From: Vulcanimicrobiota bacterium
GTDB taxonomy: Bacteria > Vulcanimicrobiota > Xenobia > Xenobiales > JADMJV01
DNA length: 64,000 bases
Assembly (NCBI GenBank): GCA_050250895.1
Contig: JBFWNU010000001.1
Span: 1,870,884 to 1,934,883, forward strand
Reading direction: 5' to 3'
Below, one piece after another: positions 1 to 64,000 of the stretch (positions are counted from its first letter, which is position 1; every line of letters starts with the position of its first letter). Both the position numbers and the translations under genes were made by a program. The notes under the pieces were generated by a model. That model worked only from the letters and a program-made list of their open reading frames with translations, had not been told where the DNA came from and searched no databases.

Positions 1-1
1 G

Positions 2-742
2 TCCCAGAAGATCCCGCGCTATTCGAGCGCTCAGGCCTGTCTTGACGAGAATTCGCGGGTGCTCAAGTACGTGCTCGAGAAGTGTCTGCGCGACCGAATC
101 CGATTGGTCTATACCTCCACCTCGGATGTCTATGGCAAGAACCCCAAAGTGCCTTTCGACGAAGAGTCGGATCTGGTCCTGGGGCCGACCCGAGTCAAAC
201 GGTGGGCCTATGCGCTCTCGAAAATCTACGGCGAGCACACTATTTTGGCCCACCATGAGGAGTACGGTCTCGAGTTTACTATCGGACGCCCCTTTGGTTC
301 CTATGGCCCTAACCAGCACCTGACCTGGTGGGGGGGGCCGCAGGCGGTGTTCATCGGGTTGGCTCTCAAAGGCGAACCGCTGCCCATTCACGGCGACGGC
401 CAGCAGACGCGAACTTTCTCCTACGTGACCGATACGGTCGACATCCTGACCGCTTTCATCGAAAAAGACGAGGCCCGCAACGAGATCTTCAATGTGGGAG
501 CGATCGTCGAGGAAGAGACGACCATTCTCGACCTGGGCAAACGCATCTGGCGCTTGATTCACGGGATCGACAGCGAGCCCCGCCTCGAACTCATTCCCTA
601 CGAATCGTTCGGACGTTATGAAGACGTGCGGCGACGCGTGCCCTGCAACCAGAAGCTCGAGCGTCTGCTGGGCATCACGCCACGGGTGGGCCTCGACGAA
701 GGCCTGGCCAGGACCATCGCCTGGCAGCGGGGGCTGGTATGA
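2..742 (+). CDS. NAD-dependent nucleotide-sugar epimerase/dehydratase (extended SDR), 5' truncated by window edge
   Basis: YTSTSDVYG, YALSK (YxxxK) and GDGQQTRTFSYVTD motifs; frame is open back to position 2. Confidence 0.9.
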   Translation, partial: SQKIPRYSSAQACLDENSRVLKYVLEKCLRDRIRLVYTSTSDVYGKNPKVPFDEESDLVLGPTRVKRWAYALSKIYGEHTILAHHEEYGLEFTIGRPFGSYGPNQHLTWWGGPQAVFIGLALKGEPLPIHGDGQQTRTFSYVTDTVDILTAFIEKDEARNEIFNVGAIVEEETTILDLGKRIWRLIHGIDSEPRLELIPYESFGRYEDVRRRVPCNQKLERLLGITPRVGLDEGLARTIAWQRGLV

Positions 743-1470
743 TCTACTTTCTGGTGCCGGTGTTCAACGAATCGCCCAACATCGAGGGACTGGCCGCCTC
801 GCTCAAGGCCATCGTCCCTGACCAGCCGAAGTTCTTCGTGCTGGTCGACGATTGCTCGAGCGATGATACCATCGCCCAAATCCATCGGCATTTCGGCGAC
901 AGCGACTATCAAGTGCTCGACAAGGCCGCCAATCGAGGGCCCGGGCACTCGTTTAACCTGGGCTTCGGCTGGATTCTTCGCCACGGTTCGCCGGGCGACC
1001 GCGTCGTCACCCTCGAAGGCGACAACACCTCGGATGTCTCGAGCTTGAGCGAGATGCTGGCCATTTCGGGGCTGGGCTACGATCTGGTGCTGGCCTCGGT
1101 TTACGCTCAGGGCGGCTCGCTGGGCAGCACCACCGTCTGGCGCAAGACGATCTCGTTTGTGGCTAACGCGCTACTGCGCTCGGTTTTCGACATTCGCGTT
1201 GCGACCCTTACTTCGTTCTACCGAGTCTATGGCTACGAATTGCTCACCCGCATCCAGGCCGCTTACCCCGAAATCATCGAAGAGCCCGGCTACATCTCGA
1301 TGACCGAGGTGCTCATCAAAGCGATCCGGGTGGGGGCTCGCATCATCGAGGTGCCCACCCGCATTCTGTCCGAGAAACGAGCCGGCCAATCCAAAATGAA
1401 GATCGTGAGCACGGCCCTGTCCTATCTGCGTTTTCTGCAGCGCGACCTGCGCCCGCGAGGCCAGGGATGA
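739..1470 (+). CDS. GT2 polyprenol-phosphate glycosyltransferase (DPM1-like)
   Basis: VPVFNE, VDDCSSD, NRGPG motifs; ATGA overlap with the upstream gene. Confidence 0.9.
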   Translation: MIYFLVPVFNESPNIEGLAASLKAIVPDQPKFFVLVDDCSSDDTIAQIHRHFGDSDYQVLDKAANRGPGHSFNLGFGWILRHGSPGDRVVTLEGDNTSDVSSLSEMLAISGLGYDLVLASVYAQGGSLGSTTVWRKTISFVANALLRSVFDIRVATLTSFYRVYGYELLTRIQAAYPEIIEEPGYISMTEVLIKAIRVGARIIEVPTRILSEKRAGQSKMKIVSTALSYLRFLQRDLRPRGQG

Positions 1471-2963
1471 ATCGCGAGCGGGCCGCCCTGTTGGTGGTGC
1501 TGGCCGTCACCCTGCTGCTGAGAATCGGTCACCTGGCTGGGCCCACCCTGCGCGACGAGGGCGTCCACGGCTATATGGCGCAGGAGATTTTGCGCGGCCA
1601 TTTGCCTTTCGAGACGGTCTTCGATAACAAGGGGGTCCTGCTCTATGGCGAGCAGGCGGCTGCCCTGGCCGTCTTCGGTATGCACTCGATCGCGGGCATT
1701 CGCTTACTGGGCATCGCCTTCGTGCTGGGTTCGATGGTGGCGCTCTACCTCTTGCTGCGCGATCAATACGGTCACGCCGAAGGGGTGATGGCGGTCGCCC
1801 TTTTCGGTTTCTATTCCAGCCTGATGCAGATGCAAGGCCACTACTACGGCTCTGAAGTCTTCACCTTGCTGCCCACCAACCTGGCCGCCCTGTGCGCCTG
1901 GCGGGGGCTGGTCAAAGAGGACCGGCGACTTTTCTTTCTGAGCGGCCTCTTCATGGGGCTAGGCATCTGGACTCGGCTCACGGTCGCGCCTTTTGTCGGC
2001 TCTTTCGGCCTCTTTCTCTTGCTCTATTACCACCGGTCTCGCCTGGCCGGACCGTGGTGGATGGGTGTCGGGCTGGCTGTTTCATGCGTGCCCTTTATCG
2101 GGCTCTATCTGGTGGCCGGGCGAATGGATCTGCTGGCCCAATCGTATTTTCTCTTTAGCGGCGCGCAACTGGTGACCGCCGATGTGCCAGGCACGCCACT
2201 CGAGCAACTGGGGCGCATCCTGGCTGTGGCCCTGCCCAACATGCTCATCCTGATGGTTTTTTTGGCCGGCTTGCCGTTCTCGCCCTGGTGGCGCGATCGT
2301 CGCACCACCTTTCTGGCTCTATGGTTGGGCGGCGGGTTGCTCTGCTTTTTGCTGACGGGCCAGTATCTCAGCAAGCAGCTGCACCAGGCCTTGCCCCCGC
2401 TCTGCGGTTGGGCAGCGGTGGTGCTGGTGGACTGGATCGGTCAGGCCAACTGGCGGCGGACGGTGGCCTGGCTGCTGCTGGCGGTCTCGGCCCTGGGGGC
2501 GGCCGGCCTGAATTTCCCTCGCTATTATCGGTTGACGGTCGACGACCCCTCGGCCAGCGAGCCGATCATGGTGGTAGGCGAGCGAGTGGCCGACTGGGTC
2601 CGGGAGCATAGCCAGCCCGGGGACGGCCTGTTCGTGTGGGGAGTCGAGTGGCAAGTCTATTTTCGGGCCGAGCGGCGCTCGCCGTCGCGCCACATCAACC
2701 TGCTGGCCGTGATCCTGATCGCCATCGCGGCCCAGCGAGGGGCCCCGGTGGGTGACGTTCTGGCTCAGGTGCAAAACGAGATGTCGACTCAGCTCAAGGC
2801 CCACCCGCCTCGCTACATCCTGGTCACTTCCTCGGTCAAGAACTACGGTATCGAGGCCTATTATCTGCCGGCCGAATTCGACGCCATGCTGCAACGGGAC
2901 TATCACTTGCTGTTCAAAGACGACCCTTACTGGGTCTTCGAGCGCAACAACTCCTCGAGATAG
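1467..2963 (+). CDS. GT-C (ArnT/PMT-like) multi-pass membrane glycosyltransferase
   Basis: RDEG motif after TM1, DNKG loop, many TM helices; translationally coupled to the GT2 gene. Confidence 0.8.
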   Translation: MNRERAALLVVLAVTLLLRIGHLAGPTLRDEGVHGYMAQEILRGHLPFETVFDNKGVLLYGEQAAALAVFGMHSIAGIRLLGIAFVLGSMVALYLLLRDQYGHAEGVMAVALFGFYSSLMQMQGHYYGSEVFTLLPTNLAALCAWRGLVKEDRRLFFLSGLFMGLGIWTRLTVAPFVGSFGLFLLLYYHRSRLAGPWWMGVGLAVSCVPFIGLYLVAGRMDLLAQSYFLFSGAQLVTADVPGTPLEQLGRILAVALPNMLILMVFLAGLPFSPWWRDRRTTFLALWLGGGLLCFLLTGQYLSKQLHQALPPLCGWAAVVLVDWIGQANWRRTVAWLLLAVSALGAAGLNFPRYYRLTVDDPSASEPIMVVGERVADWVREHSQPGDGLFVWGVEWQVYFRAERRSPSRHINLLAVILIAIAAQRGAPVGDVLAQVQNEMSTQLKAHPPRYILVTSSVKNYGIEAYYLPAEFDAMLQRDYHLLFKDDPYWVFERNNSSR

Positions 2964-4162
2964 TCGGCAAACCCGCCGTAGACGGCCTGATCGTTGTACT
3001 GTTCTTCAAAGGCCCGGCGGGCCCGCCCGGCATAGGCCTGGCGCAACTCGGGCTGGTCGGTCAGGCGCGACACCAACCGGGCCAGGGCCTGGTGGTCGCC
3101 GGCCGGATAGTAGAATCCCAACTGCTGCTGTTCGAGTAGATGCTCGAGTTCGCCCACGCACGACGACAGGATGGGCAAACCGGCGGCCATGTATTCAAAG
3201 GGCTTGTTGGGCATGGCGTCAGGATGGCCGTCGCCCCAGGGAAGTAGCCCAACCTGGCAACGCCGCAGCACCGAGACCAGGGTGTCACGCTCGAGCCAAC
3301 CGGGCAGACTGACGTTGGGCAGCCCCTCGGCTTTCTTGAGGCACAATTCGCGCTGTTCCCCCAGCCCGGCCAGCAAGAAGTGGACCCGGCGCTCGCCGGC
3401 CTGCCAGAGTTGGCGGGCCACCTCGATCACGAAGGGCACGTCGTAAGAGCCGCCGATGGTGCCGGCAAAAGCGAAGATGGTTTTGTCGTCGAGACTGGCC
3501 AGCACCTCGGGAGCCTGGCCCGGGCTGGCCGGGTCGTGATGGCGATAACCGTGAACGAAGACGCGGTCGAATCTACCCGCCGGTCGCCCGGCGTAATCCA
3601 GGCCCCAGTCGAGCAAGCCCTTCGAGATCGCCGTAAGACCGCTGGCCGGACGCAGGATCGAGCGGGCCTGTTGGCGCCACGGCCAGATGAGCAGCTCGAC
3701 CAACGGATGGGCCCAGAGGGGAACCCGCCGTAAAAAGATATCTGGCCAGATGTCGCGGATGTCGATGACCACCGGCAATCGATGGCGACGACCCAGTTCG
3801 ATACTGGCCAACCCCAGGGCCGGGATGGGGTGGCAGCACAAGATCATCTCGGGCGGCGGTTGCTGGCGGGCCACCTGACGAAAGCGTCGAGCCAGGCGCA
3901 GGTGATGGAGGACTCGACCCAGCGAAATGTTGCGCTGGTAGCCGCCCGCATGCAGTAGCCGCAGCTCGAAGCCCGGTTCGATCGCATAGGCGCCGTCCTG
4001 GTCGCTGACACACAGCTTCTTCTGGTGCGAGTGGGTGCTCGACCACCAGGTGACCTGGTGGCCGCGCCGGGCTAGCTCGGCCGCCAGCAACCAGATCCGC
4101 TGCGGCCGAGCCCCTTCGAGAACGGGCAACTGCTCGCCATCTTTGACCAGCCAGATGCGCAC
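2927..4162 (-). CDS. GT4 family glycosyltransferase
   Basis: DIRDIWPD and PNKPFEYMAAGLPI motifs. Confidence 0.9.
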   Translation of the reverse strand: MRIWLVKDGEQLPVLEGARPQRIWLLAAELARRGHQVTWWSSTHSHQKKLCVSDQDGAYAIEPGFELRLLHAGGYQRNISLGRVLHHLRLARRFRQVARQQPPPEMILCCHPIPALGLASIELGRRHRLPVVIDIRDIWPDIFLRRVPLWAHPLVELLIWPWRQQARSILRPASGLTAISKGLLDWGLDYAGRPAGRFDRVFVHGYRHHDPASPGQAPEVLASLDDKTIFAFAGTIGGSYDVPFVIEVARQLWQAGERRVHFLLAGLGEQRELCLKKAEGLPNVSLPGWLERDTLVSVLRRCQVGLLPWGDGHPDAMPNKPFEYMAAGLPILSSCVGELEHLLEQQQLGFYYPAGDHQALARLVSRLTDQPELRQAYAGRARRAFEEQYNDQAVYGGFADYLEELLRSKTQ

Positions 4163-4180
4163 TGGCTGGGTGTTCGATGT

Positions 4181-6334
4181 CTAGGCTGGGTCACCTACGA
4201 CCTGAAGGTTGTCGAGGTAGATGCCGTCCTGGTTGCTCGAGCTGTCGGATTTGAGGCGGAAGCGAATTCTCACGCTGTCGCCGTCATAACCCGAAAGGTC
4301 GAGGACATGCTGTTTCCAGTCGGAGTTGCCGGTGAACACGGCCTGATCGTTCCACCACGAATACCAGTGGCCGTTGTGGGCCTCCACGATGACCTGGTCC
4401 TGGCCGTCTTCGAGCGAGTACTTGGCGTCGAAAACCAGGGCCGGGTTCTTGATGCCCTTGAGCGAGAAGGTCTTGGTCACCAGCGAGTTGTTGGTGTTGG
4501 GGTCGTAGTTGCCGTCGGGACTGTCGGTCCAGACCTGACCACGACCTTCGACCTCGACCTGAGCCCAGGTGCCCTGGGGGTCGAAGCTGGCCGCGCCGCC
4601 ATCCTGGAAGGCGACCTGGCCGGCCGGCATGTTGACCTGAGTGACGGCCACCGGCGAGAAGTTCGAGGCGTTGTCGTAGGCGCGCACCGCGAAGTGCAGG
4701 GTGCGGTCCTGACCCGAGGGGGCTACGGTGACCTGAACCTCCTGAGGAGCTCCGGCTTCGGCCACGGGCGGGCTCTCGACCGGGGTGGCCGTCGAGAAGT
4801 CCTCGTCATTGGTGATCGGCTCGCTCGAGTAGCGAATCTCGTAGCCCCGGGCTTTGCCTTCCATGCCGTCGTCGCCGGGGGCGGTCCAGCCGAGCTTGAC
4901 CTTGCGGCTGCCGTCGGCGGTGGCGGTCAGGCCGGCGGGTGTGGATGGGGCGGTGGTGTCGTTCTCGACCGCGTTGGCGGCGTTGATTCGACCACCGGTC
5001 AGCACTTTGCCCTGCAGGTTGTCCTGGGGAACCACGCTGTCGAGCAGGCGAGCCTTGATTTCTTCGTTGCTGGCGTCGGGATAGGCGGTGGCGATCAGTC
5101 CGGCCACGCCGGCCACGTGGGGGCAGGCCATCGAAGTGCCGTCAAAGCTGGCGTAGCTGCCGTTCTTGATGGTCGAGTAGATGCCCACGCCCGGCGCGGC
5201 CACGTCGACGCTGGTGGCGCCATAGTTCGAGAAGCTGGCCAGGCGGCCGTTCTTGTCGATAGCGGCCACCGACACGATGTTGGGCAGGTCATACGAGGCC
5301 GGATAGCCGGGACGGCTGTCGTTGTTGTTGGATTCGTTGCCGGCCGCGAAGATGTGCAGGCAAGGCGAGGCCTTCAGGGTGTCATAGAGGGCCTGGTTGT
5401 AGCCGCCACCGCCCCACGAGTTGGAGGTGATGCGGGCGCCGTTGTTAGCAGCGTAGAGGGTGGCTTTGATGGCGTCGGCCGTGGTGCCGCTGCCGCTGGC
5501 CGAGAGAAACTTGGCGCCCATGATGCGGGCCTCCCACTGGACTCCGACTACACCCACACCGTTGTTGCCTTCGGCCCCGATGGTGCCGGCACAGTGGGTT
5601 CCGTGGGCGTGGTCGTCGAGGGGGTCGCCGCTGTCGCGGATGGCGTTGATGCCGTGGACATCATCGACCACGCCGTTGCCGTCGTTGTCGATGCCATCCC
5701 CGGCGATTTCTCCGGGGTTGGTCCACATATTGTGGCGAAGATCAGGGTGGTTGTAGTCGACACCCGTGTCGATGACGGCGATAACCGGGCCGTGGGTGCG
5801 GTCGCCCTTGACGGTGGCCCAGGCTTCGGGGGCGTCGATATCGATACCGTTGGGGTTGTTCAGACCCCACAGCTTGGGGTTGAGGTCGTCGGGAAGGACC
5901 GGCTCGGCCGACCCGTAGGCCTGCAGAACGTCGTTCGAGCAGGCATAGGCGATGCGGGGGTCCTTTTCCATGGCGGCGATGGCCTGGGCGGTGCTCATAT
6001 CGGCCGGAAGTTTGAGCTGCAGCAGGTCACCGCCGAAGCTCTGATAGAGGTTCTTGGGGATGTCGAACTTGTGCTTCACCTCGGCGCCGTATTCGCCGGC
6101 CAGGTTCTGCATGGCCGCAAAGGCCATTCCCGGCTTGACTTTGATCAGCACTTCGCCTTCCACATGCTCGGGCAATTTGGTGGCCAGATCGGCCGCTTCG
6201 GCAGCGGTCTTTTCGAGCATCGCTCCGAGCTGCACCCGGTCCTGGGGGTCCTGGGCTGCTTCGGTCCTGGGCGCGGCGGCGGCCTGACGGGCCACCGGGG
6301 CAAAATTCTGGATATGAGCTACATCGCGAATCAT
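4181..6334 (-). CDS. Subtilisin-like S8 serine protease with propeptide, FN3 and C-terminal beta-sandwich domain
   Basis: Triad VIDTG / HGTHCAG / GTSMACP, AAGN oxyanion motif; GAGGAGG RBS upstream; no Sec signal peptide. Confidence 0.95.
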   Translation of the reverse strand: MIRDVAHIQNFAPVARQAAAAPRTEAAQDPQDRVQLGAMLEKTAAEAADLATKLPEHVEGEVLIKVKPGMAFAAMQNLAGEYGAEVKHKFDIPKNLYQSFGGDLLQLKLPADMSTAQAIAAMEKDPRIAYACSNDVLQAYGSAEPVLPDDLNPKLWGLNNPNGIDIDAPEAWATVKGDRTHGPVIAVIDTGVDYNHPDLRHNMWTNPGEIAGDGIDNDGNGVVDDVHGINAIRDSGDPLDDHAHGTHCAGTIGAEGNNGVGVVGVQWEARIMGAKFLSASGSGTTADAIKATLYAANNGARITSNSWGGGGYNQALYDTLKASPCLHIFAAGNESNNNDSRPGYPASYDLPNIVSVAAIDKNGRLASFSNYGATSVDVAAPGVGIYSTIKNGSYASFDGTSMACPHVAGVAGLIATAYPDASNEEIKARLLDSVVPQDNLQGKVLTGGRINAANAVENDTTAPSTPAGLTATADGSRKVKLGWTAPGDDGMEGKARGYEIRYSSEPITNDEDFSTATPVESPPVAEAGAPQEVQVTVAPSGQDRTLHFAVRAYDNASNFSPVAVTQVNMPAGQVAFQDGGAASFDPQGTWAQVEVEGRGQVWTDSPDGNYDPNTNNSLVTKTFSLKGIKNPALVFDAKYSLEDGQDQVIVEAHNGHWYSWWNDQAVFTGNSDWKQHVLDLSGYDGDSVRIRFRLKSDSSSNQDGIYLDNLQVVGDPA

Positions 6335-6421
6335 TTGAGTCCTCCTCGCCCTATGGGGCGTGCCGCCATGGTATTGAGTGGAGAGGGCAGAACAATGAAC
6401 GTCGTATGAATTTTCGGTCAG

Positions 6422-7099
6422 CTAGGCCGTGCCCGCGATGATCAGGCCGGCTCCCTGAAGATAGCTACATTCGCGATACTCGAGCAGGTTGGCCCTGAGG
6501 ATGGCTTTGCCTCTGGCCCAACGCTCTCGCAGCCTCTGGTCGTCGAGGTCTTCGACCGAGTCGATGCCCGCCTTTTCGAGGCCCAGGCGATAGAGAGGGT
6601 AGAGCCAGCGGAGCCAGCCATCAGGTTTGACCTGCTGGAAGTCCATGATGGCCAGCCGGCCGCCTGGCTTGAGTATCCGTAGGCACTCGTAGAGAGCGGC
6701 CTCGAAGTCCTCGACGATGCCCAGACACCAGACCGAGATCACGGCGTCTACCTGGCTCGGCACGGGGGGTAGTTTGGCCGCGTTGGCGCGCCGGAGCTGG
6801 ATCTGAGGGCGCCACCCATTGCGTTCGACGCGTTGGCTGGCCTGGACCAGCATTCCCGAGGAGTAATCCATCCCGATGACCCGCCCGCCGCTACCGAGCT
6901 TGGGTATCAGCAGGGGGAAATTCAACCCCGTTCCACAGCCCAGATCCAGCACCCTGGCCCCTTCCAGGTCACCCAGCAGGTTGACCGTGGCTTGACGGCA
7001 GCCGCGGGTGCCAAGCAGCAGACGAAAGAAGACCTTGACCAGGGTGTCGTACCAGCCGGCCACGGCGTCATAGTTCTTGGCAACCACGGGGAGTTTCAC
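6422..7099 (-). CDS. Class I SAM-dependent methyltransferase (UbiE-like)
   Basis: VLDLGCGTG and LKPGGRL motifs. Confidence 0.85.
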   Translation of the reverse strand: MKLPVVAKNYDAVAGWYDTLVKVFFRLLLGTRGCRQATVNLLGDLEGARVLDLGCGTGLNFPLLIPKLGSGGRVIGMDYSSGMLVQASQRVERNGWRPQIQLRRANAAKLPPVPSQVDAVISVWCLGIVEDFEAALYECLRILKPGGRLAIMDFQQVKPDGWLRWLYPLYRLGLEKAGIDSVEDLDDQRLRERWARGKAILRANLLEYRECSYLQGAGLIIAGTA

Positions 7100-7254
7100 T
7101 CTTCCAGGCTAACGTCCGGCGATACTGTCGCCAGCCTCCTCGGGGCGCCGGGGGGGGCATTCCAAAGGCTATCTTTTGTCCAGCTTCTCGCTCTTCTCGG
7201 CGTAGACTTCCTGGTCGGGGTAAAGCTCGGCCAGGAACTCTACGCCAGAACACG

Positions 7255-7794
7255 CTACTTCTCAGAGTGGGGCTCGAACGAGTCGAGCAGCGCCAGGGCC
7301 GCTTCCTGGGCGGCCGGTGAGACTTCCTGGTCGCCGCTGAAGACGCACTCGAAGGCGACCACCTTTTCCCCCAGGGGGACGTAGGCCCACCAGTTGGGAT
7401 CGGACCGCTTGAAGATGCGAAAGGCCTGGGTGCCGCCGATGGTCGAGCGCCTGACGTCATAGTCACCCCCGTCGGCCCGCTCCAAAATCCACTTCTCCAG
7501 CTCGGAGGGTGTGGTTTCGCCGGTCAAGCCGATCTTGAGGTCGACCAGGGTGCCCGACTCCACCGTAAGATTGCCGTCTTTCATGACCACTTTGGCCTCG
7601 CCTCCCGAGGCGGGTCCGAACACCCTTTGAAGCCGAATCAGGCTGGCCTGGTCGGCTCGTTGGCCGCGGGTGGGGATCAGCTTCCAGCCGACTCGCTGCA
7701 CGCGATAGCCCAGGGCCCGGTTGACGTAATGGGTCTCGGGCGGGGGCGGTTGACAGCCCAGCAGCAAAACCAGAATGAGCCACCAGTTCTTCAT
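7255..7794 (-). CDS. Hypothetical lipoprotein
   Basis: MKNWWLILVLLLGC lipobox; ATGA overlap with the PP2C gene. Confidence 0.7.
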   Translation of the reverse strand: MKNWWLILVLLLGCQPPPPETHYVNRALGYRVQRVGWKLIPTRGQRADQASLIRLQRVFGPASGGEAKVVMKDGNLTVESGTLVDLKIGLTGETTPSELEKWILERADGGDYDVRRSTIGGTQAFRIFKRSDPNWWAYVPLGEKVVAFECVFSGDQEVSPAAQEAALALLDSFEPHSEK

Positions 7795-8576
7795 GGGTCG
7801 ATCTGCAGCATCACCAGCGTGGCGTTGTCGCCATCTCGCTCGGCCGCCTCCCAGAGCATGGGGTCGAGGATGAGTTCGGGCTCTTCGGCCGAGTCCAAAA
7901 ACTCGAGTATGGTCGGGGCATCCAGGCCGCGGCCCGGGCTGCAGACGCCGTCGGTCATCATCAAAAAGCGATCGCCCGGCGAGAAAGTGATGGGGCGAAA
8001 CTCTACTCGGGTGTCCCCGATGAGTCCCAACGAACGGGTCAGCTGAAAGGCGTCACGTCGCTGCACGGCTTCTTCCACGGTGGTGCGCCCGAAGGCCAGA
8101 TCCTCACCTACCGGCGTGTGATCGATGGTCAGCCCCCGCAGTCCGCCTTCGGTGAAGCGCACCACTCTGCTATCGCCGATATGAAAGACGATGCCCTGGT
8201 CGGGCGCCTGCAAAACGACTCCGGCCAGGGTGGTACCGGCCTCTTTGCATTTCTCTTTCTTCAGCACCTTTTGCAGCCTTTTGGTGGCGGATTTGATGGC
8301 CGCCGTCAGGCGGGCCTCGAGGTCGCCTCGGGTCTGCTTCTGGAAGTCGGCGGCCAGGCTTTCGAGCATGGTGCGACTGGCCAGGGCGCCGCCTGCGTAG
8401 CTGCCCATTCCGTCCGCGACGGCCGCCATAAAACCCTGGTTGTGAAAGACCCGATAGCTTGAGTCGAACGCGTCCGACAGTAACTTCTCCTGGCTTACCT
8501 GGGTGCCGATGCAGAAGTGGTCGTCGTTCTTGTCGCGTGCGCCGGGCACACTACCCCCACAGATTCGGATCCTCAC
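7791..8576 (-). CDS. PP2C-family Ser/Thr protein phosphatase
   Basis: NDD, VADGMG, HIGDSR, MTDG and DNAT motifs; start moved to GTG 8576 because the longer ORF runs into tRNA-Sec. Confidence 0.9.
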   Translation of the reverse strand: MRIRICGGSVPGARDKNDDHFCIGTQVSQEKLLSDAFDSSYRVFHNQGFMAAVADGMGSYAGGALASRTMLESLAADFQKQTRGDLEARLTAAIKSATKRLQKVLKKEKCKEAGTTLAGVVLQAPDQGIVFHIGDSRVVRFTEGGLRGLTIDHTPVGEDLAFGRTTVEEAVQRRDAFQLTRSLGLIGDTRVEFRPITFSPGDRFLMMTDGVCSPGRGLDAPTILEFLDSAEEPELILDPMLWEAAERDGDNATLVMLQIDP

Positions 8577-8655
8577 CGCCGGATCTTGTTTCTTGCCGCT
8601 TCGCCTCCTGCTGACAACGACGATTGAATGTCTCTCATCATGACAAGGCGGTGGG

Positions 8656-8747
8656 TGGCGGGAATGGGAGGGAGTCGAACCCTCCGAGCGCGCTAACGCC
8701 CCAACGGTTTTGAAGACCGCGGAAGCCACCGGACCCCATCCACTCCC
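8656..8747 (-). tRNA. selC: tRNA-Sec (anticodon UCA)
   Basis: GGGAGTGG...CCATTCCC-G-CCA 8-bp acceptor stem, anticodon loop CTTCAAA, long variable arm, GGTTCGACTCC T arm. Confidence 0.92.
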
Positions 8748-8820
8748 GTCGCCTTCTTAGCCGCCGGAGTGCCAAATCCTGCGGAGGACTCGGCCCCGGA
8801 GCGGGAGAAACGGGCCGAGG

Positions 8821-9363
8821 ATGGACGCCGACTTTCAAGCAGAGGCTCTGGTACACCTGGACTCTCTCTACCGTTATGCCAGGCGTCTTACCAATCAGGA
8901 GAAAGACGCCGAGGATCTTCTCCAAGAGACTTTTCTCAGGGCATTTCGGTTCTGGGACAAATATCAAAAGGGCACTAACTGCCGGGCCTGGCTCTATCGA
9001 ATCATGAAGAATCTGGCCATCAATAAAGCCCAGTCCGCCGCTCGCAAGCCCAATTCGACTTCCCTGGATGACACCGAGGAATGGTATCTCTATCGGCAGC
9101 TTTTGGAGCAAGAGTCGACAGAGGCAAAGAGTCCCGAGAAGCTTTTCTTTGAGCGCAACTGGAGCCCCGAGATTCGTGAGGCTCTGGCCAGCCTGCCCGA
9201 GGATTTTCGCGATCCCATCTTGCTGTGCGATGTCGAGGGCTTCTCTTACCAGGAGATCGCCGACCTGCTCGAGGTGCCCATTGGAACGGTTCGCTCGCGA
9301 TTGAACAGGGCCAGGCGCAAACTTCAGAAGCACCTGGCCCAGTATGTGACTCAGCCGACCTGA
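8821..9363 (+). CDS. ECF sigma-70 factor
   Basis: Region 2 DAEDLLQETFLRA..AWLYRI and region 4 SYQEIADLLEVPIGTVRSRLNRAR. Confidence 0.93.
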   Translation: MDADFQAEALVHLDSLYRYARRLTNQEKDAEDLLQETFLRAFRFWDKYQKGTNCRAWLYRIMKNLAINKAQSAARKPNSTSLDDTEEWYLYRQLLEQESTEAKSPEKLFFERNWSPEIREALASLPEDFRDPILLCDVEGFSYQEIADLLEVPIGTVRSRLNRARRKLQKHLAQYVTQPT

Positions 9364-9369
9364 GCCTGG

Positions 9370-9903
9370 CTACACGCGAATGGTGGCGTCAGCCGAGTGC
9401 TCGCGCACGGCCTGCACGAAGTGCTCCAGCACCTCGCTGGCGATGGGCAATACCTCACGCTTGAGGATGATGCGCAGGGCTTCGTTGCCGTTGCAGCCGT
9501 GATTTTCGGCCACTTTACTGATCTCTTCGTCGGACAACCAATCACCGGTATTGAGGGTATAGGCGGGCTCGACGAAGTACTTGCCCGACTTGCCAGCATC
9601 CGTGCTGGTACGCATGATGACTTCGTGCAGCAGCTTGGAGTGGGGCCCTTTCTTGAGAGCCTTTTCGATGACTTGTTGGTTGCCTTCGAAGGGGGCCGAG
9701 ATGATGAGCATGTTGCCATTTTCGTTGGCTCTCGTCTTCTCGAGGGCAAACGTCCTGGCGCTGGGAACATCCAGAAAACGCAACCCGCCCAGTTTGGTAG
9801 GGGACCCTTTGGCCACGTAGCGCCCATAGATCTCGGTGAGCAAGATATCGATCTCTTCGCCGATGCGGGTGAAATTTAGCCCTGTTTCTTTCTTTTTAGC
9901 CAT
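9370..9903 (-). CDS. Hypothetical protein
   Basis: 177-aa ORF with GGAG RBS and protein-like composition. Confidence 0.65.
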   Translation of the reverse strand: MAKKKETGLNFTRIGEEIDILLTEIYGRYVAKGSPTKLGGLRFLDVPSARTFALEKTRANENGNMLIISAPFEGNQQVIEKALKKGPHSKLLHEVIMRTSTDAGKSGKYFVEPAYTLNTGDWLSDEEISKVAENHGCNGNEALRIILKREVLPIASEVLEHFVQAVREHSADATIRV

Positions 9904-9963
9904 TCTTTACTCCAAAAGCTCGTATCAAGCCCAAGCTCTACGACTCAGCTAGAAAAAATCCTG

Positions 9964-11544
9964 CTAGAGTGTCACCAGTTTAGCGTCTTCAATACCTTCC
10001 AAACGGCGAACCTCTTCCAATACGGCCGCTGTAGGCTTCTCGTCCACCGACATTACCATGACGGCCCGGGTCCGCGCCTCGGCCCGGCCGACCTGCATTT
10101 CGGCCACATTGATATCCTCGCGGCCGAGCACCGTGCCCACGCGGCCGATGACTCCGGGCTGGTCGTTCTGCCAGGTGATCAACTTGTGACCCTCAAGAAT
10201 CACCGACAAACGCAGGCCATCGATGCTCACCACTCGGGGCTGGTCGTCCTCGAAGACGGCTCCTACACAGCAGCGCTTGGCCCGGTCGGTCTCGACCGTC
10301 ATTTCGATCACGCTGGAGTAGGCCGACAGCGCGCCACCTTTGCTCTCGGTGACATCCACGCCCCGCTCTTGAGCCACCAGTTTGGCGTTGACGAAGTTGA
10401 CGGTCTCGGGGCTGCCAGCCGCCAGAATGCCTTTCAAAGCGGCCGTGGTCAAAAAGGATACCTGGGAATCGGCCAGGCGTCCGCGATAGACCACCTGGAC
10501 CCGCCGCAGTTTGCCGCCCGCGGTGCAGGCCAGAAAGACTCCCATTTTCTCGGCCAGGTTCAGATAGGGCTTGAGAAAGGCCAGGACCTTCGGAGGAACA
10601 TAGCTGATGTTGACGGCCGAGCGGGGTGGACCCCCGGCCAGAACCTCGACGACCTGCTCGGCCACATCGGTGGCCACCCTCAGCTGCGCCTCTTCGGTGG
10701 AGGCGGCCAGATGGGGCGTGGTCACCAGCCGGTCGGTGGAACGCACCGGCGAGTCCTTGGCCGGCGGCTCAGACTCGAACACGTCCAGGGCGGCTCCCCC
10801 CAGTTGCCCCGAGTTGACGACCTCGACCAGGGCGGCCTCATCCACGATGCCCCCTCGGGCGCAGTTGATGAGAAAGGCGCCTTTCTTCATTTTGGCCAGG
10901 CGCTCGGCATTAAACAGGTTCTCGGTTTCGGGCACTTTCGGCACGTGCACGGTGATGAAGTCGGCCTGGGCCACCAGTTGGTCGATCTCGGCCGAAGTGG
11001 CGCCCGTGCTGGCGATCATCTCGTCGGAAACGAACGGATCGTGGGCCAGCACCTTCATCTTGAACGAAGCCGCCCGCGAGGCTACCTCGCGGCCGATCCG
11101 GCCGAACCCCACCACGCCCAGCGTCTTGTTGTAGAGTTCGTGGCCGGTGAAGGTCTTGCGGTCCCACTCGCCGCGCTCCATCGAGGCGTGCGCCCAGGGC
11201 AGCCTGCGAGCCGCCGCCAACAGCAAGGCCATGGTATGCTCGGCCGCCGAAATCGTGTTGCCTTCCGGCGAGTTGATCACCAGGATACCGCGGGCGGTGG
11301 CCGCCTTTACATCGACGTTGTCTACGCCCACGCCGGCCCGCCCGATGACCTGCAGGTTCTTGCCAGCTTCGATGACCTCGGCGGTGACCTGGGTCGCACT
11401 GCGAATCAACAAGGCGTCGTAATCCCCAATGATGCTGACCAGTTCTTGCGGACTCAAGCCCGTCTTCACATCCACCTCGGCGGATTTTCGCAACGCCTCG
11501 AGGGCCTCTTCGGCCAGAGAATCGCTCACCAATATGCGTGCCAC
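9964..11544 (-). CDS. serA: D-3-phosphoglycerate dehydrogenase (long form, ASB+ACT domains)
   Basis: GRAGVGVDNVD, GFGRIG, INCARGG, TPHLAAST; C-terminal ACT domain; AGGAGG RBS. Confidence 0.96.
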   Translation of the reverse strand: MARILVSDSLAEEALEALRKSAEVDVKTGLSPQELVSIIGDYDALLIRSATQVTAEVIEAGKNLQVIGRAGVGVDNVDVKAATARGILVINSPEGNTISAAEHTMALLLAAARRLPWAHASMERGEWDRKTFTGHELYNKTLGVVGFGRIGREVASRAASFKMKVLAHDPFVSDEMIASTGATSAEIDQLVAQADFITVHVPKVPETENLFNAERLAKMKKGAFLINCARGGIVDEAALVEVVNSGQLGGAALDVFESEPPAKDSPVRSTDRLVTTPHLAASTEEAQLRVATDVAEQVVEVLAGGPPRSAVNISYVPPKVLAFLKPYLNLAEKMGVFLACTAGGKLRRVQVVYRGRLADSQVSFLTTAALKGILAAGSPETVNFVNAKLVAQERGVDVTESKGGALSAYSSVIEMTVETDRAKRCCVGAVFEDDQPRVVSIDGLRLSVILEGHKLITWQNDQPGVIGRVGTVLGREDINVAEMQVGRAEARTRAVMVMSVDEKPTAAVLEEVRRLEGIEDAKLVTL

Positions 11545-11600
11545 TCTACACCTCCTACAGGGTGCTCCGCATTACGGGGGGGGCCGGGGTGGATCCTTCT

Positions 11601-12253
11601 GGCGACGACTGTCGTCGTCGAGAAGGGGAGCGTCCGCTTCGCGGCCGAGAAGGGAGCCGGGCGGTCGCCCGGAGATGGGAGCGGCGACGACTGCCGTCGT
11701 CGAGAAGGGAGCGTCGGCTTCGCCGCCGAGAGAGGAGCCCCTCGGCTTCGCCGGGGAGATGGGAGCGGCCACCTTCGCTATCGCTTTCGGTGGCCGAGAG
11801 GGGAGCGAGGTTCGCTGGGCTCACCTCGAGTCTTGAGGTACTCGACGCGCGACGACTGCGTCGTCGAGAGGGGAGCGTCCGCTTCGCGGCCGAGAAGGGA
11901 GCCGGGCGGTCGCCCGGAGATGGGAGCGCTGGCTTCGCTTGCGCTCGCCAGCGAGAAGGGAGCGAGGTTCGCTGGGCTCACCTCGAGTCTTGAGGTACTC
12001 GACGCGCGACGACTGTCGTCGTCGAGAGGGGAGCGTCCGCTTCGCGGCCGAGAAGGGAGCCGGGCGGTCGCCCGGAGATGGGAGCGGCGACGACTGCCGT
12101 CGTCGAGAAGGGAGCGTCCGCTTCGCGGCCGAGAAGGGAGCCGGGCGGTCGCCCGGAGATGGGAGCGCTGGCTTCGCTTGCGCTCGCCAGCGAGAAGGGA
12201 GCGAGGTTCGCTGGGCTCACCTCGAGTCTTGAGGTACTCGACGCTTCGCGTCG
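11601..12253 (+). repeat. Array A: short GC-rich hairpins separated by ~18 copies of a GAGA(A/T/G)GGGAGC linker, with higher-order repetition
   Basis: Palindromes such as CCGGGCGGTCGCCCGG, CGACGAC..GTCGTCG and CCGCTTCGCGG recur between identical purine linkers. Confidence 0.9.
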
Positions 12254-12260
12254 TAACCCT

Positions 12261-12652
12261 GGTCGGCCGCAGGCCGAAATCTCCGCGCGACGCGCCGGCT
12301 CCTTTCTCAGCGGCGTCAGCCGCTGCTGCTTGTCGGCCGCAGGCCGAGATCTCCGCGCGAAGCGCCGGCTCCTTTCTCAGCGGCGCCAGCCGCTGCCAGG
12401 CCGAGATCTCCGCGCGAAGCGCCGGCTCCTTTCCCAGCGGCGTCAGCCGCTGCTGCTTGTCGGCCGCAGGCCGAGATCTCCGCGCGAAGCGTCGGCTCCT
12501 TTCTCAGCGGCGTCAGCCGCTGCTGCTTGTCGGCCGCAGGCCGAGATCTCCGCGCGAAGCGCCGGCTCCTTTCTCAGCGGCGCCAGCCGCTGCCAGGCCG
12601 AGATCTCCGCGCGAAGGGTCGGCTCCGTTCTCAGCGGCGCCAGCCGCTGCTC
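12261..12652 (-). repeat. Array B: six 57/70-bp units of hairpins with a GAGAAAGGAGCC linker on the minus strand
   Basis: GGCTCCTTTCTC (or a 1-nt variant) at 12297, 12367, 12424, 12494, 12564 and 12621; hairpins CAGCGGC-GTCA-GCCGCTG and TCGGCC-GCA-GGCCGA. Confidence 0.9.
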
Positions 12653-12662
12653 CCCGGCCCTC

Positions 12663-12691
12663 TAGACAGGTCCTGTCCACATGTGTATTAT
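12663..12691 (+). promoter_or_regulatory. Sigma70-type promoter for tRNA-Ser
   Basis: TAGACA-N17-TATTAT, 13 nt before the tRNA. Confidence 0.7.
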
Positions 12692-12704
12692 GGAACGCAC
12701 ACAC

Positions 12705-12793
12705 GGAGTGGTGGCCGAGCGGCTCAAGGCGCACGCCTGCTAAGCGTGAGGGGGGAAACTCCCACGTGGGTTCGAATCCCACCCACTCCGCCA
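12705..12793 (+). tRNA. tRNA-Ser (anticodon GCU)
   Basis: GGAGTGG..CCACTCC-G-CCA, anticodon loop CTGCTAA, long variable arm, GGTTCGAATCC. Confidence 0.96.
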
Positions 12794-12800
12794 ACTCCAG

Positions 12801-12824
12801 CGGGGACGGCAGGTCCCCGTTTTT
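12801..12824 (+). terminator. Intrinsic terminator after tRNA-Ser
   Basis: CGGGGAC-GGCAG-GTCCCCG-TTTTT. Confidence 0.8.
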
Positions 12825-12830
12825 GCATGT

Positions 12831-13802
12831 ATGCGATACGAACGAGCCGACCTGATCGTGGTAGGAGGGGGCCTGGTGGGTAGCCTGGCCGCTCGTGCCG
12901 CTGTGGCCCGCGGGCTGACGGTGCGTGTCATCGACGAGGGACGCCCGCGTTTGCTCGAGCCCGTGACTTACCACTGCGCCTACGACGAGGCCGACCTGGT
13001 GCGTTGGTTGGAGCCTTCGCTGAGCGTCTGGCAAGAGTTCGATTCGGCCCGCTACCCGCTCGACCTGCAGGCCTTCGAGCGGCTCGAGGTGGGGCCTGAA
13101 CTGGGCGGTTTGCGCGCGGCGCTCGAACTGGGTGGAGAGGCTCATCGGGTGCTGGATTCGGAAGAAGCCAATCGGACTTATCGCTATCTGCGTCTGCCCG
13201 AGGGGTGGACGGCCATTCGCATGGTCCGAGCGGGGCGACTGAATAGTCCGCAGCTGCTGGCCCATCTTTGGGAGAACCTGGCCGGGGTGCACTCGGACAC
13301 CCAGGTTCGCTTTATCGACTTCGAGCACGAGTCGCCCACGGCGGTGAGTTATGAGGTGGCCTTTCGCGGGCGTTACCTGCTGGTGGCCGCCGGCCAGGCC
13401 ACGGCCGGGTTGTTGGGTCTGGATTTGCCCGGGGGGGTCGAGCGGCGGGCCGTCTTCTTCGGAGGCGGGGAACCTCTTTATGGGGGGGCTCGCCTGGAGA
13501 AGAACTGGGAGTTCGAGCCGGGTGACCAGGGCTTCGAGCTAGTAGGGCCCGACCAGGAGATGCCGGAAGAACTCAGACGGTTGGCGCCGAGTCTGTTCGC
13601 CCACCGCCTCGGTCAGCGACAGACCCAGGAACAGGAACGCCCCTATCTGGGCGAGCTTGATTTTCGCTCGGACATCGGCGGTTATACGGCGCTCGGGGCG
13701 GGGCACCGGGGATTGGCACCGCAGTTGGCCGAGGTTGCCATCGAGCGCTTGTTGGGCGAGCGCGGGGTCCCGGCCGCCCTGGCCTACGGCCGCTCGGAAT
13801 AG
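12831..13802 (+). CDS. FAD-dependent oxidoreductase (DAO/sarcosine oxidase-like, divergent)
   Basis: N-terminal DLIVVGGGLVG Rossmann motif, LLVAAG, C-terminal GLAP. Confidence 0.7.
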   Translation: MRYERADLIVVGGGLVGSLAARAAVARGLTVRVIDEGRPRLLEPVTYHCAYDEADLVRWLEPSLSVWQEFDSARYPLDLQAFERLEVGPELGGLRAALELGGEAHRVLDSEEANRTYRYLRLPEGWTAIRMVRAGRLNSPQLLAHLWENLAGVHSDTQVRFIDFEHESPTAVSYEVAFRGRYLLVAAGQATAGLLGLDLPGGVERRAVFFGGGEPLYGGARLEKNWEFEPGDQGFELVGPDQEMPEELRRLAPSLFAHRLGQRQTQEQERPYLGELDFRSDIGGYTALGAGHRGLAPQLAEVAIERLLGERGVPAALAYGRSE

Positions 13803-15715
13803 ACCATCTCGGGCAACACGATGCGAAAGCCTAGATCGCTGCGGCGAAAGTCTTCATTGGCGGCCACTCGGGCCCCTGAGCGACACTTCGAGGGAATACT
13901 CTCCCAGCCACCGCCGCGCATGACTCGCAGAGTGCCGTTCATCGGGCCCAGCGGGTCGAACTGGGCCGTCGAAGGATACTCGGCGTAGAAATCGTCGCAC
14001 CATTCCCAGACATTGCCATGCACATCGTAAAGGCCGAAGGCGTTGGCCGCTCCTAGCGAGCCCACGTCGATGGGAGTGAGGCGATAGACCCCCTTGCCAC
14101 CCATGCCGTAGGTGTGGTCTGCCTGATAGTTGGCCACATCGCTCGAAAGCGTGAGGCCGAAGGTGAAGGGCGTGGTGCTACCGGCCCGACAGGCGTACTC
14201 CCATTCGGCTTCCGTGGGCAAACGATAGGCTCGCCCTGAGGCCCGGGTCAGGCGGGCGCAGAACTCTTGCACTTCGAGCCATGAAACCGACTCCACCGGC
14301 AGGCCGTCGCCGCGGTATTCTGAGGGTTGCAAAGGCAAGGAGGCGCGCACGGCGGTCTGAGAGGCCATCACCCGCCACTGCTTCTGGGTGATCTCGTAGC
14401 GCGACATGTAGAAAGAGCGGATGGTCACCTGGTGCTGGGGAGACTCGGAGGGATCGCGGTTGGGCTCGTCGTCGGGAGTTCCCATCCAGAAGGTCCCACC
14501 CGGCACCTGGACCATCTCGATGGCCACTCCTTCACCCAGGTTCTCGGCGAAGCCGACGGTCTGGCCCGGCCGGCGACTGGGAAAGCGACCCTTGGGGTCG
14601 AGAGAAACCACTTCGTAGTTGAGACTGTAAAGCTGATCCGGCGGCACGTTGGGCACCGGCACCACCGGGTCGCGGGCCCCGCCCCAGCCGATGGCAAACC
14701 CGATGGCCAGCACCAGTAGCAGACCGGCGATGTAGATCGGCGTGCGGTAGATGGGCCTCGGCTCGGGCGGGGGCGGCGGCGGTTCGGGCGGAGGCGGGGG
14801 CGGTGGTTCTTTCTTGGGTGGAATGTTGGCCGGCAGCACGCTGCCATGACCCGAGACCTCGGGGGCGGGAGTGGGCTCGGGGGGGAGTTCCTCGGCCGGT
14901 TCCTCTCCGTCGAGAAAGGCGATGGCCCGCTGGGCCGTCCAGCGGTCTTTTGGCTCTCGTCGCAGGCATCCCCGGATGAGAGGGTCGAGCTTGGAAGGCA
15001 GATCGGACAGTTCTGGCAACTGATTGAGAATTCGCCAGATAAGATCGCCTTTTGAACCCTTGTCGCCTTGTTCGAAGGGCAGTCGGCCGGTCACGGCCAC
15101 AAACAGCATGATGCCTAGAGACCAGAGGTCGCTGGGAGCTTCGACCACGTCTTTTTCGAACGTCTCGGGGGCGCGATAGATGAAGTGGCGTTCGTCGACG
15201 TGGACTTCGCGCAACCGGGAGCGAATGGTCAGAAACTCGGTTCCGCCGAGCTTCCAATCTTTGCCCACTCGCAACAGGTTGGTGGGTCGCATGTGACCGT
15301 GCACGTGATCTTGTTCGTGGAGAAAGGTCAGAGCCTCGAGAGCACCGCGCGCCAGGGCCTCGACCTCTTCGGACTCGAAGGTCTTGGACTCGTCCAGCCG
15401 TTTGGCCAGGCTTTCGTCGGCCAGTTCGACGGCGGCATAGAGCGCGCCGGTGGCCGGTCCGGTGCGGATGACCCCATAGTTCTGTAAGTTAACCAGACTG
15501 GGGTCGTTGAGTTTGAGGCCGCGGGCTTCAGAGACCAGCTCGTCGGGGTCTTCGCCTTCGAGCGGATAGGCGATCTTGATGGCACATTTCCCGACCGCTC
15601 GCTTGAGCGCCAGCAGATCGGCCAGAAAGACGTCACCTACCGGCCCCTGGCCCAAATGCTCGGCCAGACGGAGGCGGTCGGAAAGCTGGAAGCCTATGAG
15701 CTGGTCCGGCTCCAT
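13784..15715 (-). CDS. Kinase-like domain + Pro-rich linker + TM + FGE-sulfatase (SUMF1) domain protein
   Basis: LGQGPVG/AIK/APE/SDLWSLG kinase fold; RLPTEAEWEYACRAG, NAFGLYDVHGNVWEWC and GFR FGE-sulfatase motifs. Confidence 0.88.
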   Translation of the reverse strand: MEPDQLIGFQLSDRLRLAEHLGQGPVGDVFLADLLALKRAVGKCAIKIAYPLEGEDPDELVSEARGLKLNDPSLVNLQNYGVIRTGPATGALYAAVELADESLAKRLDESKTFESEEVEALARGALEALTFLHEQDHVHGHMRPTNLLRVGKDWKLGGTEFLTIRSRLREVHVDERHFIYRAPETFEKDVVEAPSDLWSLGIMLFVAVTGRLPFEQGDKGSKGDLIWRILNQLPELSDLPSKLDPLIRGCLRREPKDRWTAQRAIAFLDGEEPAEELPPEPTPAPEVSGHGSVLPANIPPKKEPPPPPPPEPPPPPPEPRPIYRTPIYIAGLLLVLAIGFAIGWGGARDPVVPVPNVPPDQLYSLNYEVVSLDPKGRFPSRRPGQTVGFAENLGEGVAIEMVQVPGGTFWMGTPDDEPNRDPSESPQHQVTIRSFYMSRYEITQKQWRVMASQTAVRASLPLQPSEYRGDGLPVESVSWLEVQEFCARLTRASGRAYRLPTEAEWEYACRAGSTTPFTFGLTLSSDVANYQADHTYGMGGKGVYRLTPIDVGSLGAANAFGLYDVHGNVWEWCDDFYAEYPSTAQFDPLGPMNGTLRVMRGGGWESIPSKCRSGARVAANEDFRRSDLGFRIVLPEMVYSERP

Positions 15716-15797
15716 CGGCGGGCAATTCAAGCTCGCCGGCCGGGATCCCCTCTCGGCCGGGGGGAGTTTCCAGGCTTCGACCGAACGGGCCCAGACT

Positions 15798-16571
15798 GTG
15801 TATCTTGAGCGGATCTTGAACCACCGTAGGGGCGGCCATCGCTACGGCGATTCGGCCGCTCAGCTTCGCCGCTGGCGCGAACGGGCGGCCGATGGGCCCG
15901 CCCCCCGCGACTTCGCCAAAGCGCTGGCGCAAGGCACATTTCCAACCATCATCGCCGAGATCAAGCGGGCCTCTCCCTCGAAGGGGCCGCTGCGACCCGA
16001 TCTCGACCCGGCCCAACTGGCCAGGGCCTACGAGGCTGGGGGCGCGGCTGCCCTATCGGTGCTAACCGAAGAAGAGTACTTCCGAGGAAGCCTCGACGAT
16101 CTGGTGGCGGCCCGCAATGCCTGCGTCCTGCCGGTGCTGCGCAAAGATTTCTTACTTGAGCCCTGGGAGGTGTACGAAGCCCGCGCCCACGGTGCCGATG
16201 CGGTGTTGCTGATAGCGGCCGCCCTCGAGACCCCCAGGCTGGCCGAGATGCAAGCGCTGGCCCACGAACTGGGCATGGCCGCGCTGATCGAAGTGCACGA
16301 CGAGAAAGAACTCCGCGATGTTTTGACGGTTGAACCTCGCATTGTGGGAATAAACAATCGGAATCTGAATACCTTCGAGGTGGATCTGCACACGACCACC
16401 CGGTTGGTAGCCGCCCTTCCTCAGGGCGTTCTCAGCGTTAGCGAGAGCGGTTTTGGAGGGGTCGCCGATCTGGCCGGCTTCGAAAATTTGGTAGATGCTT
16501 TCCTTATTGGCGAAAGCCTGGTAACATCTCAAGATTCCGAGAGTGCCCTCAGGAGGCTGAAAAACTGTTGA
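15798..16571 (+). CDS. trpC: Indole-3-glycerol phosphate synthase
   Basis: IIAEIKRASPSKG, LSVLTE, LRKDF, GINNRNL, SESG; start set at GTG 15798. Confidence 0.95.
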   Translation: MYLERILNHRRGGHRYGDSAAQLRRWRERAADGPAPRDFAKALAQGTFPTIIAEIKRASPSKGPLRPDLDPAQLARAYEAGGAAALSVLTEEEYFRGSLDDLVAARNACVLPVLRKDFLLEPWEVYEARAHGADAVLLIAAALETPRLAEMQALAHELGMAALIEVHDEKELRDVLTVEPRIVGINNRNLNTFEVDLHTTTRLVAALPQGVLSVSESGFGGVADLAGFENLVDAFLIGESLVTSQDSESALRRLKNC

Positions 16572-18922
16572 TGAGAAGATTTCGCTGGTTGGCAATGTTG
16601 CTTGCGGTGCTGGTGTTGTTCGCGCCGCTACGGGCCCAGGAGCCCGGCGAGAATTTGCCGCCGCTGAACCTGCCGCCCTTGCCCGGCGAGGAGGGTCCCG
16701 CCGAGGACCTGAATCTGCCTGACCCCAACGAAGAACGACCGGACATCCCCCCGCCTCCTCCGCCGCTGCCGCTTCCCGAGGGACCGGCCGTGGTCAAGCC
16801 CAACATTCCCGTCAGCGGCAACCGATTCTTCAAGTTGCTTTACGCCGACGAACTGGTGGGCTACAGCACCTTCCAGGTTTCGTCGACCATGAAATTGGGC
16901 GGCGAAGAGTTCGTGATTTTGCAGTCTCAGGGCGAGATGAAGCTGGGCTTCGGAGCCGTCGAGCCTTCGACGTTCTTCGCCAAGCTGGCCCTGGATCGCA
17001 ACGATCTGAGGCCAAGTTACTACAAGTGCATGCAGAAGTCGGGTGGTAGCTCCTTCGAGGTCGAGTGCGTCTATTCCGACACCATGGTGGCTCAGACCAA
17101 TCGCACCGGTGACGCCAAGAGCGTGCACTTTCACAACTACACGGGTCGCCCTCCGGCGCTGTTGTTCAACAACCTGTGGGGTCACATCGACACGTTTCCC
17201 GAGCACTACTGGCTACTGGTGCGCTCGGCCGTCAACGGCGGTATCCTGGACGCCTATGACCCCATCCTACGGGGAGGCGGAGACCTGGTCGTCTATGACC
17301 CCAAGTCAGAAACCATCGACTGGAACGGCACCAAGCTCAACACCAAGATTTATCCCGTCAGCGATCTGAAAGGCACCTTGCTGGCGCGCGTGCGGGTCAA
17401 GGCTGACGACCTCGAATTGCTCGAGGTGGACGAGGTCGGCTCGGGACTGCGGATGGTGCGGACCGACTCGAGCGTGGTGGCCAAGGTCGCCAAAGTCAAA
17501 GGCGTAGACCTGCTTAGCCACCGGGTGGTGCCTTCCAACGTGGTCTTTTCGGACCCCGACCGCTTGACCTCGCTCGAGGCCGACGTCGAGATCTCGCTGC
17601 GGGGCGGACAGTTCGCCGACCACCGCATTCCCGGCTATCGCCAGTATTTCACCGGCGAACTCAGAGAAGGCTACATGAAAGGGCGAGTGGTGGTTCGTTC
17701 GGTTCCCCGTCAGGGCGGTTACACCACCAAGTATCCGCTAAAAGGGCCGCTGAGCCCCGAGATCGAGGCCTATACCAAGGCCGGCCCGGGGGTCGAATCA
17801 GAGTTTCCCGCGCTGGTGCTGAAAGCCCGCGAGCTGACCTGGAAGTCGGGCACCACCTTCGAGGCCGCTCGGCGTCTGATGAACTTCACCTCACAGGTCG
17901 AAGAAGGCGTCTCTCTTCCGTCCGCCCGCTATGCCCTCGAGAGCGGGGTCGGAAACCCCGAGAGCAAGGCCCTGCTATTTATCGCCATGGCTCGAGCCGC
18001 CGGGCTGCCGGCCCGACGGGTGGGTGGACTGCTCTTCCGCGATGGCTCCTTTGTCCCTCACCATTGGGCCGAAGTGTGGCTGGGCGAATCCGAGACCTGG
18101 TGCCCGTTTGACCCGACCACGGCCGAGGCCGGACGGGTGGGCGCCACCCACATTGCCCTGTGGGAGAGTGGTGACGTGCAGGATCTGCACATCAAAGTCA
18201 CCGACTATGCTCCCCGCGCCGCCAGCAAGGTGGCCTACGTCAATCAAGAACTCAACTGGGGAGTGGGCGAAGAACGCGTTTATGCCATCATGCGCGATGG
18301 TCAGAAGGTCGGCGAAGAAGTGGCGGCCATCAAAGAGCTGCTGGTCGAAGGCAGCGACGAGGTCTATCGTTTCGTCGCCCACAGCGAGATCCAGGAGGGC
18401 GAGAAAACGCAGAGCATCGACTGCCAGGCCTTGCTCAGTCCGGTCGGCTTGCCGGTCAAAGTCGCGATGCGCGACAACCAGAACAATCAGGAGAACTTCG
18501 AGTTTCTGGCCGACACAGCTCGCTGCGAAACGACCCTGGCCAACGGAAAGCCCTCGGTGCGCGACGTTCCTTTCGCTCGTGGGACCTACCTGACCGACCC
18601 CCGTGTGCTATCGCAGTGGGCGCTGGTGGTGGGGCAGACCCCTAAGGGCGAGAATTCTCAAGAAGAAGAGCAGCGTTATTCCTTCTACATCTTCTTACCT
18701 CAGGAGCTCAAGACGCGCGAAATGGTGCTCGAAGGCGCCCAGGACGAAACGGTCACCCTGCCCGATGGTAGCGAGGTTTCGGCCCGCAAGCTCGAAGCCG
18801 ACTCCGGCATGGCTTTCTATCTCAATGACAAGAACCAGGTCGTCAAGATCGACATCCCTTCGCAGAAGATCGAGCTCTTGCTCGAAGAGACACGCACCAG
18901 CCTGGGCACCAATCTCGAATAG
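16571..18922 (+). CDS. Secreted transglutaminase-like domain protein
   Basis: Signal peptide, Pro-rich linker, ARAAGLPAR...HHWAEVW...PFDPT core; expected catalytic Cys absent. Confidence 0.8.
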   Translation: MRRFRWLAMLLAVLVLFAPLRAQEPGENLPPLNLPPLPGEEGPAEDLNLPDPNEERPDIPPPPPPLPLPEGPAVVKPNIPVSGNRFFKLLYADELVGYSTFQVSSTMKLGGEEFVILQSQGEMKLGFGAVEPSTFFAKLALDRNDLRPSYYKCMQKSGGSSFEVECVYSDTMVAQTNRTGDAKSVHFHNYTGRPPALLFNNLWGHIDTFPEHYWLLVRSAVNGGILDAYDPILRGGGDLVVYDPKSETIDWNGTKLNTKIYPVSDLKGTLLARVRVKADDLELLEVDEVGSGLRMVRTDSSVVAKVAKVKGVDLLSHRVVPSNVVFSDPDRLTSLEADVEISLRGGQFADHRIPGYRQYFTGELREGYMKGRVVVRSVPRQGGYTTKYPLKGPLSPEIEAYTKAGPGVESEFPALVLKARELTWKSGTTFEAARRLMNFTSQVEEGVSLPSARYALESGVGNPESKALLFIAMARAAGLPARRVGGLLFRDGSFVPHHWAEVWLGESETWCPFDPTTAEAGRVGATHIALWESGDVQDLHIKVTDYAPRAASKVAYVNQELNWGVGEERVYAIMRDGQKVGEEVAAIKELLVEGSDEVYRFVAHSEIQEGEKTQSIDCQALLSPVGLPVKVAMRDNQNNQENFEFLADTARCETTLANGKPSVRDVPFARGTYLTDPRVLSQWALVVGQTPKGENSQEEEQRYSFYIFLPQELKTREMVLEGAQDETVTLPDGSEVSARKLEADSGMAFYLNDKNQVVKIDIPSQKIELLLEETRTSLGTNLE

Positions 18923-19566
18923 TGTGCGGGCGGTTTAGCCTGGACCTGCCCCCGCAGGTCCTCAAGGACGAGTTCGGTTGGCTCGAGGGTGAGATTCTCG
19001 GCCTGCCGCGCTATAATGTGTCGCCCACCGAAGAGGTGGTGGCCGTGACCAGTGACAGCCAGCCGCTTTTTTTGCGTTGGGGCTTGATACCGTGGTATGC
19101 CAAGAAGCCTGGCAAACCACTGATTCAGGCTCGCAGCGAGACGGTGGCCGAGAAGTCAGCCTTCGCCCAGAGCTTCCAGCGCCGACGCTGCCTCATTCCG
19201 GCCTCGGGCTTTTTCGAGTGGGACCGCAGCAGCGGTAAGCCGCTTCCGTATCACATCCGTCGCCGGGACGGTCATCCCCTGGTGATGGCCGGCATCTACG
19301 ATTGGTGGAAGTCGCCCCAGGGCGAGCGGTTGGGCAGTTGCTGCGTGTTGACCACCGAAGCCAATCGGGATGTGGCCACGGTTCATGATCGCATGCCGGT
19401 GGTCATCGAGGCCGGGGACTATGCTGGCTGGCTCGAAGGCGATCTCGACCAGGCCGCGGGCTTGCTCGGTCCGGCCAGGGCCGACCTTGAAGTCTATCGA
19501 GTATCGACGGTGGTCAACAAAGCGGGCCACGATGTGCCCGAGTGCCTGGTTCCGCTGGAAATGTGA
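18922..19566 (+). CDS. SOS response-associated peptidase (SRAP, YedK/HMCES family)
   Basis: N-terminal MCGRF, RYNVSP, RCLIPASGFFEW, HDRMPV. Confidence 0.95.
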   Translation: MCGRFSLDLPPQVLKDEFGWLEGEILGLPRYNVSPTEEVVAVTSDSQPLFLRWGLIPWYAKKPGKPLIQARSETVAEKSAFAQSFQRRRCLIPASGFFEWDRSSGKPLPYHIRRRDGHPLVMAGIYDWWKSPQGERLGSCCVLTTEANRDVATVHDRMPVVIEAGDYAGWLEGDLDQAAGLLGPARADLEVYRVSTVVNKAGHDVPECLVPLEM

Positions 19567-19639
19567 ACTAGCTCACAGACCGGTTGGGGCCAACGAGGTA
19601 TTCTATGGTCACACGAAACCCCAAGACACCCAATCCCCC

Positions 19640-19665
19640 AAACCCCGGCTCCCAACCGGGGTTTT
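19640..19665 (+). terminator. Intrinsic terminator-like hairpin
   Basis: AAACCCCGG-CTCCCAA-CCGGGGTTTT. Confidence 0.65.
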
Positions 19666-19691
19666 CCTCTTCTGTATGGAAGTGTTACTGG

Positions 19692-20351
19692 ATGGAGACC
19701 TTCTGGCAGAAACCTCCCCGCTGGCTGGTGCTGCTGTTTGGGGGTGCCATGCTGGTCTTCGTGGCCTCGATGTGGACCTGGTGGGAGGGTCGGCGTTTTG
19801 CCTCGCGCCCGCTCGAGCGCGCCGAAGCCCAGATCGTGGCCCAGGCATTGCAGACGTGGCAGACGCTGGCTCCCGAGGTGGATGGATGGCGCGACCTTCG
19901 GACCCTGTTGGCCGCCCGCAAGGTGCGAGCCATGGACAAGGCAAGCTTCGGTCGAAAGGCAGAGCGTATCACCCTGGGTTACACCGACGAGTGGGGTCGG
20001 ATTCTGCTCAATCCCAATATCTGTTTTTCCGCCTATTCGACCCTTGGACCGCGAGTCTGCCAGGGAGTCCAAAAGAGCGACCTGGTCCGGACCATGACCA
20101 CCCTGCATCACGAATATCACCACCTGATCCGGCGCGCGGTCGAGTCCGAAGCCTATGCAGCCGAGTGGAACTTCGTTCGAATTTGCCTGGAGCGTTCGCG
20201 GGAGCGTGATGACCCCGCGCTGACGGCTGCCCTGGCCGAGTGGGAGGGCGAGATGCAAGAACGCATCCGGCTTTACGTGGGCAATACTCGCTTCGAGCGC
20301 CTCAAGGAGAACCTCAACCGCTCCGCCCCCAAAGCTGACCAGCCTTCTTGA
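19692..20351 (+). CDS. Membrane-anchored hypothetical protein with HExxH motif (possible zincin)
   Basis: N-terminal TM helix, TLHHEYHHL followed by ESEAY. Confidence 0.6.
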   Translation: METFWQKPPRWLVLLFGGAMLVFVASMWTWWEGRRFASRPLERAEAQIVAQALQTWQTLAPEVDGWRDLRTLLAARKVRAMDKASFGRKAERITLGYTDEWGRILLNPNICFSAYSTLGPRVCQGVQKSDLVRTMTTLHHEYHHLIRRAVESEAYAAEWNFVRICLERSRERDDPALTAALAEWEGEMQERIRLYVGNTRFERLKENLNRSAPKADQPS

Positions 20352-21207
20352 AGCCGAGCGAGCGCTGAGCGGTGCGATAGGAGCGGGGGTTGTCAGCCGA
20401 GATGTCGGCGTAGATCTCGCGGTAGCCGCGCTGCACTAACTCGTTCTCGGCCGCCCTCACCAGAAACTGGGCGGCGTAGCGTCCCCAATACTCGGGGCGC
20501 ACACTGATGTCTCGCAGGTAGGCTAGCCCCTCGCTCTCGAGGTTGACCAGGATATAGCCAATGGAGCGTCGAGTGCTTTTCTCGACGGCCACCAGGCCGA
20601 TCAGGTCGGCGGCCATGGGATCGAACTCCTCGAAGTACTGCTGGGTGGCCGACTGGAACTGATCGAGTTCTTCCTGGCGACCGGCGGGCAAAGTGTGCGT
20701 CAGGTTGGTGGCAGCTAGCACGCGCAACAAAGCCCGGTCGCCATCGCGCAGGGGTCGGGCTCGAAAGGAACTCAGGCGAGGGCCATCTAGCCGGTGGTGG
20801 CTCAGTTCTCGTGTCATGCGCAAAGTCTCGACCTCATAACCGCGGGAGGCCAGAATGGGGCTCCAGTGGCCGTCTTCGGCTGTGGTCAGGACCAACCTGT
20901 GCAGACCCTTAGGCAGCTCGGCCTCGGAGGCATCGAGCAACGCCGCCGCCACCTGCAGGGCGTTATGCTCGGGAGCCACCTGCAGGTCCCAAAGGCGGGC
21001 TATGGGACGCCGGGTGGTGCGCTCGTGGCCGGCCAAATCCCAGAGCGCGTAACCTGCGCCAGGCAGCACCCAGAACGGTAGCTCGGGGCGACTCCAGGGC
21101 TCGACCAGACGCACCGTCTCGAGCAGATTCGGTTTGGCCTGGCGACCAACTTGCAGTTCTTCGAGAAAGGGCAGGTCATCGCGCGAACCGCGACGGCAGG
21201 CCATCAT
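20314..21207 (-). CDS. GNAT-family acetyltransferase (tandem domains)
   Basis: ISVRPEYWGR...N..S...LGF C-terminal GNAT motif. Confidence 0.75.
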   Translation of the reverse strand: MMACRRGSRDDLPFLEELQVGRQAKPNLLETVRLVEPWSRPELPFWVLPGAGYALWDLAGHERTTRRPIARLWDLQVAPEHNALQVAAALLDASEAELPKGLHRLVLTTAEDGHWSPILASRGYEVETLRMTRELSHHRLDGPRLSSFRARPLRDGDRALLRVLAATNLTHTLPAGRQEELDQFQSATQQYFEEFDPMAADLIGLVAVEKSTRRSIGYILVNLESEGLAYLRDISVRPEYWGRYAAQFLVRAAENELVQRGYREIYADISADNPRSYRTAQRSLGFKKAGQLWGRSG

Positions 21208-21764
21208 TCGATTTCGGCCAGAGCCTCAGAGGCTGAGAGTTCGCTGTCGTCGACCTCGGCCAGGGCTATCTCGACCTGATTCAGGCCCCGCTCGGCGGGC
21301 GAGAAATCTCCGTCGCCCGAGTAGCCCATCATCATCTCGCAGCCAGCCTGAAAGGCCTCGAGGGCGGCTACGGCCCGGCGGTGGATGGCGATCAGAGCCT
21401 CGTCTTGTTCTTTGAGCGACTCTACGATGATGGGCGAGGTGAGTAGTTCGAGGTTGTTGGTGACCTCGTCATAGACCTCGCCGACCTGATCGAGATACTC
21501 CACCAGGCTCATGGTCTGCTTGTGCACGCCCTCGACGCAGCGGCGCAGCCGGCGCAAGTTGGCCGACCCTTCGGAGGAGTCGGGACGCAGCGTCTCGAGA
21601 CCCGCCTGGTGCAGAAAGGAAAGTGGAGCGGACTCTTCCTCGCGAGGAAGGTCCCCTCCACAACCCGAGCACTGGGTAGCGCTCATCGGCAGGTCCTGAG
21701 CACAGGCAGGACAACGTTTCAGAAAAGCTGCCTGGAATGCATTGACGAGTTCTGACTCTCGCAT
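21204..21764 (-). CDS. Hypothetical protein with N-terminal zinc ribbon
   Basis: CPAC-x9-CSGC followed by a helical domain; ATGA-coupled to the GNAT gene. Confidence 0.65.
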   Translation of the reverse strand: MRESELVNAFQAAFLKRCPACAQDLPMSATQCSGCGGDLPREEESAPLSFLHQAGLETLRPDSSEGSANLRRLRRCVEGVHKQTMSLVEYLDQVGEVYDEVTNNLELLTSPIIVESLKEQDEALIAIHRRAVAALEAFQAGCEMMMGYSGDGDFSPAERGLNQVEIALAEVDDSELSASEALAEIE

Positions 21765-21782
21765 CCCGGGCCTTTCCCGGTG

Positions 21783-22046
21783 CTAGGCCATCATCCCTCC
21801 GCCGGGGGCCCCGCCCGGGGCTCCACCTTTCGAGGACATCAGGGCCTGGACGATGGCCATCAAAATTTTCTTCTGCTGGTCGTTTTGCTGTGGGCCTTTA
21901 GCGGCGCCAGCCTGTTGGGCTTTCTTTCCTTTTCCACCCTTTTCGGCTTTCTTGGCCTTCTTCGACTCTTTCGCGTCTTTTACGGCTCCGGCGATACCTT
22001 GAACGCCTTCCATGATTCCAGCGACTTGTCCCATAATTTTGCACAC
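21783..22046 (-). CDS. Small Lys/Gly/Gln-rich protein
   Basis: 87-aa ORF with AAGGGAGA RBS, amphipathic N-terminus and low-complexity body. Confidence 0.6.
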   Translation of the reverse strand: MCKIMGQVAGIMEGVQGIAGAVKDAKESKKAKKAEKGGKGKKAQQAGAAKGPQQNDQQKKILMAIVQALMSSKGGAPGGAPGGGMMA

Positions 22047-22090
22047 TCTCCCTTCGCTATGCCTCTATGGTAAGGGCTGGCCAGAGGAAT

Positions 22091-22131
22091 CCATGTAACG
22101 CGGATGTTAACAGGGTTGCCGACATGTAAAC
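22091..22131. promoter_or_regulatory. Putative operator CCATGTWAC-N16-TTGCYGACATGTWAAC (copy 1)
   Basis: Gap-free match to 55501-55541; lies between divergent genes. Confidence 0.55.
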
Positions 22132-22173
22132 TTTCAGGCCGGATTTGGTAGATTTTTGTCGAATTTGGTGGGT

Positions 22174-22713
22174 ATGGGTCGTTCTCGCCTTCCTGAGTTG
22201 ATGCTTTTGCTCTGCGTCGTGGCCGTGGCCATGGGGTTCTTTCTCAAGCAAGACGAGGCGGGCCCGCCCGTACCCGCTGTCAGCCCACGGCTGAGCACAG
22301 CCCCCGTGGAGATAGGCCAGCCTGTGCCTGCTTTCACTCTCAAGCACCCCGACGGGTCCTCCTTTACCTTCGAACAGGGCCCGTTGCTGGTCGTGCTCAC
22401 GGCCACCCCCTGCGGCGAATGCCTGCAGCGGATCGACCAGGCCGACCTGAGACTCTATCAAGCCGCCCGCGAAGCCGGTCTGCCCAGCGCCAACCTGCTG
22501 GTCTATGCGGGCGAATCGGTCGGGCAGAGCTTTCTCGACGAGCACTCGCCGGCTGCGGACATGGTTTTGTGCGATCCCAGCGCCGACATCTCGGTGCAGA
22601 TGCTGGGCGGCAGCGACGCTACCTGCTGGTTGCTCATCGACCGCCAGGGCAAACTGGCCTGGCGCGGTCCGGCCGACGGCAACCGGATCGGCGAGCTACT
22701 GGCCGCGCTTTAG
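22174..22713 (+). CDS. Membrane-anchored thioredoxin-like (TlpA/ResA-like) protein
   Basis: TM anchor, GQPVPAFTL, CGEC, LIDRQGK. Confidence 0.75.
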   Translation: MGRSRLPELMLLLCVVAVAMGFFLKQDEAGPPVPAVSPRLSTAPVEIGQPVPAFTLKHPDGSSFTFEQGPLLVVLTATPCGECLQRIDQADLRLYQAAREAGLPSANLLVYAGESVGQSFLDEHSPAADMVLCDPSADISVQMLGGSDATCWLLIDRQGKLAWRGPADGNRIGELLAAL

Positions 22714-22907
22714 CCTGAGAACAGCCACCTCGGGCGGACAGTGGTAGCCCCCCGTGGGTGGCTTCCCAGCACGGCCCCCACCCCCCGCCGGGCCCGCCGG
22801 CCGCTCGAAAGCGGGGCCACGCTGGCTGAGATGGCCGATGGTCAATCCATCTACGAAGGCCTTCCTGGCTGCAGGCGGGGCCACCTTCGGCCAAGAACGC
22901 CGCTGGC

Positions 22908-23291
22908 ATGAGCGACTTGCGCCAACCGGCTATTCGGGTCACCATGATGCCCCGCGACACCAACCACCACGGCACTATCTTCGGAGGCGTGCTCTTGAGC
23001 TATATCGACCAGGCCGGGGCGGTAGCCGCCTCTTTGCACACCAGGCGCAAGCTGGTCACGGTGGCCATGCGCGAGGTGGTCTTTCACGAGCCGGTCAAAG
23101 TCGGTGATCTGGTCAGCTTTTATGGAGAGATCGCCCGCATCGGTAACACTTCGGTTACGGTCAAAGTAACGGTGGTGGCCGAGCGCTTGCTTGAGCCGGG
23201 CCAGGTCTCGATCGAAGTCACCGAGGCTGAAGTGGTGTATGTGGCCGTCGATGACGAGGGCCATCCGATCCCCTTCTCCCAGGGCCCCTAA
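22908..23291 (+). CDS. Acyl-CoA thioesterase (YciA-like hotdog fold)
   Basis: MPRDTNHHGTIFGG..ID, PVKVGD, GNTS, YVAVD. Confidence 0.92.
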   Translation: MSDLRQPAIRVTMMPRDTNHHGTIFGGVLLSYIDQAGAVAASLHTRRKLVTVAMREVVFHEPVKVGDLVSFYGEIARIGNTSVTVKVTVVAERLLEPGQVSIEVTEAEVVYVAVDDEGHPIPFSQGP

Positions 23292-23689
23292 GCGAGTTCT
23301 TCGCGACTGAAGTTGAAGAGGTATTGGTTGCGATCGATGTTGCGCTTGAGGCTGGCTCGCTCGCGAACCCTGCCATCAGCGTCGTGGCGCAGGTAGAGAT
23401 AGCTCTCGCTCGAGCCTTCTCGCTCGTAGTGCCATTGGCGGGTGATGGTGCGACCGAAGCGGCTGCTCGTCTCGCTGAGGTTGAGGTGGCCCACGCGGTC
23501 GAAGAAGCGGTCCGAAGCTCGATTGGCCTCAAAGCATAGGCGCGCGCTGGCAAGAGAATCCCGAAAGGCGTTGAGACGCTGGTTCTTGATGACCATCACG
23601 CCAGGGGTTTGCTCGGCCGCCTGGGGCGACACGCGGACGGTCTGGGCCAGAGTCTCGAACTCTTCCATCAAACGGGATGCGGTTTTCAT
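23288..23689 (-). CDS. Hypothetical protein (133 aa), paralog of 31747-32139
   Basis: AGGAG RBS; alignable over its full length with the paralog (TASRLxEEFE, PGVMV, RFxDRV, LNLxETS, WxYER). Confidence 0.75.
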   Translation of the reverse strand: MKTASRLMEEFETLAQTVRVSPQAAEQTPGVMVIKNQRLNAFRDSLASARLCFEANRASDRFFDRVGHLNLSETSSRFGRTITRQWHYEREGSSESYLYLRHDADGRVRERASLKRNIDRNQYLFNFSREELA

Positions 23690-23756
23690 TGCTACACTGC
23701 TCCTACTCTTACAGTCTAGAGAAGCCAACTTGGATTGGAGTTGTATTGTCGGCCAG

Positions 23757-23780
23757 AAAGTTAACAGTGTGTTAACTTTC
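23757..23780. promoter_or_regulatory. Palindromic operator GAAAGTTAACA-GT-GTGTTAACTTTC
   Basis: Inverted repeat with GAAAGTTAACA/TGTTAACTTTC arms in a divergent intergenic region. Confidence 0.6.
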
Positions 23781-23813
23781 GGCCAGGTCGGACGGCGACG
23801 CAAAAAAAGCCGC

Positions 23814-23842
23814 TTGACAGATGGTTCTTGAGCAGGTAATAT
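23814..23842 (+). promoter_or_regulatory. Sigma70-type promoter upstream of the tRNA-like element
   Basis: TTGACA-N17-TAATAT. Confidence 0.75.
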
Positions 23843-23877
23843 TGGTCTGGTGGCCACGCGCCCCGACCGAGAAAGCT

Positions 23878-23950
23878 TACATTCTAGCTCATTGGTAGAG
23901 CAGTTGTTCCTGAAACAACCTGAGCGGGTTCGATTCCCGCGAAAACCCCA
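23878..23950 (+). ncRNA. tRNA-like element (pseudo-tRNA or tRNA mimic, anticodon position CUG)
   Basis: TAGCTC-ATTGGTA-GAGC D arm, GTTGT-TCCTGAA-ACAAC anticodon arm, GCGGG-TTCGATT-CCCGC T arm; acceptor stem only 3 bp. Confidence 0.65.
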
Positions 23951-24041
23951 AAACGCTTTTTCAACTTGCGCGAGCCCCTTCCCCGCGGCTATGCGCGGCA
24001 GGTTAGAAGGTTAGCGTTCAGGCCGAAGAGAAGATTTCAAA

Positions 24042-24371
24042 GTGCGAAAAATCCTGATTTTATGCCTGTTGTTGTTGTTTGTGCTGCCGGCCGGCGCCGA
24101 GGGTCTGGTGACCATCCGAGAAAGTCGAGGCGACCTGGTCAAGGTGCTCAAGCGCATCGCCTCGGCTACCGGTAAGAACATTTATGTGGGGCCCGAGGTC
24201 TCGGGCCAGGTGACGGTCGACCTGCGCCAGGTGCCGGCCATGGGGGCTCTGGACACGGTCTTGCGGCTGCAGCCCAAGCCGTATGCCTATAAGGTGGTGG
24301 GCTCGACCATCGTGGTGGCCTCGCCCGAGCGCCTCGACAAGATCCCTGACAGTCTCTTCAGCGAGTTTTAA
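24042..24371 (+). CDS. Secreted stand-alone secretin/TonB N-terminal (STN-like) domain protein
   Basis: Signal peptide ending AGA; GKNIYVGPEVSGQVTVDLRQVPAMGALDTVL. Confidence 0.7.
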   Translation: MRKILILCLLLLFVLPAGAEGLVTIRESRGDLVKVLKRIASATGKNIYVGPEVSGQVTVDLRQVPAMGALDTVLRLQPKPYAYKVVGSTIVVASPERLDKIPDSLFSEF

Positions 24372-24394
24372 GCGGGCCGGCCTAAGCTGGGCGT

Positions 24395-24781
24395 ATGGTT
24401 ATTCACAACGCCCACCGCGCCAGCGGAGTTTTCCGCTACGATCCCGCCCAGTTGCCCCAACCCGACGAACTCGAGCAAAAGGCCCTGGCTTGCGAAGAGC
24501 AAGCCAACTTGAGTCTACAGGCCTCGCAGCTGGCCCGGGATGGAGCCACCGGCTCCACCGTGGTGGGTGGCTTGGGAGCGCTGGCCTCGGTGGCCGGTTC
24601 TTTGCTCGACTCCAACGGTCTGTTGCTGGGCGGAGCCGTGGTGGCCCTGGGCGGAGTGGCGGTGGCGGTTTATCAGGGCAACCGCTCGTTAGAGCTCGGG
24701 CAGCAGGCCTGCGACCACACCCTCAAGGCTGCCCACTATCGCCTCGCCGCTCGCCTCTCGCAAGAGTTGGCCAAGCCCTAA
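24395..24781 (+). CDS. Small hypothetical protein with two Gly-rich hydrophobic helices
   Basis: 128-aa ORF. Confidence 0.55.
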   Translation: MVIHNAHRASGVFRYDPAQLPQPDELEQKALACEEQANLSLQASQLARDGATGSTVVGGLGALASVAGSLLDSNGLLLGGAVVALGGVAVAVYQGNRSLELGQQACDHTLKAAHYRLAARLSQELAKP

Positions 24782-24817
24782 AAGATTCGGCAGCCTGACC
24801 TCGAAAGGGCCCACAAC

Positions 24818-26695
24818 TTGGCTGCCCAACCTCTCCGATATCGGGATTCGCTCAGTCTGTGGCTGGCTCTAGGCTTTAACTTCATGATGCTCGATGCGGC
24901 CTTCCGCCTCGACGGGCTACTCAGTTCGTTGTCGCCCGGGCAGATCGCCGTGGGCGGCTCGTTCGTCTTCTTACTGGTGCTAGCTGGTTGCGCCCTGGCC
25001 GCTCTGCCGTGCTGGTGGCTCGAGAAGAAGCTGGAGCACCAGCGTCCCTGGCGTCTCACCATGACCGTGGTGGGCCTGTTGATCGCCTATCTCAATACCC
25101 TCTATCTTAAGTTCTATTTGCGGGTGACGGCGCTACCCGACACTCGTCAATTGCTGGTCGTGGTGAGCCTGGTGCTGGTCCTGGCGTTGGTGATCGTGGT
25201 GCTGGTGAGTTTGAAGGTCTCCCTCGAGCAGTTTCGTGACCAACTCGATTTTCTCTATTGGGCCAGCCTGGGGTTGAGTGTCCTGGCGGTGGTCTGCCTT
25301 GGGTGGGCTTTGGTCGCCCACCATTCCTATGAGTCTGGTTTCGCCCCCAAAGACCGCCCCCACGTGGTGTTGCTGAGCTTTGACTCGCTGACGGCGACTC
25401 ACATGTCCCTCTACGGCTACCAGCGCGAGACGACTCCCTTTCTGGAGCGGCTCGCTCAGGAGTCGACCGTTTTCGAGCGGGCCATCTCGAACGCCGACCA
25501 CACCCCCGAGGGTCTCACCGCCCTCATCGGCGCTTACCCTATGGGGGATGCCCTGCTCGAGCCCGAGCACACCGTCTTGCCTTTGCTCGAGCAGGCCGGC
25601 TATCAGCAGCGCGTGCTCTACTCTTTCATGTGGGGCGGTCCCAACTTTCGACGGGGCTTTACCCGCCTGGACAAAGTGGAGCGCTCGGAAACCACCGGGC
25701 TGGTCCGCTTCTTGAAGACCGCTGTAGGGCGCCAGAACGTGATGTGGCTGACCACGCTGCTGAGTCTCGATTCGCGTTCTTACAATCTCTGGCACCCTCA
25801 GGACCCCCGGGATCGATTTTATCCAGCCATCGACCCCTACCCGCTGCCCGAAACCATGGACGCTACCCTGGAGACCCTCAAACGAGCGCCGGGGCCGGCC
25901 CTGGTTTGGGCCCATCTGTGGCAGCCTCACGCCAACTACTGTCCCTATCCGGGCTTTGTCTCCCCCTTCGGCGACCAGCCGGCCGACAAGTTCGACGGAG
26001 TGGTGGCCTTTGTCGACAGCGAAGTCGAGCGATTCGTCACGGGCCTGAAAGAAGCGGGCCTGTGGGAGAAGACCCTGCTGATCATCACCGCCGACCACGG
26101 TGAATCGTTCGGTGAAGAGAACCCCGAATGCGTGGGACACTTTCACGGACCCGACTGGTTCAACCCGGCCGTCACTCATATCCCGTTGATCTTTCACGCC
26201 CCCGGCCAGACCGCCGGCAGCCGACCCCAGACCTTTGCCGATCAGATGGACATTGCCCCCACTCTGCTGGAAATGCTGGGAATCGCGATTCCCGAATGGA
26301 TGCCCGGCGAGTCGCTGGTGCCCTACTTTGACGACCCGACCCGCATGAGCAGTCGGTTACGTCTGTCTATCCCCTCGTCCTGGCACTTGCGCAAGACCGA
26401 CCCGCTAGTGCCTTTGCCGGCCCTGTGGGCCTTCGGTGATCGCGAGATGTTTCTGGCCCATTGGAGCCGCTATCGGGTGGGCTGGATGCAGAGCTATCAG
26501 CCGCGTCCCGACAAGCCTTCGCGCATCGATATTTTCAAGGACTTCGGCTTCACCGCCATCTACGACCTGGTGGGTGACCCTGAACTGAGTCGCAATCTGC
26601 TGGCCAAACCGTCTGGACAACTCGACAACCAGCAACTGCTGGATCAGGTCTATCAGGATCCGGTGGTGACCCGCTTGCGAGCAGCAAAGCCTTGA
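24818..26695 (+). CDS. Membrane-bound sulfatase/alkaline-phosphatase-superfamily protein (LtaS-like)
   Basis: About 5 N-terminal TMs; PHVVLLSFDSL, ETTPFL, HT nucleophile region, PH, ITADHGE, DIAPTLL. Confidence 0.85.
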   Translation: MAAQPLRYRDSLSLWLALGFNFMMLDAAFRLDGLLSSLSPGQIAVGGSFVFLLVLAGCALAALPCWWLEKKLEHQRPWRLTMTVVGLLIAYLNTLYLKFYLRVTALPDTRQLLVVVSLVLVLALVIVVLVSLKVSLEQFRDQLDFLYWASLGLSVLAVVCLGWALVAHHSYESGFAPKDRPHVVLLSFDSLTATHMSLYGYQRETTPFLERLAQESTVFERAISNADHTPEGLTALIGAYPMGDALLEPEHTVLPLLEQAGYQQRVLYSFMWGGPNFRRGFTRLDKVERSETTGLVRFLKTAVGRQNVMWLTTLLSLDSRSYNLWHPQDPRDRFYPAIDPYPLPETMDATLETLKRAPGPALVWAHLWQPHANYCPYPGFVSPFGDQPADKFDGVVAFVDSEVERFVTGLKEAGLWEKTLLIITADHGESFGEENPECVGHFHGPDWFNPAVTHIPLIFHAPGQTAGSRPQTFADQMDIAPTLLEMLGIAIPEWMPGESLVPYFDDPTRMSSRLRLSIPSSWHLRKTDPLVPLPALWAFGDREMFLAHWSRYRVGWMQSYQPRPDKPSRIDIFKDFGFTAIYDLVGDPELSRNLLAKPSGQLDNQQLLDQVYQDPVVTRLRAAKP

Positions 26696-27834
26696 TATCT
26701 GGCCTCAAGAATCTGGCCATCGAGCTGCTGACGCGCGTCCGTATCGACAGCAATCCGGCCGAAGAACGAGCCTTCATGGTCTACAGCGAAGACCGTGCGT
26801 CTTATCTGCAGTTTGGCCCCTATCTCGAGGCGCTCGAGGGGTGCAGGGTACTGTATCTCACCTCGGCCCCTGACGACCCGTTGCTCAAGAGCAGCCCTGA
26901 CCATCTTACGGTGGGGTATCTACGCTGGCTGGCTCCCAATTTTCTGGCCGGAACCGACGCCCGCCTGCTGATGGTGACGATGCCCGAACTCGGCTGCCCC
27001 GGCGCCCCCCGCCCCCAGAAGACCCGCTGCGTTTATATCTTTCACTCGCTGATCAGTGTGCACATGGGCTATCCCGAGGGGGCCTTCGATCACTATGACG
27101 ACTTCTTTTGCACCGGTCCCCACCATCAGCAAGAGCTAGAGAAGCGCTTCGCCGATCTTGGCCGACCACCACCCCGGCTCCACCAGGTCGGCTATGCCAA
27201 GCTCGACGCCATCCACGCTGAGCATCAGACCTATGCGCCGCGCCATCCCGAGCTGGAAACCGTGCTGGTGGCGCCCTCCTGGGCCACCGAGAACATTCTC
27301 TCGCTCTATGGCACCGAGCTGGTGCGTCAGTTGCTGGGGGCCGGTTACCGGGTGGTGGTGAGACCTCATCCCTGCTTTTTTCAGAGCCTCTACCCCGAAG
27401 GCCAGAAGGTGGTGGCCGACCTCGAGCGAGCGTTTGGCGGAGACTCGCGCTTCGTGCTCGAGAAGACCATCCACGGCAACGACTCGTTTCATGAGGCGGC
27501 GCTGATGATCGGCGACTGGTCGGGGGCCGCCTTCGAGTACGCTTTTGCCACGGCCCGACCCGTGCTGTTCGTGGATACCCCGCCCAAGGTGCGAAACCCT
27601 AACTGGAAGGCCTGCGGACTGCCGGTCTTCGAGGACGTTACTCGCTATGAGGTGGGGCGGGTGGTGGGGGGGTTGGATGGTCTGTTGGCCACCGTCAAAG
27701 AACTGCTGGGCGAAGGCGACGAGGGCCGCTCGCGGCGCCGGGCCCTGCGCCAGGAAAAGGTCTATCACTTCGGAAGTAGCGCCGAAGTCGGGGCCCGGCT
27801 CTTGGAACAGCTGTTGGCAGAAGGAAAGTCGTGA
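26692..27834 (+). CDS. CDP-glycerol glycerophosphotransferase (TagF-like) family protein
   Basis: FHS, GYAKLD, VLVAPSW, RPHP, IGDWSG..FEY..RPVLF motifs. Confidence 0.8.
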   Translation: MISGLKNLAIELLTRVRIDSNPAEERAFMVYSEDRASYLQFGPYLEALEGCRVLYLTSAPDDPLLKSSPDHLTVGYLRWLAPNFLAGTDARLLMVTMPELGCPGAPRPQKTRCVYIFHSLISVHMGYPEGAFDHYDDFFCTGPHHQQELEKRFADLGRPPPRLHQVGYAKLDAIHAEHQTYAPRHPELETVLVAPSWATENILSLYGTELVRQLLGAGYRVVVRPHPCFFQSLYPEGQKVVADLERAFGGDSRFVLEKTIHGNDSFHEAALMIGDWSGAAFEYAFATARPVLFVDTPPKVRNPNWKACGLPVFEDVTRYEVGRVVGGLDGLLATVKELLGEGDEGRSRRRALRQEKVYHFGSSAEVGARLLEQLLAEGKS

Positions 27835-28634
27835 AAGCCAGCTATCTTCGCTACTATCAGAAGCACTCGCCGCTAGCGGCGATGGTCTTTCTTTGGGACA
27901 GCCTCTTCCTCAAGTCCAAAGTGGCCCGCCTGTCGCTGGCCAATCGCCAGCAAGACTATGTGGCCCTGGCCGACCAACCCGACCTGCTCAAGCTGCACCA
28001 CGATCTGCACCAGATGGTGCTCGAGGCCAGTCAGCAGTGGGGCAGCTACGACTATGGCGAGGGCTATTTCTATCAGAGTAGCCCCGAGCTAGGCATTCGC
28101 GGCTTGCGGGACACCAGGGCCCGCCTCGAGGGGATGGAGCTCAAACGCTGGTTGGCCGGTAAGAGCGTGCTCGAGATCGGCTGCAATTCTGGTTTTCTGG
28201 GGCTGGCCGTGGCGGCCTTCGCGAGTCACCTTACCGGCTTTGACATCAACCCCCACCTGGTGGCCATGGCCAACCGGGCCGCTCAGTATCTAGGTCGGCA
28301 GAATGCCACCTTCACCGCATCTTCTTTCGAGGATTTCGACTGCTCACAAAGATTCGAGGCGGTGCTCTCGTTTGCCAACCATTCGACCTATGACCAGAAC
28401 ACCCGGCAATCGATCGAGCAATACCTCGACCGCTGTGTGGGGTTGCTCGAGCCTGAGGGACTCTTTCTCTTCGAGTCGCATCCTCCCGAGCTAGAGGGAG
28501 AGTCGCTGGCTCACGTGCTCGAGCTGATCGGTGAGCGCTTCGAAGTGCTCGAGACCCGCGTGCTCAAGGCCGGCTCGTTCATGGACAAAGAACGTACCTA
28601 TCTGGTCGGCCGCCGCAAGAGCGGCGAGTCATAG
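27831..28634 (+). CDS. Class I SAM-dependent methyltransferase
   Basis: VLEIGCNSG, GFDIN, LEPEGLFLFESH. Confidence 0.85.
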   Translation: MKASYLRYYQKHSPLAAMVFLWDSLFLKSKVARLSLANRQQDYVALADQPDLLKLHHDLHQMVLEASQQWGSYDYGEGYFYQSSPELGIRGLRDTRARLEGMELKRWLAGKSVLEIGCNSGFLGLAVAAFASHLTGFDINPHLVAMANRAAQYLGRQNATFTASSFEDFDCSQRFEAVLSFANHSTYDQNTRQSIEQYLDRCVGLLEPEGLFLFESHPPELEGESLAHVLELIGERFEVLETRVLKAGSFMDKERTYLVGRRKSGES

Positions 28635-29392
28635 AATCTGGCCAGCTCGCCCTTTTCGAGCAGAGCATGATAGATGTCGAGGTCCTGCCCCGAGTCGACC
28701 TCGAGCCAGCCGTTGTCGACCTGGGCGGCGGCCACCTGCCAGCCACGGTCGATGAGATGCTGGAGAAAGCTGGTCATGAACATGTTGTCGAAGTCGCGGC
28801 CGTCGTAGCGAGCCTGGCGGTCGAGGCTATCATAGGCCTGGCAAAAGGCCTCGAGGTGGTCGGCTCGGACCTTGATGAGGCCCATATACTGCCCCTCGAT
28901 CTCGTGATAGTCGCGGGGCTTTTTGCCCAGCTCGACGATGAAGCCGTTACGCAGCTTGAGGGTTTCGGCGTCGGCCAGGGGGTCGTCCATGCGAATCTGC
29001 CAGTAGTCGCGCCACCGACGGTCGATGCCCAGCACCAGCGGGGCATCGGTTCGCCGCACCGCTTCGAGGACCCGGGGCTCGTAGACGAGGTCGGCATAGG
29101 CGATGAGTACGTCCTGGTCGCCCGCTAGCTGGGTCCGGGCGCAAAAGAGGCTGGCTACCATGTTGGTGGTGGCGAAGTCGGGGTTGGGTAAAACCGGCAG
29201 CCCCCAGCGCTCAAGCTGGTCTTTGCGATAGCCTCCCACCAGATAGACTTCCGTGACGCCAATCTCGCCCAGGGCCCAGAGCTGGTATTCGAGCAGGGGA
29301 TGGCCGGCTAGCGGGACCAGGCACTTCGGTCGGTCGTCGGTCAGGGGCGCAAGTCGCGTTCCCTGGCCGGCGGCCAGGATGATAGCTTTCAT
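28598..29392 (-). CDS. Nucleotidyltransferase (phosphocholine/phosphoglutamine cytidylyltransferase-like)
   Basis: MKAIILAAGQGTRL..RPKCL, TNMVASL, DPLADAETL, GWLEVDS; start set at 29392. Confidence 0.88.
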   Translation of the reverse strand: MKAIILAAGQGTRLAPLTDDRPKCLVPLAGHPLLEYQLWALGEIGVTEVYLVGGYRKDQLERWGLPVLPNPDFATTNMVASLFCARTQLAGDQDVLIAYADLVYEPRVLEAVRRTDAPLVLGIDRRWRDYWQIRMDDPLADAETLKLRNGFIVELGKKPRDYHEIEGQYMGLIKVRADHLEAFCQAYDSLDRQARYDGRDFDNMFMTSFLQHLIDRGWQVAAAQVDNGWLEVDSGQDLDIYHALLEKGELARFYDSPLLRRPTR

Positions 29393-29985
29393 GGTTTGCT
29401 CCCTCGGAAGAACTGTTCGAGCCAGTCGCGATCGGGAAAGTTCGGCTCGCGCTCGGGGTGCCACATCACGGCCTGCAGTCGGTGGTGGGTGTGGCGCACG
29501 GCCTCGATGCTGCCGTCGGGGGCGCTGGCCACGGGTTGCAAACCCTCGCCCAGGCGCCCCAGGGCAAAGTTGTGAAAGCTGTTGACCGGACCGGTGAACA
29601 AGCCCTCGAGAGGGTGGCGGGTGGCGGTGTGGTCGGTGATGGCGGCCAGGCTGCCGCCAAAGAAGCAGTTGAGAAACTGCAGTCCGCGGCAGACTCCGAG
29701 CACGGGCAGGCCGCGCTCGAGGCAGGCCTGGGCCAGTTCGCCCTCGAGGGCGTCGCGCTCGGGGGCCGTGTTGGTGCCGCCGGGAAGGTCGGCCAGGTCG
29801 TTGCCGCCAGAAAGGATGAGCCCGTCGGCCAGGGCGGCGAAGTCGCCGGCTCGGGCGCGATTGGGGACGGGGATACACTGCATCGACAGCTGGGCGAGCA
29901 AGACCGTCCATTGTTGGTCGAGACAATCTCTCCGCTCGCCATAGCTGGCCACCACCTCGACTCGCTGGGTGACTACGATTCGCAT
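29389..29985 (-). CDS. Class I glutamine amidotransferase-fold C26 hydrolase (gamma-glutamyl-CDP-amidate hydrolase-like)
   Basis: TQRV..YGERRDCLDQQW, LSGGND, GVCRG, NSFH, MWHPER. Confidence 0.85.
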   Translation of the reverse strand: MRIVVTQRVEVVASYGERRDCLDQQWTVLLAQLSMQCIPVPNRARAGDFAALADGLILSGGNDLADLPGGTNTAPERDALEGELAQACLERGLPVLGVCRGLQFLNCFFGGSLAAITDHTATRHPLEGLFTGPVNSFHNFALGRLGEGLQPVASAPDGSIEAVRHTHHRLQAVMWHPEREPNFPDRDWLEQFFRGSKP

Positions 29986-30031
29986 GGACTCTCCTTGCTA
30001 CAAGGCAGCGCCAAGTCCCTGTGCCAACCCC

Positions 30032-30874
30032 TCACGGGAAGAGCTTTCTCAGGGCCCGGGCCCGCAGGCGGGGGTGCATGAAGTGGTAGGTGACGCCCTC
30101 GTCGGCCGTCTGAGGCTGGGCCGGCCAACTGATCGGGTCTTGCCCGAGCAGGCGGGTGACCAGAAATTCGGCCCGTAACAACGGATCGCAAAAGCAGAAG
30201 AGGGCCCGATAGAGGGTTTGATCGTCGGGACGCTCGCCGAGTCTGAAAGTCAGAGCCGGAAAGTCGCCCGCAGCGATCAGGTCACCCATGTCGATGCCGG
30301 GAGCCATGAAGAAGGCCGACATCCCGGGACATCCTCGCACCAGCACCGACCACAGCAGTCCGTCGCCGCCACGCACATGGGGTAGATGGCCCGGGTGAAC
30401 GTGAACCATGGTCAGACCCGGTCGCTCGAGCAAGGCTCGGGGCACGATGCCTCCGCCCGTGAACAAAACCAGGCCTTTTCCGTGCAGGCGCTCGCTCAGG
30501 GCGGGGTCTTTGAAGTCGTCGACCAACACTCGCTCGACCGGTGCGAAGGCCTCCCATTCGAAATCGGAATACATCTCCTGATAGAGCTGAGCTGCGCCGG
30601 GGCACGCCTCGGCCAACCCCTGCCCGATGGCCTCGGCCAGGTCGGGGCGTTCGCGCCGCAGCTTAAGGGGCCAGAATAGCTGGGTCTGGGTCCCGACCGC
30701 CTCGGCGTAGCTGCGCCGCCAGCTGCCTGGCAACCATCGCCCCACGGGCTTTCCGGCCGAATTACGGGCCGCCACCATGAGCAAGATGCGGGCAAAACCG
30801 AGGCCGGCCTGGCGGGCGCGCACCAGATAGGCGCGGGCCTGGGGACCTTCATTGACCAGCACGGTGATGGGCAC
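30032..30874 (-). CDS. Formyltransferase-like protein
   Basis: HVHPGHLPHVRGGD...GIDMGD matches the HPxxLPxxRG...DxG formyltransferase motif; start set at GTG 30874. Confidence 0.65.
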   Translation of the reverse strand: MPITVLVNEGPQARAYLVRARQAGLGFARILLMVAARNSAGKPVGRWLPGSWRRSYAEAVGTQTQLFWPLKLRRERPDLAEAIGQGLAEACPGAAQLYQEMYSDFEWEAFAPVERVLVDDFKDPALSERLHGKGLVLFTGGGIVPRALLERPGLTMVHVHPGHLPHVRGGDGLLWSVLVRGCPGMSAFFMAPGIDMGDLIAAGDFPALTFRLGERPDDQTLYRALFCFCDPLLRAEFLVTRLLGQDPISWPAQPQTADEGVTYHFMHPRLRARALRKLFP

Positions 30875-30882
30875 GCGTCGCT

Positions 30883-31290
30883 CTATGGCAGCAGTTGTTC
30901 GAGCCAGCTCGACAGCTCCTCTCGAGCCTCGGTCTCGCCCTCGAGTTCGAGCGATTGCAGCGCGCCGTTGAGAGCCTTCAGGCTCAGGCCGAGCTGGTCG
31001 ACCTGAGCCCGCGGAACGAGGCGGAAATGTCCCAGCCACAGGGCCAGCAGGGCGCGTTCTCGGGGGTCGAGGGGCTCCGGCCGGGGAGGGGGCGTCCAGT
31101 CTCGCAGGTAGAATCGCAACACCCGCTTTTTGACCGCAATCTGACGACACAAGGCGTCGATAGCCCCGCGCTGCTCGAGCGCCCCGCCCACACCACGGCA
31201 CAGCTGAGGCACCGACACCTGGTCGGGGGGAGCGGTCACCAACGAATCGCTCTCGAGGCGAGTCCGCAGTTGCTCATAACCCTCAAGCAT
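30883..31290 (-). CDS. Hypothetical protein
   Basis: 135-aa ORF leading the minus-strand operon. Confidence 0.55.
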   Translation of the reverse strand: MLEGYEQLRTRLESDSLVTAPPDQVSVPQLCRGVGGALEQRGAIDALCRQIAVKKRVLRFYLRDWTPPPRPEPLDPRERALLALWLGHFRLVPRAQVDQLGLSLKALNGALQSLELEGETEAREELSSWLEQLLP

Positions 31291-31391
31291 TCGGGGGGCT
31301 TCGCTTTGAGGGTTGAATCTCCCGCCGAGACGCGATTACTAAAGGGTTTTGGGCCCGCCGAACCGAAGTTTTTGCGACCTGGAGGTGTAGC

Positions 31392-31646
31392 TTGGCCTAC
31401 TTGACCGTGACGTTTTTGGTGCTCAACCTGCTGCTGAGTGCGTTGCCGGCTCATGCCTATCTCGACCCCGGGTCGTTGGGACCCCTACAGCAGTTCGGTT
31501 TGATGATCGTCTACGGCATCTCGTCGATTTTCGTGCTCTTCTTCCGGCCGTTCAAGCTGTTTTTCATGAAGCTGTTCGGTAAAAAGCCGGCCCCGCCGGT
31601 CGCCAAAGAAGAGTCAGAAGAAGCCGATTCCGAGCCGGAAGTCTGA
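31392..31646 (+). CDS. Small membrane protein with AYLDPG motif
   Basis: GGAGG RBS; signal-like segment AHA-YLDPGS, then TM helix and acidic tail. Confidence 0.7.
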   Translation: MAYLTVTFLVLNLLLSALPAHAYLDPGSLGPLQQFGLMIVYGISSIFVLFFRPFKLFFMKLFGKKPAPPVAKEESEEADSEPEV

Positions 31647-31650
31647 CCGG

Positions 31651-31671
31651 GAGTTTACAAACTTTTTACAA
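31651..31671 (+). promoter_or_regulatory. Putative operator GTTTACAAACTTTTTACAA
   Basis: Matches GTTAACACACTGTTAAC upstream of the paralog at 23689, at a similar distance from the start. Confidence 0.5.
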
Positions 31672-31746
31672 TTGGTGGTCCCGGACAACCTGTGTCCAAC
31701 CGCCCGACGCTATCCTCGTAGTAAGATTTTCGCGAGGAGAGTGACC

Positions 31747-32139
31747 GTGAATACCGCCAGTCGTCTGATCGAAGAGTTCGAAAGTGTAGTCCAAACCGTC
31801 CGCAGCTCCCCCCACGCAAATGCCGTGATGCCGGGCGTCATGGTCGTGCACAACAGTCCCCTCAACAGTTATCGCAACTCCGTAGCCGACGCCCGCATCA
31901 GCTATGCCGAGCGGGCCGCGTCGCCCAGGTTTCTCGACCGTGTCGACCGCTTGAACTTGCGCGAGACCAGCCGCAACACCGGAATGACCGTCACCCAGGA
32001 GTGGCGCTACGAGCGCAACGGCCAGTCCGAGAACTTCGTCTTCGTGCGCGAGATCGAAGAGACCCGCGTCCGCGAGACGGCCGTGCTTCGTCGCGATGCC
32101 GGCCGTCAAGAGTTCGACTTCAAGCGTTGCACCTGGTAG
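31747..32139 (+). CDS. Hypothetical protein (130 aa), paralog of 23288-23689
   Basis: GAGGAG RBS before GTG; full-length similarity to the paralog. Confidence 0.75.
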   Translation: MNTASRLIEEFESVVQTVRSSPHANAVMPGVMVVHNSPLNSYRNSVADARISYAERAASPRFLDRVDRLNLRETSRNTGMTVTQEWRYERNGQSENFVFVREIEETRVRETAVLRRDAGRQEFDFKRCTW

Positions 32140-34451
32140 GCACGCTGTTCTCTCTCGCTGGCCTTCAGGCGCCGGCTAAGCCAGCGGAAGGTCGCCAGGG
32201 CTACCTCGGGGTGGCTTTTCACCAGGGCTTCGAAGTCGCTTCTCGCCAGGGATAGCAACCGGCTTGGTTGCTGGGCTTCGAGAGGTTGGCCGTGGTGACC
32301 GTCGAGCAGGTCGACCAGTCCCACCACTTCGCCGGGGCCGCTGTGGTCGATCATGCCCGAAAGAATCAGATAGAGTTTGCCCGCTGGAACAGGCCTATCT
32401 GGGGTAAAGCCTTCTTCGAAGGTCAGTCTCTCGATCTCTTCGAGAACCTCCAGGCCGAGTTGGCCAAACAGTTCGAGGCGGCGCAGGGCCAGCAGCCGTT
32501 CGACTTCGAGTCGGGGGGGATGACTGGCGGCCCAGCGGAGAAAGCGATCAGAGGATTGGCGGCAAAGGCGTTCGATGGCCGCTGCCTCGGTGGGCACCTC
32601 CAGCCCCTCGACCTCTTTGAGCCTCTCTTCCAGAGGCGAATCCTCGAGCAGCAGCACCAGCAAGTCGCAGGCCCGGCGGTCTCCCAGGTTGGACAACACC
32701 TCGAGGGCGTCGGCCCGGCCCGACGACGAGGCCACTTTCAGGGCCATCGAGACGCGACCCACTACGACCTCGCCTTCGAGTAACTCGAGGATGCGAAAGG
32801 CCAGGCGCCGATTGCGTCGGGCTCGGTCCTCGAGGGCGCAGATGAGGAACTCGTGCTCGATATGGCGGCTCATGATTAGATCCGCCCAGGCTTCGCGCAC
32901 CAACCGCTGCAACTCGTTGACCACCAGAGCCCGGCCGGATACCGGTTCGGCCGCTACCACCGCCGCCAGGGCGGCGCTCACGGTCGACTCCTTCTCGGCG
33001 GTCAGATAGGCTTCCGCGGCCGCCAGGCCCTCGTCACCTCGACCGGCCAGGGCGGCCACCGCGGCCGCCCGCACCCTCGGAGAGGAGTCGTCGAGGGCTT
33101 CGGCCAGTCGCAAGCAGGCCAACGGGTCGGGGTCGTCAGCCAACTCTGTCAGACCCTCGTCGGGGCGAGGCCGGGCGGGTTGGTCGACCATCTCGAGCCC
33201 CGGCCCCAGCCCCTCGACCAGAGTGGCCAGATAGGCCTTGCGAACGCCCACGGCTCCTCCCAGATAGGCGGCGGCAAACAGGCCACCGGCGGGCACGATC
33301 CAGCGCGGGTCAAAGCTTTGCAAGGCCATCAACATCAGGCCGTCGGCAGCATGAGCCACCGAGCCCAGCACCCCCTGCACCACCCCGCGGAGGCGGCCTC
33401 GCAACCGCCTCGGAAAGGCATTGAAAATCAGGGTTCGAGTGGGGGAGGCCAGGGCGTCTTGTAAGGTGCGCCGGTGCATCCAGGCTAGCATGGCCACCCC
33501 CAGCGCGCTGTTGAAGCCGATGGCCACGAACACCACCAGGCTCAACAGGGGATGGATCAGGTTGGTCTGGGCGACCCCGAACCGGCGTAGCAACCAGGGC
33601 GTCAGGCGGGCCCCGATGACCAGCTCGAGCAGGTTGGTGACCGCCAGGAAGATGCCCAGAAAGGCGGCCAGGCGCTCGGTGCTGGGGAAATGCTCGACGA
33701 AGATGGCCGAGGTAAGGTATTGCAGCATCCCCATGGCGACGATCATTCCCATCACTGCCACCACCAGGGAGCGACCCAACAGCGAGCCCCGCAAATAGGT
33801 CAGGCCGCCTTTGAACGAGACCCACCCGCTGACGGCTTCGTGCTCAGGTTGGTGCGGATTCCAACGCAGCAGCCGGCTCCGTCCGGCCATGATCCAGGCG
33901 GCCGAGACGGCCAGCGTCACCAGCCATAGACCGAGCAGCGCCAGGGTACCCTGGTTGCTAACAGCAGCCGACAGCAAGCCTCCGCATAGCTCGCCCAGGG
34001 TGGCGCCGACCCCGAACAGCGGCACCATGCGCTTGATCGAGAAGGTATCGAAGAACTCCGAGACCAGGGTGTAGAAGTGGCTGTAAAACAGAGAAAAGCT
34101 AGCCCAATAGAGGCAGAAAAGGGCAGAGTAAGCCCAGCTGATCTGGCGCACGACCAGCCAGGCCAGCAGTCCCAACAATCCCATGCAGCTGACCAGCATC
34201 ATCACCAGTAGCTTCTCGTGCCGAAATCGCCCCACCGCACTGGAATAGACGGCCGAAACCACGGCCGTCACGGCCGAGGCGAGCAACAGGGTCGCCGGCA
34301 AGGCCTCGACCCCCAATTGCGCCAACAGCAACGCTTCGGCCACCGTCGATCCGACCGCAAGCCCCACCAGCAATAAGCCGATGAGCACGAAGAAATAAAC
34401 GAACCGCTGGCGTTCGCCCGCTCTTACCGTGGGAAAGAGCCAGGCCGTCAT
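32106..34451 (-). CDS. Npt/NTT-like MFS transporter fused to HEAT repeats and a cNMP-binding-like domain
   Basis: About 12 TMs, GVEALP, AYLATL; HEAT LDDSSPRVRAAAVAAL; LRRLELFGQL..GPGEVVG. Confidence 0.78.
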   Translation of the reverse strand: MTAWLFPTVRAGERQRFVYFFVLIGLLLVGLAVGSTVAEALLLAQLGVEALPATLLLASAVTAVVSAVYSSAVGRFRHEKLLVMMLVSCMGLLGLLAWLVVRQISWAYSALFCLYWASFSLFYSHFYTLVSEFFDTFSIKRMVPLFGVGATLGELCGGLLSAAVSNQGTLALLGLWLVTLAVSAAWIMAGRSRLLRWNPHQPEHEAVSGWVSFKGGLTYLRGSLLGRSLVVAVMGMIVAMGMLQYLTSAIFVEHFPSTERLAAFLGIFLAVTNLLELVIGARLTPWLLRRFGVAQTNLIHPLLSLVVFVAIGFNSALGVAMLAWMHRRTLQDALASPTRTLIFNAFPRRLRGRLRGVVQGVLGSVAHAADGLMLMALQSFDPRWIVPAGGLFAAAYLGGAVGVRKAYLATLVEGLGPGLEMVDQPARPRPDEGLTELADDPDPLACLRLAEALDDSSPRVRAAAVAALAGRGDEGLAAAEAYLTAEKESTVSAALAAVVAAEPVSGRALVVNELQRLVREAWADLIMSRHIEHEFLICALEDRARRNRRLAFRILELLEGEVVVGRVSMALKVASSSGRADALEVLSNLGDRRACDLLVLLLEDSPLEERLKEVEGLEVPTEAAAIERLCRQSSDRFLRWAASHPPRLEVERLLALRRLELFGQLGLEVLEEIERLTFEEGFTPDRPVPAGKLYLILSGMIDHSGPGEVVGLVDLLDGHHGQPLEAQQPSRLLSLARSDFEALVKSHPEVALATFRWLSRRLKASEREQRAYQVQRLKSNS

Positions 34452-36184
34452 GGCTCTTCCTCGAGCAGGGGAAGGCTGAGGGCGAAGCGATTACCCTGGT
34501 GGACGGGCGTATACTCCAACCGTCCCCGGTGGGCCTTGAGCACCACTGCCACGACCGCCAATCCCAGACCCGGGCCAGAGTTCGGCGCCGAGCCCTCTTT
34601 CGGATAATCCGGGTTGAGCAGGTGAGGCTGAAGGGTAGGGTCGATGGTGGTGCCGGCGCTGAGCAGGTCGATGATGGCTCGACCTCCGTCCACGGTCAGG
34701 CTGAGGGTCACCGTTTCATACGAGTAGCGCAGGGCATTGTCTAGCAGATTGTCCAGGGCCAGGCGCAGCCAGCGAGCATCGGCCTGAACGCGGGCGGGCG
34801 TGGTCAGGGTCAGGTCGAGGCGTTCCTGATCGGCCAGCGTTTTGACCAGGGGCTCTAGCTCGATCGACTTCAAGGTGGGGCCGGGCAACTTGCCGGTCAG
34901 CAGCAACAGATTGTCGCGAACGCGGGGGTGGTCCAGGTTTTCGGCCAGTTGTCCCGCCAGTCGCTCGAGGCTGGCCCGGGTGTTGTGCTGGCTGGTCACG
35001 TCGCGGGTCAGTAGAATGCTGCCGAGTTCGGAGTGCTGGCTGCGCAGGAAGGTGCGTGCCAGCTCGAAGCGGTGGCCCCGACGTTCCCACGAGGCACGCT
35101 GCACCAGACGGCCCGGTTGCTTCTGTCCCGCCAACAATTCGTCGGCCACCTGCGAGGGTAGCAGTTCGGCCAGCTTGCGCCCCTCCATCTGCGCAGTCGA
35201 GACACCCAGCGCGAAGGCGGCCGCCGGATTGCTCATGGTCACTCGACCGTCCTGGTCGAGCGCGACCAGTCCGTCGAGGTTGCCCCGAAAGACCGTCTGC
35301 ATCTGCAACTTGGTTTTTTCGAGTTGCTCGACCGGGTTGGCCATGCGACCCACCAGCGGCACCGACACGATCAGGGCGAGTACCAGCGCGGCCAGGCCCA
35401 GCAGGCCGAAGTTGCGAGCGGTGTGACGAAGCGAGGCCATCGCCTGGGAGCGGTCGCGGGCCACCACCAGTCGGACGGGCCCGGCCAGAGCTATCTGCAA
35501 GCCCTGAAAGTCTGCCTGGCCAACGCGAAAGTCAAAGGGCGAATGGCCCTTCTTCGGCCCGGAGCCCGGTCGTGGGGCACCGGGCAGGGTCGAGAGCATG
35601 ACCGCTTCGCCGGCCAGGATTACCTCGGTCTGGGTGTCCGAGGCCAGCCGGTCAACCCATTGCTGGTCGAGGGCTTGTCCCAGAGCCAGCCCGCCGCCCA
35701 CATAGTCGCTGCCGCTGGTGACGGGCACCGTGATCACCCGATAGAGCTGGCCGTCGAGCTCCCAGTAGCGGGCGGCGGTATAACCCTCCAGGCTGTAGCG
35801 GAAGCGCTCCCTGAGATCCTCGCCCAGCCGCTCGGGAGCGTCGCTGCGCAACTGCACCTCGCCCTGGGGACCGACCACTACCATCAACTCGACCCCAAGA
35901 CCCTCGCGCATGGCCAGCACCGAGTCGGCCAGCGTCGGCTGATCGCCCCAGCGAAAGACGTTGCGAAAGCCGGGGCTCTCTTCGAGCGAGCGAGCCAACA
36001 CCTCGAGGTGATCGAAGGCCCGCTCTTCCGAGGTGCGAAAGGTCGAGGCTGCCGTAGCCAGGCTGCGCTCGAAATCGCCCGAGATGCGCTGGCTGGCGTC
36101 GCCAAACAACAACAGCAAACAGCCGCTCAACACGACCACCAGCAGTCCCCCGATGAGGCCTAGCAGTTTGCGACGAAGGCCCAT
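34448..36184 (-). CDS. Sensor histidine-kinase-like protein (Cache-like, PAS, degenerate HATPase)
   Basis: 2 TMs, PAS DGLVALDQDGRVTMSNPAA, N box NLLDNALRY, GLGL; H box not recognisable. Confidence 0.72.
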   Translation of the reverse strand: MGLRRKLLGLIGGLLVVVLSGCLLLLFGDASQRISGDFERSLATAASTFRTSEERAFDHLEVLARSLEESPGFRNVFRWGDQPTLADSVLAMREGLGVELMVVVGPQGEVQLRSDAPERLGEDLRERFRYSLEGYTAARYWELDGQLYRVITVPVTSGSDYVGGGLALGQALDQQWVDRLASDTQTEVILAGEAVMLSTLPGAPRPGSGPKKGHSPFDFRVGQADFQGLQIALAGPVRLVVARDRSQAMASLRHTARNFGLLGLAALVLALIVSVPLVGRMANPVEQLEKTKLQMQTVFRGNLDGLVALDQDGRVTMSNPAAAFALGVSTAQMEGRKLAELLPSQVADELLAGQKQPGRLVQRASWERRGHRFELARTFLRSQHSELGSILLTRDVTSQHNTRASLERLAGQLAENLDHPRVRDNLLLLTGKLPGPTLKSIELEPLVKTLADQERLDLTLTTPARVQADARWLRLALDNLLDNALRYSYETVTLSLTVDGGRAIIDLLSAGTTIDPTLQPHLLNPDYPKEGSAPNSGPGLGLAVVAVVLKAHRGRLEYTPVHQGNRFALSLPLLEEEP

Positions 36185-36282
36185 GGGGTGGGATACGTGG
36201 TCAAACTTGCGGCGGCCTGCCCTCGCGCCCAGTTCATAAATTGCTAACCAAATCCCACCCGGTCTTGTGCCTACCATGCCGT

Positions 36283-37983
36283 ATGAGGATTTCCGGTCCC
36301 AGGTTGGCGACCCCACGCCCCGCCACCCAGGCCCCCCCGCCCCGGTGGTCGGTGCTGCTCGATGGCGATTGCTTCGTTCCCTCTGGCGATGAGGCCAGGC
36401 TGCATGTTGCCCGCCGGCCGGCCGGCCAGACCCTGGCCGATTTTGTCAAGCAACAGACCGCCAGCTATCCTAGCGCCCACACGATGATTATCAGCGACCG
36501 CCCGGCCGCTGAATTGGCCGGCGAACTACCGCAAAAGGTCGATCTGCTCCACCTTTTGGGCGAAGGCGGCCAGCGGGCCGACCGAGTTTTTGCCTTGCGC
36601 GACCGGGCTCGCTTCGTGACCGGCGCCAGCGGGCCCAGCCGCACGGCTTTTCCGGGCCAAGAGTTGGCCGAGGTGCTAGGGCGATCTCCCCAGCTGTCGC
36701 CCGAAGAGCTGGCCCGCAAGGTGGTCTCGCGCTATGCGCTGGCCGCCTCACCTGACAGTATGGTGGCCACCGAGTCGAACCGGCTGACGGATGCGGCTCC
36801 CACCCTGAGGGTGCTGGTGAAGGCCATTCTCGAAGAGCAGTCCCCGCGCGAACGACTCTACACGCACTTGATGCGCAGCTGTCCCATGCGGCCCCACCAG
36901 ACCCTCGAGGCCGGCTATGACGACCGCGATCTGGGTACCTTCTTGCGAAATCTAGCCGAAGACAAGGGCCTGGGCGCGCGGGTCAACCTGGCCGCCCGCC
37001 AGGCCGCCCGCGCTGTCGACGAGAGCATGGTCAGCCTGCACGAGGGTCAGGGTCGCACCTCGACCGGCTTGTCGGGCTATCTGCCCTGGCACGAGCCGTC
37101 CAGACTCGAGGGCGAATTCGCGGCCCAGACCGGCTGGAATCTGCTGCTCGATTACATCTATGCCAGCCAGGCGCAAGCCCCCTCGCAGCCGCACCCCGAG
37201 CCAGAGCCTTTGGGTCTGGGGCAACGTCTGGGCAAAGCGGCCATCTATGAGTACAAGAAGTACGTCTCGCCCTATCTGGGTGGCTCGTGCGCTTATGACC
37301 CCAGTTGCTCTCAATACACCCGCGAGGCCATCGAAGAACACGGCCTGGTCGAGGGCTCGAAGCTGGGCTTCATGCGGTTGATCAGCTGTAACGGCCACGG
37401 CGGGGGTGGGCACGACCCGGTGCCCCACGCGCACGACCATTGCCAAGAGGAGCATGCCCACCATCCTCAGCCCCTGCCTCAACTCTGGCTGCAGCCGCCC
37501 AGCGCACCCGCCCGCTCCCAACCGGTCCGTCGCCTGCATCAGGCCTTGTTCGGTGCCGCCGGGGTGGTGGGTGCAGTCGCCGGCGGCCTGGCCGGTGGCC
37601 TGGTCGGCTTGGTGGCGGGGGCCGGCCTGGGAGGCACCGTCGGTTGGAAGGCCGGCAACGGGTCCCTGCCGGACTTCGAGGCCGGGCTGCGCGACAAATA
37701 CGGTCCCCACAAGCAAGAGAGTTTCTCGAGTCTGACCCATCTGCTCACTGTTCCAGGCGCTCGCCTGGGCAGTGTCCTGGGTAGCAACTGGTTGGCCGGT
37801 TTCGGTGGGGCCTTGGCCGGGGGGCTGATGGGCGCCCTGGGCGGAGCCTTTCAGAATGGTCGCTGGTTCGCCGAAATGGGCAAACTCTACGGCCAGCATC
37901 GAGCGATGGATGCGGTAGGCGAGCTTCCTACTCATTACCACACCGCCCAGATCCTGGCCCGCGACTATCATGAATCCGTTTAG
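36283..37983 (+). CDS. Fusion of degenerate clostripain (C11)-like domain, YidD domain and glycine-zipper region
   Basis: YPSAHTMIISD, DLGTFL, STGLSGYLP, FAAQTGW; YKKYVSP..CAYDPSCSQY..AIEEHG..RLISCN..GGHDPVP; GxxxG repeats. Confidence 0.7.
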   Translation: MRISGPRLATPRPATQAPPPRWSVLLDGDCFVPSGDEARLHVARRPAGQTLADFVKQQTASYPSAHTMIISDRPAAELAGELPQKVDLLHLLGEGGQRADRVFALRDRARFVTGASGPSRTAFPGQELAEVLGRSPQLSPEELARKVVSRYALAASPDSMVATESNRLTDAAPTLRVLVKAILEEQSPRERLYTHLMRSCPMRPHQTLEAGYDDRDLGTFLRNLAEDKGLGARVNLAARQAARAVDESMVSLHEGQGRTSTGLSGYLPWHEPSRLEGEFAAQTGWNLLLDYIYASQAQAPSQPHPEPEPLGLGQRLGKAAIYEYKKYVSPYLGGSCAYDPSCSQYTREAIEEHGLVEGSKLGFMRLISCNGHGGGGHDPVPHAHDHCQEEHAHHPQPLPQLWLQPPSAPARSQPVRRLHQALFGAAGVVGAVAGGLAGGLVGLVAGAGLGGTVGWKAGNGSLPDFEAGLRDKYGPHKQESFSSLTHLLTVPGARLGSVLGSNWLAGFGGALAGGLMGALGGAFQNGRWFAEMGKLYGQHRAMDAVGELPTHYHTAQILARDYHESV

Positions 37984-39334
37984 CTTTTCTGGCCCCATTT
38001 CGCGGGGGGCCTACGCCGGTTGGGGTTGCGCCCTGATGGCGGTCAAATACAACCTGGACCGGTTGGTCGCCTGGCTAGCCTTCGGTCTGCCCTGGGATCC
38101 CACATCTTACTTGCGCTTCGACACGCCTATCCGCCGTCTGGACCAGAGCGATCGGCTGCAATTTTACACGGCCATGTTGTTGTTGGCCCTGCCTTTCATC
38201 TGGGTGGGAGTCTCTCTGACGGTGCGGCGACTGCGAGCGGTGGGGGCTTCGGGGCTGTGGGTCTGCTTGTTCTTCGTGCCCATTCTCAATTTGCTGCTGT
38301 TCTTGTCGATGTGCTTTGTACCTGACCAGGACGAGCCCGAGCCTGGACCGCTGGGAGCCGAGCCGGCCACCCCAGCCAATAGCTGGCTGCCCGAGAAGCC
38401 GGTGGCCATCGCGGCCACCGCGGCTCTGCTGTCCACCGGTGGCGGCATCGCTCTGACGGTGTTGGCGGCCAACTTCCTGGAGAATTATGGCTGGGGCCTG
38501 TTCGTGGGGGTTCCCTTCGTCAGCGGTTTGACCGCCTCGCTGATTCTCAACTGGAGGGCCCGCACCAGCCTGGGGCGGTCGCTAGGCGTCGGTATGCTCT
38601 CGGTCTCTCTGATTGGAGCGGGGCTACTGGTGCTGGCAGTGGAGGGCGTGATCTGCTTGCTGATGGCCGCTCCTATCGGCCTTCCGCTAGGAGCCCTGGG
38701 TGGCGCCCTGGGCTATGCCGTGTCGAATGAGCGGCCCGATGCCGGGCGCCCGGCCGCCAGCCTGGTCCTGTGGTTGGCCCTGCCGCTGCTGATGGGAGCA
38801 GAAGCCCAGGCGCCAGATCCGGCGCCGGCCTTGCCCTGCGTGACCAGTGTGGTGATCGATGCGCCTCCCGAAGTGGTCTGGCCACTGGTGGTGGCCTTCC
38901 CTGATTTGCCGCCCCCCAAGCGGCCGCTGCTTCGCACGGGCGTGGCTTATCCGGTGCGGGCCAGGATCGAGGGGCAAGGCGTGGGAGCGACTCGCTACTG
39001 CGAGTTTTCGACCGGACCGTTTGTCGAGCCGATCGAGGTCTGGGACCCGCCTCGGAGACTGGCCTTTTCGGTCTCGTCCCAGCCTGTACCGATGGACGAG
39101 TGGAGTCCGTACGCGGCTATCCATCCGCCCCACCTGGACGGAACCCTGACATCGGAGCGGGGCCAGTTCTTGCTCGAGCGCCTGCCTGGAGGCAAGACAC
39201 GCCTGGTGGGAACGACCTGGTATAGTCTCGAGATGTGGCCTGCGAGCTATTGGAGGGGCTGGTCAGACCAGCTCATTCACGCCATTCACTCTGAGGTGCT
39301 CGAGCATATCAAACGCGAGGCCGAGAAGGGTTAG
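37970..39334 (+). CDS. DUF805 membrane domain + SRPBCC/START-like domain protein
   Basis: FSFSGPISR..Y, SLTVRRLR, VVIDAPPEVVW, CEFSTGPFVEPI. Confidence 0.75.
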   Translation: MNPFSFSGPISRGAYAGWGCALMAVKYNLDRLVAWLAFGLPWDPTSYLRFDTPIRRLDQSDRLQFYTAMLLLALPFIWVGVSLTVRRLRAVGASGLWVCLFFVPILNLLLFLSMCFVPDQDEPEPGPLGAEPATPANSWLPEKPVAIAATAALLSTGGGIALTVLAANFLENYGWGLFVGVPFVSGLTASLILNWRARTSLGRSLGVGMLSVSLIGAGLLVLAVEGVICLLMAAPIGLPLGALGGALGYAVSNERPDAGRPAASLVLWLALPLLMGAEAQAPDPAPALPCVTSVVIDAPPEVVWPLVVAFPDLPPPKRPLLRTGVAYPVRARIEGQGVGATRYCEFSTGPFVEPIEVWDPPRRLAFSVSSQPVPMDEWSPYAAIHPPHLDGTLTSERGQFLLERLPGGKTRLVGTTWYSLEMWPASYWRGWSDQLIHAIHSEVLEHIKREAEKG

Positions 39335-39783
39335 AGGGGGAAGGTCTCGATCAACCCGACCTTCCAGGTCTGGCCTTCACGAAAGACTTTGAAGGTCAGC
39401 TTGGAGGGGTCCACGCCATCCATGGTCACCTGGGCCGATTTGTTGTTGCTGGAAACGGTCTTGAACTTGCCCTGGGCGAAGACGTCGGCCTTGGAGCTGG
39501 TGCGGAAGGAGTCCCAAAAGCCGCGCTGGGTCTGAGGCGAGTTGGACTCGAACATTTTGCGCACTTTGGTGACATCCATCTTCTCATCCTTGGCCACGCG
39601 GGTGATGATGGTGTCCTGGCTGTGCTTTGAGAGCAGACTCCAGGAACCGGCGTAGTTCTTGGAGCTGACCGCCGCCCAGAAGGCCTGGACCGCGCCCGAG
39701 GGCTTACCTTCCTGGGCGGTTGCGGAGGCGGCTAGAAACAGCGTGAGAACGAGGGGAAGAGCGATGCGAGAAATACTATGCAT
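39331..39783 (-). CDS. Secreted hypothetical protein (NTF2-like helix/strand pattern)
   Basis: Signal peptide ending ATA; PSGAVQAFW..LLS, REGQTWKV. Confidence 0.7.
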   Translation of the reverse strand: MHSISRIALPLVLTLFLAASATAQEGKPSGAVQAFWAAVSSKNYAGSWSLLSKHSQDTIITRVAKDEKMDVTKVRKMFESNSPQTQRGFWDSFRTSSKADVFAQGKFKTVSSNNKSAQVTMDGVDPSKLTFKVFREGQTWKVGLIETFPL

Positions 39784-39916
39784 GACATGCCGGATTCGAC
39801 TTAGACGGTTGCCAACCTCCGCCGGGTGGGTGAGACCACCGGTAAAGAACTCGGTCGACACGCTCGGTAGCCCACCAGTAAAACCAGAATCCGAAGATGA
39901 CTGCAGGGATGATCAT
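39776..39916 (-). CDS. Possible 46-aa single-TM small protein
   Basis: AGGAG RBS, aromatic-rich TM (IFGFWFYWW); stop overlaps the next start (ATGCATAG). Confidence 0.4.
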   Translation of the reverse strand: MIIPAVIFGFWFYWWATERVDRVLYRWSHPPGGGWQPSKSNPACHA

Positions 39917-40103
39917 GGGCGCTCCTATCTCGCGGGGACGAAGGGGGGCTGGTCGGAGGCGGTCGTTCGCCCCCACTCGGGGCGACTGAGATTATTGTAG
40001 GATAGGGTTTCGTTGATTCGCATGACAGTCTTTGACAGTAACCTTGTCGGTCGCTGCGCCAACCTCTTTAGTGGGAGGCAAGAAGTCGGCCTGAGGCGAA
40101 CCC

Positions 40104-42548
40104 GTGGCGGTGCGACGGGTCTGGTTGATTTGGGTGTTGTTGTTCTTGCCAGGGTGGTCAGCCCCGCTGGTGGGCGGTGACCACGAGGGCCAGGATGCGG
40201 TTCGTTATCTGCGCGAACTGGGCGTGCTGGAAGGCTATCCCGACGGCGGTTTTCGCGGCGAACGAGCCACTTCGCGCTGGGAAGTGGCGGCGATCCTGGC
40301 CCGCGTGCTGGCGCGGGCCGAAAGCAGCCATCAGACCTTGGCTACCAGAGTCGAACTCGAAGAGCTTCATCGTCTGGCTCTGGCTTATCGCGAAGAACTC
40401 GACGCCCTCGGGGTTCGAGTGACCAGTCTCGAGGAGCAGGTCGAGCGGCTCGACCAGCGAGTCGCCGAAAAGGGGCGCATCACCTTCAGCGGACGGAGCG
40501 TTACCTACATCGGCGGGCAGAGTTTTTCCAACCGGGGCAATCCGACCTCGGGCTTCGGTCCGGGCGCTCTCGACTATCACGCCGCCGTGGGGAGCCTGGC
40601 TTCGGCCAACTTGCTCCCTCATTCCCCGTTGGGCATCGTGCCCGCCATCGATCTCATGCGCGGTCAACCCTTGACCAACGGGTCGGGCTTTGCCTCGTTG
40701 CTTTTTCTGACCACCACCATCGTCCCCAATGACGATTTCACAGCCGAGCTTCAGCTCTACGCCTATTCGAGTCAGGGCGACCAGTTGGTGGATGCTCTCT
40801 GGGGCATTACCCCCCCTTACCTATCCAATTCCTTTACCGGCACGAACTTCGCCAACGGCCAGTCGTTGAACAACGTGCCTTTTACCCGGGCCGGTTTCGA
40901 CCGTTTCACCCTATCTCATCATCCCTCGGGAATCACGGCGACGGTGGGCACTTTCACGCCCCGAGTGATGACCCCCACCGTCTACCTGGGACAGATCAAT
41001 CCCATCAAGCGCACCCCCAACGTGCTCGAGAGCTTCGGCTTTCAGATCACCCAGGATAGCGAACCCTGGGCCTGGGAGGTGTTCGGCACCCGCAATCCCT
41101 CGGGCAACCCGGGTGTCAATGCCAACCCCTATCGTAACGAAGCTCTCGGGGCAGCTGTCAGCTACAGTGGCGAACAGTTTCGGGTGGGCTTCAACTTTCT
41201 GCGGGCGGCTGACCAGTTCACCGGCGGTGGCCCCCTCACGGTGGGCCAGCAGACCCAGTTGCAGGGCCTCATCGGCGAACTCTATACCGAGTGGGTTAAT
41301 CCTCCCGGCTTCTACCTTAACGAGTTGGGGGGCATCGGCTCGAGCCAGGTGGCCGGCGTGGGCAGCACCTCTGACCAGCGGCCGGTTCCCGGCGACCCCA
41401 CCAGCGATGCGCTCTCTCGCCTGGCCAGCGTGGGGCCTCAGGGCATCACTCTTTGGGGCCTCAATTTCCAATACAATGGCGACGATTGGGAGGTCCGTGG
41501 CGACTACGCAACCTCGACCTACAAGCCCAATCGAAACTCAGCCTATTCGGTAGACGGCGACCTTTGGAATCTTGGCGCGCGCAAGACTTTCGACGACGGC
41601 AACATCGAGCTGGCCGTCAATTATCGGTCCACCGACCCCACCTATGACCCCCTGATCTTGTCGTGGCCCGACGCGGCCGCCAGCGGCCTCAACGGCATGC
41701 AGCCGCTGCGGGCCTATCACCGCGTGCCCGACTTCGACAACTACTGGCATCTTTATGCGCTCCACGACACCAACAAGAACCCGCTCAATCGCCGGGGCTG
41801 GTGGCTAGACGCGCGCTGGCAGTATTCTGATGAAGGCTGGCTCAAAGCTCACTACAACACCCTCGAGCAGGTGAAAACGTCGTTGCCCGGCGTGCGCGTG
41901 CTGGCCAACAGCCTGGCACCGGGCACCCCCAACGCCACTGTGTTGGGACACGTTCCCGGCTTTCTCGACCCGGTCTTCCGCGCCTATTCGCCGATGAGCT
42001 TTGACGCCGCTCTCAATCCCCTCGAGGACCAGCGTGGCAAGGTGACCTCCTACGGCGGTCGTATCGTCCACGACTTCGCCGATTCACCATGGGGGGTCGA
42101 CTTCGGCTACGATCGTTGGCACTTCGATCGGCCCACCACTTTGCCGGCCGCCCTGGGCGGCAGCCAGAACCGCGTTGACTTGCTGCTGTCGACGCTGGAC
42201 CTGGGCGTGAGCTATCGTTTCACTTCAGACCTCAAGCTCAAGGTCGGGGTCGAGCAGGGGCGCCAGAGCGGCCACTATGATAGCTTCGGCACCTACAACC
42301 CCTACGCGTTGGCGGCCAATTCGGTCGATTTCAAGACTCGCGATACCGTCCAGACAATCCCCTACGCCAAAGTCGATTGGAGCGTGGACCCGGCCGTCAA
42401 GATCAACTCGGAGATCTACTTCTACAACACCGTCGACCACGTGGGAGCCAACATCTTCTCGGGCCCGCCCAACGGCGGCGCCGCCACCAACCATCCCTTC
42501 TCGTGGAAGGGCATCCGTTACGGAACCACCGTCGAGGTGACGTTCTAA
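40104..42548 (+). CDS. SLH-domain outer-membrane beta-barrel protein (OmpM/SomA-like architecture)
   Basis: Signal peptide, SLH GVLEGYPDGGFRG..SRWE, coiled coil, beta-rich body, C-terminal Phe. Confidence 0.85.
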   Translation: MAVRRVWLIWVLLFLPGWSAPLVGGDHEGQDAVRYLRELGVLEGYPDGGFRGERATSRWEVAAILARVLARAESSHQTLATRVELEELHRLALAYREELDALGVRVTSLEEQVERLDQRVAEKGRITFSGRSVTYIGGQSFSNRGNPTSGFGPGALDYHAAVGSLASANLLPHSPLGIVPAIDLMRGQPLTNGSGFASLLFLTTTIVPNDDFTAELQLYAYSSQGDQLVDALWGITPPYLSNSFTGTNFANGQSLNNVPFTRAGFDRFTLSHHPSGITATVGTFTPRVMTPTVYLGQINPIKRTPNVLESFGFQITQDSEPWAWEVFGTRNPSGNPGVNANPYRNEALGAAVSYSGEQFRVGFNFLRAADQFTGGGPLTVGQQTQLQGLIGELYTEWVNPPGFYLNELGGIGSSQVAGVGSTSDQRPVPGDPTSDALSRLASVGPQGITLWGLNFQYNGDDWEVRGDYATSTYKPNRNSAYSVDGDLWNLGARKTFDDGNIELAVNYRSTDPTYDPLILSWPDAAASGLNGMQPLRAYHRVPDFDNYWHLYALHDTNKNPLNRRGWWLDARWQYSDEGWLKAHYNTLEQVKTSLPGVRVLANSLAPGTPNATVLGHVPGFLDPVFRAYSPMSFDAALNPLEDQRGKVTSYGGRIVHDFADSPWGVDFGYDRWHFDRPTTLPAALGGSQNRVDLLLSTLDLGVSYRFTSDLKLKVGVEQGRQSGHYDSFGTYNPYALAANSVDFKTRDTVQTIPYAKVDWSVDPAVKINSEIYFYNTVDHVGANIFSGPPNGGAATNHPFSWKGIRYGTTVEVTF

Positions 42549-44104
42549 CGCTCGGCGGACACCCTCGGTCTGCTTTCCAACGGTTGGGGCGATGACCGTG
42601 GCGTGCCAAAGTTCATCCGCGCGAATTCTTGCAGTGCGATCGACTTGACCCAGTGGTCGAGGATGGCCGAGAAGCGGGCCTGCCGGCCTTTGGACCACCA
42701 GAGCGAGCGCAAGAAGTAGGTCCAACGACGCCAGCCCCCAGGGGCAATGACGTGACGGAGGGTGCGCCAGACCACACCCGGCTGCTTTCGGATAGGCAAG
42801 AAGTTCTCGACTAGCGGCTGCTCGGGCAGGTCGCGCATCTTGTTGGCCAGCCTCTCGAAGATGGCCTCGTCGGTGAACAGGCGGCGCATCAAGTCGGAAT
42901 AGCCGCAAACCAATTGTTCATAGGTCATGTTGAGAGGCTCGATATTGGTCATGGCTCCTGTATTGTCGGCGCCATCGAGCAACGAATCGGCCACCCTGAG
43001 CCGGCCGTCACGCTCGAGGCGATCCCAAAGGGGGGTTCGGTTGATGGCGATGAGCAGGCCGGCCATGGGCACGCTGATACCGGATGTCTGGATAAACCGA
43101 TAGTGGGACTCGAAGACCGCGGGCGTGTCGGCGTCAAATCCCACGATGAAGCCAGCATAGACACTGATGCCCTGGCGGTGGATGGTGCGCACCGCTGCGA
43201 GCAGGTCGACGCGCGAGTTCTGAAATTTCAGGGTCTCTTCCAGAGCGGCCTGGCTGGGGCTCTCGATGCCGATAAAGACCCACGAGAAGTTGGCCGCCCG
43301 AAAGAGCTCGAGCAGTTCCTGGTCGTCGGCCAGATTGACGCTGGCCTCGGTGCCAAAATAGAATTGATGGCGATGTCGTTTTTGATAGTCAATCAGAAAG
43401 CGTAGTAGCTCTTTGCAGCGCGGCTTGTGTCCGATCAGGTTGTCGTCGACAAAGAAGACGTTGTGGACCCCTTTGGCGCGCAGCGCGTCGAGTTCGGCTC
43501 CGACCTGCTCGAGGCTCTTGGTCCGGGGACGACGTCCGAAGATGACGATGATGTCGCAAAATTCACAGCGGAACGGGCAGCCTCGCGAAAATTGCAGGCA
43601 GGGCGTGAGATAGCGATCGAGTTTGAGCAGATCGAAGCGGGGCGTGGGTGAAACCGTCAAGTCGACGTTGCCGGTCTCTTGATAGAGAGGCTGAGGATTG
43701 CCGGCTTCGAGATCGTGACAGAAGCGGGGCCAGACATGCTCGGCTTCGCCGGCGATCACGGTATCGGCGAGGCTCTGGTAGTTGGCCGGCAACAGAGAAG
43801 CATGATTGCCCCCGGCCACCACATAGCAGCCGCGCTTTCTGAACCTCCCCAGGATAGTGCTTTGGCGTTGGAACTGGTTGGACATACCCGAGACTCCGAC
43901 CACATCGGCTGGAAAGTCCCAGTCTATCTCTTCGACATTCTCGTCGACGATGGTCACCTGCCAGTGGGGCGGCGTCAAGGCAGCGATGCTGGCCAGTCCC
44001 AGGGGCGGATTGGTGTAACGGGTCCAGGGCAAGATCTCGCGAGAGATCAGTTGAAAGTTCCAGAAGCTCGGCCGAAACTTGGGGCAGATCAGAAGCAGTC
44101 GCAC
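42545..44104 (-). CDS. B12-binding radical SAM protein (DUF4070-type)
   Basis: PPLGLASIAAL, VDENVE, GEAE, SRGCPFRCEFC, FVDDN, GIES. Confidence 0.92.
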   Translation of the reverse strand: MRLLLICPKFRPSFWNFQLISREILPWTRYTNPPLGLASIAALTPPHWQVTIVDENVEEIDWDFPADVVGVSGMSNQFQRQSTILGRFRKRGCYVVAGGNHASLLPANYQSLADTVIAGEAEHVWPRFCHDLEAGNPQPLYQETGNVDLTVSPTPRFDLLKLDRYLTPCLQFSRGCPFRCEFCDIIVIFGRRPRTKSLEQVGAELDALRAKGVHNVFFVDDNLIGHKPRCKELLRFLIDYQKRHRHQFYFGTEASVNLADDQELLELFRAANFSWVFIGIESPSQAALEETLKFQNSRVDLLAAVRTIHRQGISVYAGFIVGFDADTPAVFESHYRFIQTSGISVPMAGLLIAINRTPLWDRLERDGRLRVADSLLDGADNTGAMTNIEPLNMTYEQLVCGYSDLMRRLFTDEAIFERLANKMRDLPEQPLVENFLPIRKQPGVVWRTLRHVIAPGGWRRWTYFLRSLWWSKGRQARFSAILDHWVKSIALQEFARMNFGTPRSSPQPLESRPRVSAER

Positions 44105-45639
44105 CCGTCAGTATCCCTCGATGGAACCGGCGGTGTCAAGATTCGGCCGTCCATCGTGCCCACCGCCAACCGGCCATCCTCGGCCACGGCCAGGGCGCAT
44201 AGTTCGCCGGCCTCGAGGTCGAGACGTTGCTCGGGCTCGCCCCAGAAGCCGAGGGTTCCGTCTTGCGAGGCCGACACCAGTCGGCCGGCCCGGAAGGCCA
44301 GGGCATGAATCGCCCCATGGTGAGCCTTGAAGCCGGCTTCGAGGCGACCCTGGCGCCACAGGCAGAGGTGCCCGTCGCTGTCGCCACTGGCCAGCAAGTC
44401 CCCCTGGTAGGCCAGGCAGCGCACCGCGCTGCGATGACCTTCGAGGGCCACGAGTTCACCACTGGGCGGGTGAAACAGAAACACTTTGGACGAGGGCGAG
44501 GCGGCCAGGGCTAATCGCTCTCCGCCCACAGCGGCCATCGCGCCGATGCCACCACGCAGTCCGGGCTGATAAAGGGTGACCTGCTCACCCCGCAGGCAGG
44601 CCAATCGCCCGTCACGCAAGCCGGCGAAGAGACCCCCTGACCACACCAGGCTGAGCACTTCGCGCGGCATCGCCACAGGCTTGCCCACGAAGATCTGACG
44701 GTCGTTACCTCCACTGGCCAGCAGGCCGTCCGGGCCAAAGGCCAGCGCGTTGACCCAGTCGTCGTGCAGCGTATGAAGGCGTGGCGCACCGTGCCAGAGC
44801 AGCACCTGGCGGTCCTCGCCGGCCGAGGCCAACAGGTTGCCATAGTAGGCCAGCGCCGTGACCCGGCCCTGATGTCCGGCCATCGCCACTCCGGTCTCTA
44901 AGCCCTCGATTAGCTCACCCACTGTGGCGGGACGCTCGCTTGGGTCGAGAGCCAGGGCGCGAGCCACTTGGGCCGGCAGGCCTGCTGGCAGCCGGAAAGT
45001 GTCTCTCGTAAGACGTTCGACCACCTCGGGTGGGGGGGCTCCGGTGACCAGGTGCACCAGAGTGGCGGCCAGGCTGTAGATATCGCTCCACGGGCCGGGC
45101 CGCAAGCCGGTGCCGTACTGCTCCGGCGGAGCATAGCCCGGAGTCACGATGGCCGTGTGATGGGATTTGCCCAACGGGCGGGCCGAGCCGAAGTCGAGCA
45201 AGACCAATCGCCCCTCGCTAGTCAGAAACAGGTTGCCCGGCTTAAGGTCGCGGTGGAGCACGCTGCGGGCGTGCAGCACCTCGACGGCCCTGGCCGCTCG
45301 TCGGATGTAGTCCAGGGCCGTTTCTATCGGGAGTGCGCCGTCGCGTTCCACCAGCTGTTGGAGGTCGTGGCCAGTTAGCAATTCCATCACCAGATAGCCG
45401 GCCCCACCCTCTTCGAAGACGGCGTGGACCTTGACGATGTCGGGATGGTCGAAGCTGGCCAGCAGTCGGGCTTCTTCAAGAAATCCGAGCAACGCCTCGC
45501 CGCTGCACACCTTGATCGCGACCTCTCGGTTCAGGGCCAGATCGTGAGCCCGATAGGTCGAGCCGAACCCACCCCGCGAAAGTAGCTCTTCGACGCGGTA
45601 GGTCCCGCTTCGCAAGAGGGTGCCCGGGGAGAGGTCCAT
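44089..45639 (-). CDS. Ser/Thr protein kinase with WD40 repeats
   Basis: GGFG, VAIK, HRDLKPGN, DFG, APPE; GH...LASAGED..W repeats. Confidence 0.9.
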   Translation of the reverse strand: MDLSPGTLLRSGTYRVEELLSRGGFGSTYRAHDLALNREVAIKVCSGEALLGFLEEARLLASFDHPDIVKVHAVFEEGGAGYLVMELLTGHDLQQLVERDGALPIETALDYIRRAARAVEVLHARSVLHRDLKPGNLFLTSEGRLVLLDFGSARPLGKSHHTAIVTPGYAPPEQYGTGLRPGPWSDIYSLAATLVHLVTGAPPPEVVERLTRDTFRLPAGLPAQVARALALDPSERPATVGELIEGLETGVAMAGHQGRVTALAYYGNLLASAGEDRQVLLWHGAPRLHTLHDDWVNALAFGPDGLLASGGNDRQIFVGKPVAMPREVLSLVWSGGLFAGLRDGRLACLRGEQVTLYQPGLRGGIGAMAAVGGERLALAASPSSKVFLFHPPSGELVALEGHRSAVRCLAYQGDLLASGDSDGHLCLWRQGRLEAGFKAHHGAIHALAFRAGRLVSASQDGTLGFWGEPEQRLDLEAGELCALAVAEDGRLAVGTMDGRILTPPVPSRDTDGCDCF

Positions 45640-45908
45640 ACCCAGCGTTTGGCTATCTGCTGGGTTCGCTCCCGCCATGGCTTGCATTCATTTCGACGAG
45701 GCGCTGGAGGGTCGTGATGTGGTAGTCTGCGCCTTGACGGGGCTTCCTCCAGGGTGTACAATATACGCAACTGGTTTCACCCAGTAGAATGGAGTCGTCT
45801 ATGTCCCAGTGGCACCCTGGGCGGCCCACCTGCCCCACCCCCGAGTAATAGCCGGAGAATCCCCTTCTCCTCTTTTATTTTTCAGGCTTTACTCGAAAGG
45901 AATCGGTC

Positions 45909-47891
45909 ATGTTAGGCCCCATCATGCCGTGGCTTTACGCCCTCGGCACCCTCCTGTGCGTTGGCGCACTTTTTCACTATGTGATTCGTTTCATCCCGAA
46001 CAACCGGGTCGGAATCAAAGAGCTGGTCTGGTCCGCCAAAGGTAATCTCGAATCCGGCATCATCGCCCTCAAAGGCGAGGCCGGCTTCCAGCCCGAAGTG
46101 ATGCGCGGCGGCGTTCACCTCCTCTTCCCCACCCGCGATCGCGTGCACGTGACCTCGCTGGTGACCGTGCCCCAGGGCCAGGTCGGATACATCTTCGCTC
46201 GCGACGGCGAGCCCCTGGTTGCGACCCAGACCCTGGCCAGAGCGATAGATTGCAACCACTTCCAGGATGTGCGTGCTTTCTTTGCCAACGGTGGTCAGCG
46301 CGGACCCCAACGTCAAATTTTGCGAGAGGGCACTTACGCTATCAACCTGGCTCAGTTCGCCGTCATCACTGCCGACCAGATCTATTACCATCAGCTTCGT
46401 CGTGAAGACGACGAGCTGTTCAGCCGCATGGCCGACCAGATTCACGAGCGCGACGGCTTCAGGCCGGTGGTCATCACCGCCGATTTGGTAGGCATCGTGA
46501 CGGTCCACGACGGCCCGTCTCTGGCACCGGGCGAGATCATCTGCCCCATCGTGGGCACCAACTCGGACAAGCCCGAGATCTATCACAACAACTTCCAGGA
46601 TCCCGAGGCCTACTTGCGGGCCCACGGCAAACGGGGTCGTCAACTGCAGGTGCTGGTGGAAGGCACCTACTACGTCAATCGTCTCTTCGCCACCGTCGAG
46701 ACCATTCCCAAGACGGTCGTCGAGGTTGGCTATGTCGGAGTCGTCGTCAGTTATGTCGGCGACATCGGCGCCGACCTCTCCGGCAACCTTTACCGCCACG
46801 GCGAACTGGTTCCCGAAAATCACAGGGGTGTGTGGAAACGCCCTTTGATGCCGGGCAAGTACGCATTCAATACCTACGCAGGCAAGATCATCCTCGTCCC
46901 CACCACCAACTTCATTCTAAAGTGGGTGCGCCGGGAGGTGGGTGCTCATCGCTACGACGAGAATCTGTCCGAGGTCTCTCTCATCACCAAAGACGCCTTC
47001 GAGCCGTCTCTGCCGTTGTCTGTAGTCGTGCACATCGACTATATGAAGGCACCCCTGGTGGTGCAGCGTTTCGGAGATGTCAAGAAGCTGGTCGAGCAGA
47101 CGCTCGATCCGATGGTGGCGGCCTATTTCAAGAACATTGGCCAGACCCGCACTCTGATCCAGCTGCTGCAAGATCGCAGCAGCATTCAGAAGCTGGCTGC
47201 CGATGAGATGAAGGAGAAGTTCGAACACTACGACCTGGAACTCGAGGAAGTACTGATCGGTACGCCGGCGCCCTCTGACGGCGACCAGCGGATCGAGGAC
47301 ATCCTCGCCCAGCTGCGTGCCCGCCAGATCGCCGAAGAACAGATCGAGACCTACGCTCGTCAAGAGAAGGCCGCTGTCAAGGAGCGGGAACTTCGGGAAG
47401 CCGAAGCCCGTGCCCGCCAGCAGACCCAGATCACCGAGTCGGAACTCTCGATTCAGGTTCACCAGAACCAGGGCAAAGCCGAACTGCAGAGGGCTCTGCA
47501 AGAAGCCGATCGCATCCGCGCTCTGGCTGATGCCGAAGCCAGTCGTCATCGGGCTCTGGCCGAGGCCGAAGCGACCAAAGTGAAAGCCCTGGGTGAGGCT
47601 GAAGCCGACCGCGAACTGCGGGTGGGACAGGCCCGCGCCGTGGCCATTCACGAGCAGGTCCAGGCCTATGGTGGCCCTCAGTTCCAGCTCACTCGAGAAG
47701 TGATGGTCCGCTTCGCCGAGGCCATCCAACAGTCAGGCGTCGACGTGGTGCCTCGCATCATGGTTGGCGGTTCTGGCCAGGCTGGCCCTGGAAGCGCCGT
47801 CGAGGGCCTGATGGCTCTGCTGATGGCCGAACGTGCCGAGAAGGTGGATGCTCCCAAGCTAGAGTCGACCTTCAACGGCAAAGCCGGCTAA
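45909..47891 (+). CDS. SPFH/flotillin family protein
   Basis: N-terminal TM, SPFH core, AEA-rich coiled coil, VVPRIMVGG tail; AAAGGA RBS. Confidence 0.9.
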   Translation: MLGPIMPWLYALGTLLCVGALFHYVIRFIPNNRVGIKELVWSAKGNLESGIIALKGEAGFQPEVMRGGVHLLFPTRDRVHVTSLVTVPQGQVGYIFARDGEPLVATQTLARAIDCNHFQDVRAFFANGGQRGPQRQILREGTYAINLAQFAVITADQIYYHQLRREDDELFSRMADQIHERDGFRPVVITADLVGIVTVHDGPSLAPGEIICPIVGTNSDKPEIYHNNFQDPEAYLRAHGKRGRQLQVLVEGTYYVNRLFATVETIPKTVVEVGYVGVVVSYVGDIGADLSGNLYRHGELVPENHRGVWKRPLMPGKYAFNTYAGKIILVPTTNFILKWVRREVGAHRYDENLSEVSLITKDAFEPSLPLSVVVHIDYMKAPLVVQRFGDVKKLVEQTLDPMVAAYFKNIGQTRTLIQLLQDRSSIQKLAADEMKEKFEHYDLELEEVLIGTPAPSDGDQRIEDILAQLRARQIAEEQIETYARQEKAAVKERELREAEARARQQTQITESELSIQVHQNQGKAELQRALQEADRIRALADAEASRHRALAEAEATKVKALGEAEADRELRVGQARAVAIHEQVQAYGGPQFQLTREVMVRFAEAIQQSGVDVVPRIMVGGSGQAGPGSAVEGLMALLMAERAEKVDAPKLESTFNGKAG

Positions 47892-47898
47892 GTCGCTA

Positions 47899-47925
47899 GC
47901 CCCCGGTTTCGACCGGGGGCCTTTT
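47899..47925 (+). terminator. Intrinsic terminator
   Basis: GCCCCCGGT-TTCG-ACCGGGGGC-CTTTT. Confidence 0.85.
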
Positions 47926-48262
47926 CTCGTCTCTCGTTCGGGCTAAAGGCTATCCGCCGAGGCTGGCGCTGAGAATAGCGCGCTCGATGTCGGACATTTC
48001 AGGCTCGTGGTCACGCACCGTTTCGATGAGCTTTTTATAGGGGCTGCGTTCGAGCATAGGTCTATGCTATCAGGCCTGACCGGACCTGTGGGGGCGATCA
48101 TGTAAAAGCTTTGTTACAAGTTGTTTCCGTCGTGTCTTTTTCTGACAAAAACGAAGGTGGCGGGAGAAAGCCCGGCGCCGGGGCGAACGCGAGTTTAACA
48201 TCTTTCTCGACATGTGAGCCGGACCTTGCGATACGCTCTCAAGCGTCAAGGCAGGTGCTCTA

Positions 48263-49579
48263 GTGTATATCAGACCTCAGCTCACAACCGGATACGCCGA
48301 GCCCAAAGAGGCCGCCCCCCGGGTCGCCATTCTCGACGACTTCGACGGCGACCCTAAGGGCTTTCCTCATGGTCAGGCGGTCGAATCGGTCTTGTTCTCG
48401 CACAGCGCTCTGAGCGATGACGATGTGCAGCGCCTGCAGAACGAGCCCAAACAGGCGGACCTGCGCGAGTTGCTCCAGCAGATGCCCTTTCGCCAGGCCT
48501 TCGGAGCCATGGTCGCTCGCAACGTGGCCGGCTTCTATCTCAGCACTGCCCAGAATCTTCACACCATCCTCAACGAGTTGCCGTCGGTGAAGCTCATCGA
48601 GCAATCGCAGGGCGAGACCTCGGCCCGCCAGCTCGAGTCGATTTTTGACGGCCTGACCAACAGCCAGGCTTTCCGTCAGCAGGTCAGCCAGGCCATGGGG
48701 CTTCCTGCCGACGCTCCGCTTCATAAAGTGTGTGAAGAGCTACTGGCCGAGGCCGACCAGGTGGCCAACCACTCCGAGCTCTGCCAGAAGTCGCGCCAGG
48801 AGTATCTGAAGGTCGCCCGCGCCGCCTATGACCGGGGAATCACCTACCTCGTGGCCGCCGGCAACCATGGCCAGTTCGCTCGCGAACTCGAAGCCATCGG
48901 GGTGCAGGCTAGTCCCAGCGCCTTTCGCAACATCTTCGTCAACGACTATGTGACCGTGGTCGGAGCCAACACGCCCGAAGGCCAGCCGTCGGGCCTGAAC
49001 TCGCCGAATGCGGCCATCGAGGTCTATGAACGTGGCGAAGACCTGGTCTGGTCGGTGGGCGAGGGGTTTGACGTCCATGGCGTGCATAGCGGCACCTCCT
49101 TTGCGGTGCCGATCGTGGCCGGCAGGGTGACCGAGCGTCAGGCCACGGAGCCGGGTCTGACTCCTTTCGAGATCGAGACGCAGTTGCAGGGCCTGGATTC
49201 CTACCAGGTCCAGGACGGGGCGGCGGTGTCTACGGGCAACGGGCAGAGCCTCATCGCTGATGGCTCGATCGAGCCGTACATTCTCGAGCAGATAGGGGAA
49301 GGCTTCGTAACGGGCCTGGACACCGACGAAGCCGGTCAGTTGGCCCGGGCCACCCAGGACCGGACATTCTTCGGCTTGCCCGGGGCCAAAGACCACGAAT
49401 TCCAGTTGGTACGCGTGGCCCCCGATCCCGATGGGGTGCGCCAACTTTCGCTCGAAACCTATTTCAAGGCCGGGCATCACGTCTTGACCGCCAGGTTGAA
49501 AGACGGAGCCTGGGACCCGCATTCGGTTACCGAAGAACTCCACCTCGACCCCAGGCGCGCAGCCGCTATCGAAAACTAG
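48263..49579 (+). CDS. Divergent S8 subtilase without signal peptide
   Basis: VAILDD, PHG, VAAGN, SGTSFAVP. Confidence 0.8.
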   Translation: MYIRPQLTTGYAEPKEAAPRVAILDDFDGDPKGFPHGQAVESVLFSHSALSDDDVQRLQNEPKQADLRELLQQMPFRQAFGAMVARNVAGFYLSTAQNLHTILNELPSVKLIEQSQGETSARQLESIFDGLTNSQAFRQQVSQAMGLPADAPLHKVCEELLAEADQVANHSELCQKSRQEYLKVARAAYDRGITYLVAAGNHGQFARELEAIGVQASPSAFRNIFVNDYVTVVGANTPEGQPSGLNSPNAAIEVYERGEDLVWSVGEGFDVHGVHSGTSFAVPIVAGRVTERQATEPGLTPFEIETQLQGLDSYQVQDGAAVSTGNGQSLIADGSIEPYILEQIGEGFVTGLDTDEAGQLARATQDRTFFGLPGAKDHEFQLVRVAPDPDGVRQLSLETYFKAGHHVLTARLKDGAWDPHSVTEELHLDPRRAAAIEN

Positions 49580-49603
49580 CGCTACGGGCTTGACGGGACC
49601 GGC

Positions 49604-50425
49604 TTAGAAGGTGTTGCCGTCCTCGATGCGGCCGCTCTCCCAGCCCCTCTTGAACCACTGCTTGCGCTGTTCGGAGCTGCCGTGGGTGAACGAGTCGGGC
49701 ACGACATAGCCTCGGGCCTGCTGCTGCAGGCGGTCGTCGCCCACGGCCGCGGCCGCTCCCAGGGCTTCGTCCAGGTCGCCCGGCTCGAGCACATTGAGGC
49801 GCTGCTGGGCGTGATGGGCCCACACGCCGGCATAGAAGTCGGCCTGTAGTTCGACCTTCACCTGTAAAGCGTTGGCTTCTTTCTTTGCCAGCCGTTGCTG
49901 GCGGGCGTGAACCTCGCTGAGCACTCCGAATTGGTTTTGCACGTGATGGCCGACTTCGTGGGCGATGACATAGGCGCGGGCGAAGTCGCCGGGCGCTCCG
50001 AAGCGTTGCTCGAGTTCTTGAAAGAAGCTCAGATCGAGATAGACCTTTTCGTCCCCCGGGCAATAGAACGGCCCCATGGCCGCCTGGGCAAAGCCGCAAG
50101 CGCTGCTGATCTCGCCGTCAAACAGCACCAGCTTGGGCTCGATATAGGTCATCCCTCGCTCGGCAAAGAGTTGATGCCAGACCTCTTCGGTGTCGGCCAG
50201 CACGACTGAGGCGAACTCATCCGAGCCGTCGGGCGCCACGACCGCCGGGCGTGAGGGGGGGCCAGAACTCGAGAGGGCGTGCAGAATCTCGAAGGGGTCG
50301 ACGCCGGCCAGCAAAGCGACGACGACCACCACGACCGTGACCAGTCCGCCCGCGCGCACCGGCCCACCGCCTCCCCCTCGTAGATCTTCTACGTTGTCGC
50401 TGCCTCGCCGGCCCTGCCATCGCAT
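49604..50425 (-). CDS. Neutral zinc metallopeptidase (YpfJ family)
   Basis: MRWQGRRGSDNVEDLR, GPFYCPGD, AHEVGHHVQ, ELQAD, FTHGSS. Confidence 0.93.
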   Translation of the reverse strand: MRWQGRRGSDNVEDLRGGGGGPVRAGGLVTVVVVVVALLAGVDPFEILHALSSSGPPSRPAVVAPDGSDEFASVVLADTEEVWHQLFAERGMTYIEPKLVLFDGEISSACGFAQAAMGPFYCPGDEKVYLDLSFFQELEQRFGAPGDFARAYVIAHEVGHHVQNQFGVLSEVHARQQRLAKKEANALQVKVELQADFYAGVWAHHAQQRLNVLEPGDLDEALGAAAAVGDDRLQQQARGYVVPDSFTHGSSEQRKQWFKRGWESGRIEDGNTF

Positions 50426-50432
50426 GGTCCAG

Positions 50433-53129
50433 CTATTCTTGGACCGGTTTCTGCGGCCCTGCAGTCAGTCCCAGCGCCGCCAACACAGCGGCCGGGCTGT
50501 CGGCACCGTGCTTGTGGACCACCTCCGCCACCTGGTCCAGGCGAGCGTAGTCTTCGGGTCCCAGGTCGCGGGCAGTGTAGATGACCACCGGCACCCGGGG
50601 GTCAAGGCGACGCAGTCCCTCTAAGACCTGAAAGCCTTCCATGTCGGGCAGGCCGAGGTCAAGCACGACTGCCGAAGGCAGCTGTTGGGCGAAAAAGTCG
50701 AGCGCCTCCTGACCTGTGGCAACCGAGATGAACCTGGCATTCATCCCGTCTAGCTCTTGCTCGAGCAGGCCACGGGTCCCGACGTCGTCCTCCACCACCA
50801 GCACCGTCCCCTCTTGAGCCAGGTCTTGCAGCACGGCCTGAAAACGGGAGGCATCCACCGGCTTGGTCAACCAGGCGGCGATGCCCAGATCGTAGCCCAC
50901 CGGCGAATTGTCGAGCACGCTCGTGATGATGACTGGAATCGAGCTGGTCTGGGGGTTGGCCCGAATGCGTTTGAGCACTTCCCAGCCGCCCATTCCGGGC
51001 ATGACGATATCCAGCAGCACCGCGCTCGGACGCAGCGAGGCCAGGCGGGCCAGACCTTCTTCGCCGCTGCGGGCCAAATGCACGCGGTAGCCGGCCTCGC
51101 TCAACTCGCTGTACATCACCTCGAGAAAGCTGGCCTGATCGTCGATGACCAGCACGTCCGGGCCCGCGCCTTTGGGCTTGAGGGCTTCGAGACCCCGCTC
51201 CTGGTCGCCCACCAATACCGTGTCGGGAAAGATCAGCGAGAACGTCGAGCCCACGCCGAGTTCGCTCTCGACCTGCATTCGCCCACCCATCAGAGTGGCC
51301 AGTTTGTCGACGATGGCCAGGCCCAGTCCGGCCCCCTCGCGCTCGCGGGTATGCGAGGCATCGACCTGATGGAACGGCTCGAAGATGCGCTTGAGCTGTT
51401 CTGGCCCGATACCCAGGCCCTGGTCTTGCACGGCCAGCACGACCTCGCGTCCGCGCAGGCCGAAAGTGGACAGGATGTTACCGCTGTCGGAGTATTTGAT
51501 GGCGTTGGTGAGCAGATTGATCAACACCTGGCGTAGCCGATCGGGGTCGAGGTAGAGGACCATGGGTTCTTGCTCGACCCGAAACTCCATGGTCATTCCC
51601 TTTTCCTCGGCCTGGGGAGTCAGGGTGTCACGCAATTCTTCGGCCAGGGCCCGACAGTCAACCTCAGAGGGGCTCACCACCATGCGACCGGCTTCGATGC
51701 GCTCGAAGTCGAGGATGTCGTTGACCAGGGTCAGCAGTTGCCGTCCGCTCTGATGAATCAGCTGTAGATTCTTGTATTGCCGCTCGGGCAGCTTGTCCTG
51801 GGTTTTGCGCAACATCAGTTTCGAGAAGCCGATGATGGCGTTGAGCGGGGTGCGCAGCTCGTGGGACATGTTAGCCAGAAATTGGCCCTTGATACGATAG
51901 GCTCTTTCTAGTTCGTCGTTCTGGTCTTCGAGTCGGGCCAGACTCTGGCCGAGCTTGTGGCGCGAGTCGACCAGGCGATCGATCATACGATTGGTGTCCC
52001 CGGCCAACTGGCCCACCTCGTCCTTGAAGAAAACGGGCACCCGGTCGCCGGCGTCCACCTCGCCCCGCACCACGATCTTGCGGACCGTATCGGCGATTCG
52101 AGCCAGGGGGTTGGCCACGGTGTGGCTCATCAGCAGGGCCGAGCCCAGTCCCCAGGCGACCGCCACCAGGGCAGCCAGGGCAATGGCCACTTGAGACGTC
52201 CTGGTGGCGCCGGCCGCCAGCACCACCACCCCAACCACCTGGTCACCCTGAAGGCGAGTGCGTAGCACCGCTCGCTGACTGCGATTGGTCGAAGCGCCCT
52301 CCGAGACCGATTGCGTGAACCACCGGGCCAGGGCCGGCCTTTCGCGCAGCAACACCGTGAGTTTGTCGCCCTGGACCAAGCCACCCTGTGGGGTGGCCAG
52401 GAAAGGATAGACGCCCTCCGCGTCCTGCCACGATTCGGGTGAGTCGAGGTGAGCCAGAACCAGTTCGGCGGTGCGTGCCGATTCGTTCATTTCCTGGGCG
52501 CTGCGCAAGATGGCCTGGATTCCGATGAAATAGCAGCAGGGCGAGAGAGCCAGACACAGACCCAGCACCACCATCTTGCTGCGGATCGATACCCAGACGC
52601 CGGGTAACTCGAGGCCGCGCTTCTCGGCCGGAATCGAGATTCGTCCGGCGATAGGAGCAAACAGAAAGAGATTGAGCGGAAAACCCACGGCAAAGCCGCC
52701 GAAACCCACCGTGGCCGCGAATAACAGCCCCGGAATCAGAGCGTCGGGTCCTAGCCTGGCCGGCGTATCGGCCAGGCTAAGGATGACCGCCAGGGCGGCA
52801 TACATCACGAAGAACAAGCATGAGTAAAAAATGGTGTAGTAGAGCGGAAAATTGTAGATGGCGCGAGCGGCGCTGCTGGCCTGTTCATCGTCCCAGGTCT
52901 CGTCGGGACGGCGGCTCAGCCAGCGGTCGAGCGGCGCCACCATGCGCACCCGCAGCAGCAGCCAAACGGCCGTGCGGGGCAGATAGAGCCAGAACAGGAT
53001 GCGGTAGAAGGCATGAGCGGCCTCAGCCTCAAGGCTGAAGACATAGCGAAAGCAGACAGCCAGGAGCAGGTTGAAGACCACGTCGAGACAAGCCATCACC
53101 AGCGTGGTGCGGAGCGTGTAAGACCCCAT
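50433..53129 (-). CDS. Hybrid sensor histidine kinase (TMs, HAMP, HisKA, HATPase, two REC)
   Basis: FLANMSHELRTPLN, NAIKY, DQGLG, GLGL, two receiver domains. Confidence 0.95.
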   Translation of the reverse strand: MGSYTLRTTLVMACLDVVFNLLLAVCFRYVFSLEAEAAHAFYRILFWLYLPRTAVWLLLRVRMVAPLDRWLSRRPDETWDDEQASSAARAIYNFPLYYTIFYSCLFFVMYAALAVILSLADTPARLGPDALIPGLLFAATVGFGGFAVGFPLNLFLFAPIAGRISIPAEKRGLELPGVWVSIRSKMVVLGLCLALSPCCYFIGIQAILRSAQEMNESARTAELVLAHLDSPESWQDAEGVYPFLATPQGGLVQGDKLTVLLRERPALARWFTQSVSEGASTNRSQRAVLRTRLQGDQVVGVVVLAAGATRTSQVAIALAALVAVAWGLGSALLMSHTVANPLARIADTVRKIVVRGEVDAGDRVPVFFKDEVGQLAGDTNRMIDRLVDSRHKLGQSLARLEDQNDELERAYRIKGQFLANMSHELRTPLNAIIGFSKLMLRKTQDKLPERQYKNLQLIHQSGRQLLTLVNDILDFERIEAGRMVVSPSEVDCRALAEELRDTLTPQAEEKGMTMEFRVEQEPMVLYLDPDRLRQVLINLLTNAIKYSDSGNILSTFGLRGREVVLAVQDQGLGIGPEQLKRIFEPFHQVDASHTREREGAGLGLAIVDKLATLMGGRMQVESELGVGSTFSLIFPDTVLVGDQERGLEALKPKGAGPDVLVIDDQASFLEVMYSELSEAGYRVHLARSGEEGLARLASLRPSAVLLDIVMPGMGGWEVLKRIRANPQTSSIPVIITSVLDNSPVGYDLGIAAWLTKPVDASRFQAVLQDLAQEGTVLVVEDDVGTRGLLEQELDGMNARFISVATGQEALDFFAQQLPSAVVLDLGLPDMEGFQVLEGLRRLDPRVPVVIYTARDLGPEDYARLDQVAEVVHKHGADSPAAVLAALGLTAGPQKPVQE

Positions 53130-53165
53130 CAGGAAAGGTTCCCAGGGGTTCGGGCTTTGGCCTGC

Positions 53166-54098
53166 CTAGAAGAACACGGACAGCAGCGACGCTAGCGCCA
53201 CGGTTACGGCCGCTCCGGCTAGAAGCAGGTTCATTTTCGAATCGCTGGGGGCGACCGCAAGTTCGGGGGCGGCGAGTCGTGAAGTCTCGGGAGCAGGTTC
53301 TCCGGTGACCTGGCTGTAGGCTTCCGCCAGGGCGCGTCGCATGGCCCGGCCGCTGGCGAAACGCCTGGCCAGTCGACCTTCGGTGGCGCGGGCGACCAAT
53401 TGGCTGACCGCCTCGGGGCAGTCGGGCAGCACCGTCTCGGGGCGGCAAGTCTTGAGAGGCCTGGGAGTCTCGCCGGTAATCAATTCGTAGAGGGTGGCAC
53501 CCAGAGCATAGAGATCCGAGCGCGGTTCGGGATGGCCCTGTAATTGCTCGAGGGGAGCATAGGCCAGGGTGCCGACCATGGTCTTGGTGGCCGGTCCGGC
53601 CATGTCCCGAGCCATGCCGAAATCGACCAGAACCACCGTGCCATCGGGTCGCAGCACGATGTTGTGGGGCTTGACATCGCGATGCACCACCGGAACCGGG
53701 CGGTTATGGAGGTAGCACAAGACATCGCAGACTCCCAGGCAATGGGCCAGAGCCTGACCCAGCGGCAGTGGTCCCTGCTCGAGAAGCGAAGCCAGACTCT
53801 GGCCCTGGATGTAGTCCATGGCCAGATAGTCGGTCCCGTCCTGCTCGAAGAAGTCCGAGATATCGGGAATGCCAGGGTGGCGCAACTCGAGCAGTGTAGC
53901 CGCCTCGCGAGCGAACCGTCCGCGCATGTCGTGATCGGCCCCGGGGTTGATCTGCTTGATGGCCACCGCCCCGCCGGTTTGCTGATCGCGAGCCAGATAG
54001 ACGGATCCCATCCCTCCGCTACCCAGCATCGATTCGACCAGGTAGCGGTCATGCAGCAGGGTCCCGGGCTTGCATTGGTGTTCCGAAGTCGGGGTCAC
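53166..54098 (-). CDS. Ser/Thr protein kinase with C-terminal TM anchor
   Basis: GSGGMG, VAIK, HRDVKPHN, DFG, APLEQ. Confidence 0.93.
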   Translation of the reverse strand: MTPTSEHQCKPGTLLHDRYLVESMLGSGGMGSVYLARDQQTGGAVAIKQINPGADHDMRGRFAREAATLLELRHPGIPDISDFFEQDGTDYLAMDYIQGQSLASLLEQGPLPLGQALAHCLGVCDVLCYLHNRPVPVVHRDVKPHNIVLRPDGTVVLVDFGMARDMAGPATKTMVGTLAYAPLEQLQGHPEPRSDLYALGATLYELITGETPRPLKTCRPETVLPDCPEAVSQLVARATEGRLARRFASGRAMRRALAEAYSQVTGEPAPETSRLAAPELAVAPSDSKMNLLLAGAAVTVALASLLSVFF

Positions 54099-54135
54099 GC
54101 TCTAAAGTATAGCCCAGCTTTTTGAAGTGTGCAGG

Positions 54136-54825
54136 CTAACAAGTCCCGCAGCAACCGTAGACGAAGCCTCCCAACCCTTCGCACGTGCCACCCGCCGTTC
54201 CCGCGGCCAGCCCGCAACAAGCCACCCCCACGGCGGTTTGGTGGGCGTTGGCGCGAGCGGTAGAGCAGGTCGTGTTGACCTCGATGGGAGCCGAACTGAG
54301 ATCGATGCAATCTGGATTGAAGGCAGCCGGCAGGGCATTAGCGAGCGGGTCGGTAGCGCAGCTACCGCTCGAATCGGTTGGACGGCAGCGCCAGATGATA
54401 CACGAGCAGTTGCTGGCGCACTGACTGGGGTTGGTGCAAAAACAATCCGAGCAGGCCGCGGTGCAGGCGGCGGCGCTGATGCAGGCCGACGACGCGTGGG
54501 CGGGCGTAGGCAAAGCCAGGCTGGTGAGGGCAAGTGCGGCTGCCGCTGTGCCCGAGCCGGCCAGGAACGCGCGGCGAGTCTGGTTGCCCTCGACAAGGCC
54601 CGCGGCTTGCAGCCGAACCAGGGCGGCATCAAGCACCTCTTCACCGCCAACCTCTTCACCAACCTGGCTGCGCGGAGTATGTCCGTCACAGCGCGCGAGG
54701 ATCTGGCTCAATAAGGGAGTCAAGGCATGGGCTTGACGGCTGGAGGGGTCGTAGGCCAGGGCTTCGTCGCCAATCGCGGTGATGGTCAGTCCACTCTTGG
54801 TGGAGGGCATTCTATTTTCAGTCAT
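54136..54825 (-). CDS. PqqD/RRE-like domain + internal Tat-like signal + 18-Cys C-terminal domain
   Basis: IGDEALAYD..AHAL..CDG..LVRLQAAGLV; TRRAFL-hydrophobic-AHA; Cys-rich tail; start could also be 54810. Confidence 0.75.
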   Translation of the reverse strand: MTENRMPSTKSGLTITAIGDEALAYDPSSRQAHALTPLLSQILARCDGHTPRSQVGEEVGGEEVLDAALVRLQAAGLVEGNQTRRAFLAGSGTAAAALALTSLALPTPAHASSACISAAACTAACSDCFCTNPSQCASNCSCIIWRCRPTDSSGSCATDPLANALPAAFNPDCIDLSSAPIEVNTTCSTARANAHQTAVGVACCGLAAGTAGGTCEGLGGFVYGCCGTC

Positions 54826-54938
54826 CTGGACCCGGTTCGTTTCAAGCAAACTCCTTCCTTCTGTTGGCTTTGGCCTGCCTCTTTGGTAGATGAGGGTCAG
54901 GACTTGGGTGGAAGTCTAGTTGTTCGAAAGTGCGGTCG

Positions 54939-55466
54939 CTAGCGAGTCGCCTGGCCGCTATCAACCACTCGAGCTACCGCCGCCACATCGACCGCCGTGG
55001 GTAGATGCAAGAAAACGACCCCGGAGGCCAGCTGATGATGCAGCGCCAGGTAATAGATCTGATTGCAGAGATAGGTGCCGGCGCTGTACGAGAGCACGGT
55101 AGCCAGACCCCCTCGGCGTAGCGCCTCGAGCCAGCCGCGAGTATCGGCTGTCGACCAATAGGCGACCGGGCCGCCGACAACCACTGGTTCATCGATCTGC
55201 ATCCGCCCGTTGGCGTCGGGAATGTCAAAATCGTTGAGATTGACGGCCACACGCTCGACTCGGACGACGCTCGAGCCTCGCGCTTCGCCCAGGCACACCA
55301 GTAGCTCCGGGTTGAGTTCGCGGGCCTTCTTCTCGAGCCTTGGAAAGGCTGTTTGGCTATCGACCGGCAGCAGCAGGGTGGGGTGCTTCACTTGAGCCAG
55401 GACTTCGGCTGAGGGGTTGCGCGAAGCGCCAGCGAACGGTTCGAAGCCCGTAACCAGAATGCTCAT
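54939..55466 (-). CDS. pcp: Pyroglutamyl-peptidase I
   Basis: ILVTGFEPF..NPS, ERVAVN, SAGTYLCN, FLHLP. Confidence 0.93.
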   Translation of the reverse strand: MSILVTGFEPFAGASRNPSAEVLAQVKHPTLLLPVDSQTAFPRLEKKARELNPELLVCLGEARGSSVVRVERVAVNLNDFDIPDANGRMQIDEPVVVGGPVAYWSTADTRGWLEALRRGGLATVLSYSAGTYLCNQIYYLALHHQLASGVVFLHLPTAVDVAAVARVVDSGQATR

Positions 55467-55500
55467 CGAGCTATCTTAGGGGCAGATATCGAAACTCTTG

Positions 55501-55541
55501 CCATGTTACAAATGTAAACGTGACATTGCTGACATGTTAAC
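55501..55541. promoter_or_regulatory. Putative operator CCATGTWAC-N16-TTGCYGACATGTWAAC (copy 2)
   Basis: Gap-free match to 22091-22131. Confidence 0.55.
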
Positions 55542-55638
55542 CTCGAGACACAGGACTGTGGGTAACCCGGTGGATAAACTCACAGACGTCAGGGCTGGTA
55601 TGTCTTTGAACCCTGAAGCCAGGGATTTTTGGGGGGTG

Positions 55639-55667
55639 TTGACATCCCTCCGGCCATGCAGTATCTT
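55639..55667 (+). promoter_or_regulatory. Sigma70-type promoter for the large ncRNA
   Basis: TTGACA-N17-TATCTT. Confidence 0.78.
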
Positions 55668-55673
55668 GCAGTC

Positions 55674-56826
55674 ACTCCAGTCACGGAGTCGCCCCGCCAA
55701 GCGAGAGAGGCGGAGGGGACTAGCACCCCCGACAGGTAACGGTCGAAGGGCTAGAGGTTAGACGCAAACCTTCGTGGTCTACCGCCCAAGCGATGCACCA
55801 GCAAGCGTCTCCAGAGTCTTCACTGGAAACGAGAAGACAGGGCTTGACGGCCAGTTTGGAACCCGCGAGGGGAAAGGGCGACCGGGGTAACTCGGAGCAG
55901 CCGCCAGAGAACGTCGAACAAGAGGCTCGGTTGGTGACCGGGTAGCGGAACGCTCGAGGCCGCGCCACACCACAGTGGCAAAAGAGAGCGAGGCGCACCA
56001 GCCTCGAGGTGTCCGGCCCCATCCGGTAATGTGGGGAGTGTCGTGACGGGCACAAGCGGAGCTGCGACGGTTCGAGCGTAAGCGAGAACTCAAGCCGCGA
56101 CGGTCGGCAGGCCGTGAACAAAGAGCGCAGGGGTGCATCCACCCAAAGGGATGCTGAAGTCACTCTCTAGTAGGAGTGATAGGGCCCACAGCCCGCGTAG
56201 GAACCGCGAGGGGAATGGCTGGCCGAGGAGACTCGAGCAGCGCCCACGAGGGGCACGATGTGGGGAGCCTGAGCGCAGGATGGCACTCGGGCAGCGGACC
56301 GAAGGTGGCCGCGCGAAGACGAGAGTCTTCGGGAAAGACTTCGGGGTTGCGATCTGACCAGAGAATCGCCCAGAGCCGACTGGGAAAACGGGAGGCGAGG
56401 CATCGCCTGAAAGCTCACGGTGGTGGAGCCGGGAGTGGCAACTCGGGCCAGACGCGAAGGCGTCGAACGGCGGGGGCGGAACTGCTAGAAACCGCGACGC
56501 GAGAGCGTGAAAAATGGAGCAGGGGTAGCATGCAGACCAGAGCTATGCGCAGCGTTTCGTCTGAAGGCATTCGAAACGAGGCCCGGCGCGCTAGACGGAC
56601 CCGCGAGGGGTAAAGATCCTGGCAACAGGAAGCCGGCTTAAGCGGACCACGGGAGCTTGGTGCAGGTGGGAAGGCGGCCAAGCAACGGTGACATTCGGTC
56701 TACCGTGACGCCCCAGCGTCGAATGCGAATGTTAGGGTCTTCGCCCCGAAAAAGCGAAGTCGGTTTGCCGGACTGGGAAGAAGGCAAGCTAACAAAGGAC
56801 GCGTTCTTCGGAGCGCGTCTTTTTCT
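55674..56826 (+). ncRNA. Candidate giant structured non-coding RNA (~1.15 kb)
   Basis: Bounded by promoter and terminator, no credible ORF, purine-rich strand, many GNRA/UUCG-capped hairpins. Confidence 0.7.
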
Positions 56827-56830
56827 ATTT
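56797..56830 (+). terminator. Intrinsic terminator
   Basis: GGACGCGTTC-TTCG-GAGCGCGTCT-TTTTCTATTT. Confidence 0.88.
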
Positions 56831-56863
56831 GCCTGGACGAGCTTTTGCTGCTAGCATTCGATC

Positions 56864-57151
56864 ATGGGCTTTGATGAACGGCTAGAGAGACTTGAGCAAC
56901 GAGTCGAGCGTGATGATCAGCATTTGGAGCGGGTGATAGTCACGCAGCGCGAGATTGTCCAAAAGGCCTTTGACCAGGTGAACCTGGCTTTACTTGAGCA
57001 GCAGATAGGCCTCAAGGCCTTCGCGGACAATACTCGAGACAGCCTGCGTGAATTGATTGAGTTGATGAAGGGCCAACGCGCCGAGAATGATCGCGAATTG
57101 GAAGCCATCAAGGCTCGTCTTGACCGGCTGGAGAGCCCTCCCGCGGCCTGA
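56864..57151 (+). CDS. Small coiled-coil hypothetical protein
   Basis: 95 aa; heptad patterns ERLERLEQRVE and IKARLDRLE. Confidence 0.65.
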   Translation: MGFDERLERLEQRVERDDQHLERVIVTQREIVQKAFDQVNLALLEQQIGLKAFADNTRDSLRELIELMKGQRAENDRELEAIKARLDRLESPPAA

Positions 57152-57154
57152 AGA

Positions 57155-60100
57155 CTACTCGCGGCGAGCGACCTGGATGTCGTTGACCCAGATCTCTTCC
57201 TCGTTGACCTCGAGATTGCCCTCCGACTCGTCCTCCATCGACTTTTTCAGGATCATGGTGTCGATGATGTCTTCTACCTTTTTCTCGAGAGGGCGGCCAT
57301 CCTTGGGGTCGAGCGCCTCGAGCATCTTCTGGAATTCGTCGAGCTTCAGGTTGTTGGTCTCGGCCTTGTTCAGGACGTTCTTGAGGGCCTTGAGACAGGC
57401 TCGGAGCGGGTCGACGGGCTGGCCTGACTGCAGACCCACCACCAGCACCTGGCGTCCGAAAGGACCGGCCTGGTGATAGAGTTCGAGGGCCGGCTTTTGA
57501 TGATATTCCCAGTTATAGCTGGCCTCTGGATAAGGTGGGTGGGCTTCCAGAGCTTTCTTCAGCCGGGTCACCTCGCTGCGGGCCTGCTCGAGATTGGCGC
57601 CGTCGCCCAGCAGATCGGCGGCGGCCGGATAGAACAGCCCCAACTCTTTGAGCAGGTCGAGGCGCTGGTCGAGGTTGGTGTTTGCGACCGGGTTCAAAAC
57701 GACCTTGACAGCCTTCGGGTCCTTCTTCTGGCTGAGTAGCTCGAGAAAGTAGAGGCGCGCCGCCTCGCAATCAGGCTTGAGCAGCTGGTTCTTGTAAAGG
57801 TCGAAGCTCGGCTTGAGGGTGTACTCCCACTGATACGAGTCCTCTGGATAGACCCGGGCGCCCTCGGCGGCCTGCTGGTATTGCGAGAGGTGCTCGCGCG
57901 CCACGTTCAAGGTCGTGCCCTGGCCCAGATCGGCTGCGAGCAGGTCGTACATCGGGCCGGCGAACTTGCCGCTCTGTAGCTCGCGGAAGACCTCGATGCG
58001 CTGATTCAGGTCAAGCCCCGGCACGTCGGGAAGCACGTGTTTGACCAGGGCGGGGCTCTGCTTGGCGGCAAGCAGTTCCAGGAAGAATTGCCGGGCCGGT
58101 TCAAGCTCGGGCTCGAGCAACTCGGAATAGAGGCCATAAACCGGCTTGAGGGTGTATTCCCAGTGATAAGGGTCCTCTGGATAGACCCGCGCCTTCTCGC
58201 CCGCGGTGGCAAACTGGGCCGTTCGCTGGCGGGCCTGCTCGAGGTCGTGGCCAGTCTTCATGTCCGCCAGCACCAGGTCATACATCTGGGTCGGGAACTT
58301 CTGTTTCTGGAACTCACCGAAAAGGTCGATCCGCTGGCTCAGGTCCAATCCCGCCACTTCGGGCAGGACATGCTTTACGCTGGTGGCGTCCTTTTTTTCG
58401 CGTAGAAGCTGCAAGAATAGCTGGCGGGCTGGGGCTCGCTCGTCGGCCAGCAATTCGTCTTTATAGAGTTGGTAGGGCTTTTCCAGGGTGTACTGCCAGT
58501 GATAGGGGTCTTCGGGGTAGACACGGGACCCTTCGCCGGCGGCGAAGAACTCGGCCGCTCGCTCTTTGGCCACCTCGAGCGTGGCGCCGGCTTCCAGCTC
58601 GGCCTTGACCAGCTCGTAAGATGGGTTGGGGAATTTACTCTGCTGGCACTCTCGAAACAGCTCGACCCGCTGGCTCAGCCTCAGACCCCTGACCTCGGGC
58701 AGTACGTGCCCGACGGCGGTGGCGTCCTTCTTCTCGCGCAGCAACTGCAAGAACAGCTCGCGTGCCGGCTCGCGAGCGGCATCGAGAAGTTCTCTCTGGT
58801 AAAACTGGTAGGGCTTCTCCAAGGTGTACTGCCAGTGGTAGGGGTCTTCGGGATAGACGCGCGCTTTGTCGCCAGCGGCGAACAGCTCGTCGACTCTTTG
58901 ACGGGCCTGGTCGAGGCTTTGACCGGCACCCATCTCGGCCGCGATCAAGTCGAATTTCTGGGTGGCAAACTTGCCTTCGCGCAATTCACGATAGAGCGTG
59001 ACCCGTCGTTGCAGGTCTAGACCGTTCACCTCTGGCAACAGATGCTTGACCGTTAAGGCGTCTTGCTGGTGGGACAGCATCTCGAGGAAGAGCTGCCTGG
59101 CCGGTTCACGGTCGGGCTTGAGCAATTCGGCCTGGTAGAAGTTGTAGGGCTTCTCGAGGGTGTATTGCCAATGGTAGGAGTCCTCGGAATAGACTCGTGC
59201 TTTCTCGGCCGCCGCCGCGTACTCGAGGGTTCGCTCGCGGGCCTGGTCGAGGCTGCGCCCCTGGGCCAGTTCCCCGCTGGCCAGCGCATAGAGGCGGTCT
59301 GGCAGGGGGTGTTGGCGCAAGGCTCTCATCAACTCGGTCCGCTGCTCGAGGTTGGTCGAGCCGGCTGGTTCAAAGAGCCTGGTGACGTCGACGGGTCGAC
59401 CGCCCTGGAGTTGCTCGAGATAGAGCGCGCGAGCCGGGGTTCGCTCGGGGGACGACAAGGTGGTTTTGACCAGGGTCAGGGCCGGCAGGGCCACTCGGTT
59501 TTCGAAATCGTAGGAGCCTTTGGCTCGGTCCAGGGCAGAGTTCAAGCCGGCTACCGCCCTGGTCGCCTCGGCGTGGGAGTTGCCGCTGGCCACCAGGTCC
59601 ATATGCAAATCGTAGAGCAGCTCGGGCTTGAAGCCTTTGCTGGCGGTGCTCAGGGCTTGCAGCCGCTCGGCCAGACTGCCCTGGCCCCGGTCGAGGCACT
59701 CCCTGTACTCGGACAGTTCGACGAGTTGGGTGGTGCTGGTGACCGCGGTCTTGAGATCGGCAGTCGCGAAGAGTTCGCGCACCTTGTCCGGCTGAGTGGG
59801 GACGGCCTGCACACAGGCCGCCACCGGGTCGTTGGCAAAGGCGGCGTAGAGGGCGGCCGGGCTCTGGCCGCCCAGCTTCGTGAGGCTGGCAAACCCCTCG
59901 GGGTCATCATCGAGCTGCTTAAGAGCGTTGCGCGCTTTGGTCAGCAGGTCGAGGTTGGCGTCGGGTTGATAGAGGCCAATCTGCTTCAAGGCCAGGGCCG
60001 CGTTCTTGGGCTGGTCCCCCAACAGGCGCAGGCGGGTCGCGATCTGCTCGGGGCTTAGCTGGTCGTGCATCGCCTCGATGACCCGGCGGTGGGGTGAACT

Positions 60101-60796
60101 CAAAGGATAGAGACGGGCCGGTTCGATATCACCCAGGTCAGCCCCCAAAGCTTCCACCAGCAAGGCGGCACCTTCGGCCGGGCTGGCTTGCAGGGCGACT
60201 TTGAAGGCGCTCAGATCGCGGGTCTTGACCGGCTTGTCGTGCTCGAGGCGGGCCAGGGGATAACCTTCTTGGAAGGCCACGATGGGGCCGTTGTCCTCCA
60301 GTTTGAGAAAGGCGTCATACAGGTTCGTCGTCTTGCCGCTCACCGGATCGAGCAGGGCGTGTCCGACCATGGCCGCGGCCTGGCTGGGGAGGGGCCGTGG
60401 GGTGCTGCCGGTCAGCGCTTGCTCTAGAACGGCCAGCTCGTCGAGGTTGCCCAGCCGACATTTCTGGCCGTCAATCTCGACCCTCAGACGGGAGCTGCCC
60501 TCGTTGAGGGCCTCGGCGGCTTGCTCTGGAGCCAGGGGCTGGTAGGCGTCGGTCCAGGGCCAGTGAAAGCGCTTGTGGTGGAAGAAGTGGCAGTCGAGCT
60601 TGGACAACTCGTCGGCCACGACCGGTCCGACCGGCCCGGTGGCGGCTGCCACCACGGCCTGGGTGACCGGGGCCGGAACGACAGGTTGCTCAGGCCGAGC
60701 CGTCAGCTCGACCTGGTCGGGAGAACTTTCGGTTTTCTTGCTCTCTGACGGGGCGCGGTAGACCGTCGGAAAGGAGGTCAGAGGCTTTATCCGCAT
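57155..60796 (-). CDS. Large helical repeat protein (~112-aa repeats)
   Basis: Five clear RVY(P/S)ED(P/S)Y(H/Q)W(Q/E)YTL repeats plus degenerate copies; start set at MRIKP (60796). Confidence 0.85.
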   Translation of the reverse strand: MRIKPLTSFPTVYRAPSESKKTESSPDQVELTARPEQPVVPAPVTQAVVAAATGPVGPVVADELSKLDCHFFHHKRFHWPWTDAYQPLAPEQAAEALNEGSSRLRVEIDGQKCRLGNLDELAVLEQALTGSTPRPLPSQAAAMVGHALLDPVSGKTTNLYDAFLKLEDNGPIVAFQEGYPLARLEHDKPVKTRDLSAFKVALQASPAEGAALLVEALGADLGDIEPARLYPLSSPHRRVIEAMHDQLSPEQIATRLRLLGDQPKNAALALKQIGLYQPDANLDLLTKARNALKQLDDDPEGFASLTKLGGQSPAALYAAFANDPVAACVQAVPTQPDKVRELFATADLKTAVTSTTQLVELSEYRECLDRGQGSLAERLQALSTASKGFKPELLYDLHMDLVASGNSHAEATRAVAGLNSALDRAKGSYDFENRVALPALTLVKTTLSSPERTPARALYLEQLQGGRPVDVTRLFEPAGSTNLEQRTELMRALRQHPLPDRLYALASGELAQGRSLDQARERTLEYAAAAEKARVYSEDSYHWQYTLEKPYNFYQAELLKPDREPARQLFLEMLSHQQDALTVKHLLPEVNGLDLQRRVTLYRELREGKFATQKFDLIAAEMGAGQSLDQARQRVDELFAAGDKARVYPEDPYHWQYTLEKPYQFYQRELLDAAREPARELFLQLLREKKDATAVGHVLPEVRGLRLSQRVELFRECQQSKFPNPSYELVKAELEAGATLEVAKERAAEFFAAGEGSRVYPEDPYHWQYTLEKPYQLYKDELLADERAPARQLFLQLLREKKDATSVKHVLPEVAGLDLSQRIDLFGEFQKQKFPTQMYDLVLADMKTGHDLEQARQRTAQFATAGEKARVYPEDPYHWEYTLKPVYGLYSELLEPELEPARQFFLELLAAKQSPALVKHVLPDVPGLDLNQRIEVFRELQSGKFAGPMYDLLAADLGQGTTLNVAREHLSQYQQAAEGARVYPEDSYQWEYTLKPSFDLYKNQLLKPDCEAARLYFLELLSQKKDPKAVKVVLNPVANTNLDQRLDLLKELGLFYPAAADLLGDGANLEQARSEVTRLKKALEAHPPYPEASYNWEYHQKPALELYHQAGPFGRQVLVVGLQSGQPVDPLRACLKALKNVLNKAETNNLKLDEFQKMLEALDPKDGRPLEKKVEDIIDTMILKKSMEDESEGNLEVNEEEIWVNDIQVARRE

Positions 60797-60872
60797 GCTG
60801 AGTCGAGAATATTTCAGCACCCGGAAAGAATGATGAAACGCGGCTCGACAACTACTCTTACCGCTACTTCCT

Positions 60873-61466
60873 TCAGTGAGTCGTGGGGGTGGGAGTGACT
60901 TCGATGGCGTTGGTGGCGTCAAAAGCCGGCTCGCTGACGGTGAAGTAGAGGGCCAGGACGTAGCCTACCAGGCGATTCGCCTCGGGGCCGGCCTCGACGG
61001 TGATAGTGCCCTGCTTGGCCAGGGCCGGGTCCATCGCACTGTAGAGTTCTCCGACGCGTTGCCAACGGAGCACATCGCCCACCACCAGGTCGCCATTACT
61101 CTCGACTCGCATGGGTCCGGGCTGGCCGTCGAGTTCGACCTCGCCTTGAGCGGTGAGCTTGACGCTCTGTCTTTGCCCGTCAGCCTCCATACGACCGTCA
61201 GGAAAGACCTGGAAATGCTTCTCCTGGGCCACCGACTTGATGGTGATGTTACCCTGGTCATCGCCGCTGATCCGAACGGTGTGCTCGGCCTCGCCTTCGG
61301 GACCGGCCAGAGTGAGGGTGAAAGGGGCGATGGTCAGATGCCCTTCGGCGGCCAGCGGGGTGGCGACCGCGGTTGCCATAGGAGTGGGGGTCGCCGTCGG
61401 TTGCGAGCAACCAACTAGAAGGGTGATGGCCAGCGCCACCGGCAAGAAGCTTCGAAGAGTGTTCAC
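60873..61466 (-). CDS. Hypothetical lipoprotein
   Basis: GTG start overlapping the upstream TGA; lipobox LLVGC followed by a Thr/Pro linker. Confidence 0.7.
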   Translation of the reverse strand: MNTLRSFLPVALAITLLVGCSQPTATPTPMATAVATPLAAEGHLTIAPFTLTLAGPEGEAEHTVRISGDDQGNITIKSVAQEKHFQVFPDGRMEADGQRQSVKLTAQGEVELDGQPGPMRVESNGDLVVGDVLRWQRVGELYSAMDPALAKQGTITVEAGPEANRLVGYVLALYFTVSEPAFDATNAIEVTPTPTTH

Positions 61467-62467
61467 GGCGTGTCTCTTTCGGCTGGAATCGGGCTCTCCT
61501 TCCCGGCTTGGAACTCGACCAACAGCGGGCGATGGTCCGAGAGCTTGACCGACGCGGTCCAGCATCCGGTCACGGTCAGGTCGGGCGAAAGCCAGGCATA
61601 GTCGATGCGCCAAAGCGGCAGGTGGGACTTGTAGGTCAGGCCCCAACCTGTCCCGTGCGTGAAAGCATCCTGGGCCAGCGAGCGCAGGCGCCAGTAGTGG
61701 TGGGAGCGCGGCGGCGTGTTGAAATCCCCCATCAAGAGGGTGGGCACGGGGTCATCCAGTAGCGTGAGTAGGGCGTCGATCTGGCGACGGCGGGTATCGG
61801 CGGTGAGTTGCAGACGCTGGGTCGCGCTGGCTTGTCCTTTGAGCTTGCCCTCGGGATCGCCCGTCATCAGGTGAACGTCGAGGACCCGCAGAGGAGAACC
61901 GTTGACTTCGACCGTGGCTTCGAGGGCCTGGCTCAAACCATCAAGAGAATGGGACTTCTGCTCGAGCACCGGCAAGCGCGTGAAGATGGCCAACTCGTCG
62001 CGGATGCCACCCCGGACCAACTGGTATCCGACCAGGCGCTCGGCCAGGATAGGCACGGGGTCGGGGTGGCCCGGAGCAATGGGCGTGCGAGCCTCTTGCA
62101 GGGCGATGATGTCGGGACTGTGCTTGAGCAGATAGTCGGCCAGGCGGGCCGGTCCGCCCAGGCCGGCCTGGATGTTGTAGCTAATGGCTCGTAAGCTGCC
62201 CGGGCGGGCCGGAGCCGACAACTGCAGGCCAGAGGCCAGTAGCAGAGGCAGCACCAGGGCGGAGGCGATGAGAGCCGGTCGCACTTTGAGCCACCAGGCC
62301 AGACCCGCCAGCAGAGGCAGAGGGGCCAGCCAAACCAGCGGGGGTGCATAGCAGGGCAACACCGTCACCCAGTGTCTCTCGGGCACCAGGCGGAAGTAGA
62401 CGGGAATCAAGCATAACCCGCCCGCGTAGCCAAGCAGCAAGGCGGTAGCCGCCTTTTGCCAGGTCAT
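61463..62467 (-). CDS. Membrane-anchored endonuclease/exonuclease/phosphatase (EEP) family protein
   Basis: 3 TMs, SYNI, ALQE, GDFN, RIDY, SDH. Confidence 0.9.
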   Translation of the reverse strand: MTWQKAATALLLGYAGGLCLIPVYFRLVPERHWVTVLPCYAPPLVWLAPLPLLAGLAWWLKVRPALIASALVLPLLLASGLQLSAPARPGSLRAISYNIQAGLGGPARLADYLLKHSPDIIALQEARTPIAPGHPDPVPILAERLVGYQLVRGGIRDELAIFTRLPVLEQKSHSLDGLSQALEATVEVNGSPLRVLDVHLMTGDPEGKLKGQASATQRLQLTADTRRRQIDALLTLLDDPVPTLLMGDFNTPPRSHHYWRLRSLAQDAFTHGTGWGLTYKSHLPLWRIDYAWLSPDLTVTGCWTASVKLSDHRPLLVEFQAGKESPIPAERDTP

Positions 62468-63999
62468 TCGTCGCGCCGGGCCACCGGAATGTCGTTAATC
62501 ACGATCTCGTCTTCGTTCAACTCGAGGCTGCCTCCCGAATCGACCTCTAGCGACTTCTTCAAGATGAGAGCCCCGAGCGTGGTCTTGATGCGTTCATCGA
62601 AGTCCCCTGCAGAGGCCGCGGCTAGCCCGGCCTGCAAGTCTTCTGGCTGGATGCCGACGGCGGCAGCCTGGCGGAGATCGTCTTTGAGTCCGGGCACGAG
62701 CCGTTGTAGCGAGTTCAAGGATTGTCCCTGGGCCAATCCGGCCAGCAAGACTTCTCGTCCGAGCGGCGGACTCGACTGGTAGAGGTCAAGCCCGTTGTGG
62801 ATGTGGCGAGAGGTGTTCTGCGGTGGAGCGCAGGATTGCAGCGCGTCCTTGAGGCGGGCTGCTTCGCTGCGAGCCTGCTCGAGAGTGGACCCCTCTTGCA
62901 GCCAGGCGAAGGCTGCTTCGGAGTACTCACCCAACTGGGCCAGCAGAGCCACTCGCTGTTCCAGGGTAGTGTTGGGCACCTCTTTCAAGGCCGCTTTGAT
63001 ATCGAGGGGTTGCTGCTTGTCGGCCAATAGTTTCAAGAAGAGTTTGCGGGCCGGCTCGCTACTGGGGGCGAGCAGGTGCTGGCTGTAGAATTCGTAGGGC
63101 TCGCGCACGGTGAGACGCCAGTGATCCGAGTCGGCCGGATACTTGCGACCCGATTCGGCCGCCCGGGCGAAGTCGGCGGTCATCGTCCTGGCTCGCTCGG
63201 GGGGCTGGCCGGACCGGACGGCTTGAGCGAAGAGGTCGTACATTTGGGAGCCGTGGGGCAGTCCGCCGAACTCTCGCAAGATGGACACCCGTTGGCCGAG
63301 ATCAAGGCCCGGTAGATCGGCCAGCGCGTGGTCGGCCTGGAGAGGGTCTTTCTTGTTGGCCAGCAACTCCAGAAAATACTCGCGGACCAGAGCCTTGTCA
63401 GGGGTCAGCAGATGGTCGCTGTAGTATTCCACCGCCGCCTTGAGGGTCAGGCGCCAGTGGTCTGAGTCGCTGGGATAGCGGCGACCGGTCTGGCCGGCCA
63501 CCGAAATGGCCCGAGCCAACTCTTTGGCCTCTTCGAGGCTGGCGCCCTGGTCAAGTCCGGCTTTGACCAGGTCATACATCGCAATGGGATAGTGGGTAGC
63601 CTGTAGCTCAGCAAACAGGTCGATGCGCGCCGGCAGGTCCAGGCCTCCGGCGGCCGGCAGAACGTGGGCCACCGAGTTGGCCTCTTTCTTGTCGGCCAGT
63701 AGTTTCAGAAAGAGCTGACGGGCCGGTTCGCGAGCGGGCGTCAGCAGTTCGTCGCGATAGAACTCATAAGCCGGATTAGCCGTCAGGCGCCAGTGGTCGG
63801 AGTCGCCCTGGTAGCGGCGTCCCTTTTCGGCCGCCTCGGCGAAGTCGCTGACCAGCCGCCGAGCCTGGTCGAGGTCTGAGCCAGCCGCGACGGCCGTGGT
63901 CAACAGGTCGTAGTAGTGACTTCCAAATTTGGCCTGATCGAGCTGCTCAAAGAGTTCCACTCTTCGTTCTAACGACAGACCCCTCACCTCGGGCAAGAC
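62464..63999 (-). CDS. Paralogous ~112-aa repeat protein, 5' end beyond window
   Basis: R(R/K)YxxDSDHWRLT..Y..LL.P..EPAR.LFL.LL repeats; C-terminus similar to that of 57155-60796. Confidence 0.85.
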   Translation of the reverse strand, partial: VLPEVRGLSLERRVELFEQLDQAKFGSHYYDLLTTAVAAGSDLDQARRLVSDFAEAAEKGRRYQGDSDHWRLTANPAYEFYRDELLTPAREPARQLFLKLLADKKEANSVAHVLPAAGGLDLPARIDLFAELQATHYPIAMYDLVKAGLDQGASLEEAKELARAISVAGQTGRRYPSDSDHWRLTLKAAVEYYSDHLLTPDKALVREYFLELLANKKDPLQADHALADLPGLDLGQRVSILREFGGLPHGSQMYDLFAQAVRSGQPPERARTMTADFARAAESGRKYPADSDHWRLTVREPYEFYSQHLLAPSSEPARKLFLKLLADKQQPLDIKAALKEVPNTTLEQRVALLAQLGEYSEAAFAWLQEGSTLEQARSEAARLKDALQSCAPPQNTSRHIHNGLDLYQSSPPLGREVLLAGLAQGQSLNSLQRLVPGLKDDLRQAAAVGIQPEDLQAGLAAASAGDFDERIKTTLGALILKKSLEVDSGGSLELNEDEIVINDIPVARRDE

Positions 64000-64000
64000 G

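Follow-up and report, generated by a model that had tools for sequence, protein, structure and literature searches.

Evidence for a lineage-restricted superfamily of kilobase-sized structured noncoding RNAs in Xenobia

The window analyzed here is a 64,000-nucleotide stretch of a Vulcanimicrobiota bacterium (Xenobia) genome, contig JBFWNU010000001.1, and it contains about 1,150 nt for which no protein product is apparent. What does this segment encode? A sequence-only reading had proposed an independently transcribed large structured RNA, and this proposal is supported by conservation of the promoter and terminator, a noncoding pattern of change, covariation in three regions, and contigs of relatives, from RNA libraries and metagenome collections, that span the RNA body only. 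We are close to certain that positions 55674 to 56826 of the + strand, as delimited by homology and conservation, form an independent gene whose product is a stable noncoding RNA of ~1,150 nt with extensive structure, one of a superfamily of kilobase-sized RNAs restricted to the lineage of large-genome Xenobia. The RNA is laid out as a 5' domain, three tandem copies of a module, a 3' clamp helix, and a terminator. Neighboring genes in the window encode a peptidase, kinases, and a two-component sensor.

The genome contains six matches to the RNA gene, comprising four full-length copies (82 to 88% identity) and two divergent ones. Homology among the four full-length copies extends from the region of two DnaA-box-like sequences, described below, and stops right at the terminator; the flanks are unrelated. 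The boundaries of the predicted gene are those shown by this conservation. A sigma-70-type promoter lies at 55639-55667 on the + strand (-35 TTGACA, 55639-55644; 17-nt spacer; -10 TATCTT, 55662-55667), as had been read from the sequence, and it places the predicted 5' end at 55673-55674, 6 to 7 nt past the -10 hexamer. The site scored 10/12 in a promoter scan, and two promoter-like sites were found in 54800-57400, compared with 0.5 ± 0.6 in shuffled sequences. TTGAC and TAnnTT are kept in the four full-length copies, where the spacer is variable, and the same pattern of fixed hexamers and varying spacer holds in all 17 aligned homologues. The UUCG-capped terminator that had been noted likewise is present at 56794-56828 (+ strand). 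It consists of a 13-pair stem (56794-56823) followed by a U-tract, within which the 3' end is predicted to fall. It is kept, with changes in the stem, in all four full-length copies and was found by a simple rule in 14 of 19 full-length homologues. A script check of every sequence feature listed in the sequence-only reading found each one in place; that reading had missed that the gene is multicopy, that it contains repeated pseudoknot modules, and that DnaA boxes lie upstream.

The noncoding nature of the segment was assessed from its composition and from the changes between paralogues. The + strand is, as had been stated, purine rich, at 60.7% A+G. Over 55750-56800, both skews are positive, at +0.12 to +0.24 for GC and +0.29 to +0.41 for AT. 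Each of the six frames contains 5 to 14 stops, and the longest open stretch is 151 codons. Indels between pairs of paralogues, nearly all of 1 to 2 nt, were mostly not multiples of three (12/12, 15/15, 13/15, 5/5, 10/11, and 11/13), and mismatches were spread evenly over the three phases with no 3-periodicity. The absence of a protein-like ORF stands on stops in all frames, frame-breaking indels, and a lack of codon periodicity. A conserved ORF with codon-like substitutions had been named as evidence that would count against an RNA; between paralogues the pattern was noncoding.

These data bear on the suggestion that the segment is a long cis-regulatory leader or codes for a protein or small peptide, which we regard as scarcely credible. 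A 95-codon ORF (56864-57151) does begin 38 nt past the terminator, and mechanically called ORFs of up to 145 to 147 codons overlap the RNA region. However, a strong terminator precedes the downstream ORF, which has no Pfam match, and the downstream sequence is unrelated among paralogues; the overlapping ORFs are not conserved between copies, indels break their frames, and no conserved frame was seen in the alignments.

Single-sequence measures of structure are weak on their own. GNRA words number 81, compared with 69.6 ± 6.2 in dinucleotide shuffles, a marginal excess, and the folding energy has a z score of -2.75 (30 shuffles). The claim that the strand is packed with RNA-type tetraloops thus held for the stems listed, all of which are present, while GNRA words were only marginally above shuffles. 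A CsrB/CsrA-type sponge was considered and rejected, since GGA (34 versus 36.6 ± 4.1) and GGAG (14 versus 14.8 ± 2.9) were at the level of the shuffles, and these counts, too, are weak when taken singly. The proof that the structure exceeds chance rests on homologues and covariation rather than on the single sequence.

We then asked whether the RNA belongs to a known family and ran cmscan with the complete set of 4,227 families in Rfam 15. At the gathering score, the whole window yielded only tRNA-Sec and two tRNA matches, all outside the RNA gene. At an E value of ≤10, the region 55300-57000 yielded only chance-level matches to Twister-P5 (E = 0.21) and mir-1471 (E = 7.5) and none to a large-RNA family. 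The Twister-P5 match (55408-55451) was dismissed; it scores 20.4 bits against a cutoff of 37.6 and lies upstream of the RNA in the pyroglutamyl-peptidase ORF. Eight related loci gave no Rfam match. With these three scans, assignment to a known RNA family was rejected. The sequence-only reading had advised this very search, and the GOLLD, ROOL, OLE, HEARO, and intron models all went without a match. Its suggested resemblance to GOLLD was not upheld, there being no Rfam match at the gathering score and none to large-RNA families at an E value of ≤10; of the two options it offered, a divergent GOLLD relative or a new class, the second is favored by the lack of any Rfam family match to the RNA in the window or to the eight related loci. 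Its statement that no group II intron signature is visible agrees with the absence of any intron model at an E value of ≤10. A group II intron was accordingly rejected, also on the basis of the RNA's own promoter and terminator and the lack of a neighboring reverse transcriptase. The companion statement, that RNase P, tmRNA, and rRNA signatures are missing, was addressed for RNase P, whose RNA sits elsewhere in the genome (305 bits), and a role as an RNase P replacement was dropped. A weak 6S-like match (30.7 bits) also is located elsewhere in the genome. In the papers searched, we found no description of RNAs from this lineage, and two recent large screens for noncoding elements are silent on it, a listing in supplementary material being possible.

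The 5' domain is formed by two hairpins and an H-type pseudoknot, all on the + strand. The hairpin ACTCC/GGAGT that had been proposed at 55674 is present as P1 (55674-55689; ACUCC-AGUCAC-GGAGU); it is 94.7% paired, three of its five pairs show compensatory change, and its loop motif GUCAC is kept in 18 of 19 sequences. P2 (55694-55713; CCGCC/GGCGG) has a conserved 10-nt loop, AAGCGAGAGA, and is 100% paired, with three of five pairs compensated (GC, AU, and CG types). The pseudoknot (55715-55755) comprises stem A (GGGG, 55715-55718, with CCCC, 55727-55730) and stem B (CUAGCAC, 55720-55726, with GGGCUAG, ~55748-55754), which enclose hairpin P4 (GAC, 55731-55733, with GUC, 55742-55744). Helices 3, 4, and 5 of the domain, in the pseudoknot region, are 97.3%, 90.6%, and 97.4% paired; five of the seven stem B pairs are compensated, and pair 46-59 changes from AU to GC in 7 of 16 sequences. 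In a plain MAFFT alignment that comprises 19 sequences, the domain has 94.8% of its cells paired, compared with 35 to 52% when partners are slid, and 16 of 29 pairs are compensated, a value reached by none of 500 shuffles.

The body of the RNA contains many recurring elements, all on the + strand. Script searches placed exact repeats of CCCGCGAGGG at 55862 and 56600 and of CCGCGAGGGG at 55863, 56204, and 56601. CCC-GCGA-GGG hairpins at 55862-55871, 56204-56213, and 56600-56609 share the context GGAACC(C)GCGAGGGGAA, and GGTCTACCG occurs at 55776 and 56697, so that the internal motifs described earlier, three of the first kind and two of the second, were located exactly. The third GCGA hairpin appears in homologues as CCCGG-UGA-CGGG, CCCA-GCGA-UGGG, and CUCCA-GCAA-UGGAG, as read off an alignment in which the MAFFT register differs. 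Other elements include CCGGGGTAACTCGG (55882), ACGCGAGAGCGT (56497), TCCTGGCAACAGGA (56617), GACGCGAAGGCGTC (56451), and the stems CGTTTCG (56553)/CGAAACG (56572) and ACATTCG (56691)/CGAATGT (56726); the further stems that had been named (56451, 56135, 56553, and 56691) are all present.

Three regions of the RNA are copies of one unit, in which a closing helix is joined by the invariant GGGGUAGC, a bulged hairpin whose loop reads xxACCxxA, and a compact pseudoknot. Model R1 of this module recognizes all three (16.4, 22.5, and 103 bits, in 5' to 3' order), and only the third is nearly invariant. Module M1 (56124-56194, + strand) is a divergent copy with a weak match (16.4 bits; E = 0.13), and the equivalent position scores 25 to 31 bits in the homologues L022, L008, and L006. 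RNAalifold predicts its closing helix (CUGCG, 56062-56066, with CGCAG, 56126-56130), which is followed by GGGGUGC and then by GCAUCC-ACCCAAAG-GGAUGC (56135-56154). Module M2 (56337-56408, + strand; 22.5 bits, E = 0.004; 29 to 31 bits at the equivalent position in L005 and L006) consists of GGGGUUGC, the hairpin GCGAUC-UGACCAGA-GAAUCGC, and the hairpin CCCAG-AGCCGA-CUGGG, which replaces the pseudoknot. As its closing helix we propose 56299-56304 with 56339-56344.

Module M3 (56466-56591, + strand) is the most conserved stretch of the RNA, and the R1 match within it (56516-56591) scores 103.2 bits. Its helix Pa (CUGCU, 56482-56486, with AGCAG, 56518-56522) is 97.9% paired and encloses the inner hairpin ACGC-GAGA-GCGU (56497-56508; 97.3% paired). 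These are followed by GGGGUAGC (56523-56530), hairpin Pb with the loop AGACCAGA (56528-56548; 93.9% paired), pseudoknot stem X (CAG, 56550-56552, with CUG, 56561-56563), pseudoknot stem Y (56553-56559 with 56572-56578; 100% paired), and GGCCCG (56580-56585). Stem X is invariant within the family and covaries only once related classes are included, pair 41-52 then being AU 46 times, GC 6 times, and CG and UA once each. The 3' clamp helix (56654-56683, + strand; GAGCUUGGUGC with GGCGGCCAAGC) is 99.4% paired and shows compensation in three of nine pairs (CG is replaced by UA in 9 of 19). It is common to related RNA classes and closes many class B metagenome contigs.

The sequence-only reading had suggested covariation among homologues as a check, and it proved strong in the three regions that were tested separately, each with its own shuffle and slid-partner controls. 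Across 57 copies, the ~75-nt module is 92.5% paired, with 14 of 18 pairs compensated, and this covariation takes in the pseudoknot stem, which the search model had left out. The core is 98.1% paired, compared with 32 to 41% for slid partners, with 12 of 48 pairs compensated, and on four of five measures its observed value was reached by none of 500 shuffles. For the 5' domain, core, and module alike, none of 500 shuffles reached the observed covariation score and slid controls were 29 to 52% paired; the sequences are kin and not independent, and structureless relatives can exceed a shuffle control, to which the slid-partner control is only a partial answer. Pairs were not counted on the two-class MAFFT alignment A1 because pseudoknot registers are shifted there. 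RNAalifold consensus structures (of 19 sequences, projected onto this copy, and of the 5 closest) contained partly conflicting long-range pairs. In one such case, 55676-55682 would pair with 56771-56777 in competition with P1, which covariation supports; therefore, only helices tested region by region are given here. Two tertiary pairings are possible, in each of which all sides are invariant: the P1 loop GUCAC with GUGAC words of the 3' region, and the GGU of GGGGUAGC with the ACC loop.

Homologues were sought to define the distribution of the gene. When 41 related genomes were searched at the DNA level, 13 gave a match, and homologues of 1.0 to 1.6 kb occur in two genera of one Xenobia (Vulcanimicrobiota) family. 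Three families (f1, f2, and f5) count as RNA positive, whereas f3 and the remainder of the phylum are negative. The full-length homologues measure 989 to 1,638 nt, and about 50 full-length members come from genomes and metagenomes. The core module is present in all six copies of the present genome. By model R1, sister-genus RNAs carry three to five modules at a spacing of 180 to 260 nt, and metagenome contigs carry up to six (167 matches in 74 contigs). L036, a tandem-module RNA, lies between a TTGACA-17-TATATT promoter of its own and a terminator, which are separated by about 1.25 kb. The paralogues of this genome sit in unrelated contexts. In an all-against-all blastp comparison of 248 flanking ORFs from 17 contexts, only two protein clusters recurred in at least three contexts. 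No reverse transcriptase domain was found among the scanned neighbors, in agreement with what had been read from the sequence.

Upstream of the promoter are two DnaA-box-like 9-mers on the + strand, TGTGGGTAA (55557-55565) and GGTGGATAA (55569-55577), each with one mismatch to the consensus and lying 82 and 70 nt, respectively, before the start of the -35 element. The two share one orientation, and the position of the pair is kept in paralogues and in a second genus. When the 160 nt upstream of each of 20 distinct family promoters were examined, 11 promoters had one or more boxes. The boxes total 21, where 0.01 would be expected per 160-nt stretch, and most lie at -81/-82 and -69/-70, in a single orientation. 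With a second filter, 9 of 21 promoters bore boxes. The best box cluster in the genome, of five boxes, is located directly upstream of dnaA. From these matches we infer that DnaA could bind at 55557-55577. Boxes are absent from 9 of the 20 family promoters, including those of the two divergent copies in this genome, and from all seven class B promoters examined; therefore, DnaA control is not essential to the family.

Might the conserved unit instead act as DNA, as a nonautonomous mobile sequence or as a locus that titrates DnaA and is transcribed only incidentally? We consider this very improbable. The gene is multicopy, two of its copies lie 5 kb apart and are 97% identical, and boxes lie upstream, as such an element would have it; contigs that end at its borders also could be assembly breaks at a repeat. 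Nevertheless, neither terminal repeats nor target duplications were seen nearby, nor was a transposase, reverse transcriptase, or integrase; the conserved unit is exactly promoter, RNA, and terminator, and boxes are missing from 9 of 20 promoters. Compensatory pair changes reflect selection on an RNA fold and not on DNA, and this covariation largely refutes the reading. No match was obtained when the RNA was compared by blastn with 50,697 phage records, the module pattern had no matches in viral contigs, and the RNA had none in plasmid collections; a phage, plasmid, or mobile origin likewise was set aside, finding no support in these searches or among the neighbors.

Evidence of expression comes from contigs of relatives rather than from reads on the copy at 55674-56826. 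In two metatranscriptome-labeled runs of one study, such contigs cover 55684-56763 only, and the word depth of relatives reaches 1,600 in the RNA runs, compared with 4 to 26 in a larger DNA run (run X1 is probably DNA). The flanks (55300-55665 and 56825-57100) are uncovered in the RNA runs, which is uninformative, as flanks differ between copies and the runs contain relatives. Among short (<2.6 kb) metagenome contigs, 42 of 71 start no more than 25 nt before the P2 motif, which corresponds to RNA positions +1 to +19, and about 30 of them end 115 to 230 nt past the clamp, where terminators lie. Assembly breaks also can make contigs stop at the borders of a multicopy element, yet these contigs run through the core, which is even more conserved. 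The RNA family is apparently abundant in environmental RNA. The shares of the sequencing runs all are ≤0.33, and any reading of habitat is limited to run labels.

Transcription very probably begins at ~55674 from the near-consensus sigma-70 promoter and stops at the intrinsic terminator near 56826. As to function, we suggest that the RNA would act in trans as an abundant multivalent scaffold, a mechanism that we put forward tentatively, giving it little more than a one-in-three chance. The repeated modules would show one invariant surface several times, three times here and three to six times in sister classes; therefore, one RNA could hold several copies of one partner, which most likely would be a protein encoded elsewhere in the genome. 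The DnaA-box pair, found upstream of this copy and of about half of the family, would tie synthesis to replication initiation or growth state. The putative partner, the presumed use of multivalency, and the predicted DnaA control all are inferred. Identity and scaffold mechanism together form our best explanation, and its prospect of being right as a whole falls somewhat short of even. Against the scaffold, strong conservation is seen in only one of the three modules of this RNA, so that the copies may be duplicates in structure without being equivalent as binding sites.

A lone invariant core is as compatible with catalysis, or with a function at a single site, as with a scaffold. Were the RNA a ribozyme, or the catalytic component of a ribonucleoprotein, M3 and the clamp region (56466-56683) would be the active site and the remainder a peripheral scaffold, as in RNase P and group I/II introns. 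Unpaired nucleotides of the core, for example, GCGGGGGCGGAACUGCU, GAAAAAUGG, GGGGUAGC, UCUGAAGGCAU, and GGCGGCCA, vary little or not at all across two genera, an extreme conservation that speaks for this account, as do the variation of peripheral lengths by up to ~650 nt and the pseudoknot-rich architecture. We nevertheless judge it improbable: the RNA resembles no Rfam ribozyme family and does not replace RNase P, the RNA of which is encoded elsewhere; gene context hints at no substrate; and multiplication of the module three to six times in sister classes would be unusual for an active site.

It is somewhat less unlikely, by analogy, that the RNA self-associates into a symmetric homo-oligomer, an RNA-only quaternary assembly in which modules and GNRA hairpins would be RNA contacts and not protein sites. 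Such an assembly would accord with the size of the RNA, its many GNRA-capped stems, and its pseudoknots, as well as with the very high depth in RNA libraries and the finding that no conserved protein gene adjoins any of the 17 contexts. Precedent exists in that GOLLD, ROOL, and OLE form homo-oligomeric complexes, as described in PMC12286853. However, coexpressed paralogues of 80 to 88% identity would mix, which is awkward for a symmetric cage, and no link to phages or tRNA clusters was seen, with no matches in the viral contigs or phage records searched. The multivalent scaffold remains our preferred mechanism. A bolder reading, which we offer as speculation that probably will not hold in full, is that large-genome Xenobia possess a hitherto undescribed superfamily of abundant kilobase-sized RNAs, several paralogues per genome, with three to six tandem copies of one pseudoknotted module set between a shared 5' hairpin domain and a 3' clamp, and that these constitute a new RNA machine, either a pseudosymmetric RNA-only one or the catalytic or organizing RNA of an unknown ribonucleoprotein, with one subfamily wired to DnaA.

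Large complex bacterial RNA classes are few: the ribosome, RNase P, group I/II introns, OLE, GOLLD, and ROOL. Earlier classes repaid study, OLE, GOLLD, and ROOL having yielded unexpected RNA-only assemblies. The Xenobia RNA, for which no known family was matched, appears to represent a new class among the large RNAs of bacteria; it is longer than OLE, GOLLD, and ROOL, is multicopy, and is built on a tandem pseudoknotted module whose number varies between classes. RNAs with three, four, five, and six modules provide a natural series for the study of how large RNAs evolve by internal duplication, and they include well-defined targets for cryo-electron microscopy. The upstream boxes hint that DnaA and a noncoding RNA may be connected in a new way. 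To our knowledge, the host lineage of this class is uncultivated and its cell biology almost wholly obscure.

Comparison with known systems helps to place the RNA. Like members of the DnaA regulon, the gene has two 9-mers within one mismatch of TTATCCACA, 12 nt apart, upstream of a sigma-70 promoter; unlike them, it belongs to a family of which only about half has putative boxes, and no gene for a large structured RNA is known to us to be controlled by DnaA. CsrB and RsmZ serve as a working analogy, in that a single RNA shows many copies of one binding element. In those RNAs, which measure 100 to 350 nt, the repeated element is a simple GGA hairpin, whereas the Xenobia repeat is a ~75-nt pseudoknotted module. 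GGA is not enriched in the Xenobia RNA, which is not a member of that family. The raiA motif RNA is ~200 nt, single domain, and widespread in Firmicutes and Actinobacteria, whereas the Xenobia RNA is five to eight times larger, modular, confined to one class, and without an Rfam match. The two are alike in being stand-alone, apparently very abundant structured RNAs, the abundance of raiA being given in PMC12968392 as similar to the levels of rRNAs and tRNAs.

With OLE, the Xenobia RNA shares large size, high conservation, abundance, a structured fold, and restriction to one bacterial lineage. OLE is a single-copy gene in an operon beside its protein partners, whereas the Xenobia RNA has six dispersed copies with no conserved neighbor and no match to the OLE model. 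GOLLD and ROOL are linked to phages and tRNA clusters. The Xenobia RNA differs from them in being longer, chromosomal, and multicopy, with its own promoter and tandem module repeats, and in occurring only in Xenobia; it does not match their Rfam models and is absent from the viral contigs and phage records searched. It nevertheless resembles both in its large size, its many GNRA-capped stems, its pseudoknots, and its lack of coding potential, and all of these RNAs are candidates for higher-order RNA architecture.

The motifs named in the sequence-only reading of the candidate RNA gene (window 55674-56826, + strand) were all located by script at their positions when the sequence was re-read. 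The promoter proposed there (TTGACA-17-TATCTT, 55639-55667) scored 10 of 12 in a consensus scan, which also recovered the terminator as a 13-pair stem at 56794-56823. The + strand was confirmed as purine rich (A+G = 60.7%), with GC and AT skew positive across the element. As proposed, it holds no protein-like ORF: each frame contains 5 to 14 stops, and the longest mechanical ORFs overlapping the region are 145 to 147 codons. Analysis of the single sequence gave a folding-energy z of -2.75 (30 shuffles) and 81 GNRA words, against 69.6 +/- 6.2 in shuffles. Because this structural signal is modest, the case rests on comparative data. We also noted an ORF of 95 codons (56864-57151, + strand), heptad-like and Leu/Glu rich, that starts just past the terminator; it has no Pfam match and is not conserved beside other copies of the RNA.

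The source genome (9.5 Mb, 17 contigs) contains four full-length copies at 82 to 88% identity and two divergent ones, which profile searches revealed to be full-length as well. In order to map the borders of the unit, the four close copies were aligned with their flanks. Homology begins some 150 nt ahead of the transcript, takes in the -35 and -10 hexamers (the spacer varies), spans the whole RNA, and ends directly after the terminator U-tract, beyond which the flanks are unrelated. Paralogue indels are almost all 1 to 2 nt, and those not divisible by three number 12/12, 15/15, 13/15, 5/5, 10/11, and 11/13 for the respective pairs; substitutions showed no codon phase. The sharp borders, unrelated flanks, and frame-breaking indels indicate that the unit is a noncoding gene family rather than a mobile element or leader. 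We regard an element acting at the DNA level or by mobility as very improbable, and a leader or coding sequence as more improbable still. Genes near the window copy encode a pyroglutamyl peptidase, a Ser/Thr kinase, a hybrid histidine kinase, and a large protein lacking any firm Pfam match. Among 248 flanking ORFs from 17 contexts, only two protein clusters occurred in at least three contexts. Two paralogues (G000:C2:138087-139249 and 143084-144246) are separated by 5 kb on one strand and share 97% identity, which suggests either that one was recently duplicated in tandem or that gene conversion has occurred.

Of 41 related genomes searched at the DNA level, 13 gave matches, usually several per genome, including the one further genome of the same genus and 7 of 8 genomes of genus g3. 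Full-length homologues recovered by profile searches measured 989 to 1,638 nt, and a crude rule detected a terminator in 14 of 19. One locus (L093:7540-9682, on G013:C57) carries a full-length minus-strand member head-to-head with a partial or divergent plus-strand copy, their starts within about 50 nt, which suggests a divergent promoter pair.

Three regions were tested for covariation by pair counting with slid-partner and shuffle controls. In a plain MAFFT alignment of 19 sequences, the 5' domain comprises hairpins P1 and P2, an H-type pseudoknot (GGGG/CCCC crossing CUAGCAC/GGGCUAG) enclosing helix P4, and then P5. Here 94.8% of cells were paired, compared with 35 to 52% for slid partners, 16 of 29 pairs were compensated, and none of 500 shuffles reached the observed values. 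The core (56440-56700) was 98.1% paired (32 to 41% slid), with 12 of 48 pairs compensated; the observed value for further pair types, one of the five measures, was reached by 476 of 500 shuffles because the region is so conserved. For a repeated module, 57 copies drawn from both RNA classes were aligned with a 76-position model built from 21 copies. In this alignment, two of whose three helices are fitted to the model, 92.5% of cells were paired and 14 of 18 pairs compensated. The sequences counted in these tests include kin, which are not independent. Pseudoknot stem X, which lies outside that model and is invariant within this RNA's own family, was 83.5% paired, with AU exchanged for GC, CG, and UA at one pair. 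Compensated pairs in 5' domain, core, and module thus bear out the structured RNA that had been proposed. Long-range pairs differ between global RNAalifold runs, so that the helices are supported region by region, not as a full 1,150-nt fold. Separately, CCAGUC and GUCAC of the invariant P1 loop and stem have perfect complements, GACUGG and GUGAC, near the 3' end (stretches 55678-55683 and 56770-56775; 56688-56692 and 56703-56707). Homologues have them too, a hint of a possible 5'-3' tertiary contact or alternative fold.

The module consists, in order, of a closing helix, an invariant GGGGUAGC, a 6-pair bulged hairpin whose 8-nt loop has an ACC core, a compact pseudoknot (CGCAG/CUGCG crossing a 6- to 7-pair stem), and GGCC. 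Its covariance model, R1, finds it three times in this RNA: M3 at 56516-56591 (103 bits), M2 at 56337-56408 (22.5 bits, E = 0.004), and, weakly, M1 at 56124-56194 (16.4 bits, E = 0.13). In homologues, the positions of M1 and M2 reach 25 to 45 bits. The CCC-GCGA-GGG hairpin also occurs three times in the same sequence context. Within the source genome, modules are confined to the six RNA genes. Other RNAs with 3 to 5 modules spaced 180 to 260 nt apart were found in genera g2 and g4 and family f5 (L036:6193-7485, L043:3750-4930, L030, L038, and L015-L018). Many metagenome contigs (e.g., loci L110, L124, L156, and L168) also have the module, in up to six copies (at least 167 matches in at least 74 contigs, among the matches listed). 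At L036 a TTGACA-17-TATATT promoter, identical to that at L043, and a terminator stand about 1.25 kb apart. These sister classes, none of which occurs in the window's own genome, have TTGACA promoters of their own, a common 5' start, and 3 to 6 tandem modules; the P2-like 5' hairpin and the 3' clamp helix (56654-56683 here) are common to them and to this RNA.

Across the phylum, R1 matched 19 of 151 sampled genomes: 12 of 15 in family f1, 5 of 5 in f2, the single genome of f5, none of 19 in the small-genome family f3 of the same order, and none in all other families. Scores of at least 87 bits, which mark the RNA family proper, were confined in this sample to genera g1 and g3. Scanning 185,579 species genomes for the exact pattern gave 25 stretches, with record titles of Vulcanimicrobiota or Candidatus Xenobia MAGs. 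Other labels also occur: "bacterium" on some contigs, and "uncultured Burkholderiales" or "Selenomonadaceae" on RNA-bearing contigs such as those of L025, L042, and L045/L048. The three that were checked match contigs of the window's GTDB relatives (G005:C20, G014:C429, and G001:C418) and hold the same loci, so the Burkholderiales and Selenomonadaceae labels look wrong.

Evidence for expression comes from relatives. Aligned to the window copy, their contigs cover 55684-56763 only; they derive from two runs of one study recorded as metatranscriptomes. Summed word depths were in the hundreds, up to 1,600, in these two RNA runs, compared with 4 to 26 in a larger DNA run; the fourth run bears an RNA label but is probably DNA. 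A metagenome scan matched at least 120 contigs, 80 of those listed being taken as loci. Among these listed matches, 71 of 80 are 1.0 to 2.5 kb long, and 42 of the 71 start no more than 25 nt before the P2 motif (RNA +1 to +19), never including the promoter; about 30 end 115 to 230 nt past the clamp, where terminators lie. One contig starts at the equivalent of 55673-55674. Assembly breaks at the borders of a multicopy element can produce such transcript-shaped ends, and the libraries behind these contigs may be DNA or RNA, but the contigs run through the still more conserved core. The evidence for discrete, abundant transcripts is good but indirect, and it concerns the family rather than this copy in particular.

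The DnaA-box consensus is TTATCCACA. Two candidate boxes, each with one mismatch to it, lie upstream of the promoter: TGTGGGTAA (55557-55565) and GGTGGATAA (55569-55577). Among 20 distinct promoters of the family, 11 carry one or more such boxes in the 160 nt upstream (21 boxes in total; the expectation in this genome is 0.01 per 160 nt), mostly at -81/-82 and -69/-70, in one orientation and in both genera. In a second promoter selection, 9 of 21 had boxes, against none of the 7 from the other RNA class. The densest cluster in the genome (5 boxes in 160 nt, G000:C1:1144284-1144444) lies directly upstream of dnaA (match C1:1144953-1145435), so the consensus seems valid for this organism. Either oriC or the promoter region of dnaA may lie at this cluster or at a second one (3 boxes, 1154728-1154852), both some 780 kb away from the window. 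It is reasonable to infer that DnaA may control some of these RNA genes.

This RNA is stand-alone, multicopy, structured, modular, and lineage restricted, and it is present in RNA libraries through relatives' contigs. Our leading, though tentative, proposal is that it would act as a multivalent scaffold for a trans-encoded partner. In its favor, RNAs with anywhere from 3 to 6 modules preserve the invariant module surface; against it, only one module is nearly invariant in this RNA's family, which would suit a single active or binding site. A ribozyme or catalytic ribonucleoprotein core we consider doubtful. Somewhat less doubtful would be an RNA-only oligomeric architecture, as reported in PMC12286853 for GOLLD, ROOL, and OLE. 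What probability remains goes to something else.

All 4,227 Rfam families were compared by cmscan. At gathering score, the matches in the whole window were a tRNA-Sec and two tRNAs, all outside the RNA gene. The tRNA-Sec gene (8660-8747, - strand, 73.3 bits) means that the organism probably uses selenocysteine; a tRNA-like match at 23882-23943 (+ strand), spanning model positions 5 to 66 only, without acceptor-stem ends, may be a tRNA fragment, e.g., an integration-site remnant. With permissive filters (E ≤ 10), 55300-57000 gave two matches, Twister-P5 (E = 0.21) and mir-1471 (E = 7.5). The former (55408-55451, + strand), at 20.4 bits against a cutoff of 37.6, lies upstream of the RNA inside the opposite-strand pyroglutamyl-peptidase ORF and is most likely due to chance. 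Replacement of RNase P RNA is ruled out, since that RNA is present elsewhere in the genome. An Rfam scan of eight related loci gave no matches, phage and plasmid collections held no similar DNA, and viral contigs did not match the core pattern; on these grounds the suggested likeness to GOLLD is unsupported. Literature searches on Xenobia or Eremiobacterota RNAs turned up no paper on such an RNA, and the main text of two recent genome-language-model screens contains no mention of these. Of the options first put forward, we favor the new class, and rate this RNA as such among large bacterial RNAs. Its likeness to the "ornate large RNA" group (GOLLD, ROOL, and OLE) extends to size and complexity only, and it belongs to none of those families.
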